Of a DNA stretch of 64,000 bases, positions 1 through 64,000 are shown piece after piece. Numbering within the stretch: position 1 is the first letter of the stretch; each line of letters opens with the position of its first letter. The position numbers and the translations under genes were made by a program. The stretch comes from Patescibacteria group bacterium (GTDB taxonomy: Bacteria; Patescibacteriota; Minisyncoccia; Phycocordibacterales; Phycocordibacteraceae), in assembly GCA_024653825.1 (NCBI GenBank), contig JANLHF010000039.1, positions 6,945-70,944 on the forward strand, in the 5' to 3' direction. Below the pieces are notes generated by a model. That model ran no database searches and was not told the DNA's origin. It worked only from the letters and a program-made list of their open reading frames with translations.

Positions 1-1617
1 CCGCACCTGCGCTTTCTTGAGAATCAGGTAAAGAAGTTGGAACGCGCTGATGCGTTGCGCACCGATCTCGTCGGCCTCGCGCAGACCTACTTCGCCATTG
101 AGGACGCGTATCTCGCGCAGGAAAAAGAAAGAGTCATCGGAGAGAAACGCGATGCAGCAGAACGGCTTGCGGTAGCGAGCGCCGAGCTCGATCGCATCGC
201 AGATCCGAAGTCCGCAGACCACGAGACTGTGAAGCGCACTGAGGCTTTGCGGAAGGCGGAGCGGGAAGTGAGCGAACTTTCTGCAGAGCGCGCCACACTC
301 TCACGCGACATAGGACGACTGGAAGGCGCTCTGACCGAAGTGAAGCGTCGGGCCACTTCAGCGGCGCACGAGCCATATGCGAAGGTGTCGCGCGAGGAGC
401 TTGAAGCACTACACAGTGAGGTTGTACGACAGGCTGAAAACGCCGGAAACAGTAGCGAATCTCTGCGCGCTGCGCTTGATGCGATTAAGCGTACGATACA
501 ATTCTTTTTTTCTCGCTATGGCTCCCCCAGCGATGAGAAGTTTTCTGAAGAGGAAAATACGGCGTTTCGACTGGAACAGGAGCGTACCGCGCTTGCGGAG
601 AAATACACAACGGTTTCCGCTGATCTTGAGAGGGCAGAAACTTCGCGCGCGCGTGCGCGCGAGGCGATGGTTGCTCTTGAAGAGACCGGTCGCGATATTC
701 GCCGCCATATTCTGGACTTCGCACAGGCGAAGGCACATGAAGAAGGCGAGGTGGCAAAGTATGAAGCACGCGAATACGAGCTCGGTGTTCTTACTGAAGA
801 ACTTGAACGAGATAAAAGGGAAGTTCTCGCGATTGGTGGGACCGCCGCCCTCTCTTATGCATCGCTCTCACAACTGCCGAGCGAAGATCGCAAGACACAA
901 GAAGAGCGCCAGCGTATTCTGGAGCGCACAAAGATCCGTTTAGAAGAAGCAGGTGGGACAGGCGAAGAGCTTCGACAGGAGCATAAAGAGGTGTCTGAGC
1001 GAGAAGCATTCCTCGCCACCGAACTCGACGATCTCGCGAAATCAGCGGCGGGTCTGCGCGAACTCATCCACGATTTAGATACGGAATTACAGAAGCATTT
1101 CTCCGAAGGGCTCGCCAAGGTCAACGCTTCGTTCGGTGAATATTTTGCACTTATGTTCGGCGGTGGTGGCGCACGGCTCACGCTTGAAGAGCCTGATGAA
1201 CCGGACGAAGACGACCTTGAGTCTGAAGAAGAAATGGATGAATTGCCGAAGGAGAAAGAACGTCAGGGTATAGAAATAGCGGTGAATCTGCCGAAGAAGA
1301 AGGTGCGCTCGCTGATGCAACTCTCGGGCGGGGAGCGCGCGCTCACCTCTATCGCGCTCATATTCGCGATGAGTCAGGTGAATCCGCCACCATTTTTGAT
1401 ACTGGACGAGACTGATGCCGCGCTCGACGAGGCGAACAGCCGTCGCTATGGGGACATGATAGAAAACCTCGCGAAGAAGAGTCAGCTCATCGTCATCACC
1501 CACAACCGCGAGACCATGAGCCGCACCGGCATCCTCTACGGCGTCACGATGGGCGGCGACGGAGTCTCCAAATTATTGTCAGTAAAATTCGAAGAAGCAG
1601 TACAAGTAGCGAAGTAG
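1..1617 (+). CDS. smc: Chromosome segregation protein SMC, C-terminal part (5' end outside the window)
   Basis: The frame is open from position 1. The product is a coiled-coil region followed by the C-terminal ABC signature and Walker B region (LSGGERALTSIALIFAM...LILDETDAALDE). Confidence 0.85.
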   Translation, partial: PHLRFLENQVKKLERADALRTDLVGLAQTYFAIEDAYLAQEKERVIGEKRDAAERLAVASAELDRIADPKSADHETVKRTEALRKAEREVSELSAERATLSRDIGRLEGALTEVKRRATSAAHEPYAKVSREELEALHSEVVRQAENAGNSSESLRAALDAIKRTIQFFFSRYGSPSDEKFSEEENTAFRLEQERTALAEKYTTVSADLERAETSRARAREAMVALEETGRDIRRHILDFAQAKAHEEGEVAKYEAREYELGVLTEELERDKREVLAIGGTAALSYASLSQLPSEDRKTQEERQRILERTKIRLEEAGGTGEELRQEHKEVSEREAFLATELDDLAKSAAGLRELIHDLDTELQKHFSEGLAKVNASFGEYFALMFGGGGARLTLEEPDEPDEDDLESEEEMDELPKEKERQGIEIAVNLPKKKVRSLMQLSGGERALTSIALIFAMSQVNPPPFLILDETDAALDEANSRRYGDMIENLAKKSQLIVITHNRETMSRTGILYGVTMGGDGVSKLLSVKFEEAVQVAK

Positions 1618-1708
1618 GAGTATACTAAACCCATTAAACCTAATTTACGAATATGTCATTTCTAGAACGTTTCGAGTTCTGTGGAGGTTAAACCTCCGCA
1701 GGAAATAA

Positions 1709-1735
1709 AAACGCAGGCGGTGAAGCCTGCGTGAA
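1709..1735 (-). terminator. Intrinsic terminator for the minus-strand gene ending at 1746
   Basis: There is an 8-bp GC stem (acgcaggc/gcctgcgt). It is preceded on the plus strand by an A-tract, which is a U-tract on the minus strand. Confidence 0.45.
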
Positions 1736-1745
1736 TTGTGTCGGT

Positions 1746-2843
1746 TCATTCCTCCGCCTTCTTGATCGCCTCTCGAGCGACAGATGCGTGGCGAGCGCCT
1801 TTGATATTTTCCACGATCTTCGGCGCAAGATCGTTCGCGAGGTGAAGCGTCCGCGCGATGGCGCTCACTGCCGAGCCGCTCGCCACCTTCGGCACATCAC
1901 CGCTTTCGTGCATTCGCGCGACGATGCGGAGATGCTCGTCGCCGGTCATCACCGCGCGTTCGAGACCTGTGCCGACCGACTTGCGAGCCCCATCGAGTGC
2001 GTCTTGGATGGAGAGCCCGAACATATCGCCCTGGCCTTGAAGCTGCTTGATCTGTTCGGAGACCCAGGCCGCAGCCGCTTTCGTGGTCTTCTGTTGGACG
2101 ACCAGCACGTACGCGAGATGAAGCAGTTCTTGTTCCGCGTACGGCTTATGCTTCAGCTGCCGCGCCTCCTGGAGGCGAGCGAGCTCGCAGAGAATGCCGA
2201 AGGCAATGCCCTTCTTATATTCCGGGCTCGGGAGCACCAGCCTCTGCACGCGTATCGGTAGTGAAGTGAAGCGGACCGAACGGCGCATGGCTTCAGGCGT
2301 CTTGCCCCTCTGACGGGCGAACCCGCCGAGGGTGAGCTTCGGATGTTTTGACTTTTCCTGCCGCCAGAGAAGCGTTAGGAACTTTGCTTCTTCATCCTGC
2401 CGCACTTCTTCGTGCTGATTTTCCTGGTACTGCATGGTGAGCGCTTCAGAGAAGCTGCATCCGACATGCAGATTGCAGAAAAAGGTCGTGATGCCGGCCT
2501 GCTCAACGGCGTCTCTTCGGCGATGGCCTGCTACTAGGAACAAATAGAAGTGGTCATTCAGTTCCTGTAGATATGCCGGTGTGAAGTCCCCGATAGCATA
2601 GGCGGTACCCCACATCTCATTGATCTGGCTCAAATACTTCACCGCATCTGCTCGCGTGAGCGCGACGACGATACCTGCCATCATTTGGCCGATCGCTTTG
2701 ATGCCCGCCGTCAGGTTCTCGATGCCTTCTTTGGAGACGGTTCCTCTCATCTGGACGAGCGTATGGATCATCTCGAGAGGGATCTTCACGGAGTAGACGC
2801 CCTTGGGCAATGTCGCAGCCGAGGCGGCTAAGCTAATTTCCAT
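1746..2843 (-). CDS. Hypothetical protein (365 aa) with weak, degenerate metallophosphoesterase-like motifs
   Basis: This is a long ORF with coding-like composition. No family could be assigned confidently. Confidence 0.5.
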   Translation of the reverse strand: MEISLAASAATLPKGVYSVKIPLEMIHTLVQMRGTVSKEGIENLTAGIKAIGQMMAGIVVALTRADAVKYLSQINEMWGTAYAIGDFTPAYLQELNDHFYLFLVAGHRRRDAVEQAGITTFFCNLHVGCSFSEALTMQYQENQHEEVRQDEEAKFLTLLWRQEKSKHPKLTLGGFARQRGKTPEAMRRSVRFTSLPIRVQRLVLPSPEYKKGIAFGILCELARLQEARQLKHKPYAEQELLHLAYVLVVQQKTTKAAAAWVSEQIKQLQGQGDMFGLSIQDALDGARKSVGTGLERAVMTGDEHLRIVARMHESGDVPKVASGSAVSAIARTLHLANDLAPKIVENIKGARHASVAREAIKKAEE

Positions 2844-2930
2844 TCAACCTCCACAGTGGGTGAGGGAAGTGCAAAAAAGTACTGTCTGCAGACACCGTAT
2901 CCCTCCTCGGAAGTAAAATCAATGAAACGG

Positions 2931-4904
2931 TTATGCCGGCACGAAGTCGAGTTCTTTTTCTGGAATACGCGCGGCGGTTAATTTAACCCGGATAGGGTCG
3001 CCGAGTTGGAAGGCTTTATGTGTGCGCTTGCCGACGAGGCGGTAGTGCTTCTCGTCATATTCAAAATAGTCGTCGCCGACGAGCCTGATATTTATCATCC
3101 CATCGGCATGCGTGGTTTGCTCTTCTACATAGAGTCCGCGCTCGGTCACGCCGGAAATGACGGCGTCAAATTCCTCGCCGATGCGTGGCGCGAGGAACTC
3201 CACCTGCTTCATTTTGATAGAGTCGCGCTCGGCGTCCGAAGCGCCGACTTCGCGCTCGGAGGCATGGATAGCGAGCTTGTCGAATGACTGCATCTCATTT
3301 GGCGTGATAGGGTCGCCACCGCTATGCGCCTTAATCAATCTGTGGATAACGAGGTCGGGGTAGCGGCGGATTGGGGAAGTGAAGTGTGTATAAAAGTCGA
3401 AGGCGAGACCGAAGTGGCCGATATTCTTTGTTGTATAGATAGCCTTGCTCATCGAGCGAAGCGTCGCCATCTTCACAAGATACTCCTCCGGCTTCCCTTT
3501 CACCGATTCCATAAGTTTGTTCAATTCGGCACCGGTCACTTGCCCACTGCCGCTCGTCTTCAGATGATAGCCCATAACGCGGAGAAGATTAGCAAGGTTT
3601 TCAATGCGGTCTGTGTCCGGCTCGTCGTGAACGCGATAGAGCGACTGGAAGTGCGAGCCGCCCTTGCTCGAGAGTTTAGAAAGGTGTTTCGCGACTGCTT
3701 CGTTCGCGAGGAGCATAAAGTCTTCGATCATCAGCATCGTATCCTTGCGCTCTTTGAGATGTATGGCGATCGGCTTGCCTTCAGCATCGAGTTCGATCTT
3801 GACCTCTGCTGTGTCGAATTCGACTGCGCCCTTGGCCTGGCGGCGCACGCGTATTTTCTTGGAGAGCGCGAGCAGAGTAGAAAGTTCTTCATACATCGTG
3901 CCGCTTCCCGCATCGAGCACCTCCTGCGCATTTTCATACGTAAAGCGCTTGTCGGAGTGGATAACCGTCTCGCCGAACCATTCGCTGACGATGTTCGCGT
4001 CGCTATCGAGCGTGAAAACTGCCGAAACGGCGAGACGATCTTCGTCCGGCTTAAGAGAACACAAATCATTCGACAAAACTTCGGGGAGCATCGGGATGGT
4101 GCGATCAACGAGGTACACACTTGTTGCGCGCGCCACCGCTTCTTTATCAAGCTCCGTGCCGGGCGAAACAAAGAACGAAACGTCAGCGATGTGTACACCG
4201 ACTTCAATGTTCCCATCGGGCAATTTCTGCACTGAGAGAGCATCGTCAAAGTCTTTTGCATCAAAGGGGTCGATAGTGCAGGTAGGGACTTTTCTAAAAT
4301 CTCTACGCTTCGGACTCCTCGCTTCCTCTGCGAGTATCGCCGCACCGTTTTTTTCGAGCTTTTCGGCATCCGCAACGACACCGGGAGGGAAGTCGCTTGA
4401 GAATCCTTGACCGAGCGCGAGTGCACGCATCTCGGTCTCGTGCATGCCGGCCTTGCCGATGTCTTCTTCAATCGTGCCGAGCGGGTAATCCTTGTCTGCG
4501 GCCCACTCGCCGAGCCGTACGAGGACCTTGTCGCCAAGCTGGGCGTCGCCCCGGTCAAGAATGACAATCGGCACGTACATCTTCTTGTAGTCGGGGGCAA
4601 GGAGGGTGAGACCGTTTTCTTCAACCAATGTTCCCACAAACGTTTCTCGAGCTCTAGAAACGATTTCAACCACCTTGCCCGAGGCGCGTGGCGGCATCCG
4701 GCCCATCGGGTCGCTATACATGCCTGCTGGGGCGACTTTAACAATGTCGCCCGCGAGCGCGTGGTTTGCCCATTCCTTAGGTATGAGCAGGTCTTCTTCC
4801 TGCTTGCCCTTCGTAGCCTTGGCGGAGGAGGGCCCTTCCACAGAGAAAAAGCCGATGCCTTTTCGGGTCATCGTTATAGGACCTTCGTAAATTGCCTGCG
4901 CCAT
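2931..4904 (-). CDS. rnr: Ribonuclease R (RNB family exoribonuclease with a C-terminal S1 domain)
   Basis: The RNB motif (CTIDPFDAKDFDDALS) is present, with a cold-shock-like N-terminus and an S1 domain at the C-terminus. The start is placed at an internal Met (4904, or 4871) because the longer ORF overlaps rpsP on the opposite strand. Confidence 0.85.
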   Translation of the reverse strand: MAQAIYEGPITMTRKGIGFFSVEGPSSAKATKGKQEEDLLIPKEWANHALAGDIVKVAPAGMYSDPMGRMPPRASGKVVEIVSRARETFVGTLVEENGLTLLAPDYKKMYVPIVILDRGDAQLGDKVLVRLGEWAADKDYPLGTIEEDIGKAGMHETEMRALALGQGFSSDFPPGVVADAEKLEKNGAAILAEEARSPKRRDFRKVPTCTIDPFDAKDFDDALSVQKLPDGNIEVGVHIADVSFFVSPGTELDKEAVARATSVYLVDRTIPMLPEVLSNDLCSLKPDEDRLAVSAVFTLDSDANIVSEWFGETVIHSDKRFTYENAQEVLDAGSGTMYEELSTLLALSKKIRVRRQAKGAVEFDTAEVKIELDAEGKPIAIHLKERKDTMLMIEDFMLLANEAVAKHLSKLSSKGGSHFQSLYRVHDEPDTDRIENLANLLRVMGYHLKTSGSGQVTGAELNKLMESVKGKPEEYLVKMATLRSMSKAIYTTKNIGHFGLAFDFYTHFTSPIRRYPDLVIHRLIKAHSGGDPITPNEMQSFDKLAIHASEREVGASDAERDSIKMKQVEFLAPRIGEEFDAVISGVTERGLYVEEQTTHADGMINIRLVGDDYFEYDEKHYRLVGKRTHKAFQLGDPIRVKLTAARIPEKELDFVPA

Positions 4905-4940
4905 TTGCCCTACTGTAACACTTCTGCTATAGTCGCTCCA

Positions 4941-5414
4941 ATGTTGATGATTCGCTTTCAGCGCATCGGCCGGACCAATGATCCGGCATTTCGCATTGTC
5001 GTCCTTGAGAAAGAGCGCGCAGCGAAGGCCGGCAATATCGTCGAACTCCTTGGGACCTACAATCCGCGTAGCAAGGCGCTTACGCTCAATGAGGAACAGG
5101 TGAAGCATTGGATAAGTATGGGCGCTCAGCCGACCGATTCCATCCACAACCTCCTTATCAACAAGGGCATCATCCAGGGTAAGAAGATAAACGTGCTTCA
5201 GAAGCACACGCCGCAGAAGAATGAGGCTGCGATAGCCGCAGCCCCGACGCAAGAAGTCGGGGCGCCGACCGCAAGCGTCGGCGAAGTAATCGTGGAAGCC
5301 CCAATGCCGACCGAAGCCGAAGTCGCAGCAGAAGCTGAGCCGGCTCCGGAGGTAACCCCGGCACCCGAAGTTCCCGCAGAAGAAGAGAAGCCGGCAGAAA
5401 CTCCTGCCGCATAA
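4941..5414 (+). CDS. rpsP: 30S ribosomal protein S16 with a low-complexity Ala/Glu/Pro-rich C-terminal extension
   Basis: The N-terminus MLMIRFQRIGRTNDPAFRIVV...LGTYNP...WISMGAQPTD matches S16. The true start is an internal ATG at 4941 within the longer ORF 4407..5414. Confidence 0.85.
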   Translation: MLMIRFQRIGRTNDPAFRIVVLEKERAAKAGNIVELLGTYNPRSKALTLNEEQVKHWISMGAQPTDSIHNLLINKGIIQGKKINVLQKHTPQKNEAAIAAAPTQEVGAPTASVGEVIVEAPMPTEAEVAAEAEPAPEVTPAPEVPAEEEKPAETPAA

Positions 5415-5451
5415 CTCGCTCCCGCTGAAAGCGGGATGCTAACATATCCCT

Positions 5452-5751
5452 ATGGAACCAGATCAAGCATTTCTTGAATACGCGGTGAAGGCGCTCGTCG
5501 ATCACCCTGAGGCGGTGGAGACTACTCGTGTTATTGATCAGATGGGAGTTCTTCTTACTCTCACGGTTCACCCTGAGGACATGGGCAAGGTAGTGGGTAA
5601 GCTCGGTAAAACGGCCGAGGCATTGCGAGTCTTATTGCGCATTGTCGGGATGAAGGGGAACGCACGCGTAAACCTGAAAATAAACGAGCCCGTTGGCGGT
5701 AAGCGGGAGCAAGAACTCAAGACCATAGACCAAGTGGTTGAAGAGCTATAA
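5452..5751 (+). CDS. KH-domain RNA-binding protein (YlqC/UPF0109 family)
   Basis: It carries the GKVVGKLGKTAEALR KH motif. Its position between rpsP and trmD is conserved in bacteria. Confidence 0.75.
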   Translation: MEPDQAFLEYAVKALVDHPEAVETTRVIDQMGVLLTLTVHPEDMGKVVGKLGKTAEALRVLLRIVGMKGNARVNLKINEPVGGKREQELKTIDQVVEEL

Positions 5752-5759
5752 AGACAAAA

Positions 5760-6155
5760 ATGAAAGCGAAAATAAGTATTATAACGCTTGGGGTAAAAAA
5801 TCTAGTGAAATCAAAGAAATTTTACGCGAAACTTGGATTCAAGGCGAATGATAAATATAAGGGAATAATATTTTTCAAACTTCAGAATCTGACCCTTGCG
5901 CTCTTCCCACAAAAAGAGCTCGCGGAAGATGCAACGGTATCTGTGAAGGGAAGCGGTTTCCGTAGTTTTACCCTCGCGCACAACGTATCCTCAAAGAAAA
6001 AAGTCGATGCTGTCCTTGCGGAGGCGAAAAAAGCCGGAGGACGAATTGTAAAATTTGGGCAAGACGTTTCTTGGGGCGGATACTCAGGATATTTTAAGGA
6101 TCCTGATGGATTTTTGTGGGAAGTGGCATGGAATCCTTTCATGGATCTTGTTTAA
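5760..6155 (+). CDS. Glyoxalase/bleomycin-resistance (VOC) family protein
   Basis: The VOC-fold signature includes the C-terminal DPDGFLWEVAWNP. The gene is markedly AT-rich relative to its flanks. Confidence 0.6.
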   Translation: MKAKISIITLGVKNLVKSKKFYAKLGFKANDKYKGIIFFKLQNLTLALFPQKELAEDATVSVKGSGFRSFTLAHNVSSKKKVDAVLAEAKKAGGRIVKFGQDVSWGGYSGYFKDPDGFLWEVAWNPFMDLV

Positions 6156-6158
6156 TAA

Positions 6159-6824
6159 ATGAAATTTCACTTAATCACACTTTTCCCCGAGGCCTGTGAC
6201 GCATATTTGAGCGCGTCCATCATCGGTCGCGCGCGGAAGGAAAAAAAGATTTCAATAAAATATCAGAACCCCCGCGACTTCGTCGCGGGGCCGGCGGGTA
6301 GCTATAAGAAGGTAGACGAGAAGCCGTATGGTGGTGGCCCCGGCATGGTAATGATGGCACTTCCAATCGTCAAAGCCGTCCAGAAATCACTTGGGGGTCG
6401 GACCCCCAAGTTGAAGAATCCTGTCATCGTCTGGTTTAAGCCGGGGGCGAAGCAGTTCACCAATAAAGATGCGGACGCGCTCGCGAAATATAGCGACGTG
6501 GTGCTCGTCTGTGGTCGCTACGAGGGCATAGATGAGCGCGCGAAGAAGATTTTAAAAACAATGGCGACAGTAAAAGAATTCGCCGTCGGCGAAGCGGTCT
6601 ACACCGGCGGGGAAGTCCCAGCGCTCGCGATAGTAGACGCCGTCACGCGTCGTCTGCCGGGCGTCCTCGGCAAGGACGCCTCCGTCGAGGAGCGCCGCAT
6701 CGCCTCCTCGGCCGTCTACACCCGTCCCGAAACGATTTCATACAAAGGCAAGAACTATAAAGTGCCAAAGGTCCTCAAAACCGGTCATCACACAAAGATT
6801 GACGCGTGGCGGAAGAAGAAATAA
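6159..6824 (+). CDS. trmD: tRNA (guanine37-N1)-methyltransferase TrmD
   Basis: The YGGGPGMVM motif and the SPOUT C-terminal region are present. The gene contains an in-frame 23-bp palindromic insertion (SLGGRTPKL). Confidence 0.85.
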   Translation: MKFHLITLFPEACDAYLSASIIGRARKEKKISIKYQNPRDFVAGPAGSYKKVDEKPYGGGPGMVMMALPIVKAVQKSLGGRTPKLKNPVIVWFKPGAKQFTNKDADALAKYSDVVLVCGRYEGIDERAKKILKTMATVKEFAVGEAVYTGGEVPALAIVDAVTRRLPGVLGKDASVEERRIASSAVYTRPETISYKGKNYKVPKVLKTGHHTKIDAWRKKK

Positions 6825-6870
6825 AGAAACCCTGCCGCGAGGCAGGGTTGATTGAGTGGAACTGAGCCCG

Positions 6871-7254
6871 TTAAGGGAGGGCGTATTGCTCGAGTATTTC
6901 GAGATAGCGAGTGCCGTCCGGGTCATGCGTCCGCTCGTCACGCGCCGATCGACGCACTTCGCTGATAGCGAAGATCTCGTCTGAGAAGACGCCGCCATAG
7001 TCTGTGTCCGTGCGCGGTTTCTCCATGAGCGGCAGATACACCCGGATGCCGTCGACCCACCGAGGTTCGGCGAGCGTGTCGACGAACGTGATGATGCGGC
7101 CGGCCTCGTCGGGATAGCAGACGAGCACCTTCATGCCCGCCTCCGCCTTACGTACAAAGCTGAGAACGTTCCTTCCGTTCTCCTTGGCATTCCGAACGAT
7201 CTTGCTCGGGGCCTCTGGCTTCGGGTGCAGTACTGCTTGGTTCTTGGACGACAT
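6871..7254 (-). CDS. Hypothetical protein (127 aa)
   Basis: ORF with coding-like composition and no recognisable motifs. Confidence 0.35.
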   Translation of the reverse strand: MSSKNQAVLHPKPEAPSKIVRNAKENGRNVLSFVRKAEAGMKVLVCYPDEAGRIITFVDTLAEPRWVDGIRVYLPLMEKPRTDTDYGGVFSDEIFAISEVRRSARDERTHDPDGTRYLEILEQYALP

Positions 7255-7424
7255 ACGTCCTCCTCAATATGGTTTCGCGGAAAGACCCGCCTGCCTTCGT
7301 TATACTCCTAATAATAAAAAAGTCAATAAACGTGTTATTTACATCTTTGACGATGTGTCGTACTCTCTGACCCAGAAAGATCTGTTCGGGGAAGCCCGAT
7401 AATCTGATACGAGAGGGGAAAGAA

Positions 7425-7907
7425 ATGGACACAAAACAGCTCAACGTACCCGAGAATTTCCACGAACTCTTGCAGCGGCCCGAGAAGAAAGACTTCGAAA
7501 TCACTGCCGTGTACTTCTTGGAACTCTCACACGCACACGGCCTCTGGGGATTCTTCCCGGCCGTGTTCGCCGCCGACACGAAGCGTATGGTTCTCACCCC
7601 GGATGTGTTGCTCCTGAAAGCAGTCTGGGAGACGCTTACGCCGCGTCGCTCACATATCGGCCAGGCGTATTTCTGCTTGAATCCTGCGCTGTCGATCGGT
7701 TACGAGGTCCGTGGCGATTCAGGGAGCGACGAGCAGAAACGGTCCAAGCCGATGCAGATCCTCACGCAAGAGGAATTCAATCGGCTCATCGCTGAAGGAG
7801 GACAACCCTTCCAATGGGCGCCCGGACTCGTCGGCGACGATATGAACGCCGATGAATTCCGCCAAACCATCGAGGCGGCCCAACAAACTCTGCGCGAGGC
7901 TTTCTGA
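7425..7907 (+). CDS. Hypothetical protein (160 aa)
   Basis: The ORF is preceded by a purine-rich SD-like sequence (GAGAGGGG). A terminator follows it. Confidence 0.45.
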   Translation: MDTKQLNVPENFHELLQRPEKKDFEITAVYFLELSHAHGLWGFFPAVFAADTKRMVLTPDVLLLKAVWETLTPRRSHIGQAYFCLNPALSIGYEVRGDSGSDEQKRSKPMQILTQEEFNRLIAEGGQPFQWAPGLVGDDMNADEFRQTIEAAQQTLREAF

Positions 7908-7916
7908 AGCACACGA

Positions 7917-7962
7917 CCCGCAACGGCGAGAAAGAGTCTCGCCGTCGCGGGCCTTTTTCTTA
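7917..7962 (+). terminator. Intrinsic terminator
   Basis: A ~15-bp stem (cccgcaacggcgaga / tctcgccgtcgcggg) is followed by CTTTTTCTT. Confidence 0.6.
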
Positions 7963-8171
7963 TCCCCAGTCCCGTTTAGGGGCTTGCGGAAAAAGAGGGG
8001 TACTGATACAGTACGGGCACAAGATACGAGTGAGTCACGGAGGGCGGGGAGTACAGATTCATACGGGAGCCGAAAGAAAACGCGATAGCGATAGCGGATT
8101 TATTTCCGTGCGTGCGCATTTATATATAGGGAAAAGTGCAGCCAACTTACTAAACCTTACGCTACCCTCAC

Positions 8172-11100
8172 ATGCTCAAGAAACTCGTCCAGAAGACCTT
8201 CGGTGCATATCGGGCCCCTTTCGTTCCGTTTCCCGACCTCGTCGGCCATCAGCGATCCTCGTTCGATTGGCTTCTTAAGGACGGATTTACTGAGCTCTTC
8301 AAGGAGTTCTCGCCGATCAGCGACTATTCGGGGAAGAAGTTCCAGCTCGAGTTTGAGAGTTTTGAAATTGGCGAACCGAAGTATGACGAGCAGTTCGCGC
8401 GCGAGAACGCGCGCACCTACGAAGCACCGGTGAAGGTAACGGTGAAGTTGGTGAATAAGACATTCGGTTCGGAGAAGAAGCAGGAAATCTTCCTCACCGA
8501 TATGCCGGTGATGACGCCGCATGGTTCCTTCATCGTTTCCGGTGTGGAGCGCGCCATCGTTCCTCAGCTCGCGCGTTCCTTCGGCGCATTCTTCGTTTCT
8601 GAACTCCTGCGCGGTAAGCCGTACTTTGGCGCGAAGATTATCCCGCTCCGCGGGGTCTGGATCGAGATCGACTCTGAAGCCGATGGCGCTATTTTCGTGA
8701 AGATAGATAGGAAGCGTAAGTTTCCGATTACTCAGCTCCTTACCGTCTTTGGCGGCGGTCTCGGTGAGGCAACAGCGAAACATTTCGCGAAGGATCCGCT
8801 CGCGCTCGCAGCTATCAAGGCGACCCTAGAGCACGACGAGGCGAAGTCTGTCGAAGAGGCCTATATCGAGATACACCGTCGCATGCGCGACGGCGATCTC
8901 GCGACACCAGAGAACGCTAAGAACTTCGTGCAGTCGCTCTTCTCCGTGGACCGTTACGACGTCGGCCGCGTCGGCCGCCACCGCTTGAATTCTCGCTTCG
9001 GCCTCTCGACCACTGAGAAGGCGCTCGAGAAGCGCACGCTCGTACTCGCGGACTTTGTCCGCATCATTTCTGAAATTACCAAGTTGAACGCCGACCCGTC
9101 GGCGCGCCCGGATGACATCGACCATCTCGGGTTCCGCCGCGTTCGTTTCGTCGGCGAGCTCCTCCAAGCGCGTATGCGCGTCGGCATGAGCCGCATGAAG
9201 CGCAACATCCAAGACCGTATGAGTACGATCGAAAGTGAGACGACGCTCCCGGCGGCGCTCGTGAACCCGCGTCCGTTCCACGCGTCTGTGCACGAATTCT
9301 TTACTGCGAACCAACTCTCGCAGTTCATGGATCAGCAGAACATTCTCGCAGAGCTTGAACACATGCGCCTCTTCTCGGCGCTCGGTCCCGGCGGCCTCAC
9401 TCGCGAACGCGCGGGCTTCGAGGTGCGCGACGTGCACCCTTCGCACTACGGCCGTCTCTGTCCTATCCATACGCCTGAAGGCCAGAACATCGGTCTCATT
9501 CTCCACATGGCGACGCACGCACGAACGAACGATTTTGGTGTTATCGAAACGCCGTATGTGAAGGTAAAGAAGGGCTCGGTGACCGAGGAGATTGTCTACC
9601 TCAATGCGCTCGATGAAGAGCTTGAATACATCGCGCACGGCGCGACCAAGCTTGACGATAAGGGACGTATCGCGCTTGAGTCGGTCGAAGCGCGCCATAA
9701 GGGCGATCCGATTATTGTTACGCGTGAGGCGATTACGCTCATGGACGCCTCTACCTATCAGATGCTCTCTATTGCGACGTCAATGATTCCATTCGTCGAC
9801 CACGATGACGCGAACCGCGCATTGATGGGTTCCAACATGCAGAAGCAGGCGACGCCAGTCCTCATTCCTGAAGCACCGCTCGTTTCCACCGGCATCGAAG
9901 CGCATGCCGCGAAGTCCACGGGACGCCTCGTGCTCGCGATCGAATCCGGCGAAGTCACTTCAGTCGACGCACGTCGCATTGTCGTTCAAAACAAAGAAGG
10001 GAAGAAGAAGGAGTATCACCTCCAGGGCCTTACCCAGACCAACCAGAACTCTGCGTTTATGCAGCGTCCATCGGTGCGTCTCGGCGATGCTGTGAAGAAG
10101 GGCGATGTCCTCGCAGATAACTCTTCGACCGATCAGGGCCAGCTTGCGCTCGGTCAGAACGTACGCGTCGCCTTCATGAGCTGGAACGGCGCCAACTACG
10201 AAGACGCCATCATCATTTCAGAACGTCTTGTTGAAGAGGCAAAGTTTACTACGGTCCATATCGAGGATTTCGATTGTGTCGTACGCGACACCAAGCTCGG
10301 TCCCGAGACCACGACCCACGACATCCCAAATGTCGGCGAACTTCGTTTGAAGAACCTTGATGAAGAGGGTGTCATCCGTATCGGTGCTGAAGTGCGTCCC
10401 GGCGACATTCTTGTCGGTAAGGTCACGCCGAAGGGCGAGACTCAGCTCACGCCAGAAGAGCGTCTCCTGCGTTCCATCTTCGGCGACAAGGCGAAGGACG
10501 TGAAGGACACATCGCTCCGCATGGAGGGAGGCAAGCGCGGCCGCGTTATTGGTGTGCGCGTCTTCTCTCGCGAGAAGGGCGACCAGCTCGAGACCGGCAT
10601 CATCAAGAAGATTGTCGTGACGGTCGCGCAGGTGCGTAACGTCTCTGTCGGCGACAAGCTCGCCGGACGCCACGGCAACAAGGGTGTTATCTCCCGTGTG
10701 CTTCCGGTTGAAGATATGCCGTACGACGATGATGGTAACCCAGTGGACGTCATCCTCACCCCCCTCGGCGTGCCAAGCCGTATGAACCTCGGACAGATTC
10801 TCGAGATGCACCTCGGGCTCGCCGCGCATACGCTCAACTACCAGGCCGTTGTTCCGCCCTTTGCCGGCGCGACTGCAGACGAGATTCGTGATGAGCTTGT
10901 TGCCGCAGGTTTCGACAAGTCAGGCAAGATGCAGCTCTACGATGGACGTTCGGGCGAAGCGTTCGGGCAGACCATCGCCGTCGGATATATGTATATTCTT
11001 AAACTGCATCACATGGTGGAGGACAAGATCCATATGCGCTCCATCGGTCCATACTCGCTCATCACCCAGCAACCGCTCGGTGGCAAGGCACAGAACGGAG

Positions 11101-11348
11101 GACAGCGCTTCGGCGAAATGGAAGTCTGGGCCTTGCTCGGCTACGGTGCTGCTTACACGCTACGCGAGATGCTCACCATCAAGTCGGACGACATCCAGGG
11201 TCGCTCGGCAGCCTTCGATGCAATCGTGAAGAGTGAGCCGATTAGTCACACAGGCACGCCCGCATCCTTTGCAGTCCTTACCAACCAGATTCGCGGCCTC
11301 GCTCTCGATGTCGATCCGTTGAATCTGCCGCCAGAACCGGAGGCGTAA
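8172..11348 (+). CDS. rpoB: DNA-directed RNA polymerase subunit beta (short form, 1058 aa)
   Basis: Conserved beta-subunit blocks are present, including GQRFGEMEVWALLGYGAAYTLREMLTIKSDD. Confidence 0.95.
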   Translation: MLKKLVQKTFGAYRAPFVPFPDLVGHQRSSFDWLLKDGFTELFKEFSPISDYSGKKFQLEFESFEIGEPKYDEQFARENARTYEAPVKVTVKLVNKTFGSEKKQEIFLTDMPVMTPHGSFIVSGVERAIVPQLARSFGAFFVSELLRGKPYFGAKIIPLRGVWIEIDSEADGAIFVKIDRKRKFPITQLLTVFGGGLGEATAKHFAKDPLALAAIKATLEHDEAKSVEEAYIEIHRRMRDGDLATPENAKNFVQSLFSVDRYDVGRVGRHRLNSRFGLSTTEKALEKRTLVLADFVRIISEITKLNADPSARPDDIDHLGFRRVRFVGELLQARMRVGMSRMKRNIQDRMSTIESETTLPAALVNPRPFHASVHEFFTANQLSQFMDQQNILAELEHMRLFSALGPGGLTRERAGFEVRDVHPSHYGRLCPIHTPEGQNIGLILHMATHARTNDFGVIETPYVKVKKGSVTEEIVYLNALDEELEYIAHGATKLDDKGRIALESVEARHKGDPIIVTREAITLMDASTYQMLSIATSMIPFVDHDDANRALMGSNMQKQATPVLIPEAPLVSTGIEAHAAKSTGRLVLAIESGEVTSVDARRIVVQNKEGKKKEYHLQGLTQTNQNSAFMQRPSVRLGDAVKKGDVLADNSSTDQGQLALGQNVRVAFMSWNGANYEDAIIISERLVEEAKFTTVHIEDFDCVVRDTKLGPETTTHDIPNVGELRLKNLDEEGVIRIGAEVRPGDILVGKVTPKGETQLTPEERLLRSIFGDKAKDVKDTSLRMEGGKRGRVIGVRVFSREKGDQLETGIIKKIVVTVAQVRNVSVGDKLAGRHGNKGVISRVLPVEDMPYDDDGNPVDVILTPLGVPSRMNLGQILEMHLGLAAHTLNYQAVVPPFAGATADEIRDELVAAGFDKSGKMQLYDGRSGEAFGQTIAVGYMYILKLHHMVEDKIHMRSIGPYSLITQQPLGGKAQNGGQRFGEMEVWALLGYGAAYTLREMLTIKSDDIQGRSAAFDAIVKSEPISHTGTPASFAVLTNQIRGLALDVDPLNLPPEPEA

Positions 11349-11370
11349 TTTATTAATCTCTGAAATTCTT

Positions 11371-14300
11371 ATGGCATTCACACCCCGCAAACTTCCACCG
11401 CGCGACACCTGGAATGGACTCCGGCTCACGCTCGCTTCACCAGAGAAGATTCTCTCTTGGTCTTCGGGCGAAGTAACCAAGCCTGAGACCATCAACTATC
11501 GCACCCAGCGCTCCGAGAAGCACGGCCTCTTCGACGAGAAAATCTTCGGTCCGGAAAAGGACTATGAGTGTTACTGCGGTAAGTACAAGGGCATTCGCTA
11601 CAAGGGAATTGTCTGCGATAAATGTGGGGTTGAGATTACGCGCTCCATTGTTCGCCGCGAACGTATGGGCCACATCGAGCTCTGCACGCCGGTCGCGCAC
11701 ATCTGGTTCCTTCGCTCCGTGCCGTCGCGCATGGCGCTCCTTTTGGGCGCCTCGGCCGCGGATATTGAAAAGGTCGTCTACTTCGCCGGCTATATCGTCT
11801 CCAAGATTGCCGAAGAAGAGAAGAAGCGTTTGCTCACCGAACTCGAGAGTGAATATAAGTCCAAGTACAAGTCGCTTAGCTCCGATAAGGATCGCGATAC
11901 ACTCAAGGAAAAGATGACACTCACGAAGGCGGAGATTGAGGGTGTCGTCGTCGGCAAGGTGCTTGACGAGCTCGAATATCACCGCTTCTCGGTGAAGTAC
12001 GGCGGTCTCTTTGAGGCACGCATTGGCGCTGAGGCTATTTATGATATTTTCCGCGCGGTTAACCTGAAGGATCTCGAGAAGACGCTCGCGGCTCGTTATG
12101 AGCATGCCGGCGCCGCTGAACGCGAGAAGCTCGCGAAGCGTCTCTCGCTTATTGCCGGCCTTATCGCTGCTGGTGTTCGTCCTGAATGGCTCTTCCTCAC
12201 GCGCATCCCAGTCATCCCGCCGGCGCTTCGCCCGATGGTCGCGCTTGAAGGTGGTCGCCATGCGACCAGCGACGTGAACGACCTCTATCGCCGCGTCATC
12301 AACCGTAACAATCGTTTGAAGAAGCTCATCGACATTCACGCGCCGGAAGTTATTCTGCGTAACGAAAAGCGTATTCTCCAAGAGGCTGTTGATGCACTTC
12401 TCGACAACTCTATCCGTAAGAGCGGCGCCTCAGCTGGCGCACTCACGATGGCACAGCGTCGTCCGCTGAAGAGCTTGGCCGACTATCTGAAGGGTAAGCA
12501 GGGATACTTCCGTCAGAACCTACTCGGTAAGCGCGTCGATTACTCCGGTCGCTCGGTTATTGTCGTCGGTCCGGACTTGGAACTCGACGAATGCGGTCTG
12601 CCAAAGCACATGGCCTTGGAACTCTTCCGTCCGTTCGTTATCGCCGGACTTCTCGAGCGCGAACTCGCGTTCAACATTCGCGGCGCAGGCCGTCTCGTTG
12701 AAGACGGTGTTGCCGAAGTGTGGGAAATCCTTGAGGAGGTCATCAAGGGTAAGTATGTGTTGCTTAACCGCGCACCGACGCTCCACCGCCAGGGCATCCA
12801 AGCATTCCAGCCGCGACTCATCGAGGGCGATGCTATCCAGCTCCACCCGCTCGTTTGTAGCGCATTCAATGCCGACTTCGACGGCGACCAGATGGCCGTT
12901 CACGTCCCTCTCTCCGAAGAGGCGCAGTGGGAGGCGGCGAACATTATGAGTGCCAACAAGAATATCCTCAAGCCGGGATCCGGCGACGTCACCGTACTTA
13001 TCGGTAAGCCGATGGACATCATCCTTGGCGTCTACTGGCTCACGAAGGCAGTGGAGGGGGCGAAGGGTGAAGGCGACCACTTCGCATCACCGAACGCGGC
13101 TATTCTCGCGTCCGAGTATGAAGCGATTGATGCTCGCGCCAAGATCAAGGTCTTGCCGGTTGAAGGTAAGGAGAAGTATGCGGCATTTGACGGACATCCG
13201 TTTGAGACGACTGTCGGACGTCTTCTCTTTAACACGGTGCTTCCCGCCGACTACCCGTTTATCAACGAGACAATCACGAAGAAGGTGCTCGCGCGCATTG
13301 TGAACCACTGCATCGCGAAGTACGGTCTCGACGCCGTGCCGGGCATTGTGAACAAGGTGAAGCGTTTCGGTTTTGATTATGCGACGCGCTCCGGTATCAG
13401 TTGGGCGATTGACGATGCGTCGGTGCCGAAGGAGAAGGAGCATATCATTGATGCCGCCGCGGCCAAGATTGCCTCTCTAGAAAAGGATTATCAGAACGGC
13501 CTTCTCGCTGAGGAAGAGAAGCGTCGTATGGCCATTGAGATCTGGCAGGGCACAAAGCAGGCGGTGGAAGAACAGGTCGCCAAAGAACTCAACCCAATGG
13601 GTTCAGTTTCCGACATGGTGAAGTCGGGCGCTCGCGGTACGATGGGCAACCTGACACAGATGTCAGGTATGAAGGGCCTTATTCAGGACACCTCCGGTAG
13701 AACCATCGAGGTGCCGATCATTTCCTCGATGATTGAGGGACTCAATCCGATTGAATACTTCATGTCGACGCACGGCGCGCGTAAGGGTCTCACCGACACC
13801 GCGCTCGGTACGGCAAAGGCCGGATACCTCACACGCCGCCTCTTTGACGTGGCACAGGACTCTATCGTGACCGAAAAGGATTGCGGCACGAAACGCGGCG
13901 TGAAGATTAATCGCGTGTCGGCCTCCGGAATCCAGACGAATTACGCTGAAGCACTTCGCGGACGCGTACTCGCCGAAGACGTGCAGGATAAAGACGGCGC
14001 TGTTCTCTTTAAGAAAGGACAGTATCTTTCGATTGCCGACGCTGAAACGTTGGCGGCAGCTACTTCAGTCGCGACGGTCGTGTCGCGTTCACCGATGTCC
14101 TGTGAGACGCGCTACGGCGTCTGTCAGACCTGCTACGGGATGGACCTCACGACACAGGAAATGGTTGACCTCGGAGAAGCAGTGGGCACAGTCGCGGCGC
14201 AGGCCATCGGCGAACCGGGCACTCAGCTCACGATGCGTACCTTCCACGCCGGTGGCGTGGCCTCGGTCGGTGGTGACATCACCTCGGGTCTCCCGCGTGT

Positions 14301-15093
14301 TGAAGAAGTATTCGAAAAGCGTTCGCCAAAGAATCCAGCAGTTATTTCCAAGACTGACGGCATCGTTTCTGAAATTAAAGAAGAGGGAAGGGAGAAAGTC
14401 CTCGTGGTTGTCCCGTCAGCAGGACAGGGCAAGAAGGATGGCTCTGCGTACGAATATCTCGCGCCATATCCACGCGTTCCGCTTGTGAAGGAGGGCGACA
14501 CGGTCGTGAAGGGTCAGATCCTCACCGACGGTTCCGCCGATCTCGACGATCTCTTCGAGTATTCCGGCCGTGCGACGGTACAGGAATATATCATCACTGA
14601 GGCATCCAAGATCTATGAGCTCCAGGGCGCGCCCGTTTCGCGTAAGCACTTGGAGGTTGTGGTGAAGCAGATGTTCTCGCGCGTGAAGATTACCGACGCG
14701 GGCGACACCGATTACTCGGTCGGCGACGTTGTGGAGGATTGGGAAATCGTGAAGTCGATGAAGGAGATGGAGGATGCGGGGAAGATCGTGCCGAAGTCGC
14801 GCGATATCGTTCTCGGCATCAAGGAGAGCGCTCTCTCTCGCCGTTCCTTCCTCTCGGCTGCTTCCTTCGAACAGACGACGAAGATTCTCATCAACGCCGC
14901 ACTCCGCGGCTCGGTGGACCGCCTACGCGGACTCAAAGAGAACGTCATCCTCGGCCGTCTTATCCCGTCAGGCACCGGATTCAAGGGGAGTAAGAAGTAC
15001 GAGCACATCGCGAAGTTGCAGGCCGAGCGCCCGGCGCCGACCTATGAGTCGCGCACGACCTCGTTCGCCCCCCGCACTCCGCGGGCGTTCTAG
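11371..15093 (+). CDS. rpoC: DNA-directed RNA polymerase subunit beta'
   Basis: The [16 protein letters not shown] catalytic motif and N-terminal zinc-binding cysteines are present. The gene lies 22 bp downstream of rpoB. Confidence 0.95.
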
Positions 15094-15116
15094 TTTTACA
15101 AAAAAAGAAAAACACA

Positions 15117-15147
15117 ACCGCCCTCACGGGCGGTTTCTGTTTCTGTA
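15117..15147 (+). terminator. Intrinsic terminator after rpoC
   Basis: A ccgccc-tcac-gggcgg hairpin is followed by TTTCTGTTTCTG. Confidence 0.6.
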
Positions 15148-15408
15148 ACGATATTGTTATCAGCATCCGGTCGGAAAAGATAACAATATTTGAATATAAA
15201 AATATAACGGCGCGGAACTTTTCAGTCCGCGCCGCTTTGGCGGAGTCACTGGCTCATTTTTCCAATGCCGCCGCGTCCATTCCACGCAAAAGGGCAGTGC
15301 CGACCGCGGCTGGTGCGTGGGACGAACACGCGAATTGGTCCATTTCGATGATAGCATGACTGGTTCATGTTGTCAAGCACGCGTAAAACGCGGTAGGATA
15401 GGGGAAAT

Positions 15409-17097
15409 ATGGCAAAGGATACGGTGGCAGAGATTAAGGAGAGACTGAGCATACAGGACATCATTGCGCCGTATGTGAAGCTGCGCCGAGCAGGGAGAAG
15501 TCTCGTCGGTCTCTGTCCATTTCATAAGGAGAAGACCGGTTCGTTCCACGTCAGCCTCGAGCGTGGGAGCTGGCACTGCTTCGGTTGTGGAGAGGGAGGC
15601 GACGGATTCTCTTTTATTGAAAAAGTTGAGGGAGTGGACTTCAAGGGTGCTTTGAAAATTCTCGCTGAGAAAGCGGGGGTCACGATTGAATATTCCGGCG
15701 GGGGGAACAAAGAAGACCAGTCAAAAAAAGAACGCCTACGTGCGCTGATGACGCGTGCGTGCGAGTGGTATGCAGGTAATTTAAAAGGTAGTCCGGCTGA
15801 AGCGTATGCCGCGTCACGCGGACTTTCTGTAGAGACGGTTATGGCGTGGCGCCTCGGCTATGCGCCCGACGAATGGAGGGTACTTCTAGAGGCTCTTACT
15901 GCCGAAGGGTTCACGATACAAGAACTGCTCGCCGCAGGATTGATTAAAGAGGCCGATGGCAAGCCGGGCACTTATTACGACCGCTTCCGTAATCGTCTTA
16001 TGTTTCCGATATGCGATGTCGCGGGCCATGTCGTCGCGTTTACCGGCCGAGCGCTTTCCGCGGATGATATGGCGAAATATCTTAATTCGCCTGAGACCGA
16101 GCTGTACCACAAGTCCGACATCCTCTTCGGTCTCAGTCGTGCGAAAGAGGCGATACGGGTGCGCAAGTTTACAATGCTGGTAGAAGGGCAGACGGATGTC
16201 ATCCTTGCGCATCAGGCGGGGTTTGAGAATGCGGTCGCACTTTCGGGCACGGCGCTCACCGAGAAGCACCTCAGCCTGATGAAGCGGTACAGCGAGAACC
16301 TAATGCTTGTGCTCGATGCCGACACGGCGGGATTGAAGGCGACGGCGCGCTCGGCGGCACTCGCGCTTTACAGCGGCTTACGCGTGAAGGCGGCTCGACT
16401 CCCGAAAGGAAAGGACCCTGCAGACCTCATCACCGAAGATGCCAAAGAATTTGCGAAGCGCATTACTGCGGCGAAGCCTATTGTTGAGTTTTTTCTCGCT
16501 GAAATCGCTCAGGAGGAGAGCGATCCACATCGGCTCCTGCGCGTGGCCGAAAGTGTTGTCCTCCCTCTTATCGCGGCTATGCCGAGCCCGATGGAGCGCG
16601 AACATTTTATACAATCCACCGCCCGTGCTCTCGGGCTTTCAGCCGAAGCCGTCAGGGAATCGGTCAAACGACTGCCGAAATATCCGGAGACAGCGGACAG
16701 CACTCCAAACGCACCGAAACCAACTCCGGCGTCCCTCCGTTTACCTTCAGAGATACGCAAAGAAATCATTATTGCCGTTGTCCACGCGTATCCCGCAACC
16801 CCCCTTGCCGAAAGAATGAAAACAGGGTATTGTCGAATTACTGAAGCTGAGCAGTTTCCCGAGGAGATTCCTTCAGAACCGGCTCTGTTCAAGGCGGAAC
16901 AGACGTTCGGCGAGGAGCCCAAAGAGGATGCTGCAGACGAGCTTCTCCGCGCCTTTGAAGAAGCGGTTATCCGCGAGGCGTATCAGGAGGCAGTGATGAA
17001 CTTACGGAAAGCCGAGGCAGCAGGGGATGCTGTCACGGTTACAAATGCACAAAATCGATGCGCGAAACTTTCTGCGCGTCTCGCAGTGTTTGGATAG
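15409..17097 (+). CDS. dnaG: DNA primase DnaG
   Basis: It has a CHC2 zinc finger (CPFHKEKTGSFHV...CFGCGEGGD) and a Toprim domain (EGQTDV). Confidence 0.9.
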   Translation: MAKDTVAEIKERLSIQDIIAPYVKLRRAGRSLVGLCPFHKEKTGSFHVSLERGSWHCFGCGEGGDGFSFIEKVEGVDFKGALKILAEKAGVTIEYSGGGNKEDQSKKERLRALMTRACEWYAGNLKGSPAEAYAASRGLSVETVMAWRLGYAPDEWRVLLEALTAEGFTIQELLAAGLIKEADGKPGTYYDRFRNRLMFPICDVAGHVVAFTGRALSADDMAKYLNSPETELYHKSDILFGLSRAKEAIRVRKFTMLVEGQTDVILAHQAGFENAVALSGTALTEKHLSLMKRYSENLMLVLDADTAGLKATARSAALALYSGLRVKAARLPKGKDPADLITEDAKEFAKRITAAKPIVEFFLAEIAQEESDPHRLLRVAESVVLPLIAAMPSPMEREHFIQSTARALGLSAEAVRESVKRLPKYPETADSTPNAPKPTPASLRLPSEIRKEIIIAVVHAYPATPLAERMKTGYCRITEAEQFPEEIPSEPALFKAEQTFGEEPKEDAADELLRAFEEAVIREAYQEAVMNLRKAEAAGDAVTVTNAQNRCAKLSARLAVFG

Positions 17098-17151
17098 GTA
17101 AGGAGCTCGTCGTTCCCATTTTTCAATTCATTTCTATTTAATCTTTTCTGC

Positions 17152-18390
17152 ATGGCGAAATCTATTACAAAGAAGAAAAAGACTTCCAAAAAAGTCGCCA
17201 AGAAGCGAGTGGTGAAGCGCGCACCCGCTAAGAAGAAAGGGAAGAAGGTTGCCTATAAGAAAGTGGCGCGTTCAAAGAAACGGGTCGTGCGCACCGCCAT
17301 CCGCGGCGCGAAGGCAAAGGCGAATTCGGCAAAAGCGCTTTCGGCGGAAACGCTTATCGAGAAAGGAAAGGAACGTGGCTATGTCACTTACAGCGAAATT
17401 CTTAAATCATTCCCGCATGTCGAAGACGACGTGAACTTCCTTGAGTCGCTGTACGAACGTTTCGCGATTGCGGGCGTTGACGTGCTTGAAGGCGGTATGC
17501 TCGAAGATGCGGCCGACGAATATCTCGCGACGCGCAATATTAAAGACCGCCACTCTACCGGCTACGACTCCATTCAGATTTATCTCCGCGAGATAGGGCA
17601 GTATCCGCTTCTGACCGCCGCCGAAGAGCGCGAGCTCGCGAAGCGTATCGAGAAGAGCGACGCCGAGGCTCGCAACATCCTCGCGCGTAGCAACCTGCGC
17701 CTCGTAGTCTCTATCGCGAAGAAGTATGTGGGGCGATCCCCTGACCTCACACTCCTTGATCTCATCCAGGAAGGAAATCTCGGCCTCTTCCGCGCCGTGG
17801 ATAAGTTTGATTGGAAGAAGGGGTACAAGTTTTCAACCTACGCGACCTGGTGGATCCGCCAGGCGATTACCCGCGCACTCGCTGACCAGTCGCGCACGAT
17901 CCGTATCCCTGTGCATATGGTGGAGACGATTGCGAAGTATAAGCAGGTCTCGCGCCGTCTCTCACAAGTCTTGGGTCGCGACCCTCAGGCAGAAGAAATA
18001 GCAGTGGAAATGGGCGTGGAGCCGGAGAAGATTTACCAAATAGAGAAGATTAATCAGGACACACTCTCACTCGAGAACCCAGTCGGAAGCGACGACGACG
18101 AGAAATCGACGCTCGGTGACTTCATCCCAGACGACAAAATTCCTTCGCCGGTGCAGGAATCTTCGGAGCGCATTCTCCAGGAGCAGGTGCGTGCCATCCT
18201 CAACGATCTCTCGCCGAAGGAGCGCAAGATTCTAGAAATGCGCCACGGACTTATGGACGGCATCTATCATACGCTTGAAGAAGTCGGCCGCGAATTCGGC
18301 GTCACCCGCGAACGCATCCGCCAGATTGAAGCAAAAGCACTCGAAAAGATTCGTACCCACGACAAAGCCCGCCACCTGAAGTCGTACTAA
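17152..18390 (+). CDS. rpoD: RNA polymerase sigma-70 factor RpoD with a Lys-rich N-terminal tail
   Basis: Sigma region 2 ([40 protein letters not shown]) and region 4 are present. Confidence 0.92.
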
Positions 18391-18451
18391 ACTATAAAAA
18401 GAAACAAGTCGTCCGAAAGGGCGGCTTGTGTTGTACTGTCCATCGTACCAG

Positions 18452-18691
18452 CTAGGTCGTCGATGATTCAACCAATTCCCTGGCGAAATGTTCGTCCCCG
18501 AGGGCTTTCTCGAGTAGAACCGCGGCAATTTGGCCGACAGTAGCGTTTCCGATTCTCGAATCCGCATGGTCTCGTGTCGCCAGCAGCATACAAACTCCAT
18601 CGTCGGCGACTTTTGTAGCAGCGTTGGCCAGTTCAACTGGGGAATATTTCGATGGAGGCCGTGGCTTTCGTGTGGCTAGCTCACTCTTCAT
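18452..18691 (-). pseudogene. Possible remnant of an NmrA/SDR-like NAD(P)-binding protein C-terminus (79-aa ORF)
   Basis: The peptide ...RIGNATVGQIAAVLLEKALGDEH... resembles the C-terminal region of NmrA-like proteins. There is no upstream Rossmann part, and it sits in a 466-bp mostly noncoding gap. Confidence 0.2.
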
Positions 18692-18805
18692 TGTATCTCC
18701 TTTTCATACATATGCCCGATGTATTCGGGTTGCAGGGAATCCTGCCAAGAACTTCAACCTGCCTCTCTTTATACACCATCTCCATAAATTATCAAGGTAT
18801 CCCCA

Positions 18806-18832
18806 AAGATTGTCCTATAGGACAGAGTTTGG
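18806..18832. repeat. 27-bp direct repeat, copy 1, containing the perfect 14-bp palindrome TGTCCTATAGGACA (putative operator)
   Basis: AAGATTGTCCTATAGGACAGAGTTTGG here and AAGATTGTCCTATAGGACGAAGTTTGG at 19462..19488 flank the wHTH gene. Confidence 0.7.
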
Positions 18833-18857
18833 GTAGGCGGTGAGGTAGCATGTATGC

Positions 18858-19445
18858 ATGGGAACACTAGAAAAAAGTGCTAAGAAGGAACGGCGATGGG
18901 GAGCGTTTCAACAGGCGATGCTCTACGCCGCACTCGGTGGCATCATGGTCGCTACAGGTGCGGTTCCGGACTTCCGCAAGATTTTGAAATACTATGCGGG
19001 AAGCAAAAAAGACTCTCGTTTCAACTACCGTGCGAAGACGGTACTTGGGCGCCTTGTCGCCAAAGGATTCATCAAGTTTGAAGAGCGTGACGGGAGACGC
19101 TATGCGCGCCTGACTGAAACTGGTAAACGAGTGCTGGACCTGGAGCTGTTGAAAGATGAAGGTGTGCGGAAACCAAAACGTTGGGATAATCGATGGAGAG
19201 TTGTTATTTTCGACATCCCGGAACGTAGACGGAAAGTACGTGTCAATCTGCGCTCTTTTATGGGGAAGTACGGATTTGTAAGATTGCAGGACAGCGTCTG
19301 GATATATCCATACGATTGTGAAGAGCTCATTGCCCTCGCGAAAGCACAGTTCCGTATCGGAGTGGATGTGCTCTATATGATCGTCGAGCGGCTCGAGAAT
19401 GACGCGCCTCTGCGAAAACAATTCGGCTTGCCAGCCGCAACCTGA
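18858..19445 (+). CDS. PaaX-like transcriptional regulator (N-terminal winged helix plus a C-terminal Cas2-like/ferredoxin-like domain)
   Basis: The wHTH region is RLVAKGFIKFEERDGRRYARLTETG. The C-terminal WRVVIFDIPERRRKVRVNLRSFMGKYGFVRLQDSVWIYP resembles Cas2/PaaX_C. Confidence 0.55.
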   Translation: MGTLEKSAKKERRWGAFQQAMLYAALGGIMVATGAVPDFRKILKYYAGSKKDSRFNYRAKTVLGRLVAKGFIKFEERDGRRYARLTETGKRVLDLELLKDEGVRKPKRWDNRWRVVIFDIPERRRKVRVNLRSFMGKYGFVRLQDSVWIYPYDCEELIALAKAQFRIGVDVLYMIVERLENDAPLRKQFGLPAAT

Positions 19446-19461
19446 ATATCAGGTATGACCT

Positions 19462-19488
19462 AAGATTGTCCTATAGGACGAAGTTTGG
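19462..19488. repeat. 27-bp direct repeat, copy 2 (same 14-bp palindrome), immediately after the wHTH gene stop
   Basis: 25 of 27 positions are identical to the copy at 18806..18832. Confidence 0.7.
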
Positions 19489-19508
19489 AGATATTGTATT
19501 GGAAAGAA

Positions 19509-19540
19509 GAAAACGCACGGGGGAACCCCGTGCGTTTTGG
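19509..19540. terminator. Bidirectional intrinsic terminator
   Basis: A 13-bp stem (aaaacgcacgggg/ccccgtgcgtttt) is flanked by an A-tract and a T-tract. Confidence 0.6.
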
Positions 19541-19562
19541 TAATGGTGGTGCGCGATGCCGA

Positions 19563-20096
19563 TCAAACGGCCGGGATCATCATCCCGCCCTGGTAAGAAT
19601 GCCAGCCCAGGACTTCTCCGGGTGCTCCCGAGAGTCCCTGCCCTTTTCTCTGGATCTTTTCGTATCCCCTGAAGAAATTCGAGCCCTGGAAGTCGGTACG
19701 GAATGCGGGCTCGACGTCGTTGTGGTAGACGAGGCCTTCGTGAACAAACCCGTCCTGTCCGCGGCCGCCGAAGAATTTCTTCTCGGCGTGAGCGGCACTG
19801 AGCGCCGCCTTGAGGCAGGGAAGGGCTTCCTCCTGGCAGTGGCCGAAGCATTGTAGCGTCCATATCGGTACGTCTTCGTGGGCCATCAGCAACATGCCGA
19901 TGCCACGCGGTCCGAGAGGAGTGAGGATAGAACCGCCCTCGACTGTCCAGGGTCCTTCGGCGAAGTAAGTCCGCGGCATGCCGGCGATGTCGGAATAATC
20001 CGTGTAATCGGGCCCCATCGCTTTGAAGAACATCTCCTCCATTTTGGCGAGGCAGGCAGGCGTCTTTACAAACTCCCCAAGCTCCTCAGTATTCAT
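19563..20096 (-). CDS. Hypothetical protein (177 aa)
   Basis: The ORF has coding-like composition and is followed by the bidirectional terminator. Confidence 0.45.
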   Translation of the reverse strand: MNTEELGEFVKTPACLAKMEEMFFKAMGPDYTDYSDIAGMPRTYFAEGPWTVEGGSILTPLGPRGIGMLLMAHEDVPIWTLQCFGHCQEEALPCLKAALSAAHAEKKFFGGRGQDGFVHEGLVYHNDVEPAFRTDFQGSNFFRGYEKIQRKGQGLSGAPGEVLGWHSYQGGMMIPAV

Positions 20097-20190
20097 TCAC
20101 AGCTCCTTTAGCGCAGTTGTAAGAACTTCGTTGCAGACTTCATTTATACACGATTTATTTGCATCGTCAAATGCCTGCTATACTGCCCAC

Positions 20191-21051
20191 ATGAAGCAGA
20201 AAAGGGCAGTGAGGAACCACGGGAAGAAAAAAAGAGTACCGATTAAGCACTGGAGCCATTCCAGCCTAATGTCCTTCCTAAGGAATCCGCTTGCTTGGTA
20301 CAAGCGCTATGTGGAGGAGATATACGATACGCCGACGACGCCGGCGGCGGTTATCGGCAGCGCGGGGCACCTCGCGCTGGAGCACTATTATTCGGGTGCG
20401 CCCAAGGATATCGCGATACAAAAAGGGTTGGAATACGTGCGCAGTATTGGCGACTTTGAAATTAATTTTGGTCAAGCGAAAAGCAAAGCGGCGCGGCGCG
20501 CGAAGCGCGCCGCGATGGAGGCCGACTATCTACGCGCCATCGGGTATTACCTCGCGCGTCCGCCGAAGCACAAAGTGCTCGGCGTGGAGGTACGGGGTGT
20601 GGTTGAGGTTGAAGGGCTGCCAATCCCCATCAAGGCGATTTCAGACTTGGTGGTGGAATCAAAAGTGGAGAAAGGAGCGGTGGACATTGTGGACCATAAA
20701 TTCGTCGCTTCTTTCAGCAAGGGAGGCGCGGCGAAATCGCTCTTCGTGATTCAGGCACTTTTTAATTACTACACCGTACGGGAGATGTTCGGGAAGCCGG
20801 TCCGGCGCTTTATCGTGTATGAGTGTAAGAAAACAAAGAACGCCGACGGATCCCCGCAGATGCGACGATACGAAATCGATTTCCAGAAGCACGCTCAAGA
20901 TTTCAAAGTCTTCCATCGGCTCATCAACGATGCGACCGAGGAGATTTCGCGCCGGCGCGTGTATCTACCAAACCCCTCCGATATGTTTGAAGGCGACAGT
21001 TCTTTTGATATTTATCGGTTGGAATTAGTTTCCGAGGGCCTGGTCGATTAA
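20191..21051 (+). CDS. PD-(D/E)XK nuclease superfamily protein (RecB/Cas4-like core without an Fe-S cluster)
   Basis: The N-terminal WSHSSLMSFLRNPLAWYKRY and the D...DIVDHK catalytic motifs are present. The start is an internal ATG at 20191, preceded by a TATACT box. Confidence 0.6.
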   Translation: MKQKRAVRNHGKKKRVPIKHWSHSSLMSFLRNPLAWYKRYVEEIYDTPTTPAAVIGSAGHLALEHYYSGAPKDIAIQKGLEYVRSIGDFEINFGQAKSKAARRAKRAAMEADYLRAIGYYLARPPKHKVLGVEVRGVVEVEGLPIPIKAISDLVVESKVEKGAVDIVDHKFVASFSKGGAAKSLFVIQALFNYYTVREMFGKPVRRFIVYECKKTKNADGSPQMRRYEIDFQKHAQDFKVFHRLINDATEEISRRRVYLPNPSDMFEGDSSFDIYRLELVSEGLVD

Positions 21052-21696
21052 CTGCTTCACCGCGTCGTAGGAGTATGATCCTTTCATCAAGACTGGGGGC
21101 TTCCCGGTGACGAGAATGAGAGAATACGGTGTGCCGAGCGCACCCATATCAAGTGCGTTCTGTCGGTCATCCATGATGCGTGTGTTGAGTGCCAGAGAGG
21201 CATTTGCATAACACGTTGCGAAAGCGTCTCCCGAGATGCCGACCGTTCTTGCGTATTCTCCGTAGCGCACAGGATCGGCCGGCTGGTTCTTAAAGAGGGT
21301 GTCTGCGAATTTCCAAAAACCATCGTTGCCGGCGACCTGTGCGGCACACTCGGCGGCGCGCGCGTGGGAGAGGGCATTCGGATGAATTTCAGAAAGTGGG
21401 AACTCGCGGAGGACCCAGGCGACCTGGCCATTCACTCCCGCGTTCGCGATGACCTGATGCAGTGTTTCGTGGAAGTCTTTGCAATATTCACAGTCGAAGT
21501 CAGAGTATTCCACAATCATCACCTTAGCGGTCGGATTTCCGAGAATGTGATCATCAGCGCCGACGGGCCGCACCAGGGCCGGATTGTCGGAACCGGTATC
21601 GGTTGAAGGATCTTTCGGCATCGAAAAATAAACCGCCCCCGCGACGATGACGCCGCCGACGATAATTGCGATGGGGACGGTGAGAGAGGTTTTCAT
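21025..21696 (-). CDS. DsbA-family thiol:disulfide oxidoreductase (membrane-anchored)
   Basis: It has an N-terminal transmembrane helix and a thioredoxin-fold CEYC active site. Confidence 0.75.
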   Translation of the reverse strand: MKTSLTVPIAIIVGGVIVAGAVYFSMPKDPSTDTGSDNPALVRPVGADDHILGNPTAKVMIVEYSDFDCEYCKDFHETLHQVIANAGVNGQVAWVLREFPLSEIHPNALSHARAAECAAQVAGNDGFWKFADTLFKNQPADPVRYGEYARTVGISGDAFATCYANASLALNTRIMDDRQNALDMGALGTPYSLILVTGKPPVLMKGSYSYDAVKQLIDQALGN

Positions 21697-22274
21697 AATG
21701 GCAGCGCGTGAGTCATCGAGGGGATAAGATGCGCATCGCTCTCCCAGAGGGACGTGTCGATCTTAATATCACGGATGTCGCGCAGGTCTTTGTATTTCAG
21801 TATACCGTGCTTGAGCGCGTAGTCGTAGAGTTCGCGCGTAAGGCGCACGTCCTCGATGCAGTATTCGGCAACCTTTTCTCGCTTGCCTTCCTTCCACCAT
21901 TCGCCGGCCTTGAGCCCATCGCCTTTTTTCCCTTTCCCGAGCGTCGCTTCGGCGAGCGACTGGAGGCGGATGCGCCGGCCGAGCACCTTCTGTACTTCGC
22001 TTAAGAGGTCCAGAGAGCGCAGACGGGAGAGATCTCCCGGGTAATAACGATTAAGAAGAGGGATATCAAAGGAGTCGGAATTAAAACCGATGAGCATATC
22101 CGTACGTTCGAGTATCGACCACAGCCTCGGTAGATCCTCTTTAAAATAGGAGGAGTAAGCGCCCGTCTCCGAATCGTGGATGGCGACGACAGTGAGTTCC
22201 TGCTCATCTACGTCCACACGACCACGCACGAGAGAATCGGATATGGATTCAATATCAAACGTGATGGCGCGCAT
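21693..22274 (-). CDS. DEDD-family 3'-5' exonuclease (DnaQ/RNase T-like)
   Basis: The Exo I (FDIES), Exo II (GFNSDSFDIP) and Exo III (YCIEDV) motifs are present. The gene is in an apparent operon with hisS and the dsbA-like gene. Confidence 0.65.
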   Translation of the reverse strand: MRAITFDIESISDSLVRGRVDVDEQELTVVAIHDSETGAYSSYFKEDLPRLWSILERTDMLIGFNSDSFDIPLLNRYYPGDLSRLRSLDLLSEVQKVLGRRIRLQSLAEATLGKGKKGDGLKAGEWWKEGKREKVAEYCIEDVRLTRELYDYALKHGILKYKDLRDIRDIKIDTSLWESDAHLIPSMTHALPL

Positions 22275-22277
22275 AAT

Positions 22278-23546
22278 CTATGAACCGGCGCGTACGCGCG
22301 CCGGTAGTTCCGAGACGGGCAGTCCGGCTTCTTCGCCGGTCGCGAGGATTTTCATGCGGACGGTGCCTTTTGCGACCTCGTCCGCGCCATAGGCGATGAA
22401 GAGGGGAATATCGCGCTTCACCGCGTCTTTGATCTGGTCGCCGAGTCCGCGAGTCGTGAGATTGACGAACACGCGCGATCCTTGCGCGCGGAGCGTATCG
22501 GCGAATGCTTGAGCAGCAGGGATGTCTCCCTCGGTCGGCGTGCCGAGATAGAGCTGTGGTTTCCCCTCGTTCCCGCTCGGAGCGAGTTGATGTGTTTCGA
22601 GAAAGTCGGCAAACGAGACATCCCCCATACCAAAGCCAATCGCAGGGACTGGGTCACCACCGAAGAGTGCCATTAATCCGTCATATCGCCCGCCGCCGAA
22701 GAGTGCGCGAGGGTTCGCGGGGTCGGTGTCGTACACCTCGAAGACTGTGCCGGTGTAATAGTCGAAGCCACGCGTGATGCCCACATCAAATACGATATTT
22801 TCGACGCCGCGCATTTTGAGTGTTTCGATGCGATCGAGGAGTTTCCGTTTCTCAAGAGCGACCTCTGGAGCTTCACTTGAATGTTCGATGAGCGAGAGAG
22901 GGTCCTTCGCAGCGATAGTTGCTGAGGCCGCGGCGAATGCTTCCGGGGCCATCTTCGCTTTTTTATCAAGAAGCCGAAGGTATTGACGGACCTGTTCGCC
23001 CTTGAGTCCGGCCGCTTCGCACGCAGCGTTTAGAAGGGCGCGTGAATTCATACGGATGACAAAGTCGCTCTCGGTGGCGCCAAACGCTTTTACTATCGCC
23101 GAGATGATTTGGATTGTTTCTATATCTGCTTCTCCCTCCGGAAGGCCGACAAGATCGACGTCAAGCTGATAGAACTCGCGCAGGCGACCCTTCTGCGGGC
23201 GTTCATAGCGGAAGCGGTTGCCGATAGAGAACCAGCGGAGCGGGAAGGCGAGCTCGCGGCGCTTATTCGCCACCATGCGTGCGAGGGTCGGAGTCATCTC
23301 CGGCCGGAGTGTTACGCGACGGTCTCCGCGGTCGGTGAAGGTGTAGGTTTGTTCGTTTACGATCTCTTCTGACGTTTTTGCCTCATATAATTCAGCGCGC
23401 TCCAAGGGGGAAGCGTTGTATTCTTCATAACCCCACTCCCGAAGCGTCTGTCGGATGCGCGCGAACATCACCTCCATCCTTACCCAGTCGGCAGGATAGA
23501 AGTCGCGAACGCCCTTATAGGATTCGGTTGAAAGCGTTTCAGACAT
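22278..23546 (-). CDS. hisS: Histidine--tRNA ligase
   Basis: The class II aaRS motifs RGFDYYTGTVFEV and GGGRYDGL are present, along with the anticodon-binding domain. Confidence 0.92.
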   Translation of the reverse strand: MSETLSTESYKGVRDFYPADWVRMEVMFARIRQTLREWGYEEYNASPLERAELYEAKTSEEIVNEQTYTFTDRGDRRVTLRPEMTPTLARMVANKRRELAFPLRWFSIGNRFRYERPQKGRLREFYQLDVDLVGLPEGEADIETIQIISAIVKAFGATESDFVIRMNSRALLNAACEAAGLKGEQVRQYLRLLDKKAKMAPEAFAAASATIAAKDPLSLIEHSSEAPEVALEKRKLLDRIETLKMRGVENIVFDVGITRGFDYYTGTVFEVYDTDPANPRALFGGGRYDGLMALFGGDPVPAIGFGMGDVSFADFLETHQLAPSGNEGKPQLYLGTPTEGDIPAAQAFADTLRAQGSRVFVNLTTRGLGDQIKDAVKRDIPLFIAYGADEVAKGTVRMKILATGEEAGLPVSELPARVRAGS

Positions 23547-23623
23547 AGAACGATTTTACCACGAGCAGCTTTTGAGTTATACTCGCCACCGGAATCGTCC
23601 ACCAACTCTTGGAGAGAGTCAAT

Positions 23624-23803
23624 ATGGAGCCGATATACAAACCGCCGTCTCCGCCAGCGAGAGTGGCAAGAAGATCCTTCAAACTCTGTAGCGAATGCTT
23701 CGCTTCGCTCGTTAAGATCAACAAGGGACATCCGCTGACGTGTTCGGTATCCTGTGAGCGTCAACGCCAGCGAAGGGAAAACGAGGATTTACTACGCACC
23801 TAA
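23624..23803 (+). CDS. Small basic zinc-ribbon protein (59 aa; CxxC...CxxxC)
   Basis: It has a GGAGAG SD-like sequence 7 nt upstream. The product is a cysteine pair-containing small ORF. Confidence 0.3.
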   Translation: MEPIYKPPSPPARVARRSFKLCSECFASLVKINKGHPLTCSVSCERQRQRRENEDLLRT

Positions 23804-23808
23804 CACGC

Positions 23809-23837
23809 TTGACAAACATTCTGTTGGGTACAATTAT
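23809..23837 (+). promoter_or_regulatory. Sigma-70-like promoter (perfect -35 TTGACA, 17-bp spacer, weak -10)
   Basis: The sequence is TTGACA-aacattctgttgggtac-AATTAT, upstream of a 31-codon ORF with an AAGGAG SD. Confidence 0.4.
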
Positions 23838-23867
23838 AGTACTTGGGTAACCAAGAAGGAGAATGTG

Positions 23868-23963
23868 ATGGATCCGCCGTTGATGAACTCTCTGCTGTTC
23901 CAGTCCCGGTCGTGCCTTGGGAGGCGCGCACACCAACCCCTTGGAGACGTCGGAAGGAGGTGA
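23868..23963 (+). CDS. 31-aa small ORF whose stop codon is embedded in GGAAGGAGGTGATCC
   Basis: An AAGGAG SD lies 6 nt upstream of the ATG. The ORF ends with TGA inside a 13-nt perfect complement of the 16S 3' tail. Confidence 0.3.
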   Translation: MDPPLMNSLLFQSRSCLGRRAHQPLGDVGRR

Positions 23964-24012
23964 TCCAGTCGCGGCGGGGCTAAACCCCCTGCCAACCTTG
24001 TTTCAGCAACAC

Positions 24013-24046
24013 AGAGGAGGGACATTGTTCCCTCCTTTTACTTTTC
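24013..24046 (+). terminator. Intrinsic terminator
   Basis: An aggaggga-cattgt-tccctcct hairpin is followed by TTTACTTTT. Confidence 0.5.
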
Positions 24047-24584
24047 AGAGCCCGTCGTTCTTCGATGGCTCTTCAGAAACGTATTTTAATATGAGGTCGC
24101 GCATTTGTTCCGGATGGGGAATGCCGCGCATAGTAAACTCAATTTCGGCGCCGGCGCTCTGGACCTTGATATTGCCGAGATTAAGAAGCGAAGAAACAAT
24201 CCCCGTCACATTGGTGGTCACGTCCTGCACGCGCGGTAAAAGGAGGCTTGATACTTCGCGAACGAAGAAACGGCGCTGTTTGATAGTCGCGATGCGCTGA
24301 TTGGTGAGGATCCATGCGTTGAGGAAATAGCGAGTGAAGGCGCCCCATGCGCTTGTCCAGGTGACGAGGAGCCACACGCCGAGCCCCGCGCGCCCGAGGA
24401 CCGTATGGTAGTCAAAGAGACTCGCGTACTTCGCAAGAGGCGGCACGAGTACCAAGAGTTTTGGGAGTGCGAAGGGGATAACCGCAAGGATAGCGAAGGG
24501 CAAGAGCTCTCCGAGGAAGAGGAACCAATGCTTACGTACCGTCTTCACAATATGTTCACCCGGACTTAGTTCAAATTCTTTCAT
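24045..24584 (-). CDS. Membrane-flanked bacterial PH-domain protein (YdbS/YdbT-like)
   Basis: Two N-terminal transmembrane helices are followed by a bPH_2-like domain. Confidence 0.6.
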   Translation of the reverse strand: MKEFELSPGEHIVKTVRKHWFLFLGELLPFAILAVIPFALPKLLVLVPPLAKYASLFDYHTVLGRAGLGVWLLVTWTSAWGAFTRYFLNAWILTNQRIATIKQRRFFVREVSSLLLPRVQDVTTNVTGIVSSLLNLGNIKVQSAGAEIEFTMRGIPHPEQMRDLILKYVSEEPSKNDGL

Positions 24585-24589
24585 ATAAT

Positions 24590-24877
24590 TTATGGCAGAT
24601 AGGAAGTGAAAAAGAAGGAGCTACCGGAGAGGGTATAAGAAATAAGCACGAACGATATGAGAAGGTGCACGGCCATCGCGGGGAAGGCGATCCACGACGC
24701 ATGAGAATATTTAAGCCAGTGATAGATAGCGACGAGCGTATAAATCGCCCAGAAGATGAAGACGGCGTAGAGCACCCACTCGACAGCAACGCCTAAGGAG
24801 CCCTTGAACTGGAACGGTAACCAATAATCAGAAACGAAATCAGGCGGAGAAAACGGCTGAAGCGGCTGGTCGAGCAT
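24590..24877 (-). CDS. Small hydrophobic membrane protein (95 aa)
   Basis: The ORF is hydrophobic with transmembrane-like segments and is coupled to its neighbours. Confidence 0.35.
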   Translation of the reverse strand: MLDQPLQPFSPPDFVSDYWLPFQFKGSLGVAVEWVLYAVFIFWAIYTLVAIYHWLKYSHASWIAFPAMAVHLLISFVLISYTLSGSSFFFTSYLP

Positions 24878-25671
24878 TACGTATAGGATACAACAATCAC
24901 ACGGGGCTTGCTGTACTGGTCAGTGCGTATCTCGGCCGTGAGGCCCTGTTCCACAAAAAGCGCGGCCGCAGCGGCCGCGTGTCCGCGGTCGCACTCGATC
25001 CACGCGACTCCGCCTTTGGCGAGATGCCTTGGGAGCGCGAGCGCGATGCGGCGGATATAATCGAGTCCGTCATCTCCGGCCATGAGTGCGAGAGAGGGTT
25101 CGTAGTCGGCGACGCTCGGCGGAAGCACATGGCTAGTGGGGACGTAGGGCGGGTTCGTAGCGATGACATCAAATTTCATATCCTCAAATGGTTCAAGGAG
25201 GTCGCCGATGCAAATGTGTGCGTGGCTCTCGTCCAGATTATTTTCTTGAATGTTTTTTAAAATAGTCGCCTTGTGTGCGGGATCGATCTCGCCGAAATAG
25301 ACTTGTGCATTGGGAATCTTCGCGAGCGCCGCACACCCGATGGCGCCGCTCCCTGCACATAAATCAAGGAATTTCAGTTGCTCGCCGGCAGGCCCAAAAG
25401 TGGGCGCGCTCCGGGCCGCTAGGCCAAGTCTTACCCCCACTTTTGGGCCTGCCGGTTCGCTTTTCAACAATTGCTCGGTCCACCACTCAGTCTCGGGGCG
25501 GGGGATGAGTGGCTTGGAATCTAGATAGATTTTCAGACCCAGAAAGGGTTGCCAGCCGATGACGTAGGCCAGCGGCTCGCCTCCGGCGAGCCGCTTCCTA
25601 TCTTCTTCAAAATGGGGGGTTCGTACCCCATCATATTTTTCTTCCAGAAGATGTTGTTCGTCTTTAGTCAT
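24877..25671 (-). CDS. prmC: Release factor glutamine methyltransferase PrmC/HemK
   Basis: It has the NPPY motif and an LDLCAGSGAIG SAM-binding site. It carries an in-frame 72-bp hairpin-element insertion. Confidence 0.85.
   Translation of the reverse strand: MTKDEQHLLEEKYDGVRTPHFEEDRKRLAGGEPLAYVIGWQPFLGLKIYLDSKPLIPRPETEWWTEQLLKSEPAGPKVGVRLGLAARSAPTFGPAGEQLKFLDLCAGSGAIGCAALAKIPNAQVYFGEIDPAHKATILKNIQENNLDESHAHICIGDLLEPFEDMKFDVIATNPPYVPTSHVLPPSVADYEPSLALMAGDDGLDYIRRIALALPRHLAKGGVAWIECDRGHAAAAAALFVEQGLTAEIRTDQYSKPRVIVVSYT
25384..25455. repeat. E2 hairpin element, copy 1, in-frame inside prmC: a 21-bp perfect inverted repeat around a 30-nt conserved core
   Basis: The sequence is gccggcaggcccaaaagtggg - CGCGCTCCGGGCCGCTAGGCCAAGTCTTAC - cccacttttgggcctgccgg. 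The core is shared with the copy at 63436..63466. Confidence 0.7.
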
Positions 25672-25742
25672 AATATAAAGAACGGTACCATATATAACAA
25701 AACGCCCCGAGAGGGGCGTTTTGTGCTGTGTAGCGTGGCTGA

Positions 25743-26117
25743 TTAATAGCCACCACGGCCATAACCGCCTTGGCCACCGTAGCCACCGCGATCACCACCG
25801 CCGAAACCGCCACCTCCGCCTTCACGGCGAGGAGGGCGATCACCCTGCGGGCGAGCAAAAGAAACGGAGAGCGTGCGCCCGTCCATCTCCTTGCCGTCCC
25901 ACTTGTCGATAGCCGCCTGAGCTTCCGCCTCGGTTGCCATCTCGACGAAGCCGAACCCGCGTGAGCGACCCGTCATACGATCAGAAATAATGCTCGCAGA
26001 AACGACATTGCCGGCCTCACCGAAGGCCTTCTTAAGATCGTCTTCTGTCGAGCGATAGGGGATACCACCCACGTAGAGCTTGTTTCCCTGAACTGAATCT
26101 GCTGATGCTGTGTCCAT
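25743..26117 (-). CDS. RRM-type RNA-binding protein with a Gly-rich C-terminal tail
   Basis: The RNP2/RNP1 motifs are KLYVGGIPY and RGFGFVEM. Confidence 0.85.
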   Translation of the reverse strand: MDTASADSVQGNKLYVGGIPYRSTEDDLKKAFGEAGNVVSASIISDRMTGRSRGFGFVEMATEAEAQAAIDKWDGKEMDGRTLSVSFARPQGDRPPRREGGGGGFGGGDRGGYGGQGGYGRGGY

Positions 26118-26409
26118 GTATTGGATTTAACTAAGTAACCTCGCCGAAACTGAACACTTGCGGTCTTACGACCGAGCGAAGCTCGAATACTCTGCGAGTT
26201 GCAGAAAGTATGCCAGAAATACTCATCAAACGCAAGGAGGTGTGGATAATCTCCCTTGCATTGACAGAAAAACGTGGGGGTGTACATTCGCGTTAGGAGG
26301 AGGTGCGAAATCAGCAGGCGACGGGCATGCCGCTTTCAAAGTGATTTTTTATACAGATTTTGCTTCATTTCTCCATTATTACAGGGCGGTTTCTTAAAAC
26401 ATACCATCT

Positions 26410-29400
26410 ATGAAAACGGCTTTGCGCGTTTCTTTGCCTGTATTTTTATCCATTCTCGCCTTCGGAGCCTCTGCTCCTCTCGCGTTTGCGGCAAACGAAC
26501 ATGTTGTGAATCTACAGATAGCTACCGTTCCGACACCGGATGCTGGGACCTCTGTAGCAGTTGACACGCCAATGGCTCTTGCGGTTCAGGCCTTTGACAG
26601 CGAAGGCGCTGCAACTAGCACAGATGGCACACTGGTGGTTGCTTTAACTGATGGGAACAACAACGGCGTGTTTACCACCGGTTCGACCGAAGGAGTCTGT
26701 AATGTAGATGTTTGGAACAACGCGACCAACGGGATAGTCACAAGTAAAACTCGAAAAGGCTTCTGCTACAAAAACTCCACCCCGGGCGCATATACGCTAA
26801 CCGCCACTGCGGGAGCACTCAGCACGACGTTTAACGTGACCGTTACCGGCGCAACAATCGTTGGTGGCAATACCTACCCCACAATTCAGGCGGCGATTAA
26901 CGCCGCTTCAACTACGGCACCAGACACAATTAACGTCGTGGCGGGGACGTATAACGAAAATCTAAATATAGATAGACCAGTAACACTCCAATCCGTTTCT
27001 GGTGCCGGTGCTACGACTATCTCAGGCGCAACAGGTATTGTGGTCACCATAAGCTCCAGTGATGTAACCGTGACTGGATTCACCATTACTAATGGAGGTG
27101 TACATGGTATAGGTATCTATTCTGCGGACAAAAGCAATCTGACAATCACGGACAACATCATTACAGGGATAGGTAATAGCAGTGCTGACGTGATGGGAAG
27201 AGGAGTTGTCATTGTCTCTTCGGCAAGTTCAATAGACGGCATAACTATCTCCAATAACCAGATAAACAACATCACTTCCGGCATGCGCACCGGTTCTGCC
27301 AGTGTCAGTGCATCCGGCGTCTCCGTCGGGTGGAGCACGGGAACGGAAGATATTACGAACCTTGTACTGGACGGGAATACCATATCCAACATTAGCGCGG
27401 ACACAAGTCCGTGGAACAGTCCAGGAACAAAAGGTCAGGGCGCTAACGGTATCATCATCAACCACGCCAGTGGCAAAAGTGGTAATACCGGTCGCACGGT
27501 TGCTCCTCAGATTACAAACAACAGCATCAGCAATCTAAGTGGGCTCTGGTCACACGCTATCGGTCTTGAAGGCAATACACCCGATACAGTCTTGAGCAAC
27601 AACACCATCAGCAACCTCTCCAGCACGAAAACACCGAGCGATGCCTTCGCAATCTTCTTTGAAGACAATGCGGGCAAGACCACGGTCTCAATTGACGGCG
27701 TTACTTACGACGCAACCACGACCGTTGCCGTTAATGCCGCATGGAACGGTTTGGGAGGTAATCCGCTCGTGTCGCTTAATGGCGAGTCGTACATCTTTGA
27801 TGTAAATGCATTCTCTACCATTCAAGAAGGCATTAATGCGGTCGCAGTAGGAGGTACGGTAAATGTTGTGGCAGGAACGTATGCCACGACAGGACAGGTT
27901 CTTATCGATAAGAATCTGAACATTGTTGGTGATGCTGCAAACAAGCCGACGATTAGTCCGGCGGCTGATTTCACTGCGACCAATAACGTCGCCGGGGCGT
28001 GGTTCTTGGTCAATGCGGGCGCGACATTCAACTTGAGCAACGTCGTTCTTGATGGCAATGGCAAGAAGTTACAGCAAGGTGTTCGATCACACGGCACGAC
28101 GTCAATTACTAACGTCGATTTCGCTAACATCATCAACAGCACGAGTCCGTATGTCGGGTTTGCAATCGCAAACTTTGGGGGAATGGTTCCCGGTGGAGCT
28201 GGGTCAGATACTCACAGCGCTGGCGGTGCGGCCAGTACGCTAACGGTGACGAACAGCACGTTTACTAACATCGGGCGCGTAGGAGTATTGACCAAGGGCA
28301 CTGGTTCGACCGTTACACTTACCGGGAATACCTACACAGGGAAAGGTGACGGCACATTCCTCGATTATGCTTTTGAGTTTGGTGCCGGAGGGTCTGGTAC
28401 TGCTAGTGGCAACACTATTAGCGACAACCGCGGTGTTGCTAGTGACACCTCAACCTCAGCCGGGATCTTGGTAACTGATTATTACGGAACAGGAACTTCA
28501 GCAACTATTGAGAACAACACGATAACCAACAATACAGATGGCATCGCGATTGGTTATGATGAGGCGGATAACAGCGTTGTCGTTGTTCATAGCAATGCAT
28601 TCGGCGGTAATGTGAATGCGATAAACACCACCCACCCGACTGTGAATGCCATCAACAACTGGTGGGGCAACTCGTCCGGTCCGACCGTTGCGTCTAATCC
28701 AACTGGAACGGGAGACACAATCGTTGAAGCAACACCAGGTACGGTCTCGTTCTTCCCGTGGTACATCAATCCGGGTATGACGATCCTCTCCGATGCAGTC
28801 AGTGACACTGGTGCGATAGATTCCTCCACGGACAACTTCGATGTGGCGGGTACGAATTCTGGGACGGCTGATATTCCGTCTGGAGTTACGAACATCACGC
28901 TAGGAGATAACACCGCACTCGACCTTTCAACCGGATTGAGCGGGGATACGGTTACGCTAAATTCCGGCACCACCGGCGAACCAGTTGTGTTGGCTAACTC
29001 AAACTCGAATGTCGCTGGTATCAGCGCAAGTATTCCTGACGGGACGACAATTACTGGTCCATCGGGATGGGACGGCAAAATAGCGCCTCCGGTCTCTGAT
29101 ACATCGGGCGGGGGAAGCACTCCGGCCGGGTTTAGTGTCGGCGGTACGGTTATCTCAATCGGTTCATCTGCCGGAACACTGACCTTCGATAAGGCGGTGA
29201 AAATTGTCCTGGCTGGTGTTACTGGGACAGTTGCTTACAAACCGGCCCTTTCTAACGACTGGACAACCATAACAACTCAATGTGCCGGTGCGGATGATCC
29301 AAGCAATATTTCTTCGGGCGAGTGTTACTTCACCGATGGGGCGAACACGAATATCTGGACTTATCACTTCACCGAGTTCGGCGGGATGACGCCGACGGCA

Positions 29401-30180
29401 CCGGTCATTACTCCGAGCGGTACGACCTTCCAGGGTTCAATTGATGTGGGGATTGGCCCGACGGTAGATGGTACGACCATTCGCTACACGACGAGTGGCG
29501 ACACTAGCGGTTCCGGTTCCACACCGACCTGCAGTTCCACAGAATACACCGGCGCTCTTACCTTCCACAGCCCGACCGTATTAAATGCGGTGCGTTGTGA
29601 TGGATCAAATAACGTCTCTCCAGTATCCACAGCAACGTTTATCCTCGTTGGTTCTGGTGGCGGTGGAGGTGGAGGTGGTGGAGGTGGTGGAGGTGGCAAC
29701 GTACCTGTTGTCCCAGCAACTCCCGCAACGCCTGCAACTCCGACCGTGACGTCAGCTACTCCCGCAACGCCTGCAACACCGGTGCAAGGACGTGTGCTCG
29801 GTGCAGCGACTTTCAACTTCGCCAACGACCTCCAGATGAACTCCTCGGGAACGGATGTGACCGAACTCCAGAAGAGTCTCATCGCCGAAGGGTTTGATAT
29901 CCCGGCAATAACGAAGGGAGGAGTGAACTACGGCTACTTCGGTGGCCAGACGCGCTCGGCAGTCGTTGCCTTCCAGAAGGCGCGCGGCATCTCGCCGGCG
30001 GTCGGCTACTTCGGCCCGCTCACGCGCGGTGAGCTCAACAAGGGCAGGGTGGTGTCGGCTGTAGCAGGAGGGAATACAAACCTCACGACCGAACAGGCAA
30101 ATGCGATACTCTCGATAATCGAGTCCTTCGGGGCCGATGCATCGGTTGTCGCAAACGTCAGAGCTTCTCTCGGTCTCTAA
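26410..30180 (+). CDS. Large secreted/cell-surface protein with right-handed beta-helix repeats, a poly-Gly and PATP-repeat linker, and a C-terminal peptidoglycan-binding domain
   Basis: It has a signal peptide (MKTALRVSLPVFLSILAFGASAPLAFA) and many NNxISN/ITNN beta-helix repeats. A G15 tract and PATPATP repeats are followed by a PG_binding_1-like C-terminus (YFGGQTRSAVVAFQKARGI). Confidence 0.8.
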   Translation: MKTALRVSLPVFLSILAFGASAPLAFAANEHVVNLQIATVPTPDAGTSVAVDTPMALAVQAFDSEGAATSTDGTLVVALTDGNNNGVFTTGSTEGVCNVDVWNNATNGIVTSKTRKGFCYKNSTPGAYTLTATAGALSTTFNVTVTGATIVGGNTYPTIQAAINAASTTAPDTINVVAGTYNENLNIDRPVTLQSVSGAGATTISGATGIVVTISSSDVTVTGFTITNGGVHGIGIYSADKSNLTITDNIITGIGNSSADVMGRGVVIVSSASSIDGITISNNQINNITSGMRTGSASVSASGVSVGWSTGTEDITNLVLDGNTISNISADTSPWNSPGTKGQGANGIIINHASGKSGNTGRTVAPQITNNSISNLSGLWSHAIGLEGNTPDTVLSNNTISNLSSTKTPSDAFAIFFEDNAGKTTVSIDGVTYDATTTVAVNAAWNGLGGNPLVSLNGESYIFDVNAFSTIQEGINAVAVGGTVNVVAGTYATTGQVLIDKNLNIVGDAANKPTISPAADFTATNNVAGAWFLVNAGATFNLSNVVLDGNGKKLQQGVRSHGTTSITNVDFANIINSTSPYVGFAIANFGGMVPGGAGSDTHSAGGAASTLTVTNSTFTNIGRVGVLTKGTGSTVTLTGNTYTGKGDGTFLDYAFEFGAGGSGTASGNTISDNRGVASDTSTSAGILVTDYYGTGTSATIENNTITNNTDGIAIGYDEADNSVVVVHSNAFGGNVNAINTTHPTVNAINNWWGNSSGPTVASNPTGTGDTIVEATPGTVSFFPWYINPGMTILSDAVSDTGAIDSSTDNFDVAGTNSGTADIPSGVTNITLGDNTALDLSTGLSGDTVTLNSGTTGEPVVLANSNSNVAGISASIPDGTTITGPSGWDGKIAPPVSDTSGGGSTPAGFSVGGTVISIGSSAGTLTFDKAVKIVLAGVTGTVAYKPALSNDWTTITTQCAGADDPSNISSGECYFTDGANTNIWTYHFTEFGGMTPTAPVITPSGTTFQGSIDVGIGPTVDGTTIRYTTSGDTSGSGSTPTCSSTEYTGALTFHSPTVLNAVRCDGSNNVSPVSTATFILVGSGGGGGGGGGGGGGGNVPVVPATPATPATPTVTSATPATPATPVQGRVLGAATFNFANDLQMNSSGTDVTELQKSLIAEGFDIPAITKGGVNYGYFGGQTRSAVVAFQKARGISPAVGYFGPLTRGELNKGRVVSAVAGGNTNLTTEQANAILSIIESFGADASVVANVRASLGL
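29656..29697 (+). repeat. Simple sequence repeat (GGT/GGA/GGC)n encoding poly-Gly
   Basis: This is a GGTGGCGGTGGAGGTGGAGGTGGTGGAGGTGGTGGAGGTGGC run inside the surface-protein gene. Confidence 0.8.
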
Positions 30181-30213
30181 TTCCACACTTCCGGAAGGTC
30201 AAACCTTCCGCAA

Positions 30214-30251
30214 ACACACAACCCCGCCTGTGGCGGGGTTGTGTGTTTTTA
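30214..30251 (+). terminator. Intrinsic terminator after the surface-protein gene
   Basis: A 15-bp stem (acacacaaccccgcc/ggcggggttgtgtgt) is followed by TTTTT. Confidence 0.65.
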
Positions 30252-30276
30252 TGATTCGTTGTATCGTTATCGGCAC

Positions 30277-31251
30277 ATGAAGAAGCCGCTTTTGCACCAT
30301 CTCCACGACTACTTCTTTCCGCACCCGCGCAACAACTATCGTCCGCATCTTTTCAGTGTCGTATCAGTTGCCGTGCTCGTATGTGCAGTCGTTATATTTG
30401 AAGCGGGGTATCTGGTGCAGACGAAGATTGTCTTCCTTAAGACCGACTTCCTCGCATCTGTTTTGCCGGGAGCGCTTGTCGTGCTTACCAACCAAGATCG
30501 CACGACGCTCGGCCTCGCCGGTGTTATTGAAGATCCCCTCCTGAATAAAGCGGCACAAGCAGCCGCAGAGGATATGGCCAACAAGGGCTATTTTGCTCAC
30601 GTATCGCCGGACGGGAAGGACCCGTGGTATTGGCTCAACCAAGTCGGCTACACTTATAGCTACGCAGGACAAAATCTGGCGGTAAATTTCACCGACTCGA
30701 CGAATGTTGAATCGGCATGGATGGAGTCACCGACGCACCGTGCAAACATTTTAAAACCACAATACACGCAGGTTGGCTTCGGTACGGCGAATGGTCTCTA
30801 TGAAGGGAAGGAGACGACCTTCGTTGTTGAGTTCTTTGCGACGCCGGCGTCGACTGTTGCTGAAAAGGTTGCTGTAGCGCCGGCGAAGTCAGCGCCACTT
30901 GAACAGGAGACCACAACAGCACCTGTTCGCGTTCTTGGCATTGAAACAAGTGGCGGAGTCGTAACCGTTGCTCCTGCCCCGACTGAACCGAACTGGTTCG
31001 TTCGTTTGCTTGCCTCACCGCTAAGTACCCTTGTGAGTGTGTTCACCGCCCTCCTCATCATCATCGCTGTGTCGTTTACGTTCGCTTTCTTTATGCGGGG
31101 GAAGATGCTTCATCCGCGCATCGCCATCAGTGGTGCTTTGTTACTCGTTTTCATTTCCGCTTTGATACTGGCAAGCGTAGCGTTCGCGGGTCCCACCCAA
31201 TTGTCTGTCAGTACTCAAACTGCGAGTATCGGCGGGGTGCTTTTGCCGTAA
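30277..31251 (+). CDS. CAP/SCP (cysteine-rich secretory protein, YkwD-like) domain protein with N- and C-terminal transmembrane segments
   Basis: The CAP motifs are GYFAHVSPDG...YAGQNLAV...AWMESPTHRANIL...VGFG. The start is an internal ATG at 30277. Confidence 0.7.
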   Translation: MKKPLLHHLHDYFFPHPRNNYRPHLFSVVSVAVLVCAVVIFEAGYLVQTKIVFLKTDFLASVLPGALVVLTNQDRTTLGLAGVIEDPLLNKAAQAAAEDMANKGYFAHVSPDGKDPWYWLNQVGYTYSYAGQNLAVNFTDSTNVESAWMESPTHRANILKPQYTQVGFGTANGLYEGKETTFVVEFFATPASTVAEKVAVAPAKSAPLEQETTTAPVRVLGIETSGGVVTVAPAPTEPNWFVRLLASPLSTLVSVFTALLIIIAVSFTFAFFMRGKMLHPRIAISGALLLVFISALILASVAFAGPTQLSVSTQTASIGGVLLP

Positions 31252-31258
31252 GGCAAGG

Positions 31259-31354
31259 CTAGCGCCCGATGGTGGATAGGGCGGGAAGGAACAGGGTGGC
31301 TACCATACCAATGGCGAGCAGGACGACTATGATGACGGCAAGGGCGCGTTTCAT
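31259..31354 (-). CDS. Possible 31-aa single-transmembrane peptide (MKRALAVIIVVLLAIGMVATLFLPALSTIGR)
   Basis: The small ORF lies 18 nt downstream of the FAD-oxidase stop. It is hydrophobic, with no clear SD. Confidence 0.2.
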   Translation of the reverse strand: MKRALAVIIVVLLAIGMVATLFLPALSTIGR

Positions 31355-31372
31355 CCTTCTACTATATCAAAA

Positions 31373-33076
31373 TTATGCCGAAGGTGCAGGGCGGATGAGG
31401 TCGTGCTTGATATCGGCAAACGTGCCGCCAACCTTCTTGCCGGGGTTGAAAATCCCTTGCGGGTCAAACATCTTTTTCGTTTTTTCAAAAAGTTCTATCA
31501 TTTCTGCACCGAAGAGCATCGGGAGATAGGGCGTGCGCACGATACCGTCATTGTGCTCGCCGGTCGTGGTGCCACCGGCCTCGATAACCATTTTATACAC
31601 CTTGGGCGCGAGGTCGAGAATGACTTGGCGATTCTCCTCCTTGGTGAGGTCCATCAGCGGAATGATGTGAATGTTACCGTCGCCAATGTGGCCCGCAACG
31701 GTATAAATCATATTGTCTTTGTATTCATCGAGAAGAGCATTCAGCTTCGGCAAGAATGTCGGATAACTTGAAGGCGGGACGACGAAGTCGTCGATGAAGG
31801 GCGAGGAGACGAGTCCGTGGAGATTCTTGCGCAAGAGGTTGAAGCTCTCGCGGCGCACTATCCAATACTTCTCTGACTCTTTTTCATTTTTTTCAATCTT
31901 CGTTTGTAAATGCAAGTCGGCCAAGGCCTCCTTGGCCGCCAGAGCTTTAGCGTCGGCGGCTTCGATAGTGTCTTCGGCAAATTCGGCCATTAATATCATC
32001 TTGGGCACACCGCCGGTCGCGACCATCGCCGCCTCGGGGATGAAGTCGATGCCGAGCCGCACCGCCTTTATAAGCCCCATTTGCGAGAGCATTTGGGGCA
32101 TAAACTTCACCGCGAGGGTGAAGGTGTGGTCGTCGTAGCTCTCAAACGATTCGGGCTTCTGGAGCAGAACGCGCCGGACAATCTCGGGAAGGATGTTGAG
32201 GTCGTAGAGGAAGCACACAAGCATCGCACGGTGCTCCTTGGGCTTCACCAACCCGAGCTTCGCCTGCGTCCAGAGCGCGAGCGTGCCTTGCGAGCCGCAG
32301 ACGAGCTTCGCAAGGTTGAAGCTGCCGGCGGTCGAATCTTTCACGCTCCAGAGCGCGTAGCCGGCAGAGTTTTTAGATACCTTCGGTCGGTGGCCTTCAA
32401 TGAGCCCGGCGTTCTCGGTGAGAAGCGCGTCCATCTCGCGATAAATCCCGCCTTCAAGCGTGTTCAACTTTTTCTTTTCTTCTAGTTCTGCGTATGACAG
32501 TGCCTTAAAGGTAGTTTGTGAGCCATCAGAGAGAACGACGTCGACTTCTTCGACATACTTTTCTGTCTTGCCGTACTTCAGTGTGCGCTCGCCGCCGGAA
32601 TTGTTTGCCACGATGCCGCCCATCGCGGCTATCTCGCGCGAGGCGGGGTAGGAGGGGAGTATTAAACCTTTTTCCAGTGTCGCCTTTTCAAAATCCCTAT
32701 AAAACACCCCTGGCTCCGTCACCGCGTACCCGTCAATTTCACTTGGGGGTCGGACCCCCAAGTCAGAAGTGACTTCGCCCATATGATTCATATGCTCGGT
32801 AAAAGAGACCACGACGCCGGTCGTGAGAGGGCCGCCCGACATGTCGGTACCGGCGGAGCGCGCCGCGAGCGAAATTTCAGTACCTCGACTTCGCTCGGCA
32901 CCTACGACGCGAACGAGTTCGGAAACATCGTTCGCGTCTACGGGATACACCACCAGCTCCGGCATCCGCGTAAACAGGGACGTGTCGCGACTAAGCTTCG
33001 CAAGCGTCGCGCCGTCATCACTCACCTCGCCCTTCATCACCCCCTTCAGCGCATTTTTCAAATCTTCTGTGGTCAT
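31373..33076 (-). CDS. FAD-linked oxidase (GlcD/D-lactate dehydrogenase family)
   Basis: It has the FAD_binding_4 N-domain (RSAGTDMSGGPLT) and a C-terminal GGTTTGEHNDGIVR region. The start is an internal ATG at 33076. An in-frame E1 palindrome encodes TSDLGVRPPSE. Confidence 0.8.
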   Translation of the reverse strand: MTTEDLKNALKGVMKGEVSDDGATLAKLSRDTSLFTRMPELVVYPVDANDVSELVRVVGAERSRGTEISLAARSAGTDMSGGPLTTGVVVSFTEHMNHMGEVTSDLGVRPPSEIDGYAVTEPGVFYRDFEKATLEKGLILPSYPASREIAAMGGIVANNSGGERTLKYGKTEKYVEEVDVVLSDGSQTTFKALSYAELEEKKKLNTLEGGIYREMDALLTENAGLIEGHRPKVSKNSAGYALWSVKDSTAGSFNLAKLVCGSQGTLALWTQAKLGLVKPKEHRAMLVCFLYDLNILPEIVRRVLLQKPESFESYDDHTFTLAVKFMPQMLSQMGLIKAVRLGIDFIPEAAMVATGGVPKMILMAEFAEDTIEAADAKALAAKEALADLHLQTKIEKNEKESEKYWIVRRESFNLLRKNLHGLVSSPFIDDFVVPPSSYPTFLPKLNALLDEYKDNMIYTVAGHIGDGNIHIIPLMDLTKEENRQVILDLAPKVYKMVIEAGGTTTGEHNDGIVRTPYLPMLFGAEMIELFEKTKKMFDPQGIFNPGKKVGGTFADIKHDLIRPAPSA

Positions 33077-33352
33077 ATGAGAACAGTATATACTAGGGGG
33101 ATGGAATGGTTCGAGTCCCGGTTCTGAGTCAATCAAGGCAACTAAAAGGCGAATTCTCGAAAAAGTACCATCAGCCAGTTTTAAGGTTGTAGACCAAGGA
33201 TTCACTGGTTTCATGGCGAGTCAGGCTCGTGACGATTTCTTTAAGTAATGAGTCTTTTTTGAGCAGTAATAAGATTCCAACACCGCCTCGCACAGCCAGC
33301 AGGCACCTTTCTTCCAACCCTCCCGAGTCCCGCTGCTCAAACGGAATTGAAA

Positions 33353-33379
33353 GTGCCCCACTACGAAGTAGCGGGGCAC
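33353..33379 (-). terminator. Intrinsic terminator after the HAD gene
   Basis: A gtgccccgctac/gtagtggggcac hairpin is followed by a moderate U-tract on the minus strand. Confidence 0.4.
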
Positions 33380-33392
33380 GGATTCTTGGATT

Positions 33393-34055
33393 TTATCCCA
33401 TCGAGTTAATCCAGTCGGGAAGATCTTTGATTGACGGAATGACGTGGTTCTCGGGCACCGGATGCGTCTTATCGTGCCCGTTGCGGTAGGGACCGGTCTC
33501 TACGATGACCGTCCTGATACCCGCATTCCGCCCTGCCTCAATATCGACAAAGGTATCGCCGACGAAGAGGCACTCCTCTCGGCGCACATTCTGCCGAGTG
33601 AGCATTTGCAGAGTGCCGGTAAAGGCGCGCCCATCGGGCTTACTGTAGGCTGAATCTTCGCGCGCGGTGATACGCGCGAAATAGTTCTGCAGCCCTTCGC
33701 GCGCGAGGATTGACATCACCGACTCGCGGTGGCGCGAGGTAAGGATACAGACCGTGAGACATTGTTCACGGAACCAGCCGAGTGTCTCCCGAACGCCCTT
33801 GACGAGGGGGATGGGATTTTCGTTGTCCAATTCCTCCCATTCTTGATACATGCGTTTTGCGCGTTCACGCTCAACGCCGAACGCATTCTGCAGGAACTCG
33901 ATGCCGGTATGGCCCCAGGTTTCCTCCATCTTCTGCCGTATCTCAGGCGTGATGGAGAGGCCGTTTCGTTTGGCGAGCCAATCCAGATGTTTGAAGGCAT
34001 CCTGGTATGAATCAAGGATCGTCCCGTCGAAATCGACGATAATTGCTTGGTACAT
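33393..34055 (-). CDS. HAD-superfamily hydrolase (phosphoglycolate phosphatase-like)
   Basis: HAD motif I is present at the N-terminus (MYQAIIVDFDGTILDS). Confidence 0.75.
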   Translation of the reverse strand: MYQAIIVDFDGTILDSYQDAFKHLDWLAKRNGLSITPEIRQKMEETWGHTGIEFLQNAFGVERERAKRMYQEWEELDNENPIPLVKGVRETLGWFREQCLTVCILTSRHRESVMSILAREGLQNYFARITAREDSAYSKPDGRAFTGTLQMLTRQNVRREECLFVGDTFVDIEAGRNAGIRTVIVETGPYRNGHDKTHPVPENHVIPSIKDLPDWINSMG

Positions 34056-34302
34056 GACAATGTCCTCCCAAAGAAAATCTGTCCAGGGTCATAGTAGAGA
34101 ATCGGATGCAACAAGTCAAAGTGAAGAACAGCCGAAAGACACCTTTCTTCCCACCCTCCAGGGCACGAGTAATTCTTTGAACGGCTCAGACCGTCTGAGG
34201 CGTTTGGCGCCATTATGATACTCTTGCAAAAAATTGGGACTTTGGTACTATCTTAAACGGCTGCATTTTTGGCCGCACTTCAACCAAAGAAGGAGAAGTC
34301 TA

Positions 34303-34746
34303 GTGAAAACCACAAGCCGTTTGAGAGTGTTGATCGCCGCCGCTGTCCTTTCAATTTCATCCGCAAGCATCGCCTTCGCCGCCGCTGACACGCTGACGCC
34401 GCCTGACCAAATCGCAGTCACGGGCATGGCCACCGGCATTGAGCAGCAAGCACCCAACCTGGTCCTGGCCACCGACGCCACTGAAGCGCCCATGCTGGTC
34501 GCTGCCGCCGGCACGAACGAGTCGTACCAGATCCAGCTCGCCGCGGCGCCCACAGGCGTCAGTTCCGCTGGCTCGTCAGCGTCCGGACCGTCTCTGGCGC
34601 AGAAAGTCGGCTGGGGCCTCGTCGGCGCGACCGCGGTGAATCTCGCCACTGGCAACGTCGTCGGCATGGCCTGGACCTGGCACGCGGTTTTGACCGGCGC
34701 CGGTGGGTACGTCGGTGCTACAACCGTCGCCGACAAGATGAAGTAA
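34303..34746 (+). CDS. Small secreted Ala/Thr/Gly-rich protein
   Basis: An AAGGAG SD lies 7 nt before a GTG start. The product has a signal peptide (LRVLIAAAVLSISSASIAFAA). Confidence 0.45.
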   Translation: MKTTSRLRVLIAAAVLSISSASIAFAAADTLTPPDQIAVTGMATGIEQQAPNLVLATDATEAPMLVAAAGTNESYQIQLAAAPTGVSSAGSSASGPSLAQKVGWGLVGATAVNLATGNVVGMAWTWHAVLTGAGGYVGATTVADKMK

Positions 34747-34827
34747 GCTGCCGCGGGCACGTGAACAAAGCCGGAGGATTCGTCCTCCGGTTTTTCTTTT
34801 TGACTCCCATACTGTTAGAGTGTCTGC

Positions 34828-36528
34828 ATGACTCAAGGCGAGGCGCTTACGATTTTAAAAACGGGCGCGAATGTGTATCTCACCGGCGAGCCGGGGAGCG
34901 GGAAGACGTACACCATAAATGAATTCGTCGCGTGGCTGCGCGCCTCGGGCATCGAGCCGTCAGTAACCGCGGCGACCGGTATCGCGGCGACGCACGTCGC
35001 GGGGATGACGCTCCACTCCTGGAGCGGTATCGGTATTAACGAATCGCTCTCCCGCGCCGACGTCGACCGCATCGCGACCAAGGAGCACATCGCGAAACGT
35101 ATTACGAAAGCGAGGGTGCTCATTATTGAGGAAATTTCAATGCTTTCTTCTGCGACATTCGAGATGGCGGACGCTGTTTGCCGCGAGGTGCGTAGAGTCG
35201 ACAAGCCCTTCGGCGGGCTCACAGTCATCTTGGTGGGCGACTTTTTCCAGTTACCACCCGTCTCGCGTAATAGAGAAGTCGCTTTCGCCTATACGTCGCC
35301 GGCCTGGCGCGAATTAAATCTCATCACCTGCTATCTCACCGAGCAGTATCGCCAAGACGACAGTGAATTCCTCAGCGTGCTCTCCGCTATTCGCTCGGGA
35401 GAAGTGGAAGAGATGCACTACGAGCAACTTAGGACACGGCGTGTCCTAAATAAGGAAGAGGAGCCGGCGGATGCGCCAAAACTGTTTTCGCATAATGCCG
35501 ATGTCGATCGCATCAATGCGGCAGAACTTGCAAAACTAAAAGGAACATCGAAGAAATTCAGCATGAGCTCAAAAGGAAAGGATAGTTTCGTGGAGGGACT
35601 GAAGCGCGGCTGTCTCTCGCCTGAGGTGTTGGAGCTGAAGGAGGGCGCGGCGGTGATGTTCACCAAGAACTCGCCCCAAGGGAGATTTGTGAACGGTACG
35701 CTCGGCGTGGTGAGCGGATGGGGTGCTGATGGGGCGCCGATTGTGAAGACAAAAGAGGGGCTACGTATCACGACCGAGCCGATGGAGTGGCAACTTGAAG
35801 AGCAGGGGAAGGTGAAGGCGAGCGTCTCGCAGATACCGCTTCGGCTCGCCTACGCGATGACCGTGCATAAGAGCCAGGGGATGAGTATGGACGCGGCGAT
35901 TATGGATCTCTCGAGAGCCTTTGAATACGGACAGGGTTATGTCGCGCTCTCGCGGGTGCGCCGCCTGAGCGGGGTGTATCTCACGGGGCTCAATCAACGC
36001 GCGCTTGAAGTGCATCCGGAGATTCTTGAAAAAGATAAAGACTTCCGTGCCGCCTCAGAGGCGGCACGCGATGCGTTCGCCCCTCGACCAGACTCGGGGC
36101 AGGCGGGAATGTCTGAAACCGAGAAAATAGCGATGCAGAAGAAATTCGTCAAAGCGATGGGAGGAGCCTGGATGGAAAACACAGGGAGTAGCAAGCAAGG
36201 GGTAGGGAGTAGGAAAAAAGATTCGGCAGGGCTGCCGGGGAGACTGGCAGAGACGTTACAGACCGTGCGCGACGCGAAGAGTTTAAAAGAAGTCGTGAAG
36301 TCGCGCGGGCTCGTCGCCTCGACAATCGTGAAGCATCTGGAGGAGCTCGCAGAGATAGGGAAGCTCGCTCGTTCTGACTTCGCGCATCTCGTCCCCATAG
36401 ACATTGTTGATGAAATCCATGAAGCGCTCAAAGATGAAGACACGGATCGTCTTTCACCGGTATTCCATTCTCTCCACGGCCGGCACTCCTTCGAGACTAT
36501 CCGTCTCGTCCGCCTGATGCGGGATTGA
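34828..36528 (+). CDS. Pif1/RecD-family (AAA_30) DNA helicase
   Basis: It has a Walker A (GEPGSGKT), a TVHKSQGMSMD motif and a C-terminal extension. Confidence 0.8.
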   Translation: MTQGEALTILKTGANVYLTGEPGSGKTYTINEFVAWLRASGIEPSVTAATGIAATHVAGMTLHSWSGIGINESLSRADVDRIATKEHIAKRITKARVLIIEEISMLSSATFEMADAVCREVRRVDKPFGGLTVILVGDFFQLPPVSRNREVAFAYTSPAWRELNLITCYLTEQYRQDDSEFLSVLSAIRSGEVEEMHYEQLRTRRVLNKEEEPADAPKLFSHNADVDRINAAELAKLKGTSKKFSMSSKGKDSFVEGLKRGCLSPEVLELKEGAAVMFTKNSPQGRFVNGTLGVVSGWGADGAPIVKTKEGLRITTEPMEWQLEEQGKVKASVSQIPLRLAYAMTVHKSQGMSMDAAIMDLSRAFEYGQGYVALSRVRRLSGVYLTGLNQRALEVHPEILEKDKDFRAASEAARDAFAPRPDSGQAGMSETEKIAMQKKFVKAMGGAWMENTGSSKQGVGSRKKDSAGLPGRLAETLQTVRDAKSLKEVVKSRGLVASTIVKHLEELAEIGKLARSDFAHLVPIDIVDEIHEALKDEDTDRLSPVFHSLHGRHSFETIRLVRLMRD

Positions 36529-36619
36529 CAAAATAATCCGAGTGTGCTAAGGTTATCTCGGACCTCATATGAGGGATTGTCACGCGGGCCTCGGCCTGCT
36601 TTGAAGGGGGAAATACATC

Positions 36620-37186
36620 ATGCAGACGCAAACATCGCAATTTCCGCGACGCGGCATCCTGACTCTGAAAGGGGTCATCTCGCGCGAACCGGCGAAGCAG
36701 CCGACTGCAGTACCCGCAGCGGAGTCGGCGAAGACTTCGTCGAGACCCGTCGTCGAGTTCAAAGACGGCGTGCAGTTCGTTTTGATTTTCAGCTGCCCGC
36801 GCACGTTCGTGCCGGAGGGTATTCAAACCCCTCCGGCGGACGGCGGCAACGGAGTAACGGCAGGCTCGGCCGAGGAAGGCCTTCGCTTCAGCAAGGCGAA
36901 AGTCGACCTGGGCGGGCTGCTAGCTCGCTGCACCGTGGACAGCATCAACGTCCGTGAGCAGAAGGGGTATTGCAGGGTGTACGTCAACTGCACCATTGCG
37001 GCAAACGGTGACGGTTTTGGTCCCTGGAAGGGCTCGTACGAACGCTTCGTGCGCCGGGAACTGGCGCGAGTTTGGAAGCGCGCCGTGGCGAAGCTGCACC
37101 CGGACGGGAAGACCTCGCTCGAGCTGCGCGACATCTGCAAGGACGCCGTCGCGGGCGTCACCATCAGGTTCGCGATCAAGGGTTGA
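36620..37186 (+). CDS. Hypothetical protein (188 aa)
   Basis: The ORF is preceded by a promoter-like TTGACA-17-TAAGGT that overlaps the helicase stop. Confidence 0.4.
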   Translation: MQTQTSQFPRRGILTLKGVISREPAKQPTAVPAAESAKTSSRPVVEFKDGVQFVLIFSCPRTFVPEGIQTPPADGGNGVTAGSAEEGLRFSKAKVDLGGLLARCTVDSINVREQKGYCRVYVNCTIAANGDGFGPWKGSYERFVRRELARVWKRAVAKLHPDGKTSLELRDICKDAVAGVTIRFAIKG

Positions 37187-37226
37187 TCACGGATGTTTCA
37201 GAAGGGGGGCCACCAGCCTCCCTTTT

Positions 37227-37991
37227 TTATTTTCCTGCAAGAAGCGATTTAATGAGATGTTCAGTGTCGGACGGATCTTTGACTGCCTTTGTCTGTGCCT
37301 CTGTTTTATACACCGCTTCATCGTTACCGCCCGACCCGAGCTCATCGCCGACATAGAGGGCCTCGGATTCTTTAATACCGAGCCGTTCACAGAGTTGATG
37401 GATGCCGTACGCTTTGTCGATGCCGTGTTTCGTCACGTCGATGCTTGTGGCGCCGCCGATGCTGGCAGAAAACTGGGGCAGTCGCTTTGCGATTGCCGTT
37501 TGGAGGGCGTGTCGTTTTTTATGATTAGGGTCCCATTCTTTTTTGAGTGCGATAGGTGCCTGTTGACCGAGAGCGGAGAAGGTGACCTGACCTCCGCGAT
37601 ATTCGATACGTTCGCCGTGCGTGGGTTCTGAGAGATCGACGAGACCGGTCTCCTTCACCGCGGCACCGATAGCTACTTCGATAGTGTCTTTTTCTTTTTC
37701 TGAAAGGCGTTCCTCGTAAATTTTTTTCCAACTTGCTCCGAGCAAAGTCGAGGAGTCGTCGTATTCGTAGAGTGCGGCGCCGCTCGTCGGGAGGATGTAA
37801 AGATGTGCGAGATTTGCTGCGACCGGCAGTCGCGAGACGACCTGTTTAAGAAATTGTGAAAGCGCGCCGCCGGAGATGACGGCAACGCGCGTGGTCGCGA
37901 GAAGTTTCGCGACGAGTGCAGCCATCTCGTCGGTAAGGGGCTGCTTACTCTCCGCGAGCGTGCCGTCCAAATCAAAGAAGATGAGCTTCAT
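37227..37991 (-). CDS. HAD-IIB family phosphatase (Cof / mannosyl-3-phosphoglycerate phosphatase-like)
   Basis: It has the FFDLDGTL motif and a cap domain. Its start overlaps the upstream GH130 gene stop. Confidence 0.75.
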   Translation of the reverse strand: MKLIFFDLDGTLAESKQPLTDEMAALVAKLLATTRVAVISGGALSQFLKQVVSRLPVAANLAHLYILPTSGAALYEYDDSSTLLGASWKKIYEERLSEKEKDTIEVAIGAAVKETGLVDLSEPTHGERIEYRGGQVTFSALGQQAPIALKKEWDPNHKKRHALQTAIAKRLPQFSASIGGATSIDVTKHGIDKAYGIHQLCERLGIKESEALYVGDELGSGGNDEAVYKTEAQTKAVKDPSDTEHLIKSLLAGK

Positions 37992-40102
37992 GAAAGCGAA
38001 TCGAGAATGTGCGCGAGCGACGCCGTCGCGACGCCGGTGACTTTGTCGGCTGCGCCGTAGTAGAGGAAGATGGTATCGCCGCGCACGGCGGCACCGCAGG
38101 AGAAGACGACGTTATCGCGTTCGCCGTGCTTTTCGTACAGCGTCTGGGGCATAAGGACAGGAGCATCAAGGCGCGCTTGGACCTGCAGGCCGGACGGGTC
38201 AAGAAATGCGGCTCCGAGTCCGTAGACGCCATTCTCCCCAATGCCGTGATAGAACATAAGCCATCCATCTTGCGTTTTGATCGGTGGTCCCGCGACCCCA
38301 ACTTTTTTACTATCCCATGCCCCGGCGCGGGGATGAAGTATTTCAATACAGCGAGAGATACGTTTCGTAAATGAGAGATCGCCAACGAGCGCCGCACATA
38401 TTCGGTCGCCGATGCGGTGGTACAACATATATTCTCCGCGCACTTTTTCCGGAAGAAGACAGAGGTCCTTGTCGTCAATGTTTTCAGTTGTGACGGGAGT
38501 CGGCATACTCCAGCGGTCGAAGCGTTTTGCGAGGAAGTCGTCACAGGAAATCGAAGTGATAACCCCTTTCGCCTTTCCTGTATCGCCGGCGGCGACATAG
38601 GTCATATATAATCGCCCATCGATGATGACCGCGCGCGGGTCTTCGCATCCGGAGTTCAGGTGGGAATATTTCTGCTCAAACTCAGCGCGCGGGCGATAAG
38701 CGGGTTCGGTGAGGCGTTCATCCAAGTGGATGCCATCTTTTGAACGAGCATAACCGATTGTGGAGATATGATCTGTGCTCATCGCCCGATAGAGTATATG
38801 AATAGAGCCGTCCATATCGATAGCGGCGGCATTAAAGGTTGCACGACTCTCAAAACCGGTTCCGCGCGGATTGAGAATCGGGTTCTCTGGTGCGCGAACG
38901 AACAATGATTTTAATGGGAAGGCGTCTGATTTCAGGAGGTGAGGGGAGTTCTGCTCGCTTGATACGAGTTTTGGCTTCGACACTGCTCGGAGTTCCCCGC
39001 GCGAAAGTGCTTGTACGAATGCCCGAAATGGAACGGACGCCGTGGAAACAGTCATTTCTCCGCTTCCGTAATATAGGGAAAGCGTATCACCAGTAACGGC
39101 TGCTCCACAGGCATACGCGATGCCCGGCTTCCACTCATTTTCATAAGGAGCGTCCGGTTCGAATACCGGCACCGCTGCGCGCGCGACGATCTTTGTTGGG
39201 TCGGCGAGGTCAAGGAGCAATGCTCCCCATTTGTAGCGCGTCGGCTCTGCCGCATCGTGTGCGTGATAGAAAACGAGCCACCCGAGTTCGGTTTTAATCG
39301 GTGGCGGCCCGGCGCCCTGCGCGTGGGTATGCCACGCAACGAGCATACTCGGAACCTTCATCGGGTCGGGACTTACGAACGTCCTCTTGGAGAGGTCTGC
39401 GAGATCATCGGTGTACTCAATGCGCACTCGGTTGTTGTCGTCACCGATGATGCTGTGCAGAACAGCGAATTTCCCACCAATCTTTTCTGGAAATAAGACC
39501 CAGTTTTTATGTATGTGACCCGGCGGGGAAATGAACACTGGTGGACTCCAACGGTCAAAGCGATGAGCGATGAAATCATCGGGAGCGATTGAAGCGACGG
39601 TTACTCGAATTATATCTTTTTCATCAAATGCGTAGAATACAAGATAGACTCGATTTTCTACAAGGACGAGACGTGCATCTTCGCACCCGCCCCAACTCCC
39701 ACCAGAAGCGTAGATTGTTGGCGCGTATCGCGCAACGGTGGGTGCGCCGGCGATGCGCGGGTACCGAATTGTGTACACCGGACTCGACAAGCGTTCGTCA
39801 AAAACGACGCCGTCCTTCGACGATGCGTAGCCGAAGCGCGAGACGCCGTCCTCTCCAATCGCCCGATAAAAAAGATGCGTTCGTCCGCCAAGGACGAGAG
39901 CCCCGGGGTTGAAGACCGCTTTATTTTCCCATTCGTTTTTCGTCGGCTTCAAGATCGGGTTCTGGGATGCGCGAGTAAGCCGGGGGCTGTTGTGGTGAGA
40001 AGGAGAATTGCGAAACGCGCGGAAAAAAACGCCGAAAAGAGTTCCCACAATGAAGAAGGAAAAGAGCAGTGCAATTAGATTCGCTGCAAAGGGAAAGCTC
40101 AT
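37988..40102 (-). CDS. Tandem GH130-family glycoside phosphorylase (two beta-propeller domains) with an N-terminal transmembrane anchor
   Basis: Two copies of the GH130 signature are present (NPGA...LFYRAIGEDGVSRFGYASSKDG and NAAAIDMDGSIHILYRAMSTDHISTIGYARSKDG). Confidence 0.7.
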   Translation of the reverse strand: MSFPFAANLIALLFSFFIVGTLFGVFFRAFRNSPSHHNSPRLTRASQNPILKPTKNEWENKAVFNPGALVLGGRTHLFYRAIGEDGVSRFGYASSKDGVVFDERLSSPVYTIRYPRIAGAPTVARYAPTIYASGGSWGGCEDARLVLVENRVYLVFYAFDEKDIIRVTVASIAPDDFIAHRFDRWSPPVFISPPGHIHKNWVLFPEKIGGKFAVLHSIIGDDNNRVRIEYTDDLADLSKRTFVSPDPMKVPSMLVAWHTHAQGAGPPPIKTELGWLVFYHAHDAAEPTRYKWGALLLDLADPTKIVARAAVPVFEPDAPYENEWKPGIAYACGAAVTGDTLSLYYGSGEMTVSTASVPFRAFVQALSRGELRAVSKPKLVSSEQNSPHLLKSDAFPLKSLFVRAPENPILNPRGTGFESRATFNAAAIDMDGSIHILYRAMSTDHISTIGYARSKDGIHLDERLTEPAYRPRAEFEQKYSHLNSGCEDPRAVIIDGRLYMTYVAAGDTGKAKGVITSISCDDFLAKRFDRWSMPTPVTTENIDDKDLCLLPEKVRGEYMLYHRIGDRICAALVGDLSFTKRISRCIEILHPRAGAWDSKKVGVAGPPIKTQDGWLMFYHGIGENGVYGLGAAFLDPSGLQVQARLDAPVLMPQTLYEKHGERDNVVFSCGAAVRGDTIFLYYGAADKVTGVATASLAHILDSLS

Positions 40103-40171
40103 AGCAAATGAACTTCTTTACCATACCATCTAAAGGGCACGTAACGGCGCACCAATACACAGTTTTATATG

Positions 40172-41875
40172 TTATGCGCGCGGTTTGAATGCGGCACGCA
40201 ATGCATTCAGAATGACAGTGACATCGATGCCTTCTTGAATGACGGCGCCTTCGACCGGAACGATGAAGCCGAATGCGGCGAAGAGCATCCCGACCGTCGA
40301 GAGGCCGATACCGGCGTAGACACTCTGTCCCGCGATATGCACCGAACGTTTTGAAAGGGCGAACAGTTCGCGGATAAGCATCACGTCGCGCCCGAGTATC
40401 GCGACGCCGGCTGCTTCAATGGATGCGCTATTTTCGGTTCCGGAAAAGACAATGCCGATATCCGCCTTCGCCAGAGCCGGCGCGTCATTGAGTCCGTCGC
40501 CGACCATCGCGACCTTCTCGCCACGTCTTTTTGCCTCTTCAACAAGACGGTATTTTTCCTCCGGTGTGCAGTCAGCGCAGATATCAAGCGAGAGACCGGC
40601 AAAGACGGCATCTGCATGATCCTTGCGGTCGCCGGTCAGTACCGCGACCTTGTAACCGGCTCCCGAGAGTTCCGTGAGAAATGTTTTTGCATTCTCTTTC
40701 AGCACATCAGCGAAGTGAAAAACTGCGAGAGGATTCCCGTCGCCGGTAAGAAGAAGCGAGATGCCGCCCTCCTTATGATCGCCTTCGGGGGCCTGTTCGA
40801 GCGTGAGATAGCTCCCCGCGACGGTTCCGGCGATGCCGGTGCCAAGTATCTCGCTCGCATCGGTCGCCGGAACAGGCGAGAGTCCGCGTGCCTTCGTCTC
40901 GGATATGACGGTTCGCGCGAGCGGATGGATGGAGTGATATTCAAGCGCAGCGGCGAGAGAGAGAGCCGCATCTTCGGTAAGTTCGCTTGTCTTGAGCGTT
41001 ATCGCCGTGAGTTGAGGTTCTCCGAGCGTGAGTGTGCCCGTTTTATCAAAAAAGATGGTCGTGATGCCGCTGATCGATTCAAGTGTTGCAGGCGTCTTCA
41101 CGATAATATTCCTGCTCGCGGCGCGCGAGAGACCGCCGATGAACGCGACTGGCGCCGCGATAATAAGCGGGCAGGGAGTCGCGATAACAAGGACCGCGAG
41201 CACGCGAAGGATGTCGCCGGTCAGGAGATAAGCACCGCTTGAGATAAGCAGGGTGAGAAGAGTGAACGGGAGGTTCGCCCGCGTGGTGAGTCGTACGAAG
41301 GGCGCCTGATGCTGTTGGGCATCCTTCACGAGGTCGACGATTTTTGCATACGTCGACGTCGCGAGCGTGCCGGAGACGGTGAGTTCGAAGGCTTCGCCCA
41401 CGTTCACACTACCGCTCTTGATAACCGCCCCCTGCGCAAGCGTTTCGGGCAAAGGTTCGCCCGTTAGGTTCGCGAGCGAGAGTACGGCGCGCGGCGACGA
41501 GAGGAGACCATCGAGCGGGACGAGCTCGTTGCCGCGCACGACGATGGTCGCGCCGGTAAGCACCTCGGCGAGCGGCACCTCGGCGAGCGTGTTGTCGGGG
41601 CTCTTCACGAGCGCTGTCTTCGGGATGCGAGCGAGGAGGGCGGCGAGCGAGGCTCGCGCGCGCCGGCCCGCATAGGCTTCGAGCGCCTCTCCTCCCGTAT
41701 ACATGACGGCGATGACCGCGCCCGCGAGATACTGTTGCGTGTAGAGTGCTAATGCCATCGCGAGAAATGCGATGAAGTCTATAGACTTGCTTCCTGCACG
41801 GATTTCGCGATAGGCGACAACGAAGAGGTATGCGATGCCGATACAGATAATAACGAGGTAGATGGTGGACAGCAT
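40172..41875 (-). CDS. P-type cation/heavy-metal ATPase (P1B-like, lacking an N-terminal metal-binding domain)
   Basis: It has the DKTGTLT phosphorylation site, the GDGLNDAPAL hinge and a transmembrane PCP motif. The start is set at an internal Met to avoid overlapping the divergent gene. Confidence 0.8.
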   Translation of the reverse strand: MLSTIYLVIICIGIAYLFVVAYREIRAGSKSIDFIAFLAMALALYTQQYLAGAVIAVMYTGGEALEAYAGRRARASLAALLARIPKTALVKSPDNTLAEVPLAEVLTGATIVVRGNELVPLDGLLSSPRAVLSLANLTGEPLPETLAQGAVIKSGSVNVGEAFELTVSGTLATSTYAKIVDLVKDAQQHQAPFVRLTTRANLPFTLLTLLISSGAYLLTGDILRVLAVLVIATPCPLIIAAPVAFIGGLSRAASRNIIVKTPATLESISGITTIFFDKTGTLTLGEPQLTAITLKTSELTEDAALSLAAALEYHSIHPLARTVISETKARGLSPVPATDASEILGTGIAGTVAGSYLTLEQAPEGDHKEGGISLLLTGDGNPLAVFHFADVLKENAKTFLTELSGAGYKVAVLTGDRKDHADAVFAGLSLDICADCTPEEKYRLVEEAKRRGEKVAMVGDGLNDAPALAKADIGIVFSGTENSASIEAAGVAILGRDVMLIRELFALSKRSVHIAGQSVYAGIGLSTVGMLFAAFGFIVPVEGAVIQEGIDVTVILNALRAAFKPRA

Positions 41876-41904
41876 ACGAGTATCAATAGTATATAGTATG
41901 CGGT

Positions 41905-42459
41905 ATGGCACTCGACATTCAGCTTTTCCATCTCCTCAATAACCTCGCGGGGCAGTCGCCCTTTTTTGACAACATCATCGTATTTTTTGCTGAGTATCTG
42001 GCGTACCTTCTCATCGCTCTTTTCCTCGCTCTTCTCTTCTTCTCGCTCTATCCCAAAAGGGAGAAGCTGGAAATACTGCTCGTGACCGGCAGTTCAGCCT
42101 TCATTGCCCGTTTTGGCGTTGCTGAGGTTATTCGGCTGTTTATTCATCGTCCGCGTCCATTCTTGGCGATGCCGGTTCATCAGCTCATCACCGACAGCGC
42201 ATGGTCGTTCCCCTCGGGGCATGCGACGTTCTTCTTCGCGATGGCGACGGCGGTCTATCTTTATCACAAGAAGTGGGGGGCCTTCTTTTTTGTCGCGGCG
42301 ATATTCGTGACCGCGGGCCGTGTGATGGCCGGCGTCCACTATCCGTCCGACATTATAGGCGGGGCGCTGATAGGAATCCTCACAGCCTACGCTGTCTTCG
42401 CCGTTACCCGCAAACTTTTCCCTCCACGGGGTCTGCAAAACACTATTTCAACCTATTGA
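41905..42459 (+). CDS. PAP2-family phosphatase (undecaprenyl-diphosphatase/BcrC-like)
   Basis: It has the SFPSGHA and GVHYPSD motifs and transmembrane segments. Confidence 0.75.
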   Translation: MALDIQLFHLLNNLAGQSPFFDNIIVFFAEYLAYLLIALFLALLFFSLYPKREKLEILLVTGSSAFIARFGVAEVIRLFIHRPRPFLAMPVHQLITDSAWSFPSGHATFFFAMATAVYLYHKKWGAFFFVAAIFVTAGRVMAGVHYPSDIIGGALIGILTAYAVFAVTRKLFPPRGLQNTISTY

Positions 42460-42529
42460 CAGAAACTTGTCAATATGTTATCATCTAAATAACGAGGTAG
42501 CTATTGGCTATTTCGGTAACTAAATTCCA

Positions 42530-43069
42530 ATGTTATCACTTACAGCCCTTATGGGGTTTTTCCTTTTCTCGGGTATGCCGGCGCCGGCGATAGTGCCGGA
42601 GGCGTCGTTGCCGAGCTACGCCGTAACGCTTACGGCGTATAATGCCGTTCCGGCCCAGACCGACGGCAATCCTCTCGAGACCGCCTCGGGTGCCTTTTCC
42701 AATCCTGAAGTTGTCGCTGCGCGTTCTCGAGATCTTGCTGACACACTACCGTTCGGTACCATCATCGAACTTGATGGCTCGGACGCTTTGAATGCTTCGT
42801 GCGGATATAGTGTCGTGCATCCGGTCATCGGTTATCGCGTCATCGCGGATACGATGAATGCGCGCTTTACCAAGCGTGTCGACGTGCTTCTCACGACGAA
42901 GGCAGACTATACTACGACCGATAAAGGAATGAAGAACGCTGCGCAGGTGCTCGGCATCTGTAATGGCGTCACCATTCGCGTTGTTGGCCACATTGATATC
43001 AAGCATATGCCGAAAACACAGGCCGAACTCTCGAGAATCGTTCGAGGAGTTGAGCTCGCTCTCAAGTGA
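42530..43069 (+). CDS. 3D-domain (MltA-like) cell-wall-associated protein
   Basis: The TLTAYNAVPAQTDGNPLETASG 3D motif is present, with an N-terminal transmembrane/signal segment. Confidence 0.65.
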   Translation: MLSLTALMGFFLFSGMPAPAIVPEASLPSYAVTLTAYNAVPAQTDGNPLETASGAFSNPEVVAARSRDLADTLPFGTIIELDGSDALNASCGYSVVHPVIGYRVIADTMNARFTKRVDVLLTTKADYTTTDKGMKNAAQVLGICNGVTIRVVGHIDIKHMPKTQAELSRIVRGVELALK

Positions 43070-43081
43070 TACTCTTAGCGC

Positions 43082-43735
43082 ATGGGGAAACTCACGCGCG
43101 CACAATCAGGATTCACCGCGAGCGAATATAAAACGCTCGTGGGGCTCACGACACCCATCAAGATACAAGACTTCCTTGACTCACTCCCGATGAATTGGGA
43201 GAAGAAGGGAGATACTCATATGTCACCGCGCCGCGTGCTGAAAGAAAAGAAGGCGCACTGCATCGAGGGTGCGATGCTCGCTGCCGCCGCACTCTGGATA
43301 ACAGGCGAACGGCCCCTCATCATGAACATCTCGCCAAGGATGGGAAAGGGCGACGACGACCATGTCGTCGCGCTCTATAAGCGCGGCGGACGTTGGGGCG
43401 CCATCAGTAAGACGAATCATGCTACCATACGATTCCGCGATCCGATCTACCGCACGCTCCGCGAGCTCGTGCTCTCCTATTTCCACGAATGGTTCCTGAA
43501 CTCGACCGGCGAAAAATTGTTGGAGTGCTACAGTCGACCGCTTGACATGCGACGCTTCGGCACCGACTGGCTCACGTCAGAAAAAGATTTGTGGGAAGTC
43601 GCCGATGCTCTTAGCGAACTGCCACACGATTATCTCGTCCCAAAAGGGAATTGGCGCTTTGTCCGCAAGGCCGACCCGATGGAGCGCAAAGCCGGAAAAC
43701 TTATCGAGTGGGAGAAGTCAGATTCTCGAACATAG
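43082..43735 (+). CDS. Transglutaminase-like/papain-fold putative cysteine peptidase
   Basis: A Cys-His arrangement (KAHCIEGAMLAAAAL ... DDDHVVALYKRGGRWGAIS) is present. The gene lies 13 bp after the 3D gene. Confidence 0.35.
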   Translation: MGKLTRAQSGFTASEYKTLVGLTTPIKIQDFLDSLPMNWEKKGDTHMSPRRVLKEKKAHCIEGAMLAAAALWITGERPLIMNISPRMGKGDDDHVVALYKRGGRWGAISKTNHATIRFRDPIYRTLRELVLSYFHEWFLNSTGEKLLECYSRPLDMRRFGTDWLTSEKDLWEVADALSELPHDYLVPKGNWRFVRKADPMERKAGKLIEWEKSDSRT

Positions 43736-43749
43736 TGTAGGATGCCGTT

Positions 43750-44190
43750 ATGGCAAAAAAGAAACCAACATATCCCGCCGCCGCGAGGCCGGAGCCCGCT
43801 TTGGCGAGGAAAAGGCCCGAGGGAGTTCGAGTCGGGAGAGCGAGCGCCGGGCTCGGGCTCTTCGCGACACGACCCTACAAGAAAGGCGAACGTGTCATCG
43901 AGTACGTTGGCCGGACGCTCACGAATGCCGAAGAATATTCAAGCCGCAGTAAGTATCTCTTTGAGGTGAATAAGAGGAAGACCATTGACGGCTCGATGCG
44001 CTCTAACATTGCGCGCTATATCAACCATTCCTGTAAGCCCAATTGTGAGCCGGAAATAGAGAGGGGACGTATTTTTATCGATGCGATTAGGAACATCAAA
44101 GAAGGAGAGGAGTTCGTCTACGACTATGGTGAAGAGTATTTTAATGAACATATCAAGCCCTATGGCTGTCGCTGTGCGAAGCATACGTAA
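43750..44190 (+). CDS. SET-domain protein lysine methyltransferase with a post-SET Cys cluster
   Basis: It has the NHSCKPNC and EEFVYDYG motifs and a C-terminal CRCAKH. Confidence 0.8.
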   Translation: MAKKKPTYPAAARPEPALARKRPEGVRVGRASAGLGLFATRPYKKGERVIEYVGRTLTNAEEYSSRSKYLFEVNKRKTIDGSMRSNIARYINHSCKPNCEPEIERGRIFIDAIRNIKEGEEFVYDYGEEYFNEHIKPYGCRCAKHT

Positions 44191-44195
44191 AAAGA

Positions 44196-44226
44196 AAACG
44201 CCCCGCTTCGCGGGGCGTTTTCTTTA
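44196..44226. terminator. Bidirectional intrinsic terminator
   Basis: The sequence is aaaacgccccg-cttcg-cggggcgtttt. Confidence 0.7.
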
Positions 44227-44236
44227 GCTCGATTGT

Positions 44237-44306
44237 TACTACCAAGCGAGCCGAGTGACGAACAAGTTCTTACTTGATTCGTCCGAGGCAAGCTTAGGGA
44301 GCAAGC
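44237..44306. repeat. E3 repeat, copy A: conserved 5' and 3' boxes flanking a variable hairpin
   Basis: The sequence is TACTACCAAGCGAGCCGAG-tga-[hairpin]-TCCGAGGCAAGC..AGGGAG.AAGC. The same boxes occur at 60657..60728 with a different but still paired stem. Confidence 0.6.
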
Positions 44307-44320
44307 TCGGCTTTGCGAGC

Positions 44321-44530
44321 TTAGATCGTGCTGACGTTGAGGGCGTTCGGGCCTTTCGGGCTGTCGCCGATCTCAAACGAAACCTTTGCTCCCTCCTGGA
44401 GCTCGTCGAACGAAATGTTCCGGAGCTCGTTGGAATGGAAGAACAGGTCCTTAGAACCTTCCGGTGCTCCGTCGACTTTAATGAAGCCGAAGCCCTTCTC
44501 GTTCTTCTTGATTACTGTACCATTTTGCAT
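44321..44530 (-). CDS. cspA: Cold-shock protein
   Basis: It has an RNP1-like KGFGFI motif within a canonical CSD. Confidence 0.9.
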
Positions 44531-44651
44531 ACTGCAGATTGATAGATTGTGTGACTAAGATATCAAATCAGTAGCTGAAGATAGAAGCTCGATCCCACTT
44601 CTCTGGATCCCGCTCTGGTTGATATGCACAGGATAGCAGACACACTCTTTT

Positions 44652-45383
44652 TTGTCAACACCCCACCCATACGGCTCCTTTTTATGGTATACACTAGGCG
44701 ATATGAAAGAGGAACCGCGCTCTCTTCGAGACCTATTTGGGTCGGAGTATAGATATTCGCTTCTAGGAGCATTTGCACTGCTTGTGGCGGCATATGTGGC
44801 CGAACACTTTGCAAACATCTACGCCTTTGACTATATGGCGCGCCCGACTTCAAACCATGTCGGAGATCTCTTCCTCGACAATCTGCCGATCGTTGATCTG
44901 AACTTCATCATCATTGAGGGGGCATTTTTTTCTATCGTCCTCGGCACGCTCTACGTGTTGTCAAAACCGCGCTCAGTGCTCTTCACGCTCAAGGCCTTAT
45001 CAATCTTCATTATCATACGAGCCCTTTTTATCTCTCTTACCCACGTCGGTTTTTATCCGATCCATCTTGATCCAGGAGTCGGGTTCTTCGCCGACTTATA
45101 CTCATATCTTAATTTTCAGCTCGGGTTCTTCTTCTCTGGACACACCGGCCTACCATTCCTCATCGCACTCATTTTCTGGGGGAATCGACAGGCGCGTCTC
45201 GTTTTTATCTCGCTGTCCGCGGTGTTCGGCGCTGCTGTTCTTCTCGCGCATATTCATTACTCTATTGATGTGCTCGCGGCACCTTTTATGGCCTATGGAA
45301 TATTCACTATCGCTAAGTATCTCTTCCCACGCGACTACGCGCTCATCGCGACGGCTCCCCCAGTTGTCGAAGATGCGTCTTGA
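44652..45383 (+). CDS. PAP2_C/sphingomyelin-synthase-like integral membrane protein
   Basis: There are multiple transmembrane helices with SGHT ... HYSIDV motifs. Its GC content is lower than in neighbouring genes. Confidence 0.5.
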   Translation: MSTPHPYGSFLWYTLGDMKEEPRSLRDLFGSEYRYSLLGAFALLVAAYVAEHFANIYAFDYMARPTSNHVGDLFLDNLPIVDLNFIIIEGAFFSIVLGTLYVLSKPRSVLFTLKALSIFIIIRALFISLTHVGFYPIHLDPGVGFFADLYSYLNFQLGFFFSGHTGLPFLIALIFWGNRQARLVFISLSAVFGAAVLLAHIHYSIDVLAAPFMAYGIFTIAKYLFPRDYALIATAPPVVEDAS

Positions 45384-45407
45384 CAAATAAGACGCGAGGA
45401 ATATAAT
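45380..45407 (+). promoter_or_regulatory. Consensus sigma-70 promoter (TTGACA-16 bp-TATAAT)
   Basis: It has perfect -35 and -10 hexamers. No protein-coding ORF lies downstream; only a hairpin-rich noncoding region follows. Confidence 0.55.
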
Positions 45408-45413
45408 TAGTCC

Positions 45414-45620
45414 TGTTGTGGGCGCCTCCCTCTCCCCGTTCTGTTTCAGTAAGAGCGCTCTTATTCTGGGGCGCTTTTTTATTTGTATTCATTATAAAGA
45501 TAAAGAGTGAGCCCACTCGGGGAGTGGGCTCAGGGGGTGGTTTTTCGCCGCCGCCAACGCGGACGTGTAGGAATGTACGACTTACTGCACCGACCACAAA
45601 GCTCGTGGTCGTTTTTTGAG
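45414..45620 (+). ncRNA. Candidate small RNA (about 60-200 nt) with three hairpins, the last a strong intrinsic terminator
   Basis: The region lies downstream of the consensus promoter. The hairpins are gagcccact/agtgggctc and cgaccac/gtggtcg, followed by TTTTTT at about 45588..45618. No credible ORF is present. Confidence 0.35.
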
Positions 45621-45775
45621 GGCCCAGTCCATTTCTTCTTCCCTTTTCTTTTCCGAGGATACCGGACCCTTGTCTGGCATTCACAATAACTTATGGTCAT
45701 AGGAGTACCCCTTTCTTTCGAGAGCTAGCTCGCGATATCGTACCACGAGGAAATATAAAAGTAAAGTTTGAAAAA

Positions 45776-46009
45776 TTAGGATTCCTGACTGCGGGGAGGC
45801 ATCCAATCGATAATCTTTTTCCGGTGTTCGTCGAGCGACCAGAGGTCGCCATGCTTGAAGAAGAGGGGGTGTGTCAATTTAAACTCTCGCAAGAGTGCAA
45901 GGGAGGCTTTCGGAAATCCATGAGGCAAATTTTTGTTATACGACTTCAGGAAATCGCCGAGCGATATGCGGAGCTCGCTTATCTTCAGTTCTTCGCCGTA
46001 TTTCTTCAT
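45776..46009 (-). CDS. Hypothetical small protein (about 77 aa)
   Basis: The ORF has an internal Met start (MKKYGEEL...). Confidence 0.3.
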   Translation of the reverse strand: MKKYGEELKISELRISLGDFLKSYNKNLPHGFPKASLALLREFKLTHPLFFKHGDLWSLDEHRKKIIDWMPPRSQES

Positions 46010-46116
46010 TGAGACCACAATACCACGAATTATTGAAAAAATCAACGTATTGCTGTATTGAGATTAAAAAAGAAACGGCACCCTTGGAGGGTGCCGATGC
46101 CGTACTGAACCGAGGC

Positions 46117-46587
46117 TCAGAAAGCCTTGAAGTGATACGTGGCGGAAAAGAGCAGTATCGCCTTTCGTCTACCGTTCGGCGGTATGAGTGCGACGTTGCC
46201 ACCGAGCGCATCCTTCCTGACCGACAGGAAAGGGATGATGAGAGTACCGTGTGCTGTTCCGCGCCCAGGGAACTCGTAATTCACTCGCGCGACTTCAGCG
46301 GCGACGGAGAACACATAACCTCGAACGTTGGCGAAGGGATATTCATACCCCACGCCGAAGGCCGTTGTTTGCCCGCGCGAACTGTTCTTCATCCTGTCGG
46401 CGGCGACGAACCACTTGCCGTGGTAGGCGCGGAGGCCGAGGCCCCAGTTCTGCTCGTTGTAGTTGCGATCGCGATTGCCGTGGTAGCTGAGCCCCCAGAA
46501 GTCGACCGCGATGTGATTGTCCGCTGCGAAGGCAGGAACGAGCCCGGAAACAGCAAAGAACAACAGCACCCTCCATACATTTCGCAT
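46117..46587 (-). CDS. Secreted small beta-barrel protein, PagL/OMP-like (C-terminal aromatic residue)
   Basis: It has a signal peptide (MRNVWRVLLFFAVSGLVPAFA) and alternating hydrophobic strands, and it ends in ...YHFKAF. Confidence 0.35.
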   Translation of the reverse strand: MRNVWRVLLFFAVSGLVPAFAADNHIAVDFWGLSYHGNRDRNYNEQNWGLGLRAYHGKWFVAADRMKNSSRGQTTAFGVGYEYPFANVRGYVFSVAAEVARVNYEFPGRGTAHGTLIIPFLSVRKDALGGNVALIPPNGRRKAILLFSATYHFKAF

Positions 46588-46647
46588 TTTTCGCTCCTTC
46601 CTCGGTTGATGTAGCCCACCTCCTTTTACGCTTTTCAAGCCACTTCG

Positions 46648-47061
46648 TCAAGGTAGATCAATTTCCTCGCTGTAGGTCGTATAGTCGACGGTCAGCTCCT
46701 CGCCGACCTCGATGTCCTCGATGGCGATGAAATCCTCACGGATCACTCGCATATTCGGACTCGAAGAATGATTCATATGCCACGATTTGGTTGCTTCCTC
46801 GAGACCGTTGTCAGGTATCCAGTAGTATCCCTTCTGGAACGCGCACATATCGTGCACCAGTTTTTTGACCGCTTCCGGCACCCCCCGCAGATCCTCATCC
46901 GATACTCGGATAGAACGAGCGAACGTGCTATCTCCCCTGAAGGGGCTTGTTCCTTCGGGGATCGGCCGTATAGCGAATACGCCGATGCCGTGGATAGGTG
47001 AGGGAGCGAGCCGGGTGAAGACATCGTCCCGCAACTGCTTCAGCAATTTCGTCTTGTTCAT
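46648..47061 (-). CDS. Second SET-domain protein (no post-SET)
   Basis: It has the MNHSSSPNM and GEELTVDY motifs. An AAAGGAG SD lies 8 nt upstream of the ATG at 47061. Confidence 0.7.
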   Translation of the reverse strand: MNKTKLLKQLRDDVFTRLAPSPIHGIGVFAIRPIPEGTSPFRGDSTFARSIRVSDEDLRGVPEAVKKLVHDMCAFQKGYYWIPDNGLEEATKSWHMNHSSSPNMRVIREDFIAIEDIEVGEELTVDYTTYSEEIDLP

Positions 47062-47164
47062 GTCTGCACTCCTTTCTTGTCCGCCTGTCACCATACCACT
47101 TTTCTATAAAAAAGAAATCGCCCCAAGCGCGTGAGCGCAAGGGGCGATGAGGTAACACGAAAGA

Positions 47165-48838
47165 TCAGCGAGCGAATTGCTCCACGAACCGCCAGAGATA
47201 GCGGACGCCGAAGCCCGGTCCCGCACCATAGTTGTCCGCGTCGGTTTCGAATACCGCTGCGACATCCAGATACAGCCACGGCGTTGAAGGATCCCACTGC
47301 AGGAACCGCGAGAGGAAAATCATCCCCGCATGGTAGTGGTAGCCGCAGTCATTCACGAGGTCGCTCTCCGTGCCAGTGAATAAATCGCTCACGTTGTCGA
47401 AATGGTCGAGAGGCGGGAAGTGCAGCATCTTCTCGTGCGAATGGCTTTCGGCGACTCTCATCTTCCGTAGAAGTCTGTAGTCATTCGTCATGACCTTGAT
47501 AAAGTCAGGTCCGAAATCGGCCATATCGCAGAGCGTTGCCACTGTGACGACCGCGTCTGGCCTCACATGCTTCTCCGAATAAGCGAGCGCATCCGCGAGG
47601 ATGAGCCGGCCTTCGGCGTCCGTATTGGTGATTTCCACCGTCTGGCCATCGTACGCGGTAATGACGTCGTTCAGACGGACTGCGTTTGGGCCGATCGCAT
47701 TTTCGACGATAGGCAAGAGTGTAACGATCTCAACGGCGAGATTTGTCTCTACTGCAAGACGAAACACTCCTGCCACTGTTGCTGCGCCGGCCATATCGTA
47801 ATGCATACGATCCATCGTTTGGTCCGTCTTGAGATTGAGACCGCCGGTATCGAGGATGACGCCCTTTCCGATGAGCGAAACTTTCTTCATCCCCTCCGGT
47901 TTGTTTTTCGGTCGGTAATGAATCTTTAGCACACACGGTTCGTCACGGCTTCCTTGGCCGACGGCCGCAATGAGCCCAAAACCGGCCCTGCGTAGGGTCT
48001 CGACCCCGCTGATTATCTGGACCTGTACCCCCGGGCCGTATTGATGTCTTTTCACCGTGCGCCACGCGGACCCCTTGGAAGGGGCACGCAGGGCAAGCTT
48101 TGCTCCGAGCATACGTTCGACAAGAAGAAGGGGGGTTTTTTCGCTCGGCGGTAACTTAGTCAGTCCTCGGGCCTCGCTCACGGCTGTACCGATCTCGACA
48201 CCCGCTTCGACCGTACGCCTGAAGAAGTGCGTCGCGGTCTGCTGATGTTCGCCAAAATGGGTAAAGCACACGTTGGCGATCCGCGGCCGCGGTGACGCTT
48301 GATGAGTGTCAGGCGAGTTTGCCGTAACGATTGATTCCGTAAGCGTTTGCACGAAGGTTTCTTCCTCGCGCTCGCCTCGGGGGTCCTTTTTCAGATGCTT
48401 CGGATGGAAGCGTCCCGGGAGCACGATTGTGAATTCGGTATGTCCCATGTCCCGAAGCTTCTTCACCGCCTTATACATCTGGGCGCTGAGGGTCCGGTAG
48501 AAATAGATGCTGCCGAATCGGAAATGCGTTTTTCGGCTCTTCTCCGCACGCCACCTGCGACCGATGTAGACCAGGATCGCGGGGAAACGCGCCTCTCCTC
48601 GTGCGAGCGGGAAAAGGTGCGTCATATCGTCGACGATCTCGCGGTTTTTCTCGATACCAAGGCGCATCTCTTCGACTTCGGGGAATCGGGTGCTGATAAC
48701 CGTGTCAGGCTGTTCCTCGAATGCGAAGAATATGACGGGATGCCCGGGCGTAAATTCCATAGCGTCGTAAGTCTGGAATTCGAACTCAATCGGTGGTGGT
48801 GTCGGCGCCGGAGGCGCTTCGGGAGCACGGGTAGACAT
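47165..48838 (-). CDS. pepA: M17-family leucyl aminopeptidase with a long N-terminal domain
   Basis: The NTDAEGRLILADAL signature is present. An AAGGAGG SD lies 7 nt upstream of the ATG at 48838. Confidence 0.85.
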   Translation of the reverse strand: MSTRAPEAPPAPTPPPIEFEFQTYDAMEFTPGHPVIFFAFEEQPDTVISTRFPEVEEMRLGIEKNREIVDDMTHLFPLARGEARFPAILVYIGRRWRAEKSRKTHFRFGSIYFYRTLSAQMYKAVKKLRDMGHTEFTIVLPGRFHPKHLKKDPRGEREEETFVQTLTESIVTANSPDTHQASPRPRIANVCFTHFGEHQQTATHFFRRTVEAGVEIGTAVSEARGLTKLPPSEKTPLLLVERMLGAKLALRAPSKGSAWRTVKRHQYGPGVQVQIISGVETLRRAGFGLIAAVGQGSRDEPCVLKIHYRPKNKPEGMKKVSLIGKGVILDTGGLNLKTDQTMDRMHYDMAGAATVAGVFRLAVETNLAVEIVTLLPIVENAIGPNAVRLNDVITAYDGQTVEITNTDAEGRLILADALAYSEKHVRPDAVVTVATLCDMADFGPDFIKVMTNDYRLLRKMRVAESHSHEKMLHFPPLDHFDNVSDLFTGTESDLVNDCGYHYHAGMIFLSRFLQWDPSTPWLYLDVAAVFETDADNYGAGPGFGVRYLWRFVEQFAR

Positions 48839-48905
48839 AGCGGAACCTCCTTGACCTTTCGTGAATGGAATGAGCTTGTATCCGTCGCGAGCATACCACA
48901 TTACG

Positions 48906-48935
48906 AAAAGAAAAACCGCCTCTCGTTGAGGCGGC
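48906..48935 (-). terminator. Intrinsic terminator for the gene at 48947..49465
   Basis: A ccgcctc/gaggcgg hairpin carries a U-tract on the minus strand. Confidence 0.5.
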
Positions 48936-48946
48936 GCGAAGGCATG

Positions 48947-49465
48947 TTACTGAATCGGCTGTTTGTCGAGAAGAGGGTAGTACTCGGGGCACTCTTTGTG
49001 CGGGATCACCATCAGTGGATCGTTCGCCATGACGAGCGACCTTTCCTCTTCGGTCATCTGCCGTAGATAGAAGAGTGTACAGCGGGGGTTTGTCTCGAAA
49101 CGTTGCAGAGAGACGGGAGTGACTTCTCCTGCCGTGTTAATGACAAAGGTCGGAAGACCCTCTCTGATGAACCATTGTGCGCTGTCGGCCACGTCGATAC
49201 CCATACGCCCATCGAGGAAGGGGAGCGCGACTACGCCGTCGCATTCGGGGAACACGACTTCATGGAAGTAGTTCATGAGGCCGGCGTCTGCGGAGTGTGC
49301 CCAGTGTCGGTACCCTTCTTCGTGTTCTGGCTCGTTCGGATTTTCGACCCGTTTTCTGGATATGTCGAAGTGTTTTGCGACTAGTGCGATAAGCGCCACT
49401 TCGAGCCGTGAACCATACACACTGACTGGGAGGGCAAGAAATGGGAAGAACAGGCGATGATCCAT
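48947..49465 (-). CDS. Uncharacterized protein, paralog A (172 aa) of a tandem pair
   Basis: It shares the ENPN.P.H.EGY, NYF.EV.P.CD..VA.PFLDGR.G and TEEE..LVMA.DP blocks with 49610..50212. Confidence 0.55.
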   Translation of the reverse strand: MDHRLFFPFLALPVSVYGSRLEVALIALVAKHFDISRKRVENPNEPEHEEGYRHWAHSADAGLMNYFHEVVFPECDGVVALPFLDGRMGIDVADSAQWFIREGLPTFVINTAGEVTPVSLQRFETNPRCTLFYLRQMTEEERSLVMANDPLMVIPHKECPEYYPLLDKQPIQ

Positions 49466-49545
49466 TGCGATACCTCCACACTAGTAAGAGAACGACGAAG
49501 CGTTGATTCCGCGGACATACTAGCGCAGCGTTTTGATAAACACAA

Positions 49546-49592
49546 TAAAAAACCGCCCGCCAACATTTACGAAGTTGTGGCGGGCGGCGTGC
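49546..49592 (-). terminator. Intrinsic terminator for the gene at 49610..50212
   Basis: A 10-bp GC stem (ccgcccgcca/tggcgggcgg) carries a U-tract on the minus strand. Confidence 0.55.
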
Positions 49593-49609
49593 GCACATGC
49601 CGAATGCAG

Positions 49610-50212
49610 TTACTTTTTGTCGGGATAAAACCCTGGCGGAACGGGTAGGGAAACCAGGTGCGCCGTCTCGAAAGGGCGCTTCTCTTTGCCGTAGACGAGG
49701 AATGTTCGAAGGCGCGTTTCGATGTGAGGGACAACGAGCCGAGGATCGTCTGCCATGACGAGGATCTTTTCTTCTTCGGTCAGCGGTCGCGGTTTGAAAA
49801 GTCCGCTTTGGTGATTTTCCTCGAAGGCTCGCAGGGAGTCGGGAGTAATCGCATCTTTGTCGAAGTCCATCACGAAGACCGGCAGGCCCTCCGTAATGAA
49901 CCATTTCATTTCGCCTGCAACGCCGAGCCCCACGCGGCCGTCGAGAAATGGCATTGCCACGCAGCTGTCGCATTTAGGCAACACTTCGTCGTAGAAGTAG
50001 TTCATGCCCTTATGATTCGTGGCCGCTAGGCTGGCGCGTTTGGCGTACAGTGTGTAGCCCTCTTGATGGTGCGGCTGATTCGGATTCTCGACACTTTCCT
50101 CGCAGATCTTGAACTGGTCGGTGAGGGCCTTTACCCAGGAGACTTCAAGTCGAGTGTCGTACGAGTTTACTGCGTGCGCGAAGTACGGTCGCATAAGTCT
50201 TTTTTCCATCAC
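49610..50212 (-). CDS. Uncharacterized protein, paralog B (about 195 aa) of a tandem pair
   Basis: It is clearly paralogous to 48947..49465, with about 45% identity over conserved blocks. Confidence 0.55.
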   Translation of the reverse strand: MMEKRLMRPYFAHAVNSYDTRLEVSWVKALTDQFKICEESVENPNQPHHQEGYTLYAKRASLAATNHKGMNYFYDEVLPKCDSCVAMPFLDGRVGLGVAGEMKWFITEGLPVFVMDFDKDAITPDSLRAFEENHQSGLFKPRPLTEEEKILVMADDPRLVVPHIETRLRTFLVYGKEKRPFETAHLVSLPVPPGFYPDKK

Positions 50213-50260
50213 TACTCCTTATCGGTTGTTTGACGAAAGACTGCTCATTCCGCGGGCACT

Positions 50261-50890
50261 CTAGCGCGCCCGTTTAACCCTGTCGAGTGCGACCGCGACC
50301 TCGTACGCCTTTCGCGCGCCATTGATCGCAGTGTGCACCGCCGGTTCCGGTTCGATGTTGAGCGTCCGTAGCAGATGGCTATTCCGCATGCTGTAGTCCG
50401 CAGGTTCGAAGGGCTCATTCGGAACGAGGAGTTCCTGAACTGCCATCGAACGATTGTCGAGTCGAGCGTAGTGGAAGTACTTTGTCTGCAATTCTTCTTG
50501 CGAGATGTTGTTCCACGCGAAGGCGGTCGACAAGAAATTCCAATCGAAGAAAAAATTCTGCCCACGCAGTACCGCAACACCCGGCGCCACATACCACGTG
50601 ACGAAGTTAAGGAACATCCGGAGGCCGTCAGTAAGAGACACGGCGGTGTTCCATTCTCCGCGCGCGGCGCGTGCCGGATAGTGGTTGATGAGATCGGGCA
50701 GACAACGCTCAGGATGTTCGGAGCGTATTTTAATCTCGCCTTCCTCGATGCACTGCAAGGTTTTCGAATCAGCGAGTACCCATCCCATGTCGATAATCTC
50801 GTGCCAAGGAATGAGTGTGTCGTCGACGCGTTTCAATGGGTCGTGCCCGGTTGTTTCCAGATCAAGAAACAGAAAAGGATATGTACGCAT
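50261..50890 (-). CDS. DEDD-family 3'-5' exonuclease (DnaQ-like fold)
   Basis: The Exo I (FLDLETTGHD), Exo II (NFFFDWNFL) and Exo III-like (HTAINGARKAYEV) motifs are present. Confidence 0.6.
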   Translation of the reverse strand: MRTYPFLFLDLETTGHDPLKRVDDTLIPWHEIIDMGWVLADSKTLQCIEEGEIKIRSEHPERCLPDLINHYPARAARGEWNTAVSLTDGLRMFLNFVTWYVAPGVAVLRGQNFFFDWNFLSTAFAWNNISQEELQTKYFHYARLDNRSMAVQELLVPNEPFEPADYSMRNSHLLRTLNIEPEPAVHTAINGARKAYEVAVALDRVKRAR

Positions 50891-50902
50891 TTTGGGACCT
50901 CT

Positions 50903-51436
50903 CTAATTGGTCAGACAGAGGGCTGCGATGAAGACATTCATCACTATTGCACCCCAAGGAACGAAGGTATTCGCGAAGTCGCGTTTCTCCGCTCCGAGAA
51001 TTGCGAGCAGACACGCGACGACCATGAGAAGCCAGAGCCACAGCGTGTCTGGCTGTGGCTTGTCCCAGTACTGCGCCATGAGCGGTACAAAGGCGACATA
51101 ACGAGCAGTCATGTATGCCCAGAGTGCCCGACGCGCGGTCTGAGAGATCCAGAGCCAGACCGTAACCCCGAAGAACAGAACCGATAGTGTTTCGGTCAGC
51201 CCCCAGCCGATCTGGTTGTCGTTCATCAGTACCGCAGAGAGGACGAAGAGGCCCGCTGCCGCCCACCCGAGTTGCAGGAACGGCTTTGTATTGCCGTCCT
51301 TAATAACAAGTATCAGCCCCAGGGTGTCCAGAGCCATACTCATTCCCCACGTGGCTGCGCTCTGCGGGACGTGGTGTACGTAGAGCATCCAGGCGAAGAG
51401 CACACAGATGCCGAAACTCAGTAAACCGCTTGCCAT
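50903..51436 (-). CDS. Integral membrane protein (5-6 transmembrane helices), hypothetical
   Basis: The ORF is hydrophobic. The start is uncertain; the longer ORF runs to 51595. Confidence 0.4.
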   Translation of the reverse strand: MASGLLSFGICVLFAWMLYVHHVPQSAATWGMSMALDTLGLILVIKDGNTKPFLQLGWAAAGLFVLSAVLMNDNQIGWGLTETLSVLFFGVTVWLWISQTARRALWAYMTARYVAFVPLMAQYWDKPQPDTLWLWLLMVVACLLAILGAEKRDFANTFVPWGAIVMNVFIAALCLTN

Positions 51437-51583
51437 GACTGCGCAAGTCTTCCATATCCTTTTCACCTTGTACCTCCTCGGTTCTCGTCTATAAAATGAA
51501 CTGTAACCCGCCGGGAGCTTACCACAAAAAAATGGAAACGTGATAGCATCCGTCCGGACAGAACCATCAAAAAGGAGCAGCGA

Positions 51584-52540
51584 ATGAATCCCCATATCGA
51601 AGACATCCTGAACGCAGGAGCATACGGACGCGATGTGTGTGTGAACGGTAGGAAACTTACTGAATACGCGCGACGGTGGTTGGGAGAAGAACTACGAATT
51701 CCCGAATGGCGTGAACCCGTGTTTCCGGAAGATGACGAGACGTTCGTACAACTCATCGGCGTCGCTAATGCAATTAACTTCTGCTTTCGCGATCCGGTGA
51801 CCAAACGGCTGTATGAGACGGAGTATCGCGGAGTGAAATGGCGCGGCGCCTTCGGCATGTTCGCGGCGCTAAAACGCGCCCATGAATCGGGCCTCGCCAT
51901 TCTCGACCCACATTATCTGTTGCAGGTGAGTGGCGTCGGTCTGGAACGAATATTCGGCACCAATCCTTCGATGCCGCTTCTTCATGAAAGGGTGCGGTGC
52001 TTATTGTCTGCCGGCCATATGCTGCATCTGTATGCGGGCGGAAAATATAAGGAATTTTTCCAGAGATGTCAGTACCTTGCATTCAACAAAGGCAAGGGCA
52101 TCGTCGAGAGGCTTTCTAAATATGATCCGCGTTACCGGGATGTTTCCTTCTATGCTCCTACCTCACGACGGCTCGTGTTCAACAAACGGGCGAACTTGTT
52201 CCTGATGATGTATCAGGGGAGGGCGCTTGCTTCGGGTGGAAAGTTGCCACTAATCGAGGATGCCGACGACTTCACCCCTCCGGCTGATTATCATGTGCCG
52301 CGCGTGCTTCGACACCTCGGCATACTTGAATATTCGGCTGAGCTCTCGCACGCGGTGGACGAGGGTCTCGAGATCCCTGCGGGCAGTCAGTGGGAACAGG
52401 AGATTCGTATACAAACAGTGGTTGCGATGAGCAAATTGTGTGAGCAGAGCGGGAAGTCGATCGTCGCGATGGATGCGAAGGTCTGGAGCCATCACGGCTT
52501 CGCACGGCCCCAACACATCACAACGACATCCGCGTATTGA
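51584..52540 (+). CDS. DUF2419-like protein, possible queuosine salvage enzyme (Qng1-like)
   Basis: The overall size and several blocks (FNKRANLFLMM, DYHVPRVLRHLGILEYS) recall DUF2419/Qng1. This rests on recalled family features only. Confidence 0.35.
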   Translation: MNPHIEDILNAGAYGRDVCVNGRKLTEYARRWLGEELRIPEWREPVFPEDDETFVQLIGVANAINFCFRDPVTKRLYETEYRGVKWRGAFGMFAALKRAHESGLAILDPHYLLQVSGVGLERIFGTNPSMPLLHERVRCLLSAGHMLHLYAGGKYKEFFQRCQYLAFNKGKGIVERLSKYDPRYRDVSFYAPTSRRLVFNKRANLFLMMYQGRALASGGKLPLIEDADDFTPPADYHVPRVLRHLGILEYSAELSHAVDEGLEIPAGSQWEQEIRIQTVVAMSKLCEQSGKSIVAMDAKVWSHHGFARPQHITTTSAY

Positions 52541-52565
52541 AACTACCCACGAGGTGTCACCTCGG

Positions 52566-52608
52566 GAAAAAGAAAGGGCTCGCTTCTCCCGGAGGAGGAA
52601 GCGAGCCC
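52566..52608. terminator. Bidirectional intrinsic terminator
   Basis: An 11-bp stem (gggctcgcttc/gaagcgagccc) carries a T-tract on the minus strand. Confidence 0.55.
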
Positions 52609-52624
52609 AATTTGTTCAAGGAGC

Positions 52625-55426
52625 TCAGACCGAGTCGGGCAGGAACTCATCCCACGGGAACGGTTCCCCGGACGTGAGATATTTCTGCACCGTCGTCGGA
52701 GTCAGATGCACGACGCTAATCTCGCCGGCATCGGGGCCTTCAGCAGGCAATCCGATGAAGGCAACGCCCGCATTGTTCTCGGCAAGGCCGCCGGCGATTT
52801 CTGCAAAGCCGTCCGTATGGGTCGACGACGGTCCCATCACATAGACATCACCTCCCGCGAACGCTCCCGCGAAGAAGTGCTTGTCGCCCGTGATGTGAAC
52901 AATCGACTTCTCGTCGAGGACGGACGAAGGATTCCCGCGTGCGCGGTTCACCGCCACCCAGCCATGCAGGACGTCTTTCCAGCTGTCGCGTTTCGGCGGG
53001 GTGCCACTTATGTGGAGTCCCCACTCGTAGCCGTCGCCGACCTTCAGCGTGCCGTAGGCAATCCCCAGGTCCTGGAAGAGTGGCCAACGGATGAGGCGGT
53101 CGAGATCGAGACCGGCAAGGTCCGGATCGCCCGCGAGCCTCATACGCAAGATTTCCGCAACGATCGCGCCCTCGTGGAGCATACCGTCGGTCGTCTTGGT
53201 TGCGTGATTGCCGGAGCCGAAATTGATGACCCCGACGTCGCGCATATCGTTCGGTACGTTCGAGAAGTCGCTGACGCCTCTCACCACAACTTTCGCCCGT
53301 TTGGCCGCAAGGAGAATTCCCTTGAAGATATCGGGGTACGGCCGGATGAGCCCGTGGAAGAGCTCCTGGAACTGTCCGGTCAGATAATCCGGCGGACGGC
53401 TCTTCACTTGGTCCATTAGTTCGCGATACAGTTTCCTTTCTTCTCCCTCGCGCACCTTCAGATCACGAATCGTACGGATACGTCTGAGCTTCTGCTCGTT
53501 GTCCGCAAGAATTTCCGCGAACGATCGCCAGTGATAATGCGGGCGCATATGCGTGCCGAAGTGGTTGCCGTGCAGGATGTCGTCGCAGACAAAGAGTCCT
53601 GCGACCGGCGTTGCACCACCTCTGCTTAAGCCCGACTTCTGCATCAGCTCAAAGACCGCCTCAGTGAGGCCGATTGGCATACCGGAGGGGCGATGCAAGA
53701 ATACCCGCATCGATCCGCCGAAGTGCATATCGGTCGCCACCATTAGCCACAGCTTGTCTGCTGGAGCCGGAGAAGGCCCGCGTCGTGGCGCGCTTATTTT
53801 GCGTACCGCTTCTGCCGAGATGAAGTCAGGCGTGATGCCGAGGTCTGAATCAATCTTGATGACGAGCATCCCCCCGTTGAACATGGGGTCAGCCACCGCC
53901 TTCACGACGGGAAGCTTTATGCGAGTGCCACGTGTCCTGTCGAGGATAGGACCCTTATCGATGAGCATCGGCGCTTCGACGAAACCGACCGTGCCGAGCA
54001 TCGAACCACTCAGGTAATTCTCCCGGGAAGTCTTCCGCATGTAGACGGAACGCGGATGCGATACCACGGTCAGGGAGGGCAGGTTGCCTTTCCGTTGCGC
54101 GGGGCCGTAGCTGCCGAGTTCATCGTAGTACGGATTGTTGCTGTCACCGCCGGAGACGAACTTGATGATACTCGCGTTCTTGCCGAAGATGACATGCGCC
54201 GAGTTCTGATCGATGACCTTCGTATTCGGCATATGCTTCTCGATCTCGTGGATCAGGTACGAAAGCGCCTGGTCGTAGACGCGTCTGTTTTGCGTCGGGT
54301 CGAGGTTCGTCATCCGCATACGGCTCACGAGCCGGGACGCATCGCGCGACTCACCTTCGACTTCTTCGTACGCTCTTTGGGCCTCATTCATGGCGGTCTT
54401 GGAGCCACTGTGTCGAGTGTCAGTCAGGTAGACGTGCGCTTCGGCCGCAAGCTTTGCTCGTACATTTGCTTCGGCTTCAGCCTCACGCAGCTCCTGATTC
54501 TGCAGGTAGAGCAGTTCGAAGTACGCCATACGTCGTACCAGCCCGAGTTCATCGGGACTAAGTACGATATACACCGGACCATCGAATTCAGGTCTCCCAT
54601 CAGGGCGAACCATAATCTTGTACCATCCCCGCAGAAGGTCTTTGAACCGTTCGTAGGCGGTGGTGAAGATCGGTCCGAACTCGCCCTTTTTGAGGATTTC
54701 GGCTACGCGGTCGCGATAGTTTGCTGCCATTGACTCGATGTCAATCTCAGTACCGGTCACGAGGTCGTCGAGAAGCCGGTTCGGACCAGTCGTCTTCTGC
54801 CAGGTGAGGCGGAAGAGGCCCCCGCTAATGACGAGTGCATCGCACCGCATCTTCCGTGCTGCCGAAATGCCGGAGCGCGTGAGATTACGTACGATGTCGG
54901 GGTCATACGCGAGGCCGAGCTGAGGCGCCGAGATGAGTGCGATGCGGAACCGATCCGATTTGTTCTTAGGGAGCGCATGGAAGGGTTTGCTATGACTCGT
55001 TTCTTCGAGCGAGTACGGCGGTGCGTCGGTGAACGGCACGCGGAGAATGCCCGGCAAATTTACCGTCTCTTCGCGCGGTGCCGAAGTGCGCCCCTTCATG
55101 TCTTGAAACTTCGCTTCCACGACCCACTCTGGCGGTACGGTACGATTACCTAATTGCTTTTTGAGCACCATATGGAGTTTGGCCGAGGAGTACTTGGCCT
55201 TTACTGCGTGCACCAGAAGATCCTTCCGGTCTTCCCAGAAGATGGCGTCGAGCTCCGCATAAAGACGGGTCTTCGTGATTTCATCCCTATGGGTAGATAG
55301 CGCAGCAGGCAGTTCCTTGATGAGCGTCTTGCGCAGAATATCGAGACTTACCGGAGGACGCTTGAGTCGCATCTTCGCTTCGATCTTGTCCGTAATCCAG
55401 CTGTTGAATGCTTTTATCGTAGACAT
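52625..55426 (-). CDS. Large (933 aa) uncharacterized protein with a C-terminal Mre11/SbcD-like metallophosphoesterase domain and an N-terminal half of unknown function containing coiled-coil
   Basis: The MPE motifs are I LWLMVATDMHFGG, II VCDDILHG, III FGSGNHA and V/VI ITGDKHFF. The N-terminus contains degenerate MPE-like blocks (RIALISAPQLG, CDALVISGG). The gene is monocistronic, with its own SD (AAAGGAG) and terminators. Confidence 0.55.
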   Translation of the reverse strand: MSTIKAFNSWITDKIEAKMRLKRPPVSLDILRKTLIKELPAALSTHRDEITKTRLYAELDAIFWEDRKDLLVHAVKAKYSSAKLHMVLKKQLGNRTVPPEWVVEAKFQDMKGRTSAPREETVNLPGILRVPFTDAPPYSLEETSHSKPFHALPKNKSDRFRIALISAPQLGLAYDPDIVRNLTRSGISAARKMRCDALVISGGLFRLTWQKTTGPNRLLDDLVTGTEIDIESMAANYRDRVAEILKKGEFGPIFTTAYERFKDLLRGWYKIMVRPDGRPEFDGPVYIVLSPDELGLVRRMAYFELLYLQNQELREAEAEANVRAKLAAEAHVYLTDTRHSGSKTAMNEAQRAYEEVEGESRDASRLVSRMRMTNLDPTQNRRVYDQALSYLIHEIEKHMPNTKVIDQNSAHVIFGKNASIIKFVSGGDSNNPYYDELGSYGPAQRKGNLPSLTVVSHPRSVYMRKTSRENYLSGSMLGTVGFVEAPMLIDKGPILDRTRGTRIKLPVVKAVADPMFNGGMLVIKIDSDLGITPDFISAEAVRKISAPRRGPSPAPADKLWLMVATDMHFGGSMRVFLHRPSGMPIGLTEAVFELMQKSGLSRGGATPVAGLFVCDDILHGNHFGTHMRPHYHWRSFAEILADNEQKLRRIRTIRDLKVREGEERKLYRELMDQVKSRPPDYLTGQFQELFHGLIRPYPDIFKGILLAAKRAKVVVRGVSDFSNVPNDMRDVGVINFGSGNHATKTTDGMLHEGAIVAEILRMRLAGDPDLAGLDLDRLIRWPLFQDLGIAYGTLKVGDGYEWGLHISGTPPKRDSWKDVLHGWVAVNRARGNPSSVLDEKSIVHITGDKHFFAGAFAGGDVYVMGPSSTHTDGFAEIAGGLAENNAGVAFIGLPAEGPDAGEISVVHLTPTTVQKYLTSGEPFPWDEFLPDSV

Positions 55427-55487
55427 CTGATTCTCCTTTCAAGTCAAGGATCAAATTTCACCCTGCGAGCAGGATACTCCGCGTATA

Positions 55488-55532
55488 TAAATAAAGAAAG
55501 CGGTGTTTCGTCCTCTTGACGAAACACCGCTT
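55488..55532 (-). terminator. Intrinsic terminator after the small gene at 55550..55831
   Basis: A 15-bp perfect stem (aagcggtgtttcgtc/gacgaaacaccgctt) is followed by a U-tract on the minus strand. Confidence 0.65.
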
Positions 55533-55549
55533 CGATAGCAAAAAATTCG

Positions 55550-55831
55550 TTACTCGAGCCCGATGACGGACAGCCCGTCGAATTGATTCTTTTCCATCAC
55601 GAGTCCTGCGAACTTCTGGAGTTCTGTTTCGGCGGCCCCCCAACACTGGACGACTACTGAGACCGTGGGGGATATCATCCCCGCGGGGTCTCTCATCACC
55701 TCGCCGATGAAAAGACCGTTTTTGACGAGGACGTCTGCCTTCCCGAGCAATGCCTGGAGTTCCGTGCGGAATTCCTCCAGCATCCTTTCATTGTCGGTAG
55801 AACTTGGCGCACTAAACACGATACTTGCCAT
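55550..55831 (-). CDS. Hypothetical small protein (93 aa)
   Basis: The ORF has its own terminator. Confidence 0.4.
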   Translation of the reverse strand: MASIVFSAPSSTDNERMLEEFRTELQALLGKADVLVKNGLFIGEVMRDPAGMISPTVSVVVQCWGAAETELQKFAGLVMEKNQFDGLSVIGLE

Positions 55832-55955
55832 AACGCTTCTCCTTGGGTAAGTCCAGAGTGAAAATACCTCTCAACAGGGGTGGAGTCAAGGAATTCGGCA
55901 TTAATCAAACTAAGGACAGTTTACAAGTCATAGTGGGGGTATATTATCCACCTGA

Positions 55956-56678
55956 ATGTTCAACCTGAGGGAGGTTGTCGTTATGGATGAGACAAGAGAA
56001 ATATTGGTGGTTCCCGCTAAACCGAAAGACGTGAAAGAAGAAGCGCGTTTCCAGAACTTGAACGGCAGGGGATTCGTGCGCGCCGAGACGGCGGGGTATC
56101 AGTGGTACCTGCTCGTGAATGAAGCCTGCGAGAAGTCGAAATTGCCGGTCGATAATTTGGTGCGGGAATATCTCGGCGCGATGCTTCATCGTTTTATGAC
56201 GCGCGCGGGGCTGTTCAAGGATCTGTCTTCCTTCAACTTCTATCAGCACATGCTCGGGATACCGAAGACCGTTCCGGTTTGTCTTCAGGAAGTTGCCGAT
56301 ATCTGTCTCCAGTACGTCGCCTTCTTCCCAGAGCAGAGCGGGTATCGACACCAACCGCGAACTGTTGAGCATGTCGCGAATATGGGGACGAGTCTGTATT
56401 ACGAGCTCGCGAGAGCGTCGATGGGGAAGGACGACTTTTTCAGTCGCGCGCTTCAGCTGATGCCCAAATCATTCGGTCGCTCAGTCATGGTGCTCCGATC
56501 TGTGTGTCCGAGGTTCGCACATCGCAGAACCATTGCCGCGGAATGGGAACGTCGGCGTCAAGCGACATGCGTCCCGAGCGTTGCTGGGAAGCAATTGAGT
56601 TTCCCGGGCCAGGTGATGAATTACGTGCATCTCCAATCTGACGATACCCCGATGGTTTCAGGCAGTTTGAAGAACTAA
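55956..56678 (+). CDS. Hypothetical protein (about 230 aa)
   Basis: ORF with coding-like composition. Confidence 0.4.
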   Translation: MFNLREVVVMDETREILVVPAKPKDVKEEARFQNLNGRGFVRAETAGYQWYLLVNEACEKSKLPVDNLVREYLGAMLHRFMTRAGLFKDLSSFNFYQHMLGIPKTVPVCLQEVADICLQYVAFFPEQSGYRHQPRTVEHVANMGTSLYYELARASMGKDDFFSRALQLMPKSFGRSVMVLRSVCPRFAHRRTIAAEWERRRQATCVPSVAGKQLSFPGQVMNYVHLQSDDTPMVSGSLKN

Positions 56679-56783
56679 TAAGGAGTTTCAATAGGCGCTT
56701 ACTTCGGCGCCTATTTTCTTTGATATGAAAAAACCACACCTGGCGGGGCATGGCTTTGAGGAACAGGGTGGCTTGCGCTGTAC

Positions 56784-57080
56784 TCAGCGGCTAGATCGGT
56801 TTTGGACTCCGACCGCGGCGTTTATCAGGCGCTCGGTCTCCGGCTCGTTGAGCGGTACGACATACTGCGGGTCGTGTCCGAGGGGGCCATCGGGCTCCCA
56901 CTCGCTGTCCTTCTGGAATTGGTACTCCTGGAGGACCTCTCCTATGTCGTCGTTTGGCCAGACGCCGAGGTCGAATCCGTCGATAGTGCCGACCGTGTAC
57001 TTTTGGGTCGCGGTGGCTTCGTTCACGAGATCGCGGATTTTTTCGGCCACGGTCTTTCCTACGGGAGTGTATCGGCGCAT
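56784..57080 (-). CDS. Hypothetical protein (99 aa)
   Basis: An AAGGAG SD lies 7 nt upstream of the ATG at 57080. Confidence 0.45.
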   Translation of the reverse strand: MRRYTPVGKTVAEKIRDLVNEATATQKYTVGTIDGFDLGVWPNDDIGEVLQEYQFQKDSEWEPDGPLGHDPQYVVPLNEPETERLINAAVGVQNRSSR

Positions 57081-57227
57081 GAGTGCTCTCCTTGGTTGGG
57101 TCTGTTTCTTATATATCACGACAAGACTATACTGTCAACCACCCCCCACGACCACATTCATTGACAGGAGCCCAGAAATCAATTTTACTCACCATGGATA
57201 TAGTTCAATGACAAAGGGGAGTTCGCT

Positions 57228-58790
57228 ATGGCACGTATCATCATTATCGGTGCAGGACATAATGGCCTTGTGTGCGCGGATTATCTCGCGCGCGCGGGGC
57301 ATCAGGTCACCGTATTTGAACAAAGCAATTTTCTCGGCGGTGCGGCGAGATCAGACAGCGCCACCTTCCCCGGATACACGCTGTCGACGTATTCGTACGT
57401 CTGCAGTTTGTTCCTCTCGAAGATTGTCGAAGATCTTGGTCTCGCGCGTCATGGGTATGAAATCCTTGAACGCGACCCGTCCTTCTTCAAGCCTCTTCTG
57501 GACGGGCGATTCCTATCGCTCGGGAAAGATGGTACGGAAAATGCACGACAGATTGCAAAGTTCTCCGAACAGGACGCTGAAGCCTTCAGGCGCTATGGAG
57601 AGGCATATGGCGTGCTCGGCGGATTCTTTGAGCAGTTCTTGCTCGAGACGCCACCATCTATGCCGCCTCGAAATATACGCGACGTTCTCACCTGCCTAAG
57701 GGCGGCTGGTCGTACACTGCGACTCGGGCCGTGCGCTGACGCGCGTCTGCTTGAGATCATTGTGCGCGATGCGCGGGCGATTCTCGCTGACTGGTTTGAA
57801 AGCGATGTAATCCGCAGCGCCCTGCTCCCCGACAGTTCCATCGGTTCCCTAGACACTAGCGGGCTTCTTCTCATCCTGCACCAATTCATGGGTGCGGCGG
57901 GCGGTGCCCGCGGGATGTGGGGGTATCACCGTGGCGGTATGGGTGGTATAGCGAAGGCACTCGCGAGTGCGGGTAGGGAGTTCGGCGTTGAGATCGTCTG
58001 CAATGAGCCGGTTAAATCTATCCTCATTAGCAAGAGCGGCGTCGCATACGGCGTGTGGCTCAAGAGCGGGGAAGTCGTTCCGGCGGATATCGTCGTGTCG
58101 AATGCAACGCCGCACGAAACATTCCTGCGCTTAGTGTCGAGCGAAGCGTGCCCGCCGGCGTATGCTCGACGGGTGCGTAACGATGACTATTCAAGCGGTG
58201 CAATGAAGGTGAACGCCATTCTTTCCGGCTTGCCGGAGTTCAACTCGCTCGATGGCTGTGGTGACCCCGCACACTATCTTAAGGGGACGATCCACCTCTC
58301 GCCGACGACGGCGTATATCGAGCGCGCGCTTTCTGATGTGCTGATACACGGCATACCGTCGGAGTTACCAATGGTTGAGATGACCATCCCGAGCATCGTG
58401 GATAACATGCTCGCTCCACAAGGACATCACGTGATGAACTTGTTCGTTCAGTATGTGCCGGATCATCCCCGAAGGGGAGGCGAGTGGACTGCCAAACGAA
58501 AGGATAGGTATTTCAGGGAAAACATTCTGAGTGTCGTTCGTCCGTTCGTGAGAAACATCGATGATATCCTTATCGGCGCGCAAGTACTCTCTCCTCAGGA
58601 TATGTATCGGGACCTGCGCCTTACGGGAGGGAACATCTTTCATGGGGCGTTCAAAATCGGTCTTCGGCATCCGTACCGCACGCCGATACCGGAACTGTGG
58701 CTCTGTGGTGCCGGTACGCACCCGGGTGGCGGGGTGATGGGCGCTTGTGGCCATAACGCCGCACGTGACATTGCCCAGTCGCTCGTCTAA
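57228..58790 (+). CDS. Phytoene desaturase-family FAD/NAD(P)-dependent oxidoreductase (CrtI-like, COG1233)
   Basis: The N-terminal dinucleotide-binding motif is MARIIIIGAGHNGLVCADYLARAG. A C-terminal GAGTHPGGGVMG region is also present. Confidence 0.8.
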   Translation: MARIIIIGAGHNGLVCADYLARAGHQVTVFEQSNFLGGAARSDSATFPGYTLSTYSYVCSLFLSKIVEDLGLARHGYEILERDPSFFKPLLDGRFLSLGKDGTENARQIAKFSEQDAEAFRRYGEAYGVLGGFFEQFLLETPPSMPPRNIRDVLTCLRAAGRTLRLGPCADARLLEIIVRDARAILADWFESDVIRSALLPDSSIGSLDTSGLLLILHQFMGAAGGARGMWGYHRGGMGGIAKALASAGREFGVEIVCNEPVKSILISKSGVAYGVWLKSGEVVPADIVVSNATPHETFLRLVSSEACPPAYARRVRNDDYSSGAMKVNAILSGLPEFNSLDGCGDPAHYLKGTIHLSPTTAYIERALSDVLIHGIPSELPMVEMTIPSIVDNMLAPQGHHVMNLFVQYVPDHPRRGGEWTAKRKDRYFRENILSVVRPFVRNIDDILIGAQVLSPQDMYRDLRLTGGNIFHGAFKIGLRHPYRTPIPELWLCGAGTHPGGGVMGACGHNAARDIAQSLV

Positions 58791-58888
58791 GCACCACCCT
58801 TACATCCCTCGCAGTTGCGGGGGATTTTCGTTTAACGTGTATGAAAATAGAAACCCGCCGAGGCGAGTTCCCTCGTCGGCGGGCTGAT

Positions 58889-59203
58889 TCAAAAAAGATC
58901 CACGAATTTCTCCAGCCAGAACGAATTCTTGGAGTACAGGACGGTCGTCCTTGTCGTTTCCTTTTTGGCGACGACCAATGTCTCTGATGCGCCGCCCAGT
59001 TTCGGACTGGGGACACACAGCACGACCAGCGTGTCCCCGACGTTCACGTCTCCTTTGAGACGCCGGGGGATCCATACGGAGAACCCGGCGGTGTCACTTC
59101 TAGGGATCTCGGTCGCGCAGAGGTCCCTTCCTTCAGGTCGTATCGCGTTCACGAGCATTTCTGCCCGGACGATTGTGACGGCGTCGCATCCGAGAATTTT
59201 CAT
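58889..59203 (-). CDS. Hypothetical small protein (about 104 aa)
   Basis: An AAAGGAG SD lies upstream of a tandem ATG ATG start. Confidence 0.35.
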   Translation of the reverse strand: MKILGCDAVTIVRAEMLVNAIRPEGRDLCATEIPRSDTAGFSVWIPRRLKGDVNVGDTLVVLCVPSPKLGGASETLVVAKKETTRTTVLYSKNSFWLEKFVDLF

Positions 59204-59383
59204 CATCACTCCTTTGAGGACTGTCCTTCGTATGTAGGGTAGCTTTTTTGTTCCTAAAATAAGATAGCACGAGCTTACCATAGTGTCAATCTTTTGCCGA
59301 GGTTCAGACGATTACGAAATATAAAGAAAGACCGCCCGTGCATCGTATGGGCGGTCAAGACGAGATCTGCGCCGATAGCTCGA

Positions 59384-59791
59384 CTAGGGAGTGGAAGGAG
59401 CGGGGTGCAGCTCCATCAATTTCTCGACACATGCGTTGGCGACGTCTCTGTCCGGCTCTTTCCCACCGGGGAACGTTACCCATCCGGCTTTCATGAGATT
59501 GTCCTCCCGATTCCAGGAGTCGGCCTTCTGCAGCGCAACAATCAGGCCCTTGTCTGTGCTGGCCGCTTTCTGGAAGTTGGCGACACAAATGGGCGCCAAG
59601 GTGGCAACTCGTTCTTGTTGCCTGGCTTCGTTCGCCATTTTTTCAGTGGTACTTCCGAGATTCCATCCGCCGTAATGGAAGCCGAGAATCATCGTAACGA
59701 CTACGCCAACGACAAGGCCTTGCGTTAGACGAATCGGATTATCTCCCTCGACATAAGGAGACAGAAAGGAAAGGGACTGAGGAACTTTCAC
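59384..59791 (-). CDS. Membrane-anchored hypothetical protein (135 aa)
   Basis: The ORF has one transmembrane segment. Confidence 0.35.
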   Translation of the reverse strand: MKVPQSLSFLSPYVEGDNPIRLTQGLVVGVVVTMILGFHYGGWNLGSTTEKMANEARQQERVATLAPICVANFQKAASTDKGLIVALQKADSWNREDNLMKAGWVTFPGGKEPDRDVANACVEKLMELHPAPSTP

Positions 59792-59931
59792 AAGATTTAC
59801 TCCTTCATTTTGAGGATGGACGATTCCATCCCACCGCCGTCAGTCTAGCATGCAAATTAGGACATCGCCCAAGGACCACCGGGGTAGGGGATAAGAAAAA
59901 GCCCCACCATGACGATAGGGCCACAGCGGGG

Positions 59932-60441
59932 TCAGTACATCTTTCGGGCATACGATACCCTCCGGACGTAGTAGTGGGAACTCGGGTCCCTCTCTTTGAG
60001 TATCCCTCGGACACTCCCCGGCCCGACTCCATAAGCGAGAATCAGTTCCTTTCCCTTGAAGCCGTACCTTTCGCGAAGGTGCTCCAGGTACCGTATCCCG
60101 AGAGAGATGTTCACAACCGGATTAAGGAGATTACATCTCGGCAGCTTGAACTCCTCGCAAACGATCGGGCTAATCCCAAGAAGTCCTGAGGCGCCCGAAG
60201 CGTTCTTGGCCGATGGTTTTCCCATTGACTCTGTCAGCATGATACCGACGATGAGATCAATGGGCAGATTAGAATCGCGAAGCGACTCCTCTATTACTCG
60301 TCGCCAACGTGCAATTACGGACGGGCCGTCTTTCAAAACTGAGCGTTGCCACCCGCTGGGTGCCATCGGCAAGAGGGGGCTCTCTCGCGCAAGCAAAGTC
60401 TTGCTGAAAAAGAACAACAAACAACACAAAAGAAATCGCAT
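59932..60441 (-). CDS. Lytic transglycosylase (SLT domain) with a signal peptide
   Basis: The SLT catalytic motif is MLTESMGKPSAKNASGASGLLGI. Confidence 0.75.
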   Translation of the reverse strand: MRFLLCCLLFFFSKTLLARESPLLPMAPSGWQRSVLKDGPSVIARWRRVIEESLRDSNLPIDLIVGIMLTESMGKPSAKNASGASGLLGISPIVCEEFKLPRCNLLNPVVNISLGIRYLEHLRERYGFKGKELILAYGVGPGSVRGILKERDPSSHYYVRRVSYARKMY

Positions 60442-60536
60442 GCGACTCTCCCAATAATGAATGTACTTTTACTATATATTCATATATATATGTTGTCAAT
60501 TCGGAGCTTCCGGCGGAAAAGAAAAAGTGCGAAGTG

Positions 60537-60608
60537 CTCCGGGAGCAGGACTCGAACCTGCAACCAACGCCTTAACAGGGCGCTGCTCTACCATTGAGCT
60601 ATCCCGGA
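60537..60608 (-). tRNA. tRNA-Asn (anticodon GUU); no encoded CCA
   Basis: A cloverleaf was folded manually. The acceptor stem is TCCGGGA/TCCCGGA, the D-arm is GCTCAATGGTAGAGC, the anticodon loop is CUGUUAA and the T-arm is GCAGGTTCGAGTCCTGC. Confidence 0.85.
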
Positions 60609-60656
60609 ATATTATTTACGAACGTTCCTAACTATGCAGTCCATTCCAGCGCTGCT

Positions 60657-60728
60657 CTACTACCAAGCGAGCCGAGCGAAAAGTGAATGTCTTCATGCAC
60701 TTTTCCGAGGCAAGCGCAGGGAGGAAGC
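60657..60728. repeat. E3 repeat, copy B (same conserved boxes as 44237..44306 with a covarying hairpin), about 45 nt upstream of tRNA-Asn
   Basis: The sequence is CTACTACCAAGCGAGCCGAG-cga-[gaaaagtg..cacttttc hairpin]-CGAGGCAAGCGCAGGGAGGAAGC. Confidence 0.6.
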
Positions 60729-60854
60729 CGTTCTTATGGCTTACTGCGGAATGTTTGAACGCGCGCCGCGAAGCGGCGCGTGAGTGTATTCTAGCGTAAA
60801 ATCGTTATGTCGCAATGTTCTACCTACGTGCCTCCGAAGTGCTACCATACCTGT

Positions 60855-61067
60855 ATGAAGGACTCACTGATTGTCGGAGTAATCCTGATAATCATCGGGG
60901 GTATAGAGACTCTGAGAACAGTCTGGTTTATTCGTTTCCAAATCTGGGTACAGAAGACTCTTATGGGCGCCGACTATGTCCCGAGCGCACGTACCTACAC
61001 CGTCGTCCGGATAGTAGGCGCGTTCATCATGGTCCTAGGATTTTCTGTGTTGCTGTGGGGTGAATGA
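60855..61067 (+). CDS. Small two-transmembrane membrane protein (70 aa)
   Basis: A hydrophobic ORF starting at MKDSLIVGVILIIIGG. Confidence 0.35.
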   Translation: MKDSLIVGVILIIIGGIETLRTVWFIRFQIWVQKTLMGADYVPSARTYTVVRIVGAFIMVLGFSVLLWGE

Positions 61068-61089
61068 GGCAGTTTCGCGTATAGAAGGT

Positions 61090-61116
61090 GAACGGCTCAG
61101 ACGGTCTGAGCCGTTC
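61090..61116. repeat. E4 27-bp perfect palindrome, GAACGGCTCAGAC-G-GTCTGAGCCGTTC
   Basis: A second copy (GAACGGCTCAGAC-C-GTCTGAGGCGTT) is at 34179..34204. Confidence 0.65.
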
Positions 61117-61135
61117 CAGAATGGGTTATACTGTT

Positions 61136-61378
61136 TCTATGCTGACGTTGTATGTAAAAACTGGCTGTCCCTTTTGTCATAAAGTACTCGCCACGGGAGA
61201 AGAGCTCGGTATTTCGTTTGAAGAGAAGAACATAGCAGATGACGCGGTGGCGGCCGAGCTTGTCGCCCGAGGAGGGAAGCGGCAGGTGCCGTATCTCATC
61301 GACAGCGAACGCGGTGTAGAGATGTATGAGTCGGGCGATATAGACGCGTATCTGCAAACGACATATCCAAAACAATAA
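61136..61378 (+). CDS. Glutaredoxin-like protein (CPFC active site)
   Basis: The thioredoxin fold and active site appear as MLTLYVKTGCPFCHK. Confidence 0.75.
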   Translation, partial: SMLTLYVKTGCPFCHKVLATGEELGISFEEKNIADDAVAAELVARGGKRQVPYLIDSERGVEMYESGDIDAYLQTTYPKQ

Positions 61379-61606
61379 ATGTTTATAAAAGTATTCGTTA
61401 CGCCGAGTGCGAAGCGCGAAAGAATAGACGAAAAGGGCGATGCGTTGCTCGTGGCAGTAAAAGAGCCAGCAATGGGGAATCGCGCGAATACGCGCGTGCG
61501 CGAGATTGTCGCCGCACGGGAAGGTGTGCCGGTGGGGAAGGTGCGCATACTGACAGGACACCGTTCTCGGGTTAAAATGGTAAGTGTTACTAGCCCCGAC
61601 GCTTAG
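61379..61606 (+). CDS. DUF167/YggU-family protein
   Basis: The DUF167 pattern is VKVTPSAKRERI...LLVAVKEPAMGNRAN... Confidence 0.65.
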   Translation: MFIKVFVTPSAKRERIDEKGDALLVAVKEPAMGNRANTRVREIVAAREGVPVGKVRILTGHRSRVKMVSVTSPDA

Positions 61607-61645
61607 TCGGGGCCCCGACTAAGCGTCGGGGCTGATTTTTCCACT
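61596..61645 (+). terminator. 40-bp perfect palindrome (two inverted 20-nt units) followed by a T-tract; strong terminator or cruciform
   Basis: The sequence is gccccgacgcttagtcgggg|ccccgactaagcgtcggggc, then TGATTTTTCC. It overlaps the yggU stop codon. Confidence 0.65.
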
Positions 61646-62008
61646 ATGCATATCACCATCAAGACGACAAAGCTTAAATTAGATCCAGAGACTGAAGCGA
61701 TGGTAGAAGAGAAGCTCGCGGCGCCCCTGCGTCTGCTTGGAGAAGACGGCGATAACGCTCTACTAGAAATAGATGTGGAAGAAGCGCCGCCGGAGGGCCG
61801 CTCGTCAGAGCCGTACCATCTGGTCGCTCGGCTTATCGTAAATGGCGAGGTGTACCACGCCGAAGCAGTGAAGCCGACGCCGGAGAGCGCAGCCGACAGA
61901 GTACGCAGTGAACTAGAGGCAGAAATACGACGCTCGCGCGGGCGCGCACGCAAACTCTGGAAGCGCGGTAGCTCGGCGGTTAAGAATATGTTGCGCTTCG
62001 GCCGTTAG
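61646..62008 (+). CDS. hpf: Ribosome hibernation promoting factor / RaiA family (short form with a basic tail)
   Basis: The N-terminus MHITIKTTKLKLDPETEAMVEEKL is typical of the S30AE family. Confidence 0.8.
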   Translation: MHITIKTTKLKLDPETEAMVEEKLAAPLRLLGEDGDNALLEIDVEEAPPEGRSSEPYHLVARLIVNGEVYHAEAVKPTPESAADRVRSELEAEIRRSRGRARKLWKRGSSAVKNMLRFGR

Positions 62009-62856
62009 CCTTTGTATTCCGTTTCGCGTTTGCCTTCGGGAATGACGCGCAGGACACGGAAAACGCCCGCGGCGTTTTCCGCGGAGATGATTTTCATACG
62101 CTTTCCGTTTTCAAAGAAATACGTGCCGATGCTGTCAGCGTAGGCACGATACTTGTTCCAGTTTTCTTGTGCGGGCGCAGTGAGGTCGAGAAGACCGTCT
62201 TCTTTTGCGAGTTTACGCGCGCGCGAAGCGCGCGCGGCGTCCTGGGCGACTGGCGTAATCTCATCGCGTTCAAATACAGGGAGTGTAGTGGTGAGAAGCG
62301 TTGCGCCCATCTCGATGAGTCGCGGGCGCAGTTCACGCGCAGTCTCGTCAGGCACTATCGTCGTTTTTTCTTGTGCGAGGATGTCGCCCGCATCAAGCTC
62401 GCGCACCATTTTCTGTATCGTCACACCGGTCTCAGCTTCGCCCATGAGAAGCGCGGTCTCGAGCGGCGTTGCGCCACGATACTTCGGTAGGAGCGAGTAG
62501 TGCACATTTAAAACGCCTTTCGGGAATGTGGCGATAAGCGCCTCGGGAAATATTTTTCCGTAGGCGACGACGACGGCGTAGTCAGTGTGCTGCGACGCGA
62601 TTGCCGCAATCGCGACGTCATCCAATTTTTCTGGCGTGAGGACTGGAATAGTGTGCGCGAGCGCGAGCTCCTTGGTGAGCGAAGGGGTGAGCGCGAGGCC
62701 ACGTCCTTTTGGCGCGTCCGGAGACGTCACGACAAGTGTCGGTATAAAACCGTGTTCGATTAGAAGCGCGAGCGTGTCGCTTGCGACCTTCGGCGTGCCA
62801 AAATAGACGAAGCGAAGCGAGCCCCTTTGTTGGGCGAACTTATGCGACTGCGGCAT
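62005..62856 (-). CDS. fmt: Methionyl-tRNA formyltransferase
   Basis: The HYSLLPKYRGATP motif is present. The gene overlaps the def stop, giving a def-fmt operon. Confidence 0.85.
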   Translation of the reverse strand: MPQSHKFAQQRGSLRFVYFGTPKVASDTLALLIEHGFIPTLVVTSPDAPKGRGLALTPSLTKELALAHTIPVLTPEKLDDVAIAAIASQHTDYAVVVAYGKIFPEALIATFPKGVLNVHYSLLPKYRGATPLETALLMGEAETGVTIQKMVRELDAGDILAQEKTTIVPDETARELRPRLIEMGATLLTTTLPVFERDEITPVAQDAARASRARKLAKEDGLLDLTAPAQENWNKYRAYADSIGTYFFENGKRMKIISAENAAGVFRVLRVIPEGKRETEYKG

Positions 62857-63409
62857 GGTGGATGTGGATAAGATTCTCCGCGTGGTCGACGAAGAGGACG
62901 CCGTTGAGATGATCGATTTCGTGCTCGAATATCTGCGCTATGAGCCCGCCGCCCCCGCGCTCAAACTTTGTGCCGTCGACGCGACGCGCGCAGACGGTCA
63001 CGCGCTCGTGCCTATTGGTTGTGCCGTACACGCCGCGGACGGAAAGACACCCCTCATCCGCCTTCGCGCGTTTGCGGGAGGTCTTCACAATCTCCGGATT
63101 GATATACACTTCAACCTCAGCACTTGGGGGTCCGACCCCCAAGTCTGACTTGGGGGTCGGACCCCCAAGTGGAGCTTCGGGAAGAGGTGGTAGGGTGCGA
63201 TCTTTCCGCACGATGAAGATGCGATAGGGAATGCCGATCTGTGGTGCGGCGAGCGCGACACCCTCGAGTTCAGGATCGAGCGCTTCGGTCATATCGTCAA
63301 TAATCTTTGCGAGCTTTGGCGTATCGAAAAACTCCTCGGGCACCGGCTCGGCCGTCCCGCGGAGCACCTCGGCACCGTCTTGCACGATTTCTTTCATGTC
63401 GTTTAGCAT
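62840..63409 (-). CDS. def: Peptide deformylase
   Basis: It has the three deformylase motifs GVALAAPQIG, EGCLS and HEIDHLNG. A tandem in-frame E1 palindrome pair encodes LGGPTPKSDLGVGPPS in a surface loop. Confidence 0.85.
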   Translation of the reverse strand: MLNDMKEIVQDGAEVLRGTAEPVPEEFFDTPKLAKIIDDMTEALDPELEGVALAAPQIGIPYRIFIVRKDRTLPPLPEAPLGGPTPKSDLGVGPPSAEVEVYINPEIVKTSRKRAKADEGCLSVRGVYGTTNRHERVTVCARRVDGTKFERGGGGLIAQIFEHEIDHLNGVLFVDHAENLIHIHHAAVA

Positions 63410-63416
63410 AGCTCGT

Positions 63417-63487
63417 CGGCAAAGCAAAATAAAGGCCGCGCTCCGGGCCACTAGGTCAAGTCTTACTACCTTTATTTTACTTTGCCG
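63417..63487. repeat. E2 hairpin element, copy 2 (intergenic, immediately upstream of def): a 19-bp inverted repeat around the conserved core
   Basis: The sequence is cggcaaagcaaaataaagg - CCGCGCTCCGGGCCACTAGGTCAAGTCTTAC - ta - cctttattttactttgccg. Confidence 0.7.
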
Positions 63488-63491
63488 CTCA

Positions 63492-63776
63492 CTAATGTTT
63501 CGTCGGGTCGAGCTCCCACCAGAATTTTTTGCCAAAGTTTTTTGCCTGACTGCAGACACTCTTTAAATAATACAAATCTTGGGTCGGGATTTTCTCCAGC
63601 ACCGTGCCGAGGTGTGCCATCGTCATCGGCGCGAGGCCGTCATTTGCACGAGAGTGATTCAAATGGCGGAGAAAGAATCGCATCATCTCGCCACGTTCGG
63701 TCTGGCGCTTCCTCCCCTTGGGCGCTTCCGCCCGTTTCTTTTCAAACTCGGGGAGTATGTCGCCGATGGATTTCAT
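63492..63776 (-). CDS. Hypothetical small protein (94 aa)
   Basis: ORF between murA and def. Confidence 0.35.
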   Translation of the reverse strand: MKSIGDILPEFEKKRAEAPKGRKRQTERGEMMRFFLRHLNHSRANDGLAPMTMAHLGTVLEKIPTQDLYYLKSVCSQAKNFGKKFWWELDPTKH

Positions 63777-63780
63777 TCTG

Positions 63781-64000
63781 TTAGGCCGCCTCGATGGAGG
63801 CGCCCAATTGTTGGAGGCGATTCACAATATCTTCGTAGCCACGGTTGATTGAGTAGACATTGCGGAGTGTGGAGCGACCTTTTGCGGCAAGCATGCCGAC
63901 GAGGATGATGGTCGCGGGTCGGAGCGCGGGCGGACAGACCACTTCGGCGGCCTTAAGCTTGGTCGGGCCTTCGATCGAGATGCGGTGCGGGTCATGAAGG
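63781..64000 (-). CDS. murA: UDP-N-acetylglucosamine 1-carboxyvinyltransferase MurA, C-terminal part (5' end outside the window)
   Basis: The C-terminal peptide ...LRNVYSINRGYEDIVNRLQQLGASIEAA* matches the MurA C-terminus. Confidence 0.7.
   Translation of the reverse strand, partial: LHDPHRISIEGPTKLKAAEVVCPPALRPATIILVGMLAAKGRSTLRNVYSINRGYEDIVNRLQQLGASIEAA

What the first reader, a model, noticed from the sequence alone, without database searches (positions are those of the whole stretch)
25384..25455. E2: a 30-nt conserved core inside long perfect hairpins whose stems covary, one copy in-frame inside prmC
There are two copies, at 25384..25455 and 63417..63487. They share the core CGCGCTCCGGGCC(A/G)CTAGG(C/T)CAAGTCTTAC and the outer boundary CGGCA...TGCCG. 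The 14 nt between boundary and core are completely different in the two copies, yet each is perfectly complementary to its partner arm. That is structure conservation with wholesale compensatory change. The prmC copy adds 24 codons (EPAGPKVGVRLGLAARSAPTFGPAG) in-frame and is flanked by a short direct duplication (GAGCAAYTG). The second copy sits just upstream of def. The element is therefore either a novel hairpin-forming mobile element or an attC-like recombination site. The core shares CCAAGTC with the flank of E1.
Basis: seen in the sequence. Interest (0 to 1): 0.8.

Follow-up and report, generated by a model that had tools for sequence, protein, structure and literature searches.

The report
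Hairpin repeat family of Patescibacteria
The two hairpins are real copies of a small repeated DNA element found all over the ultra-small Patescibacteria (CPR bacteria). Its 29-base loop barely changes while its long stem changes freely but always stays paired, it copies itself to new places, and it can sit in frame inside genes; it is not in Rfam or in the papers searched here.

Summary
Both window copies (25385-25455 in prmC; 63417-63487, 8 nt upstream of def) belong to a family found in at least 118 loci, every named one from Patescibacteria.

**Anatomy**
- A 20-40 bp stem that differs between copies and covaries at all 23 tested pairs.
- A near-invariant apical module, read on the window's minus strand: GUAAGACUUGGCCUAGCGGCCCGGAGCGC.

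**Strand**
- One fixed strand is under selection to fold: G.U-type versus A.C-type stem mismatches are 81:10.
- This holds whichever way the flanking genes run.

**Mobility**
- Near-identical copies lie at unrelated loci in one genome. Homology ends at the hairpin base, with no target-site duplication.

**Persistence**
- Orthologous copies keep pairing after their stems have diverged.

**prmC**
- At least 28 of 120 homologs carry the loop-coded peptide V(R/G)LGLAARSA at the same site; three carry the element inverted; others lack it.
- AlphaFold models the insert as a low-confidence coil.

**Not found**
- No transposase or integrase nearby, no Rfam family, no phage or plasmid copy, no promoter or terminator signature.

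**Verdict**
- It is not attC-like.
- Best reading: a non-autonomous hairpin repeat (REPIN/RPE-like in behaviour) handled as a single strand by an unidentified trans factor.
- It is a new variant of a known kind.

The parts
25385..25455 (-). E2 copy 1: the complete 71-nt hairpin, in frame inside prmC. Its sense strand is the window's minus strand.
   Evidence: I22. Covariance model R1 scores 84.4 bits, E = 1.6e-22.
25436..25455 (-). Copy 1, 5' arm of the stem in E2 sense (CCGGCAGGCCCAAAAGUGGG).
   Evidence: 20/20 Watson-Crick pairs with 25385-25404.
25405..25435 (-). Copy 1 apical module. In sense it reads GGUAAGACUUGGCCUAGCGGCCCGGAGCGCG. It holds the inner hairpin GGCC-UAGC-GGCC.
25385..25404 (-). 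Copy 1, 3' arm of the stem in E2 sense.
63417..63487 (-). E2 copy 2: a 71-nt hairpin in the 82-nt spacer between a 94-aa ORF and def.
   Evidence: R1 scores 70.7 bits, E = 2.2e-18.
63436..63468 (-). Copy 2 apical module. It carries two substitutions: G6>A, which breaks one inner pair, and tetraloop UAGC>UAGU.
63469..63487 (-). Copy 2, 5' arm in E2 sense. It pairs with 63417-63435, including one G.U at 63479/63425.
24877..25671 (-). prmC (release-factor glutamine methyltransferase), the host gene of copy 1. The insert is residues about 72-96, between helix 59-71 and strand 100-103.
   Evidence: In the AlphaFold model, residues 74-95 have pLDDT below 50.
62840..63409 (-). def (peptide deformylase). 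The likely start is the ATG at 63409, 8 nt after the base of copy 2.
   Evidence: The def ortholog in L113 starts at MKEIVQDG.
63492..63776 (-). A 94-aa ORF with no Pfam match. Its TAG stop lies 4 nt before copy 2.
25375..25383 (-). One copy of the GAGCAAYTG direct repeat; the other is at 25468-25476. It is present in the sequence but is not a general feature of the family.
   Evidence: No target-site duplication was seen in recent copy pairs.

Best explanation
E2 is one family of small (about 70-125 nt), non-autonomous hairpin repeats that live in Patescibacteria genomes.

**Anatomy (shown).**
- Each copy has a long stem whose sequence is free to change as long as it pairs.
- The stem carries a sequence-invariant apical module: outer stem, a purine-rich internal loop UAAGA/AGC, two pairs CU/GG, then the inner hairpin GGCC-UAGC-GGCC.

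**Behaviour (shown).**
- The whole hairpin is the unit that gets copied.
- New copies land at unrelated sites, in either orientation, between genes or in frame inside genes.
- They leave no target-site duplication.
- Old copies stay for long periods and keep their pairing and loop.
- The strand that must fold is always the same relative to the loop. It does not follow the host gene's mRNA strand.

**Mechanism (inferred).**
- The element is recognised and copied as a single strand of fixed polarity, most likely ssDNA.
- A trans-acting, loop-reading enzyme encoded elsewhere in the genome does this. An HUH/Y1-type nickase-transposase or a relaxase-like protein is the favoured guess.
- The stem presents the loop, and the loop is the binding or nicking site.

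**In this window.**
- Copy 1 is a tolerated 25-residue surface loop in PrmC.
- Copy 2 fills the spacer in front of def.
For: **Family and taxon**
All with a named taxon are Patescibacteria.

**Structure**
- All 23 outer-stem pairs change on both sides.
- 81.1% of cells are paired, against 55.3% in shuffles (0 of 500 shuffles reach it) and at most 49.3% when the partner is slid.
- The inner hairpin is supported by GGGC/GCCC in L021 and by a U.G to C-G change in L117.

**Loop conservation outside the search pattern**
- G-4, U-3, C22, G23 and C24 are each 95% or more conserved.

**Strand selection**
- The sense strand folds better in 105 of 116 copies.
- In 76 in-register copies the stem cells are 1353 Watson-Crick, 81 G.U-type, 10 A.C-type and 76 other.
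- The bias is the same for every flanking-gene arrangement.
- It also holds in an inverted prmC copy.

**Mobility**
- Within-genome 5' arms are more alike than between-genome arms: 0.51 against 0.34 mean identity. Pairs at 0.7 or more number 14 of 90 against 37 of 6351.
- L048 and L084 lie 196 kb apart on one chromosome. They share 75 nt with 1 difference, including their three G.U pairs.
- L038/L079 share 112 nt, L066/L099 87 nt and L071/L110 79 nt.
- In all four pairs homology stops at the hairpin base and there is no target-site duplication.
- Presence, absence and whole-element inversion occur at one prmC site.
- Nested and tandem variants exist.

**Persistence**
- Seven sets of orthologous copies have flanks 56-87% identical. 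Their stems have diverged about as much yet still pair.

**Tolerance in prmC**
- Insert residues 74-95 are modelled as coil with pLDDT below 50.

**Other readings that failed**
- No -10-like promoter excess upstream.
- No terminator shape.
- No Rfam family.
Against: **No partner protein**
- No trans-acting protein was identified.
- No transposase, integrase or HUH gene appears among the 50 window ORFs scanned.
- The neighbour gene families that recur around the 118 loci are housekeeping genes.
- The only Y1 transposase in 0.93 Mb is an IS200 with unrelated end hairpins.

**Signs of in-situ constraint**
- A purely selfish copy should decay after insertion. Here old orthologous copies keep loop, pairing and G.U bias. 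This points to selection or drive acting in place.

**Replication strand**
- An ssDNA mechanism tied to the replication fork predicts a strong orientation bias.
- Only a weak one is seen: GC skew is negative in 66 of 103 loci, p = 0.0055.
- Two copies 3.2 kb apart point in opposite directions.

**Sampling bias**
- Copies were retrieved by exact match to 20 loop bases. Loop invariance is therefore partly built in.
- The unbiased evidence is the 7 flanking positions, the covariance-model search (5 divergent among 107 hits), and the PrmC peptides.
- Among the PrmC homologs, 28 carry a perfect sense peptide and 3 the inverted one. By my count, about 10 more differ by one residue and about 6 are degenerate.

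**RNA versus ssDNA**
- This cannot be settled by sequence alone.
Confidence: 0.55

Rival explanations
1. Host-level functional element. Each copy is kept because the folded E2-sense strand, as RNA or ssDNA, is the binding site of a conserved Patescibacteria protein or RNA. Mobility would then only be how the sites spread, and the relationship would be domesticated or mutualistic, as proposed for REPIN-RAYT systems.
For: - The loop is near-invariant in lineages labelled Paceibacteria/Parcubacteria, Saccharibacteria (including Nanosyncoccus) and Peribacteria.
- Orthologous copies keep pairing after 35-50% stem divergence.
- G.U:A.C is 81:10 in standing copies, old ones included.
- Only 5 of 107 covariance-model hits are divergent or degenerate.
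- The five prmC copies read as DNA have the same loop apart from the variable A/G at -1, although the PrmC proteins are only 66-74% identical to the window's.
Against: - Orientation is unrelated to flanking transcription: <E< 26, >E> 20, >E< 19, <E> 13.
- There is no promoter signal upstream in sense: 32 against 30 of 111.
- Copies sit inside coding regions in both orientations.
- Many close PrmC orthologs do without it.
- No Rfam family matches.
- Density is low, 2 per 64 kb in the window.
Confidence: 0.25
2. attC-like recombination site of an integron-type system.
For: It is a strand-specific imperfect hairpin whose structure is conserved more than its stem sequence.
Against: - No RYYYAAC/GTTRRRY sites at the base; the base reads CCGGCA...TGCCGG and is followed by GTTCGCT.
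- The loop is the conserved part, whereas attC loops are variable.
- Copies are solitary, in or next to housekeeping genes.
- No integrase domain among the 50 window ORFs scanned.
Confidence: 0.02
3. Transcription terminator or mRNA 3' stabiliser hairpin.
For: - Many copies abut gene 3' ends.
- In many copies an A-tract and a U-tract flank the GC-rich top of the stem.
Against: - ORF ends abut the element equally in sense and antisense, 46 against 42 of 95.
- Convergent spacers are not enriched over divergent ones, 19 against 13.
- About 16% of copies lie inside ORFs.
- No free U-tract follows the hairpin, and neither window copy is called terminator-like.
- The sequence-invariant loop is unexplained by this reading.
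Confidence: 0.03
4. A stem-loop guide unit of a TIGR-Tas type system, which has been described in CPR bacteria.
For: CPR genomes do carry Tas proteins with arrays of hairpins whose loops hold conserved motifs (PMC12045711). E2 has tandem G.A oppositions reminiscent of box C/D.
Against: - E2 copies are dispersed singly, not in arrays beside a Nop-domain gene.
- No Nop domain was found among the 50 window ORFs scanned.
- The loop has no variable spacer segments.
Confidence: 0.02
5. An ordinary conserved protein segment of PrmC, or a chance similarity.
For: The decapeptide V(R/G)LGLAARSA recurs in at least 28 of 120 PrmC homologs.
Against: - The same nucleotides occur in non-coding DNA and in at least 118 other loci.
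- The segment occurs inverted at the same site, encoding ALRAARPS.
- Equally close homologs lack it.
- It is modelled as disordered.
- Chance expectation for the core is 0.
Confidence: 0.01

Closest known systems
REP / REPIN elements with their RAYT (Y1 HUH) transposases
   Same: - Short, non-autonomous hairpin repeats with many dispersed copies.
- They persist vertically for a long time.
- One strand is recognised in folded form.
- No target-site duplication.
- A conserved GTAG-type tetranucleotide sits at the foot of a small imperfect hairpin. E2 has GUAR at the foot of its apical module.
   Different: - In REPs the palindrome arms are the conserved part and the loop is short or variable. 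E2 is the reverse.
- REPs are extragenic, whereas E2 also sits in frame in genes.
- No RAYT was found near 118 copies or in 0.93 Mb.
- E2 copy density is much lower.
Rickettsia palindromic elements (RPE)
   Same: - Palindromic repeats of similar size, inserted in frame into housekeeping genes at tolerated sites as well as between genes.
- No known transposase.
- The host is a reduced-genome, host-dependent bacterium.
   Different: - Different phylum. Sequence relation was not tested.
- For E2 this study shows an invariant loop, strand-specific G.U bias, and recent copies with sharp ends.
IS200/IS605-type and other HUH-handled ssDNA hairpins (including rolling-circle origins and CRESS-virus origin hairpins)
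   Same: - Strand-specific hairpin.
- Conserved loop or nick region with stems that covary.
- No target-site duplication.
   Different: - E2 is a single hairpin with no adjacent gene.
- Its loop of 29-31 nt is much larger than a nonanucleotide loop.
- No cognate HUH protein was identified.
- The one IS200 seen has unrelated hairpins.
Integron attC sites
   Same: Folded single-strand substrate, with structure more conserved than stem sequence.
   Different: - No R''/R' sites.
- Conserved rather than variable loop.
- No cassette array.
- No integrase found.
Classical MITEs such as Correia/NEMIS elements
   Same: Small, non-autonomous, with inverted-repeat ends that form a hairpin, and co-transcribed with neighbouring genes.
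   Different: - No target-site duplication.
- No parent insertion sequence found.
- The 'inverted repeats' differ from copy to copy.

Membership tests
Integron attC | Core sites R'' (RYYYAAC) and R' (GTTRRRY) at the base of the stem | tested here: not met
   The base reads CCGGCA...TGCCGG. The 3' neighbour GTTCGCT fails GTTRRRY.
Integron attC | Lies at the 3' end of gene cassettes in an array next to intI/attI | tested here: not met
   - The copies lie in prmC and upstream of def.
- No integrase or recombinase domain among the 50 window ORFs scanned.
- The neighbour families recurring around the 118 loci are housekeeping genes.
Integron attC | Central loop variable in sequence and length; conservation is structural only | tested here: not met
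   The loop is the invariant part.
Integron attC | One strand folds and is recombined; extrahelical bases mark that strand | tested here: inconclusive
   Strand-specific folding is clear, 81 G.U-type against 10 A.C-type mismatches. No conserved extrahelical bases were identified.
REP/REPIN-RAYT | Palindrome arms conserved in sequence across the copies of a genome | tested here: not met
   The arms vary between copies of one genome. Only the loop and the inner few pairs are shared.
REP/REPIN-RAYT | Extragenic location | tested here: not met
   Copy 1 lies in frame in prmC. Nineteen of 101 classified copies lie inside long ORFs.
REP/REPIN-RAYT | A RAYT (Y1 HUH) gene in the genome, typically flanked by the repeats | tested here: inconclusive
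It found one IS200 TnpA with unrelated hairpins. Whole genomes could not be searched.
Rickettsia palindromic elements | Dispersed palindromic repeat inserted in frame in protein genes at tolerated sites | tested here: met
   The insert is modelled as coil with pLDDT below 50.
Rickettsia palindromic elements | Sequence homology to an RPE family consensus; Rickettsiales host | not tested
   No RPE consensus was at hand. The host here is Patescibacteria, so this is an analogy only.
Classical MITE | Target-site duplication flanking the element | tested here: not met
   Four recent copy pairs show no duplication. The frequent GA...GA at helix ends fits tandem G.A oppositions, not a duplication.
Classical MITE | Terminal inverted repeats that match a parent insertion sequence | tested here: inconclusive
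   No related insertion sequence was found in the window or loci. Whole genomes were not searched.
TIGR stem-loop arrays (Tas systems) | Tandem array of units next to a Nop-domain Tas gene | tested here: not met
   - Copies are solitary.
- No Nop domain among the 50 window ORFs scanned.
- The family definition is taken from PMC12045711.
TIGR stem-loop arrays (Tas systems) | Variable spacer segments inside the loop between short conserved motifs | tested here: not met
   The loop is invariant along its whole length.
Intrinsic terminator | GC-rich hairpin followed directly by a U-tract, downstream of a gene in its sense | tested here: not met
   Neither window copy is called terminator-like. There is no orientation preference.
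Any Rfam 15 family | Match to a curated covariance model | tested here: not met
   The gathering-threshold scan of the window found only tRNA-Asn. A scan at E up to 10 of three E2-bearing loci gave nothing at the element.

The most novel reading that the evidence does not exclude
E2 may be more than decaying selfish DNA. It could be the cis-partner of a Patescibacteria-wide, strand-specific nucleic-acid machine that has not been recognised.

- In this reading a conserved protein reads the invariant loop on a folded single strand. Candidates are an HUH/relaxase-like nickase or a domesticated transposase.
- Through copying, conversion or nicking, that protein keeps loop and pairing intact in situ for very long periods.
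- This would be a REPIN-RAYT-like long-term partnership with inverted architecture: invariant loop and free stem.
- Alternatively the copies could be dispersed oriT-like entry points that mobilise chromosomal DNA between these naturally competent, epibiotic bacteria.
Probability: 0.3. Interest if true: 0.8.

Novelty: new variant of a known kind. Interest (0 to 1): 0.66.

Why it matters
- Patescibacteria make up a large share of bacterial diversity. They have tiny genomes with little room for junk, and few of their cis-elements or mobile elements have been described.
- This is a repeat family whose 29-nt loop barely changes between lineages labelled Saccharibacteria and Paceibacteria/Parcubacteria. 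It copies itself without a target duplication and keeps folding on one fixed strand.
- Those properties imply a conserved partner protein that has not been identified. Finding that partner would reveal a new transposition, recombination or RNA/ssDNA-binding system.
- In practical terms, the element breaks assemblies and inflates predicted proteins. It adds 24-28 residues to PrmC, and spanning ORFs in other loci include what looks like an aminoacyl-tRNA synthetase.
- It offers a sequence marker for the group, and a natural case of structure-preserving evolution with hundreds of independent stems.

Tried and rejected
**Database and literature searches**
- Rfam, at gathering thresholds and at E up to 10: nothing at the element.
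- Full-text search for the core sequence, and for CPR plus hairpin, repeat, MITE, RAYT or palindromic elements: no description found.
- Viral contigs: 0 hits. Plasmid and phage blastn: none.
- Metagenome scan with GTAAGACTTG-N10-CCCGGAGCGC, meant to sample the inner hairpin without bias: only 5 chance matches and no E2, so it was uninformative.

**Partner protein**
- Neighbour-gene enrichment around 118 copies found only housekeeping genes: IleRS-like, LepA, TsaD, FtsA, PriA, DnaX, LigA, SmpB, ComEC, RpoD, def-fmt. I identified these by reading the sequences.
- Pfam scan of 50 window ORFs: no transposase, integrase, HUH or Nop domain.

**Rejected functional readings**
- Recoding or SECIS-like signal after a stop codon: stops of all three kinds at variable distance.
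- Terminator.
- Independent sRNA gene with its own promoter.
- Replication-oriented site such as Chi or KOPS: only a weak skew association, and opposite orientations 3.2 kb apart.
- Kink-turn or sarcin-ricin motif in the loop: the strands do not fit the consensus. This was checked by hand only.
- GA...GA flanks as a 2-bp target duplication: they fit tandem G.A oppositions at helix ends.
- Stems copied from the target site: recent copies share both arms, including their G.U positions.

**Inconclusive**
- Mapping gain and loss on a PrmC tree: 26 changes against 30.8 for shuffled labels. The tree is too weakly resolved to decide.
Full report
**1. The observation**

- The 30-nt core CGCGCTCCGGGCCRCTAGGYCAAGTCTTAC occurs exactly twice in the window, at 25405-25434 and 63437-63466. 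Both are on the + strand. None is expected by chance.
- Copy 1 has two perfectly complementary 20-nt arms, 25385-25404 and 25436-25455, around a 31-nt loop.
- Copy 2 has 19-nt arms, 63417-63435 and 63469-63487. One C.A opposition on the + strand becomes a G.U pair on the - strand.
- Both fold far better than shuffles, with z-scores from -4.3 to -7.5.
- Copy 1 lies in frame in the 264-aa prmC ORF, 24877..25671 on the - strand.
- Copy 2 fills the spacer between the TAG stop of a 94-aa ORF (63492) and the def ATG (63409).
- A covariance model built later finds only these two copies in the window. Its other hits are generic palindromes.

- When aligned, the 14 variable stem bases are 6/14 identical, and most differences are transitions.
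- Copy 2 is not perfectly paired.

**2. It is a large family**

- Every named record is a Patescibacteria/CPR genome: Paceibacterota/Parcubacteria, Kaiser-, Adler- and Nomurabacteria, Minisyncoccia, Saccharibacteria including Nanosyncoccus and ruminant-gut isolates, and Peribacteria.
- Some 'Saccharibacteria' labels of third-party assemblies look unreliable. Their loci are orthologous to Paceibacterota loci.
- Several genomes contribute 3-9 loci.
- No copy was found in 2.9 million viral contigs, in PLSDB plasmids or in GenBank phages.
- No Rfam family matches, even at E up to 10.
- Full-text searches for the sequence, and for CPR with repeat, hairpin, MITE or RAYT terms, found no description.

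**3. Anatomy**

- Anchored on the loop, 116 copies show an invariant module.
- The seven positions outside my search pattern (-4, -3, -2/-1, 22-24) are informative. Five of them are 95% or more conserved. Positions -2 and -1 vary among AA, AG, UA and GA.
- On a 113-sequence alignment, all 23 outer-stem pairs change on both sides.
  - 81.1% of cells pair, against 55.3% in shuffles (0 of 500 shuffles reach it).
  - At most 49.3% pair when the 3' partner is slid.
  - The covariation score is 0.603 against 0.164.
- Conservation decays outward from the loop. Subfamilies share the inner 8-12 pairs, for example GAAAAAGUGGG...CACACUUUUUC or CGAGGGAG...CUCCCGAG.
- The inner hairpin GGCC-UAGC-GGCC is sequence-invariant in the sample.
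  - Divergent copies found with the model support it as a helix.
  - These are GGGC...GCCC in L021:4125-4209, and GACC...UCGGAG (U.G to C-G) in L117.
  - There is also a second loop type, GUUGAAUYGGCCUAGCGGCCCGAGCGC, in L058 and L078.
- Helix ends are often bracketed by GA...GA, in 32 and 33 of 116 copies. This fits tandem G.A oppositions rather than a duplication.

**4. One strand matters, and it is not defined by the host gene**

- The strand carrying GUAAGAC... folds better in 105 of 116 copies.
- In the 76 copies that are in register, 20 stem positions give 1353 Watson-Crick pairs, 81 G.U-type, 10 A.C-type and 76 other oppositions.
- An 8:1 excess of G.U over A.C cannot come from base composition or from symmetric mutation. 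It means the sense strand is selected to fold.
- The bias is the same whether flanking genes run with the element, against it, converge or diverge, and for copies inside ORFs in either orientation.
- Orientation relative to genes is close to random: <E< 26, >E> 20, >E< 19, <E> 13, and in-ORF 8 sense and 11 antisense.
- ORF ends abut the hairpin equally from both sides.
- No -10-like hexamer excess lies upstream in sense, 32 against 30 of 111 copies.
- Local GC skew is negative in the sense orientation in 66 of 103 loci (p = 0.0055). That is a weak trend only.
- Two copies 3.2 kb apart on one chromosome point in opposite directions.
- In the window, both copies happen to be sense to prmC and def.

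**5. It moves**

- Copies of one genome resemble each other more than copies of different genomes. Mean identity of the 26-nt 5' arm is 0.51 against 0.34. Pairs at 0.7 or more are 14 of 90 against 37 of 6351.
- Four within-genome pairs at unrelated loci are near-identical over the whole hairpin and over nothing else.
  - L048/L084 share 75 nt with 1 difference, 196 kb apart on chromosome OY970216.1.
  - L038/L079 share 112 nt.
  - L066/L099 share 87 nt.
  - L071/L110 share 79 nt.
- The flanks of these pairs show no target-site duplication and no common target motif.
- L048 and L084 share the same three G.U pairs and one mismatch. Both arms are therefore copied as they are, not regenerated from each other or from the target.
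- Partial tandem duplication (L030), a partial extra copy (L051) and a palindrome nested in the loop (L075) also occur.

**6. It also persists**

- Seven groups of orthologous copies sit at the same place in genomes whose flanks are only 56-87% identical.
- Their stems have diverged about as much as the flanks, yet they still pair.
- An example is GG/CC to AA/TT between L024 and L040.

**7. The prmC site**

- Among the 120 closest PrmC homologs, the linker between PETEWW and LDLCAGSG ranges from 15 to 67 residues.
- At least 28 homologs carry the loop-coded peptide V(R/G)LGLAARSA at the same site and in the same frame.
  - By my count, about 10 more differ by one residue, for example L to Q, a change in the tetraloop.
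  - A few more are degenerate or carry nested inserts.
- The stem-coded flanks vary freely.
- Three homologs carry ALRAARPS(L/P)T, which is the core read on the other strand.
  - DNA from L123 and L124 shows the whole element inverted at the same site.
  - Their stems are homologous to the sense copy in L125.
- Equally close homologs, P0013 in L119 and P0046 in L122, lack the element.
- Other homologs carry unrelated inserts there.
- On an NJ tree, presence needs 26 changes over 102 tips, against 30.8 for shuffled labels. Either turnover is high or the tree is unresolved.
- The five copies read as DNA have the same loop apart from the variable A/G at -1, while codons just upstream of the insert differ at third positions.
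- AlphaFold2 places insert residues 74-95 in a coil with pLDDT below 50, between helix 59-71 and the first strand of the methyltransferase fold.
However, its left half is the conserved TEQLL helix end, and part of its right half comes from the element's own GGC-GAR boundary. I do not read it as a target duplication.

**8. What it is not**

- **attC.** No R''/R' sites, a conserved rather than variable loop, solitary copies in housekeeping DNA, and no integrase among the 50 window ORFs scanned.
- **Terminator.** No U-tract, no orientation or position preference, and neither copy is called one.
- **TIGR stem-loop unit.** Not arrayed, no Nop-domain gene, and no variable spacers in the loop.
- **Recoding signal.** Upstream stops are of all three kinds and at variable distance.
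- **PrmC protein motif.** See section 7.
- **No partner gene seen.**
  - The neighbour families that recur around the 118 copies are ordinary housekeeping genes.
  - The only Y1 transposase in 0.93 Mb is an IS200 with its own, unrelated end hairpins.

**9. Explanation**

Shown:
- A dispersed, recently mobile, long-persisting hairpin repeat.
- An invariant loop and a freely covarying stem.
- Selection to fold on one fixed strand that is independent of host transcription.
- Insertion without target duplication.

Inferred:
- The element is handled as a single strand of fixed polarity by a loop-reading protein encoded elsewhere.
- ssDNA and an HUH-type nickase/transposase or relaxase is the best guess. 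That chemistry is strand-specific, hairpin-dependent and leaves no duplication.
- The stem only has to present the loop.

Unexplained:
- Old copies keep loop, pairing and G.U bias. That argues for selection or drive acting in situ.
- It keeps open a REPIN-RAYT-like partnership or a host function.
- Whole-hairpin inversion at one site is easy to picture for a palindrome, through recombination or template switching between the arms. It was not tested.

**10. Novelty and score**

- In behaviour E2 is closest to Rickettsia palindromic elements (in-frame, tolerated, host-dependent bacteria) and to REP/REPIN elements (hairpin, strand-specific, persistent).
- In architecture it is the inverse of REPs, because the loop is conserved and the arms are free. 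It fails the defining tests of attC, classical MITEs and TIGR units.
- I file it as a new variant of a known kind.
- I found no prior description in Rfam or in the held literature, which does not cover subscription journals.
- Interest is 0.66: a specialist would want the partner protein.

Noticed in passing
window 6390-6410, 32742-32762, 63123-63143, 63149-63169: A second palindrome family, E1 (CTTGGGGGTCSGACCCCCAAG), has 4 copies in the window. Two lie back to back inside the def ORF, in frame, encoding ...LGGPTPKSDLGVGPPS.... None occurs in the 130 other loci held, so E1 is lineage-specific, unlike E2. It shares GACTTGG / CCAAGTC with the E2 loop.
   Followed up: partly
E2 sense core positions -3..-1 (window 25437-25435 and 63469-63467, minus strand) and all loci: The variable dinucleotide keeps a stop triplet. 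UAA, UAG or UGA occurs in 76 of 95 copies, and UUA+G (that is, UAG) in 13 more. Some long sense ORFs appear to end on this in-loop stop (L001, L071, L093). It could be chance purine preference or a selected feature; this is unexplained.
   Followed up: partly
PrmC homologs P0001-P0120, linker between PETEWW and LDLCAGSG (window residues 64-102): This linker is an insertion hot spot, 15-67 residues long. It holds several unrelated insert families, such as SGRPKGGDPRTFA, ERDDASQSNFS...KY and TLRSATARAGGTFS. The 'empty' ortholog L119 has a small palindrome there, GTTAGGACA-TCGGA-TGTCCTAAC.
   Followed up: partly
L058:1703-1785, L078:5321-5403 (minus strands): A second loop type, GUUGAAUYGGCCUAGCGGCCCGAGCGC, coexists with the canonical loop in the same two genomes. 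Other variants are L104 (GAUUU...UGGAG) and L117 (GACC...UCGGAG).
   Followed up: partly
L075:1202-1298 (minus); PrmC homologs P0010, P0074, P0035: Other sequences are nested inside the E2 loop. In L075 a 16-nt palindrome, TCCGCCAGCTGGCGGA, interrupts the inner hairpin.
   Followed up: no
L030:1778-1946: A partial tandem duplication with an 84-nt period covers the core plus the 3' arm. L051 has a partial extra 5' copy just upstream of its full element.
   Followed up: no
window 18795-18832 and 19451-19488: Direct repeats of 38 nt, 87% identical, each containing the palindrome TGTCCTATAGGACA. They flank a 195-aa ORF with a PaaX/Cas2-like domain at 18858-19445.
   Followed up: no
window 61592-61633; 34179-34204 and 61091-61116: A perfect 42-nt palindrome (AGCCCCGACGCTTAGTCGGGG / complement) lies just upstream of the ORF 61646-62008, which has a ribosome hibernation factor (S30AE) domain. 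A repeated 26-nt palindrome, GAACGGCTCAGACCGTCTGAGSCGTT, occurs at two distant sites.
   Followed up: no
L081:3944-4402: An IS200-type TnpA (HUH motif HVHFL, tyrosine in GYYINTVG) is flanked on both sides by the hairpin CGCAGC-TCT-GCTGCG. It is unrelated to E2 and about 3.9 kb from a cut E2 copy.
   Followed up: yes
window 43750-44190 and 46648-47094: Two SET-domain proteins lie within 3 kb of each other in this small genome. A PIF1-type helicase (34828-36528) and a PD-(D/E)XK nuclease (20023-21051) are also present.
   Followed up: no
loci L001, L109 and others labelled 'uncultured Candidatus Saccharibacteria' (TPA assemblies): These loci are orthologous, with flanks 68-75% identical, to loci labelled Paceibacterota. 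Some taxon labels of third-party assemblies are therefore probably wrong. The breadth of E2 across classes rests on the better-named records: Nanosyncoccus, RGIG isolates, Kaiser-, Adler- and Nomurabacteria.
   Followed up: partly

Follow-up and report, generated by a model that had tools for sequence, protein, structure and literature searches.

A palindromic element within the FAD-linked oxidase gene of a Patescibacteria bacterium is probably a REP element of a REP/REPIN–RAYT system

The FAD-linked oxidase gene of a Patescibacteria bacterium contains, at positions 32741..32763, a perfect 23-bp palindrome that is very probably a REP element of a REP/REPIN–RAYT system; copies within genes would persist only where the frame is kept and the loop tolerates an insert. 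The positions are those of the window, that is, the whole stretch of 64 kb that was analysed. The element, here called E1, reads ACTTGGGGGTCGGACCCCCAAGT and consists of 11-nt arms and one central base. Its consensus is ACTTGGGGGTC[G/C]GACCCCCAAGT, an 11+1+11 perfect palindrome. The window contains four copies of the 23-mer with zero mismatches, which yield eight strand-matches compared to a mean of 0.00 in 100 dinucleotide-preserving shuffles. No degenerate copies with 1-6 mismatches were found in the window, and at 7-8 mismatches there were none above the chance level.

The four copies are distributed over three unrelated genes. Each is in frame, and between them they use two reading frames and both orientations. 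The copy at 6389..6411 is in trmD (6159-6824, plus strand; Pfam tRNA_m1G_MT) and reads SLGGRTPKL. Two copies, at 63122-63144 and 63148-63170, form a REPIN-like inverted doublet in def (62840-63409, minus strand; Pfam Pep_deformylase). The doublet is a 51-bp perfect palindrome, 63121..63171, and reads PLGGPTPKSDLGVGPPS. The host of the remaining copy is the oxidase gene (31373..33076, minus strand; 567 aa from the annotated start), assigned by its Pfam domains FAD_binding_4 and FAD-oxidase_C to the GlcD/D-lactate dehydrogenase family. Thus the preliminary description was right in seeing one element in all three genes, as the 23-mers are identical save the central G/C. Since the same 23-mer occurs in unrelated genes, in different frames and orientations, it is dispersed DNA, and a protein motif is ruled out. 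No frame of the palindrome contains a stop codon.

The interpretation of E1 as a CRISPR repeat was rejected. The same holds for an intrinsic terminator, as the copies are inside ORFs and have no T-run. Rfam has no family at any of the E1 sites, the sole match in the window being a tRNA. A scan of viral contigs with the degenerate E1 pattern produced zero matches, and thus there is no sign of a phage element.

The oxidase ORF is open upstream to 33214 (31373..33214, minus strand, 613 aa). E1 encodes TSDLGVRPPSE, residues 149-159 of this ORF and 103-113 of the annotated 567-aa protein. In the numbering of the longer ORF, FAD_binding_4 spans residues 85-235 and FAD-oxidase_C residues 327-593. Hence the element lies within the N-terminal domain and not, as had been stated, in the C-terminal region. 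It is indeed in frame: the minus-strand reading is ..EV-TSDLGVRPPSEI-DGYA... Compared to empty alleles, the insert comprises 36 nt (32735..32770, minus strand) encoding TSDLGVRPPSEI and flanked by the conserved codons for Val (GTC) and Asp (GAC), with a net gain of 33 nt over the empty ..GTC GGC GAC... The closest database protein is a 100% match from a Patescibacteria MAG at NCBI (P0001), and the other named matches are labelled Parcubacteria, Paceibacterota or Kaiserbacteria.

The insert was also considered at the level of structure. In the AlphaFold model of the oxidase (mean pLDDT 75.8) it forms a beta-hairpin loop that connects strands 99-104 and 116-120. The confidence of this loop is low, with pLDDT under 50 for residues 107-111. 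The solved glycolate oxidase, PDB 9qgz, has a 9-residue gap facing 'dlgvrppse', so this more distant GlcD homolog does not share the peptide, and the conservation in distant homologs that would have refuted the earlier view was not observed. E1 adds about 11 residues at a beta-hairpin turn of the FAD-binding domain and most likely has no catalytic role.

The state of this site was scored, between ..HMGEV and YAVTEPG.., in 120 aligned orthologous oxidases with at least 75% identity. In 50 of them the site is empty (VGDD-type, short ..EVGDDYA..), which agrees with the earlier view of the element as an insert. Palindromes of the ACTTGG type are present in 21 orthologs (SNLEARPPSE, HLGVRPPSE, the tandem SNLAVQPPSRSGANLEASLPSG and others), and palindromes of the GTAGGACG type, encoding NVGRTTSYID, in 16. 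The other 33 have other inserts. A neighbour-joining tree for which the site was masked requires no fewer than 27 switches between filled and empty, a rough count given the simple tree and possible recombination.

Codon-level comparison of the empty allele L003 with the filled alleles L001, L115, L116 and L118 shows that the inserts are palindromes at the DNA level. The insert of L001, ACTTGGAGGCC-A-GGCCTCCAAGT, has retained the ends of E1 and has two compensated changes in the arms. L118 has CACTTGGGTGT-CCA-ACACCCAAGTG, and L116 contains two units in tandem. The palindrome of L115 is of the GTAG type, GTCAATGTAGGACGT-ACG-ACGTCCTACATTGAC; it was looked for in the window and is absent there.

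The empty allele of L003, GAA GTC GGC GAC, is itself a small palindrome. One possibility is that the palindromes were made locally by replication template-switching at short quasi-palindromes, such as GTCGGCGAC in the empty oxidase allele, so that no transposase is needed. Indeed, the empty site is a 4+1+4 mini-palindrome that is extended in the filled alleles (GTC..palindrome..GAC), and changes in the arms are always compensated, as predicted by quasi-palindrome correction. However, this mechanism cannot produce an identical 23-mer at unlinked sites in unrelated genes, and we consider it very improbable as the origin of E1, although it may contribute to the perfect matching of the arms.

The trmD and def sites are similar to that of the oxidase. 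E1 of TrmD is situated in a variable loop, and the TrmD orthologs follow the same hot-spot pattern as the oxidases, with LGGxTxKL types, VGRTTSYM types and short forms. The net difference between filled and empty trmD is +9 nt. When alleles with and without the insert were compared for the oxidase and trmD, the boundaries were blurred, with neither a target-site duplication nor a fixed insert length. The trmD gene of the window is 80% identical at the DNA level to those of L015 and L084 and 75% identical to those of L066 and L076. Despite this level of identity, E1 is conserved at 23 of 23 positions in L015 and L066. In L076, trmD contains the AGGCC variant, fully compensated, and directly after it an older copy that has decayed. 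The def doublet lies in a loop of 30 residues vs. 7 in PDB 6caz. Over 49 nt it is identical to a doublet in an unrelated ORF of about 1000 aa on contig L037, another observation that template-switching could not account for.

Members of the E1 family have the form (C/T)(A/C)ACTTGG-N5-N-N5-CCAAGT and were found across Patescibacteria. A scan for the exact core in one genome per species identified 13 stretches, 11 of them from Patescibacteria MAGs. One, the related MAG H41-bin079 from Hainich well H41, has six exact copies of E1, including one at the same trmD site. The copy number seems low, with 4 copies in the 64-kb window and no more than 6 exact ones in the species-representative genome that is closest. 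The scan of metagenomes with a degenerate pattern yielded 136 matches, of which 131 are perfect palindromes. These 131 fall into three compensated variants, GGGTC (80), AGGTC (26) and AGGCC (25), and the variant is uniform in every metagenome contig with two or more copies.

Of 135 family copies from metagenomes, 57 (~42%) are located 40 or more codons inside open frames, whereas the remainder are in short or intergenic contexts. Thus the hosts of E1 are indeed unrelated genes, but the earlier statement that the element targets them is too strong, and the copies in genes are best explained as those that selection for reading frame and loop tolerance has left. All three frames are used by the deep in-gene copies, LGVxPPS and LGGxTPK being more common than TWGSDPQ. 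In one MAG, dnaE is frameshifted at a doublet.

It is scarcely credible that selection acts on the peptide LGGxTPK / LGVxPPS as a protein motif or that the repeat is an assembly artefact. Peptides rich in Gly and Pro are typical loop formers, and the disrupted dnaE means that assemblers can mishandle repeats. However, translation of the same DNA in three frames and in both orientations gives unrelated peptides, the peptide of the oxidase is missing from distant homologs, some copies are outside ORFs, and the element is present in independent assemblies from NCBI, JGI, ENA and Logan.

A candidate enzyme for the REP system is a Y1 transposase. The window itself contains no Y1 transposase gene, but a Y1_Tnp gene is located 10 kb from one of the oxidase orthologs. 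A tblastn search with this gene matched 12 loci (E 1e-13 to 1e-29) among loci that had been fetched only via the palindrome pattern. Repeats of the family flank the Y1 gene at the related loci L064, L032, L088, L106, L033, L051, L102, L120 and L121. At loci that show the entire gene, the repeats are commonly arranged as follows: one precedes the start by 2-24 bp, two are in frame within the gene (at approximately aa 58 and aa 145), and one follows the stop at a distance of 2-17 bp; this layout is complete at some loci, not at every one. L064 and L032 have exact E1. The repeats within one locus share its variant, for instance ATTTGG..CCAAAT at three of the four positions in L102. Their positions in and around the gene are fixed across a clade of at least 55% identity. 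Repeats bracketing transposase genes are also left unexplained by template-switching.

Several features bear on whether this transposase is of the RAYT type. It scores 28.7 and 38.5 against Pfam Y1_Tnp (gathering score 23). Its only match in NCBIfam is REP_Tyr_transpos, with 24-30 bits, far below the cutoff of 80. The NHFH (HUH) and SAYVNLN (Tyr) motifs are conserved. There are approximately 3,000 homolog clusters in Patescibacteria, some of them named 'REP element-mobilizing transposase RayT' by JGI. A search of PDB by sequence, both with the single sequence and with a profile of 52 sequences, produced nothing significant, the top matches being spurious ones to RNase A. On the other hand, a fold search with the AlphaFold model (pLDDT 77) gave as the best match PDB 4er8 (E 2e-4, probability 1.0), the REP-associated tyrosine transposase of E. 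coli in complex with a REP hairpin, followed by TnpA of ISHp608 and ISDra2.

The heptapeptides encoded at the two internal repeats are identical in 51 of the 75 homologs that have both, and the mean difference between them is 0.41 vs. 1.89 in shuffled pairs. Thus the two internal copies co-vary within a genome.

The link between the in-gene copies and the transposase could be considered directly in the two contigs where a RAYT gene accompanies an oxidase ortholog. In Ga0334722_10000054, the RAYT gene is preceded at 24 bp by the repeat ACTTGGGTGTCCAACACCCAAGT, and the insert in the oxidase is the identical 23-mer. Template-switching provides no explanation for such a match between an oxidase insert and a RAYT-flanking repeat on one contig. 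In JAUSFZ010000028.1, the RAYT repeats are ACTTGGGGGT-TTC/GAA-ACCCCCAAGT, and the oxidase (L122) contains a doublet whose genome-specific core and loop are the same. The halves of this doublet are exact reverse complements of each other despite two stem mismatches per half, so that, as in REPINs, it is the doublet as a whole that is symmetric.

Thus, the most plausible scenario is as follows. By analogy with the E. coli TnpA-REP system and IS200/IS605, the transposase would bind the hairpin on single-stranded DNA, cut and rejoin it, and in this way could spread or replace copies, singly or as inverted doublets (REPINs). As small genomes have almost no intergenic space, many insertions would hit genes. 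Those that break the gene would be removed by selection, and the visible copies would be the ones that kept the frame and fell into tolerant surface loops. The inserts are likely translated, since the essential genes def and trmD have intact frames.

Copies at the same site carry the variant of their own genome, and thus they seem to be renewed or homogenised, rather than just inherited and decaying. The tandem and decayed copies at the oxidase, RAYT and trmD sites point to renewal at existing repeat sites. This could proceed by re-insertion beside the old copy or by gene conversion. It is possible, but rather doubtful, that the RAYT enzyme actively renews hairpins at fixed in-gene sites (homing or conversion), including its own two loops and def, trmD and dnaE, and that the hairpins perhaps have a host or autoregulatory role. 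If so, orthologous loops would be repeatedly overwritten by the current master repeat of the genome, and this would be a domesticated HUH system maintaining hairpins in coding regions, not merely selfish debris. We know of no system for which RAYT-catalysed REP transposition in vivo has been demonstrated.

The hairpins are stable. As single-stranded DNA, E1 of the oxidase folds with -13 kcal/mol (z -4.9), and as mRNA, with -22 kcal/mol; for the mRNA hairpin of the def doublet the energy is -56.8 kcal/mol. The hairpin might be kept for a host function at the DNA or mRNA level, the link to the transposase being secondary. The hairpin could pause transcription or translation, serve as an RNase III target (the def doublet gives a 24-bp RNA helix) or be bound by a dimeric protein. 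Besides the stability of the RNA hairpins, this would agree with the complete conservation of the trmD copy, silent positions included, across genomes of 75-80% DNA identity, and with the fixed positions of repeats at the RAYT gene. However, the insert is absent from the 50 close oxidase orthologs with an empty site and from many trmD orthologs, the same loops hold unrelated palindrome families, copies decay in many lineages, and homogenisation by the repeat system accounts for the conservation equally well. Hence retention for a host function is unlikely to be the main explanation, although it is compatible with the REP–RAYT origin of E1 and the two are not exclusive.

Intragenic REPs as such are already known from Rickettsia and Opitutus. 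What appears to be undescribed is a family without tags, a transposase locus with four repeats, and repeated re-use of the same protein loops. The host phylum, Patescibacteria, and the presence of different repeat families in the same loops of conserved enzymes also appear to be new. A search of the literature, with incomplete coverage, found nothing specific on REP or RAYT in Patescibacteria or CPR.

These observations explain odd insertions rich in Gly and Pro in Patescibacteria proteins, such as LGGxTPKL, NLGVxPPS and TWGSDPQV. Such insertions can distort alignments, phylogenetic trees and structure models, and assemblies can break at them. REP–RAYT systems are thereby extended to the candidate phyla radiation, whose genomes have little intergenic DNA and carry the repeats largely in genes. 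The recurrent use of loops by different families, together with the match between in-gene copies and transposase flanks, provides a natural system for studying REP movement and homogenisation, and the re-used loops mark insertion-tolerant sites in conserved enzymes.

The closest known systems are the REP/REPIN–RAYT systems of E. coli, Pseudomonas and Stenotrophomonas. Like E1, their repeats are palindromes of 20-40 bp dispersed in the genome. The E1 family shares with them recurrent inverted doublets (def, L037, L122), location of the same repeats on both sides of a Y1/HUH transposase gene (at related loci), a transposase whose model best matches the E. coli RAYT–REP complex, genome-specific variants, and in-frame copies in genes, including dnaE. 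The described REPs are tagged by GTAG or CGTC, the GTAG ones being associated with RAYT genes (Di Nocera et al. 2013, PMC3733652). Intragenic REPs, some of them in dnaE and repair genes, were described in Opitutus, Rickettsia (RPE-4, RPE-6) and Thauera, and REP dimers within genes encode about 17-30 residues (PMC3733652).

Unlike these superfamilies, E1 has neither the GTAG nor the CGTC tag, be it in the element or in its flanks. It is a perfect palindrome and thus has no orientation, only the central base differing between the two. While REPs are mainly extragenic, all four copies in the window are intragenic. The transposase of the E1 family differs from known RAYTs as well: it belongs to a divergent Y1 clade far under the NCBIfam RAYT cutoff, and its gene has two in-frame repeats in its own coding sequence.

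Rickettsia palindromic elements (RPE) resemble E1 in being palindromic inserts that lie in frame in functional genes of a reduced genome and are tolerated because they fall in surface-exposed segments. RPE-1 is approximately 100-150 bp long vs. 23-27 bp for E1; no sequence similarity between them is apparent from the descriptions. No dedicated transposase has been reported for RPE-4 and RPE-6, whereas repeats of the E1 type flank a Y1 transposase. RPE-4 and RPE-6 have been placed among the CGTC REPs (PMC3733652).

MITEs, like E1, are small non-autonomous repeats that can be in frame within genes. However, E1 is shorter than typical MITEs, it lacks an internal segment enclosed by terminal inverted repeats, and no target-site duplication was detected. 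Insertion sequences of the IS200/IS605 family share with the E1 system a Y1 HUH transposase that recognises DNA hairpins, and TnpA of ISHp608 and ISDra2 are the second-best fold matches of the E1-family transposase. In these elements the left-end and right-end hairpins differ, and the elements move with their gene as multi-copy units. In contrast, the E1 hairpins are identical and symmetric, and they are situated far from any transposase gene, with none in the 64 kb.

The window overall is enriched in perfect palindromes. When arms of 8 nt or more and loops no longer than 7 nt are required, positions 1-64000 contain 46, compared with 3-12 in shuffled sequences; in 29 of these the arms reach 9 nt or more, compared with 0-4. 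Many of them lie within ORFs, among them the palindromes at 20492-20514, 36046-36068 and 35429-35449, the last one encoding LRTRRVLN. Others look like terminators (AAAACGC..GCGTTTT).

Several further repeats were found in the window. Besides E1, the palindrome GAACGGCTCAGAC-G-GTCTGAGCCGTTC is also repeated: it occurs in two copies (61090-61116 and 34179-34204, 96% identity), both apparently intergenic and without a T-run. It did not turn up in any of the other loci compared with the window, and may represent another REP-like family. The perfect palindrome AGCCCCGACGCTTAGTCGGGG|CCCCGACTAAGCGTCGGGGCT at 61592-61633, 42 bp long and spacer-less, is the meeting point of two divergent ORF-like frames. 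A 38-nt direct repeat (18795-18832 and 19451-19488, 87% identity), which includes the palindrome TTGTCCTATAGGACA, brackets an ORF of about 200 codons (18849-19445); its copies could be operator sites or could delimit a small cassette. Finally, a 33-nt direct repeat, GGGCGCGCTCCGGGCCGCTAGGCCAAGTCTTAC, is found at 25402-25434 and 63434-63466 (91% identity), the latter copy being immediately upstream of def.

In orthologs of the FAD-linked oxidase, a palindrome with 12-nt arms, GGCCGCGCCCGC..GCGGGCGCGGCC, encodes a helix of the form ..VGRAR-xA-GA.. (positions 10175-10201 and 10176-10200 of the related loci L001 and L003, respectively). The window, at about 32850-32900, and some relatives have the alternative version VGAER-SR-GTE, and the distribution of the two versions among the orthologs looks like a mosaic.

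Three TrmD/oxidase ortholog pairs, P0252/P0118, P0283/P0104 and P0351/P0102, are empty at both hot spots, that is, at the insert sites of both genes. The members of each pair putatively share a contig (137109, 266839 and 170086 bp, respectively; partly confirmed for P0252/P0118). Whole genomes may thus differ in whether they have the repeat system, as these pairs hint. The dnaE genes of the Hainich H41 population were also compared (L011 2714-2745 and L054 7957-8006). The gene from the metagenome contig contains a doublet of the E1 palindrome in frame, whereas that from the MAG is shorter by 25 nt and thus frameshifted. Probably the assembly collapsed at the repeat; otherwise, this is a strain variant.

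Upstream of the RAYT transposase genes in L088 (about 1440-1455) and L106 (about 47-60), the repeat is directly followed by TATAAT (..CCAAGTagTATAAT..), situated approximately 14 bp ahead of the start codon. The promoter of the transposase gene and this upstream hairpin may overlap. L118 carries another, distinct Y1_Tnp gene (521-1231). It is about 33% identical to the E1-associated transposase clade and has a different hairpin, CTGTGGACATCTGACATCCACAG, on both flanks. This gene and the E1-type RAYT of L120 reside on a common 170-kb contig, and thus two REPtron types, each a transposase with its own hairpin, coexist in one genome.

What the first reader, a model, noticed from the sequence alone, without database searches (positions are those of the whole stretch)
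44237..44306. E3: intergenic element with conserved end boxes and a covarying internal hairpin (two copies)
The copies at 44237..44306 and 60657..60728 share a 19-nt 5' box, TACTACCAAGCGAGCCGAG, and an approximately 25-nt 3' box, CCGAGGCAAGC..AGGGAG.AAGC. The central hairpins (cgaacaagt...acttgattcg versus gaaaagtg...cacttttc) differ in sequence but both pair. This is the signature of a structured RNA or a protein-bound DNA site. One copy follows a bidirectional terminator downstream of cspA, and the other lies 45 nt upstream of tRNA-Asn.
Basis: seen in the sequence. Interest (0 to 1): 0.5.

Follow-up and report, generated by a model that had tools for sequence, protein, structure and literature searches.

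The report
Small TA-flanked hairpin repeat of CPR bacteria
The two look-alike intergenic stretches are copies of a previously undescribed 85-base hairpin-forming repeat, probably mobile, that occurs in many Patescibacteria (CPR) genomes, where it sits after stop codons, inside broken duplicates of tRNA genes and even in frame inside pilin genes.

Summary
Both boxes are exact in both copies, with 0 matches expected by chance. The unit is longer than reported: TA-CTACC…GCT-TA at 44237-44323 and 60658-60743, with a second variable hairpin at the 3' end.

It is not a private pair. A pattern scan and a covariance model found about 130 copies (about 105 distinct) in Patescibacteria MAGs and groundwater metagenomes. 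No Rfam family matches, and there are no copies in the phage or plasmid collections.

The + strand folds into a rod of four short helices plus the 3' hairpin. 93% of pair cells are paired, 18 of 29 pairs show compensatory changes, and G·T outnumbers A·C by 2-4 to 1.

At the csp site, relatives have an empty site with a single TA, in two separate flank lineages. Every copy lies in a Y-TA-Y context. Head-to-tail tandems share one TA. Copies occur:
- on TAA stop codons;
- in the D-loop TA of partial tRNA duplicates upstream of intact tRNAs (copy 2 is a decayed example);
- as exact 84-nt in-frame insertions in type IV pilin leader peptides.

Best reading: a non-autonomous, probably mobile repeat of the MITE/REPIN/RPE kind, recognised as a folded single strand. 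The enzyme is unknown. A host function is not excluded.

The parts
44237..44323 (+). Copy 1, full unit including both flanking TA dinucleotides (87 nt; net insertion 85 bp)
   Evidence: CM R1 hit of 94.4 bits, E=4e-22. Related contigs L001, L002 and L003 lack exactly this stretch and keep a single TA.
44239..44255 (+). Copy 1, 5' box CTACCAAGCGAGCCGAG. It contains the 5' strands of helices P0 (CTACC), P1 (GC) and P2 (GCC), and the conserved GA dinucleotides.
   Evidence: Invariant or nearly invariant in 32 copies. Pairing partners were counted.
44257..44283 (+). Copy 1, hairpin 1: 6 bp, a bulged A, 5 bp and a TCTT loop
   Evidence: Folds as predicted. All 11 pairs vary with compensatory changes across copies.
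44284..44301 (+). Copy 1, 3' box CGAGGCAAGCTTAGGGAG. It contains the 3' strands of P2 (GGC), P1 (GC) and P0 (GGGAG).
   Evidence: P0 shows compensatory variants: CTGCC/GGCAG, CTCCC/GGGAG and CTAGC/GCTAG.
44303..44322 (+). Copy 1, hairpin 2 (AAGCTCG gctttg CGAGCTT), with a conserved AAGC/GCTT base and a variable tip
   Evidence: helix 4: 94.6% of cells paired, 5 of 7 pairs with changes on both sides.
44321..44530 (-). csp (cold-shock domain) gene. Its TAA stop codon (44321-44323) is formed by the right-hand TA plus the last base of the element.
   Evidence: ORF list and Pfam CSD at E=1e-16. Empty sites read ...ATC TAA tac....
44196..44226 (.). Bidirectional terminator hairpin shared by the convergent SET and csp genes. 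It is host sequence, not part of the element.
   Evidence: It is present next to the empty site in L001. All weak Rfam hits in this region fall on it.
60658..60743 (+). Copy 2, full unit including both TA dinucleotides (86 nt)
   Evidence: CM R1 hit of 92.2 bits, E=1.5e-21.
60678..60705 (+). Copy 2, hairpin 1 (GAAAAGTGAATG TCTT CATGCACTTTTC)
60725..60742 (+). Copy 2, hairpin 2 (AAGCC gttcttat GGCTT). It is the tRNA-associated subtype also seen in L009, L029 and L066.
60649..60659 (-). Remnant of a duplicated tRNA-Asn. TAGAGCAGCGC is identical to nt 20-30 of the intact tRNA-Asn and directly follows the element when read in tRNA orientation.
   Evidence: Seen directly in the sequence. The clear orthologous arrangement is in L009, L029, L066 and L076. 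A whole-length alignment of this window remnant is not significant on its own.
60536..60608 (-). Intact tRNA-Asn(GTT), 49 nt downstream of copy 2 when read in tRNA orientation
   Evidence: Rfam tRNA at 73.7 bits and ARAGORN.
60760..60782 (.). G+C-rich 10-bp hairpin just outside copy 2. A hairpin occupies the same position in the orthologous tRNA-Asn loci.

Best explanation
The two stretches are members of a family of small (72-93 nt, mode 84-85), non-coding and probably mobile repeat elements. The family is specific to Patescibacteria (Paceibacterota, Kaiserbacteria, Parcubacteria).

Shown:
- Each unit sits in a Y-TA-Y site with TA on both sides.
- Related genomes have the same site empty with one TA.
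- Units occur singly or as head-to-tail tandems that share one TA.
- One strand (the + strand as defined here) folds into an irregular rod: P0 CTRCC/GGNAG, P1 GC/GC, a GA/AA loop, P2 GCC/GGC, a tandem GA/GA, then a variable hairpin with a bulged A and a TCYK loop. A second small hairpin lies at the 3' end. In this fold both TA junctions lie at the feet of helices.

Inferred:
- The invariant internal-loop boxes are the recognition site of a trans-acting recombinase or transposase. It acts on the folded single strand, most likely single-stranded DNA, as in the REP/REPIN-RAYT, IS200/IS605 or attC systems.
- It joins the element to YTAY targets through a shared TA.
- The asymmetric target alone explains the orientation: antisense at TAA stop codons and at the tRNA D-loop GG-TA-GAGC, and sense at the pilin TT-TA-CC.

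In the window, copy 1 is a passenger in the csp 3' untranslated region. Copy 2 sits in a decayed partial duplicate of tRNA-Asn upstream of the intact gene. Copy turnover is slow, and individual copies persist at orthologous sites across species.
For: Family and distribution:
- 25 of 28 genome hits are Patescibacteria MAGs. The 3 others lack the flanking boxes.
- 103 metagenome stretches carry the 5' box, and the model finds 95 + 55 hits.

Gain and loss:
- The csp site is filled in the window and L033, and empty in L001, L002 and L003. Each filled site has a flank-matched empty partner.

Target:
- Position -1 is C in 41 and T in 40 of 84 copies. Position +1 is C in 54 and T in 23 of 89 copies.

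Tandems:
- L010, L013, L014, L030, L031, L063 and L090.

Structure:
-.
- Strand asymmetry is G·T 20 vs A·C 5, and 81 vs 37 in the larger set.

Contexts:
- 31 copies antisense upstream of tRNAs, 22 on TAA stops, and 9 in-frame 84-nt pilin insertions.
- D-loop insertion into tRNA duplicates.

Not a known RNA:
-.
Against: - No transposase or recombinase was found. No cargo-bearing copy exists among about 128 loci. None appears in 30 window ORFs. There is no IS608-TnpA-like hit in about 770 kb (the query sequence was recalled from memory).
- There are no true terminal inverted repeats. The right end (hairpin 2) lies outside the rod.
- Copy number is low, and the two copies in this genome have unrelated hairpins. 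There is therefore no sign of recent bursts.
- Copies at orthologous tRNA-Asn sites in five genomes keep intact boxes and change by compensatory substitutions, while the adjacent spacer is unalignable. That looks like constraint acting in place, which a purely selfish passenger does not predict. Search ascertainment on intact boxes, and gene conversion, may contribute to this pattern.
- No orientation bias relative to GC skew was seen (27:27).
Confidence: 0.6

Rival explanations
1. A host-functional cis element, RNA or DNA, that has been duplicated or exapted. Examples would be a processing, stability or insulation signal in tRNA leaders and 3' UTRs, or a binding site for a chromosomal protein. 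It would be maintained by host-level selection. This is not exclusive with a mobile origin.
For: - Orthologous tRNA-Asn copies in w2, L009, L029, L066 and L076 share the same breakpoints. They keep identical boxes and compensatory hairpin changes, while the neighbouring spacer is unalignable.
- The 3' box is conserved even where only the 5' box was used for retrieval.
- Copy number is low, and the family is conserved across the whole class.
Against: - The folded strand is antisense to the host transcript in 53 of about 64 oriented contexts, and sense in pilin genes.
- The element occurs inside ORFs.
- Close flank relatives lack it at the csp site, with no other change.
- There is no conserved external promoter or terminator.
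- No single function fits 3' UTRs, tRNA upstream regions and pilin leader peptides alike.
Confidence: 0.2
2. A classical DDE-type MITE of the IS630/Tc1-mariner kind. It would be a double-stranded cut-and-paste element with a TA target-site duplication, and the rod would simply reflect its terminal inverted repeats.
For: - TA lies on both sides and once in empty sites.
- The element is small and has no ORF.
- The 5' 17 nt and the 3' box are an imperfect inverted repeat.
- Known bacterial MITEs such as ERIC-type elements are flanked by TA (PMC3184786).
Against: - The two termini are not inverted copies of each other (5'-CTACC... versus ...AGCT-3'), and hairpin 2 lies outside the repeat.
- Compensatory changes in P0 and the excess of G·T over A·C indicate selection on single-strand pairing, not on two identical protein-binding ends.
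- The target is asymmetric (YTAY).
- No autonomous partner with the same ends was found.
Confidence: 0.12
3. A transcribed small RNA or self-cleaving ribozyme carried on a repeat, with conserved internal loops as a catalytic or ligand core.
For: - The architecture has invariant purine-rich internal loops between covarying helices.
- The element occurs in tandem arrays.
- G·T pairs are tolerated on one strand.
Against: - There is no Rfam match, even at E<=10.
- No promoter travels with the element.
- The base-paired P1 and P2 nucleotides are invariant rather than covarying.
- The folded strand is usually the non-transcribed sense relative to neighbouring genes.
Confidence: 0.06

Closest known systems
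REP / REPIN elements mobilised by RAYT (HUH Y1) transposases
   Same: - A short, non-coding unit of about 100 nt that folds as a single-strand hairpin from two imperfect inverted boxes.
- Turnover is slow, copies persist at orthologous sites, and inheritance is vertical (10.1101/2024.10.14.618302; PMC3116915).
- One strand is the relevant one.
- The unit starts with CTAC, the complement of the REP 'GTAG' tetranucleotide (that motif is from my own knowledge).
   Different: - No RAYT gene was found.
- Copy number is far lower than for typical REPINs.
- There is an extra 3' hairpin.
- The element is strictly embedded in TA.
- It inserts into ORFs and tRNA duplicates.
- The host phylum is Patescibacteria, not Proteobacteria.
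Rickettsia palindromic elements (RPE)
   Same: - A palindromic repeat of about 100 nt with no known transposase.
- It is found both between genes and fused in frame inside protein-coding genes (Ogata 2000, as cited in PMC3184786).
- Here, exact 84-nt in-frame insertions lie in pilin leader peptides.
   Different: - No sequence relationship to RPE was shown.
- RPEs have no defined TA target and no association with tRNA D-loops.
- The host lineage is different.
TA-flanked bacterial MITEs (Correia/CREE, ERIC-type, IS630-derived)
   Same: - Small size and non-autonomous nature.
- A 5'-TA-3' on both sides.
- Presence/absence between related strains.
- Mostly intergenic location near gene ends (PMC3184786).
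   Different: - Those elements have clear terminal inverted repeats of 20-30 bp.
- This element does not, and it shows strand-specific structural covariation.
Integron attC sites (59-base elements)
   Same: - Conserved end boxes around a variable, covarying centre.
- The element is recombined as a folded single strand with unpaired and extrahelical bases.
- It often abuts or overlaps the stop codon of the upstream gene (these attC properties are from my own knowledge).
   Different: - No RYYYAAC/GTTRRRY core sites.
- No cassette arrays or integrase nearby.
- The mobile unit here is the 85-nt element alone, not a gene plus a site.
IS200/IS605 family and derived palindrome-associated elements
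   Same: - No terminal inverted repeats.
- Subterminal hairpins.
- Always found 3' of a short conserved flank (YTA here, TTAC for IS608).
- Tandem insertion is possible because the element's end recreates the target.
   Different: - The two hairpins are unlike each other.
- No TnpA or TnpB was found.
- The data cannot separate 'no duplication, inserted 3' of YTA' from 'TA duplicated'.

Membership tests
Any Rfam 15 RNA family | A covariance-model score at or near the family's gathering threshold | tested here: not met
   The only gathering-level hit in the window is tRNA-Asn. At E<=10, hits near copy 1 all fall on the neighbouring terminator. Copy 2 gives only a 13.9-bit hit to rli42, whose gathering score is 80.
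MITE (DDE-type, TA-duplicating) | Terminal inverted repeats at both extreme ends | tested here: not met
   The ends read 5'-CTACCAAGCG... and ...GCGAGCT-3'. The imperfect inverted repeat (5' box vs 3' box) stops before hairpin 2.
MITE (DDE-type, TA-duplicating) | A target-site duplication, with a single copy of it in the empty site | tested here: met
   TA flanks all full copies. The empty csp sites have one TA. The data fit a shared recombination core equally well.
MITE (DDE-type, TA-duplicating) | A cognate autonomous IS with the same ends | tested here: inconclusive
   None was found among 103 metagenome and 25 genome loci retrieved by the end boxes. Whole genomes were not searched.
REP/REPIN-RAYT | A hairpin-forming repeat with long-term persistence at orthologous sites | tested here: met
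   Structure. Orthologous tRNA-Asn, tRNA-Pro, murC-upstream and csp copies across species.
REP/REPIN-RAYT | A single-copy RAYT (Y1 HUH) gene in the same genome, often flanked by the repeats | tested here: inconclusive
   No Y1-like hit was found in about 770 kb of element-bearing loci, using an IS608 TnpA query recalled from memory. None appears among 30 window ORFs. Complete genomes were not available.
Rickettsia palindromic elements | In-frame insertion into protein-coding genes without stop codons | tested here: met
   Nine pilin copies are each exactly 84 nt and open in frame. The N_methyl motif follows the insert.
Rickettsia palindromic elements | Sequence homology to RPE-1..8 | not tested
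   No RPE sequences were available in the tools. The distant host lineage makes homology unlikely.
Integron attC | Inverse core RYYYAAC and core GTTRRRY at the two ends | tested here: not met
   The ends are TACTRCC and GCTTA. No GTTRRRY motif is present.
Integron attC | Arrays of gene cassettes, or a nearby IntI integrase | tested here: not met
   Copies are single or in direct tandem, with no genes between them. No integrase was found among the window ORFs scanned.
tRNA intron (group I, or bulge-helix-bulge type) | It interrupts an otherwise intact, sole copy of a tRNA and is removed from the RNA | tested here: not met
   The interrupted tRNAs are partial or decayed duplicates lying next to an intact copy. 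At 85 nt the element is far below group I intron size, and Rfam gave no intron hit. The reported Patescibacteria tRNA introns lie at position 35/36 (PMC13011429), not in the D-loop.

The most novel reading that the evidence does not exclude
The family is the substrate of an undiscovered recombination or transposition system specific to Patescibacteria. That system would recognise a folded single strand (the invariant GA/AA and GA/GA loops) and integrate at YTAY. It would have a strong preference for the tRNA D-loop and would produce, or select for, partial tRNA duplications. Alternatively, like REPINs, the element lives in long-term vertical association with a domesticated enzyme and has acquired a host role. 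Either way it would be a new class of mobile or recombinogenic element in the most gene-poor bacteria known.
Probability: 0.3. Interest if true: 0.78.

Novelty: new variant of a known kind. Interest (0 to 1): 0.6.

Why it matters
CPR/Patescibacteria genomes are about 1 Mb, highly streamlined and thought to be poor in repeats. I found no description of a small mobile repeat in them, either in the paper library or in Rfam.

This family matters for several reasons:
- It gives a handle on genome dynamics in uncultivated bacteria.
- It marks sites where essential genes tolerate insertions: stop codons, cleavable pilin leaders and duplicated tRNAs.
- Its invariant boxes point to an unidentified nucleic-acid-recognising enzyme.
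- On the practical side, it explains annotation oddities such as pseudo-tRNA halves, over-long pilin leaders and 'conserved intergenic motifs'.
- The covariance model built here can mask or track it.

Tried and rejected
- Known RNA family. Rfam at gathering threshold and at E<=10 gave nothing on the element.
- A tRNA or tRNA-like gene. ARAGORN and Rfam find only the intact tRNA-Asn. The D-arm-like end GCTCGCTTGGTAG-TA is only a resemblance.
- A tRNA intron. The interrupted tRNAs are partial duplicates beside intact copies.
- An attC site. There are no core sites or cassettes.
- An IS608-type insertion 3' of TTAC. The empty csp site lacks the C, so the C belongs to the element.
- Phage or plasmid origin. 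No copies were found in IMG/VR (the one hit, L135, is a chance match inside an ORF), in PLSDB or in INPHARED.
- An autonomous partner. Eight loci carry the 5' box alone; they are high-GC chance matches or truncated copies, with no cargo.
- Shared neighbouring proteins. Clustering gives only housekeeping and pilin families.
- Replication-strand bias. GC skew splits 27:27.
- An empty site for copy 2. Exact-protein look-ups for its neighbours found nothing on record.
- Global alignment of the window's pseudo-tRNA remnant to tRNA-Asn. It is not better than shuffles. Only the 11-nt identity and the orthologous loci support that reading.

Full report
**1. The observation**

Both conserved boxes are exact in both places and nowhere else in the 64 kb, even with three mismatches. 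None is expected in shuffled sequence.

Reading the two loci side by side shows that the shared unit is longer than reported. It runs TA-CTACC…GCT-TA, at 44237-44323 and 60658-60743. After the 3' box there is a second hairpin whose base (AAGC/GCTT) is shared and whose tip differs: AAGCTCG…CGAGCTT in copy 1 and AAGCC…GGCTT in copy 2.

Copy 1 lies between the TAA stop of a minus-strand cold-shock gene (44321-44530) and the terminator that this gene shares with a convergent SET-domain gene. Its last TA is part of that stop codon. Copy 2 lies 49 nt from tRNA-Asn (60536-60608, minus strand).

**2. Not a known RNA**

Rfam gives only the tRNA at gathering threshold. At E<=10 the hits near copy 1 all fall on the neighbouring terminator, and copy 2 gives nothing meaningful.

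**3. Presence/absence at the csp site**

Contigs that encode the identical Csp protein have an intergenic region shorter by exactly 85 bp. They read …gatgtatTAgatcg…, where the window reads …gattgtTA[C…T]TAgatcg….

A metagenome contig, L033, has the site filled with a 97% identical element. In the four-way alignment the window's flank matches empty L001, and L033's flank matches empty L003. The same TA was therefore either hit twice or vacated precisely twice.

**4. A family in Patescibacteria**

An exact two-box pattern scanned over one genome per GTDB species found 28 loci. Of these, 25 are in Paceibacterota, Kaiserbacteria, Parcubacteria or other Patescibacteria MAGs and have the full architecture. 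The other 3 are proteobacterial matches without the flanking boxes.

The 19-nt 5' box alone found 103 metagenome stretches, mostly from groundwater. A covariance model built from 32 copies finds only the two copies in the window. It finds 95 + 55 hits in the fetched loci, which is about 105 distinct sequences.

The element is absent from IMG/VR, PLSDB and INPHARED. Paper searches found no description of it.

**5. Structure**

On the strand that carries TACTACC…, the element forms an irregular rod followed by a small hairpin:
- P0: CTRCC/GGNAG
- an AA/NNN loop
- P1: GC/GC
- a GA/AA loop
- P2: GCC/GGC
- a tandem GA/GA, then a G-C pair and a bulged pyrimidine
- a variable hairpin of 6 bp + bulged A + 5 bp, with a TCYK loop
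- hairpin 2, after one linker nucleotide

The support for this fold is as follows.
- 93.3% of pair cells are standard pairs, against 36-39% when partners are slid.
- 18 of 29 pairs have changes on both sides.
- No shuffle in 500 reaches any measure.
- RNAalifold independently returns the rod.
- P0 has clean compensatory variants: CTGCC/GGCAG, CTCCC/GGGAG and CTAGC/GCTAG.
- P1 and P2 and the purine loops are essentially invariant. This suggests sequence-specific recognition rather than mere pairing.

G·T outnumbers A·C 20 to 5 in the first set and 81 to 37 in 79 distinct metagenome copies. This strand is therefore the one that has to fold.

**6. Where copies sit**

The flanks give an asymmetric target. 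Position -1 is C or T in 81 of 84 copies, and position +1 is C in 54 and T in 23 of 89.

Among about 97 distinct copies with both flanks:
- 31 lie 13-60 nt upstream of a tRNA gene, with the folded strand antisense to it. Only 2 are in the sense orientation.
- 22 have their right-hand TA as the TA of a TAA stop codon of an antisense gene.
- 9 (plus their tandem partners) lie in type IV pilin genes.
- 33 are otherwise intergenic.
- 9 are in head-to-tail tandems that share one TA.

The asymmetric YTAY target by itself predicts these orientations. TAA read backwards is T-TA. The D-loop GG-TA-GAGC read backwards is C-TA-CC. The pilin TT-TA-CC is read forwards. In compact operons the element fills the whole gap between a stop codon and a start codon about 10 nt further on.

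**7. Pilin genes**

In the pilin genes every copy is an exact 84-nt insertion at the TA of GGN-TTT-ACC, the codons for the G-F-T of the prepilin motif GFTLIE. The insert is open in frame, with C instead of T at the bulged position, which avoids a TGA stop. It ends in GGGTT-TA, so an intact G|FTLIE follows the insert.

Pfam places the N-terminal methylation motif after the 28-residue insert. I infer that the extension is removed with the leader peptide, which would explain why the insertion is tolerated.

**8. tRNA contexts**

In L009 the sequence upstream of the intact tRNA-Asn repeats tRNA nucleotides -3..32. The repeat is split at the D-loop TA by the element, with TA on both sides.

The same layout recurs in L029, L066, L076 and, in decayed form, at copy 2 of the window: GC hairpin, 5' part, element, nt 22-32, an unalignable spacer ending in a -10-like box, then the intact tRNA.

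Analogous partial or full duplicates that carry the element in the D-loop occur for tRNA-Thr, Gln, Ala, Ile and Pro. An intact copy is always adjacent, so nothing requires the element to be spliced.

My inference is that the D-loop is a favoured target, and that insertions into these essential single-copy genes can only be fixed in a duplicated copy. How the duplications arise is unexplained. For the window itself only an 11-nt identity (TAGAGCAGCGC) remains, and a global alignment is not significant.

**9. Mobile, functional, or both?**

For mobility:
- the filled/empty states
- the constant TA embedding
- the tandem arrays
- the variety of contexts, including ORFs

Against a simple selfish burst:
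- copy number is low
- the two window copies have unrelated hairpins, while copy 1 is 97% identical to the copy at the same site in another genome
- orthologous copies keep perfect boxes and evolve by compensatory changes while neighbouring spacers are scrambled

This pattern recalls REPINs, which are duplicated rarely and inherited vertically (10.1101/2024.10.14.618302; PMC3116915). Retrieval by intact boxes biases the sample towards intact copies. However, the 3' box is also conserved in copies retrieved by the 5' box only.

No enzyme was identified:
- no cargo-bearing copy
- no recurrent neighbouring recombinase
- none in 30 window ORFs
- no IS608-TnpA-like sequence in the loci (the query was recalled from memory)
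- no strand bias relative to GC skew

**10. Verdict**

The finding is real, and it is a member of a sizeable, undescribed family of TA-embedded, single-strand-structured repeat elements of Patescibacteria. The most likely mechanism is trans-mobilisation of the folded strand by an unidentified recombinase or transposase, with integration at YTAY through a shared TA. Host use of some copies is not excluded.

It resembles REP/REPIN, RPE and TA-flanked MITEs, but it fails the defining test of classical MITEs (terminal inverted repeats) and of attC (core sites). I therefore rate it a new variant of a known kind, of moderate to high interest.

Noticed in passing
L009:3040-3230; L029, L066, L076; L010:5446-5665; L103; window 60609-60765: Partial duplicates of tRNA genes lie just upstream of the intact gene. 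They cover the 5' part up to about nt 32-35, and in tRNA-Thr this part is fused directly to nt 1 of the real tRNA. The breakpoint falls in the anticodon loop, close to the 35/36 group I intron site reported for Patescibacteria tRNA-Asn and tRNA-Asp (PMC13011429). I could not tell whether the two facts are related.
   Followed up: partly
L057:1230-1290 and L023:5400-5470 (tRNA orientation): The pseudo-tRNA-Ile that carries the element also has a second palindromic insertion of about 50 nt (…CGACCAGTTTTGTCCAA.AGCGAAGCGATTGGAAACAAAAC…) in the variable-loop region. The insertion is conserved between two metagenome contigs and may be another small repeat family.
   Followed up: no
L083:2693-3256 and 5290-6012; L063; L090; L044; L088; L078: Clusters of type IV pilin/pseudopilin paralogues have leader peptides lengthened by 28 or 56 residues (GFTTKRA…), encoded by one or two in-frame copies of the element. 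A diverged subfamily (…AAGCGAGTGAG…CGAACGAGC…) appears confined to these genes.
   Followed up: partly
L076:1627-1721 (-): A weak model hit consists of the tRNA-Asn 3' end, a terminator, an inverted copy of the tRNA 3' end, and then a solitary hairpin-2-like module AAGCCGTTCCTACGGCTTA. Hairpin 2 may therefore exist on its own.
   Followed up: no
L031:1716-1960: The sequences flanking the tandem pair upstream of tRNA-Gln form an 18-bp inverted repeat of the tRNA-Gln 5' part. This would enclose both elements in a long stem.
   Followed up: no
L013, L014 and L030 tandem pairs: The two units of a tandem share an identical hairpin 1, but the upstream unit has only a minimal hairpin 2 (AAGC-NNN-GCTTA). 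This suggests local duplication rather than two separate insertions.
   Followed up: no
window 43750-44190 (+) and 46648-47094 (-): Two SET-domain (lysine methyltransferase-like) proteins lie within 3 kb of each other in a bacterial genome.
   Followed up: no
window 34828-36528 (+), 18858-19445 (+), 20023-21051 (+): Three further genes were noted: a PIF1-like helicase fused to an HTH_40 domain, a PaaX_M (Cas2-like fold) protein and a PD-(D/E)XK nuclease. None is an obvious transposase, and none was linked to the element.
   Followed up: no
window 60760-60782: A perfect 10-bp G+C hairpin without a U-tract lies just outside copy 2. A comparable hairpin occupies the same position in all five tRNA-Asn loci compared. 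It is probably the terminator of the upstream unit.
   Followed up: partly
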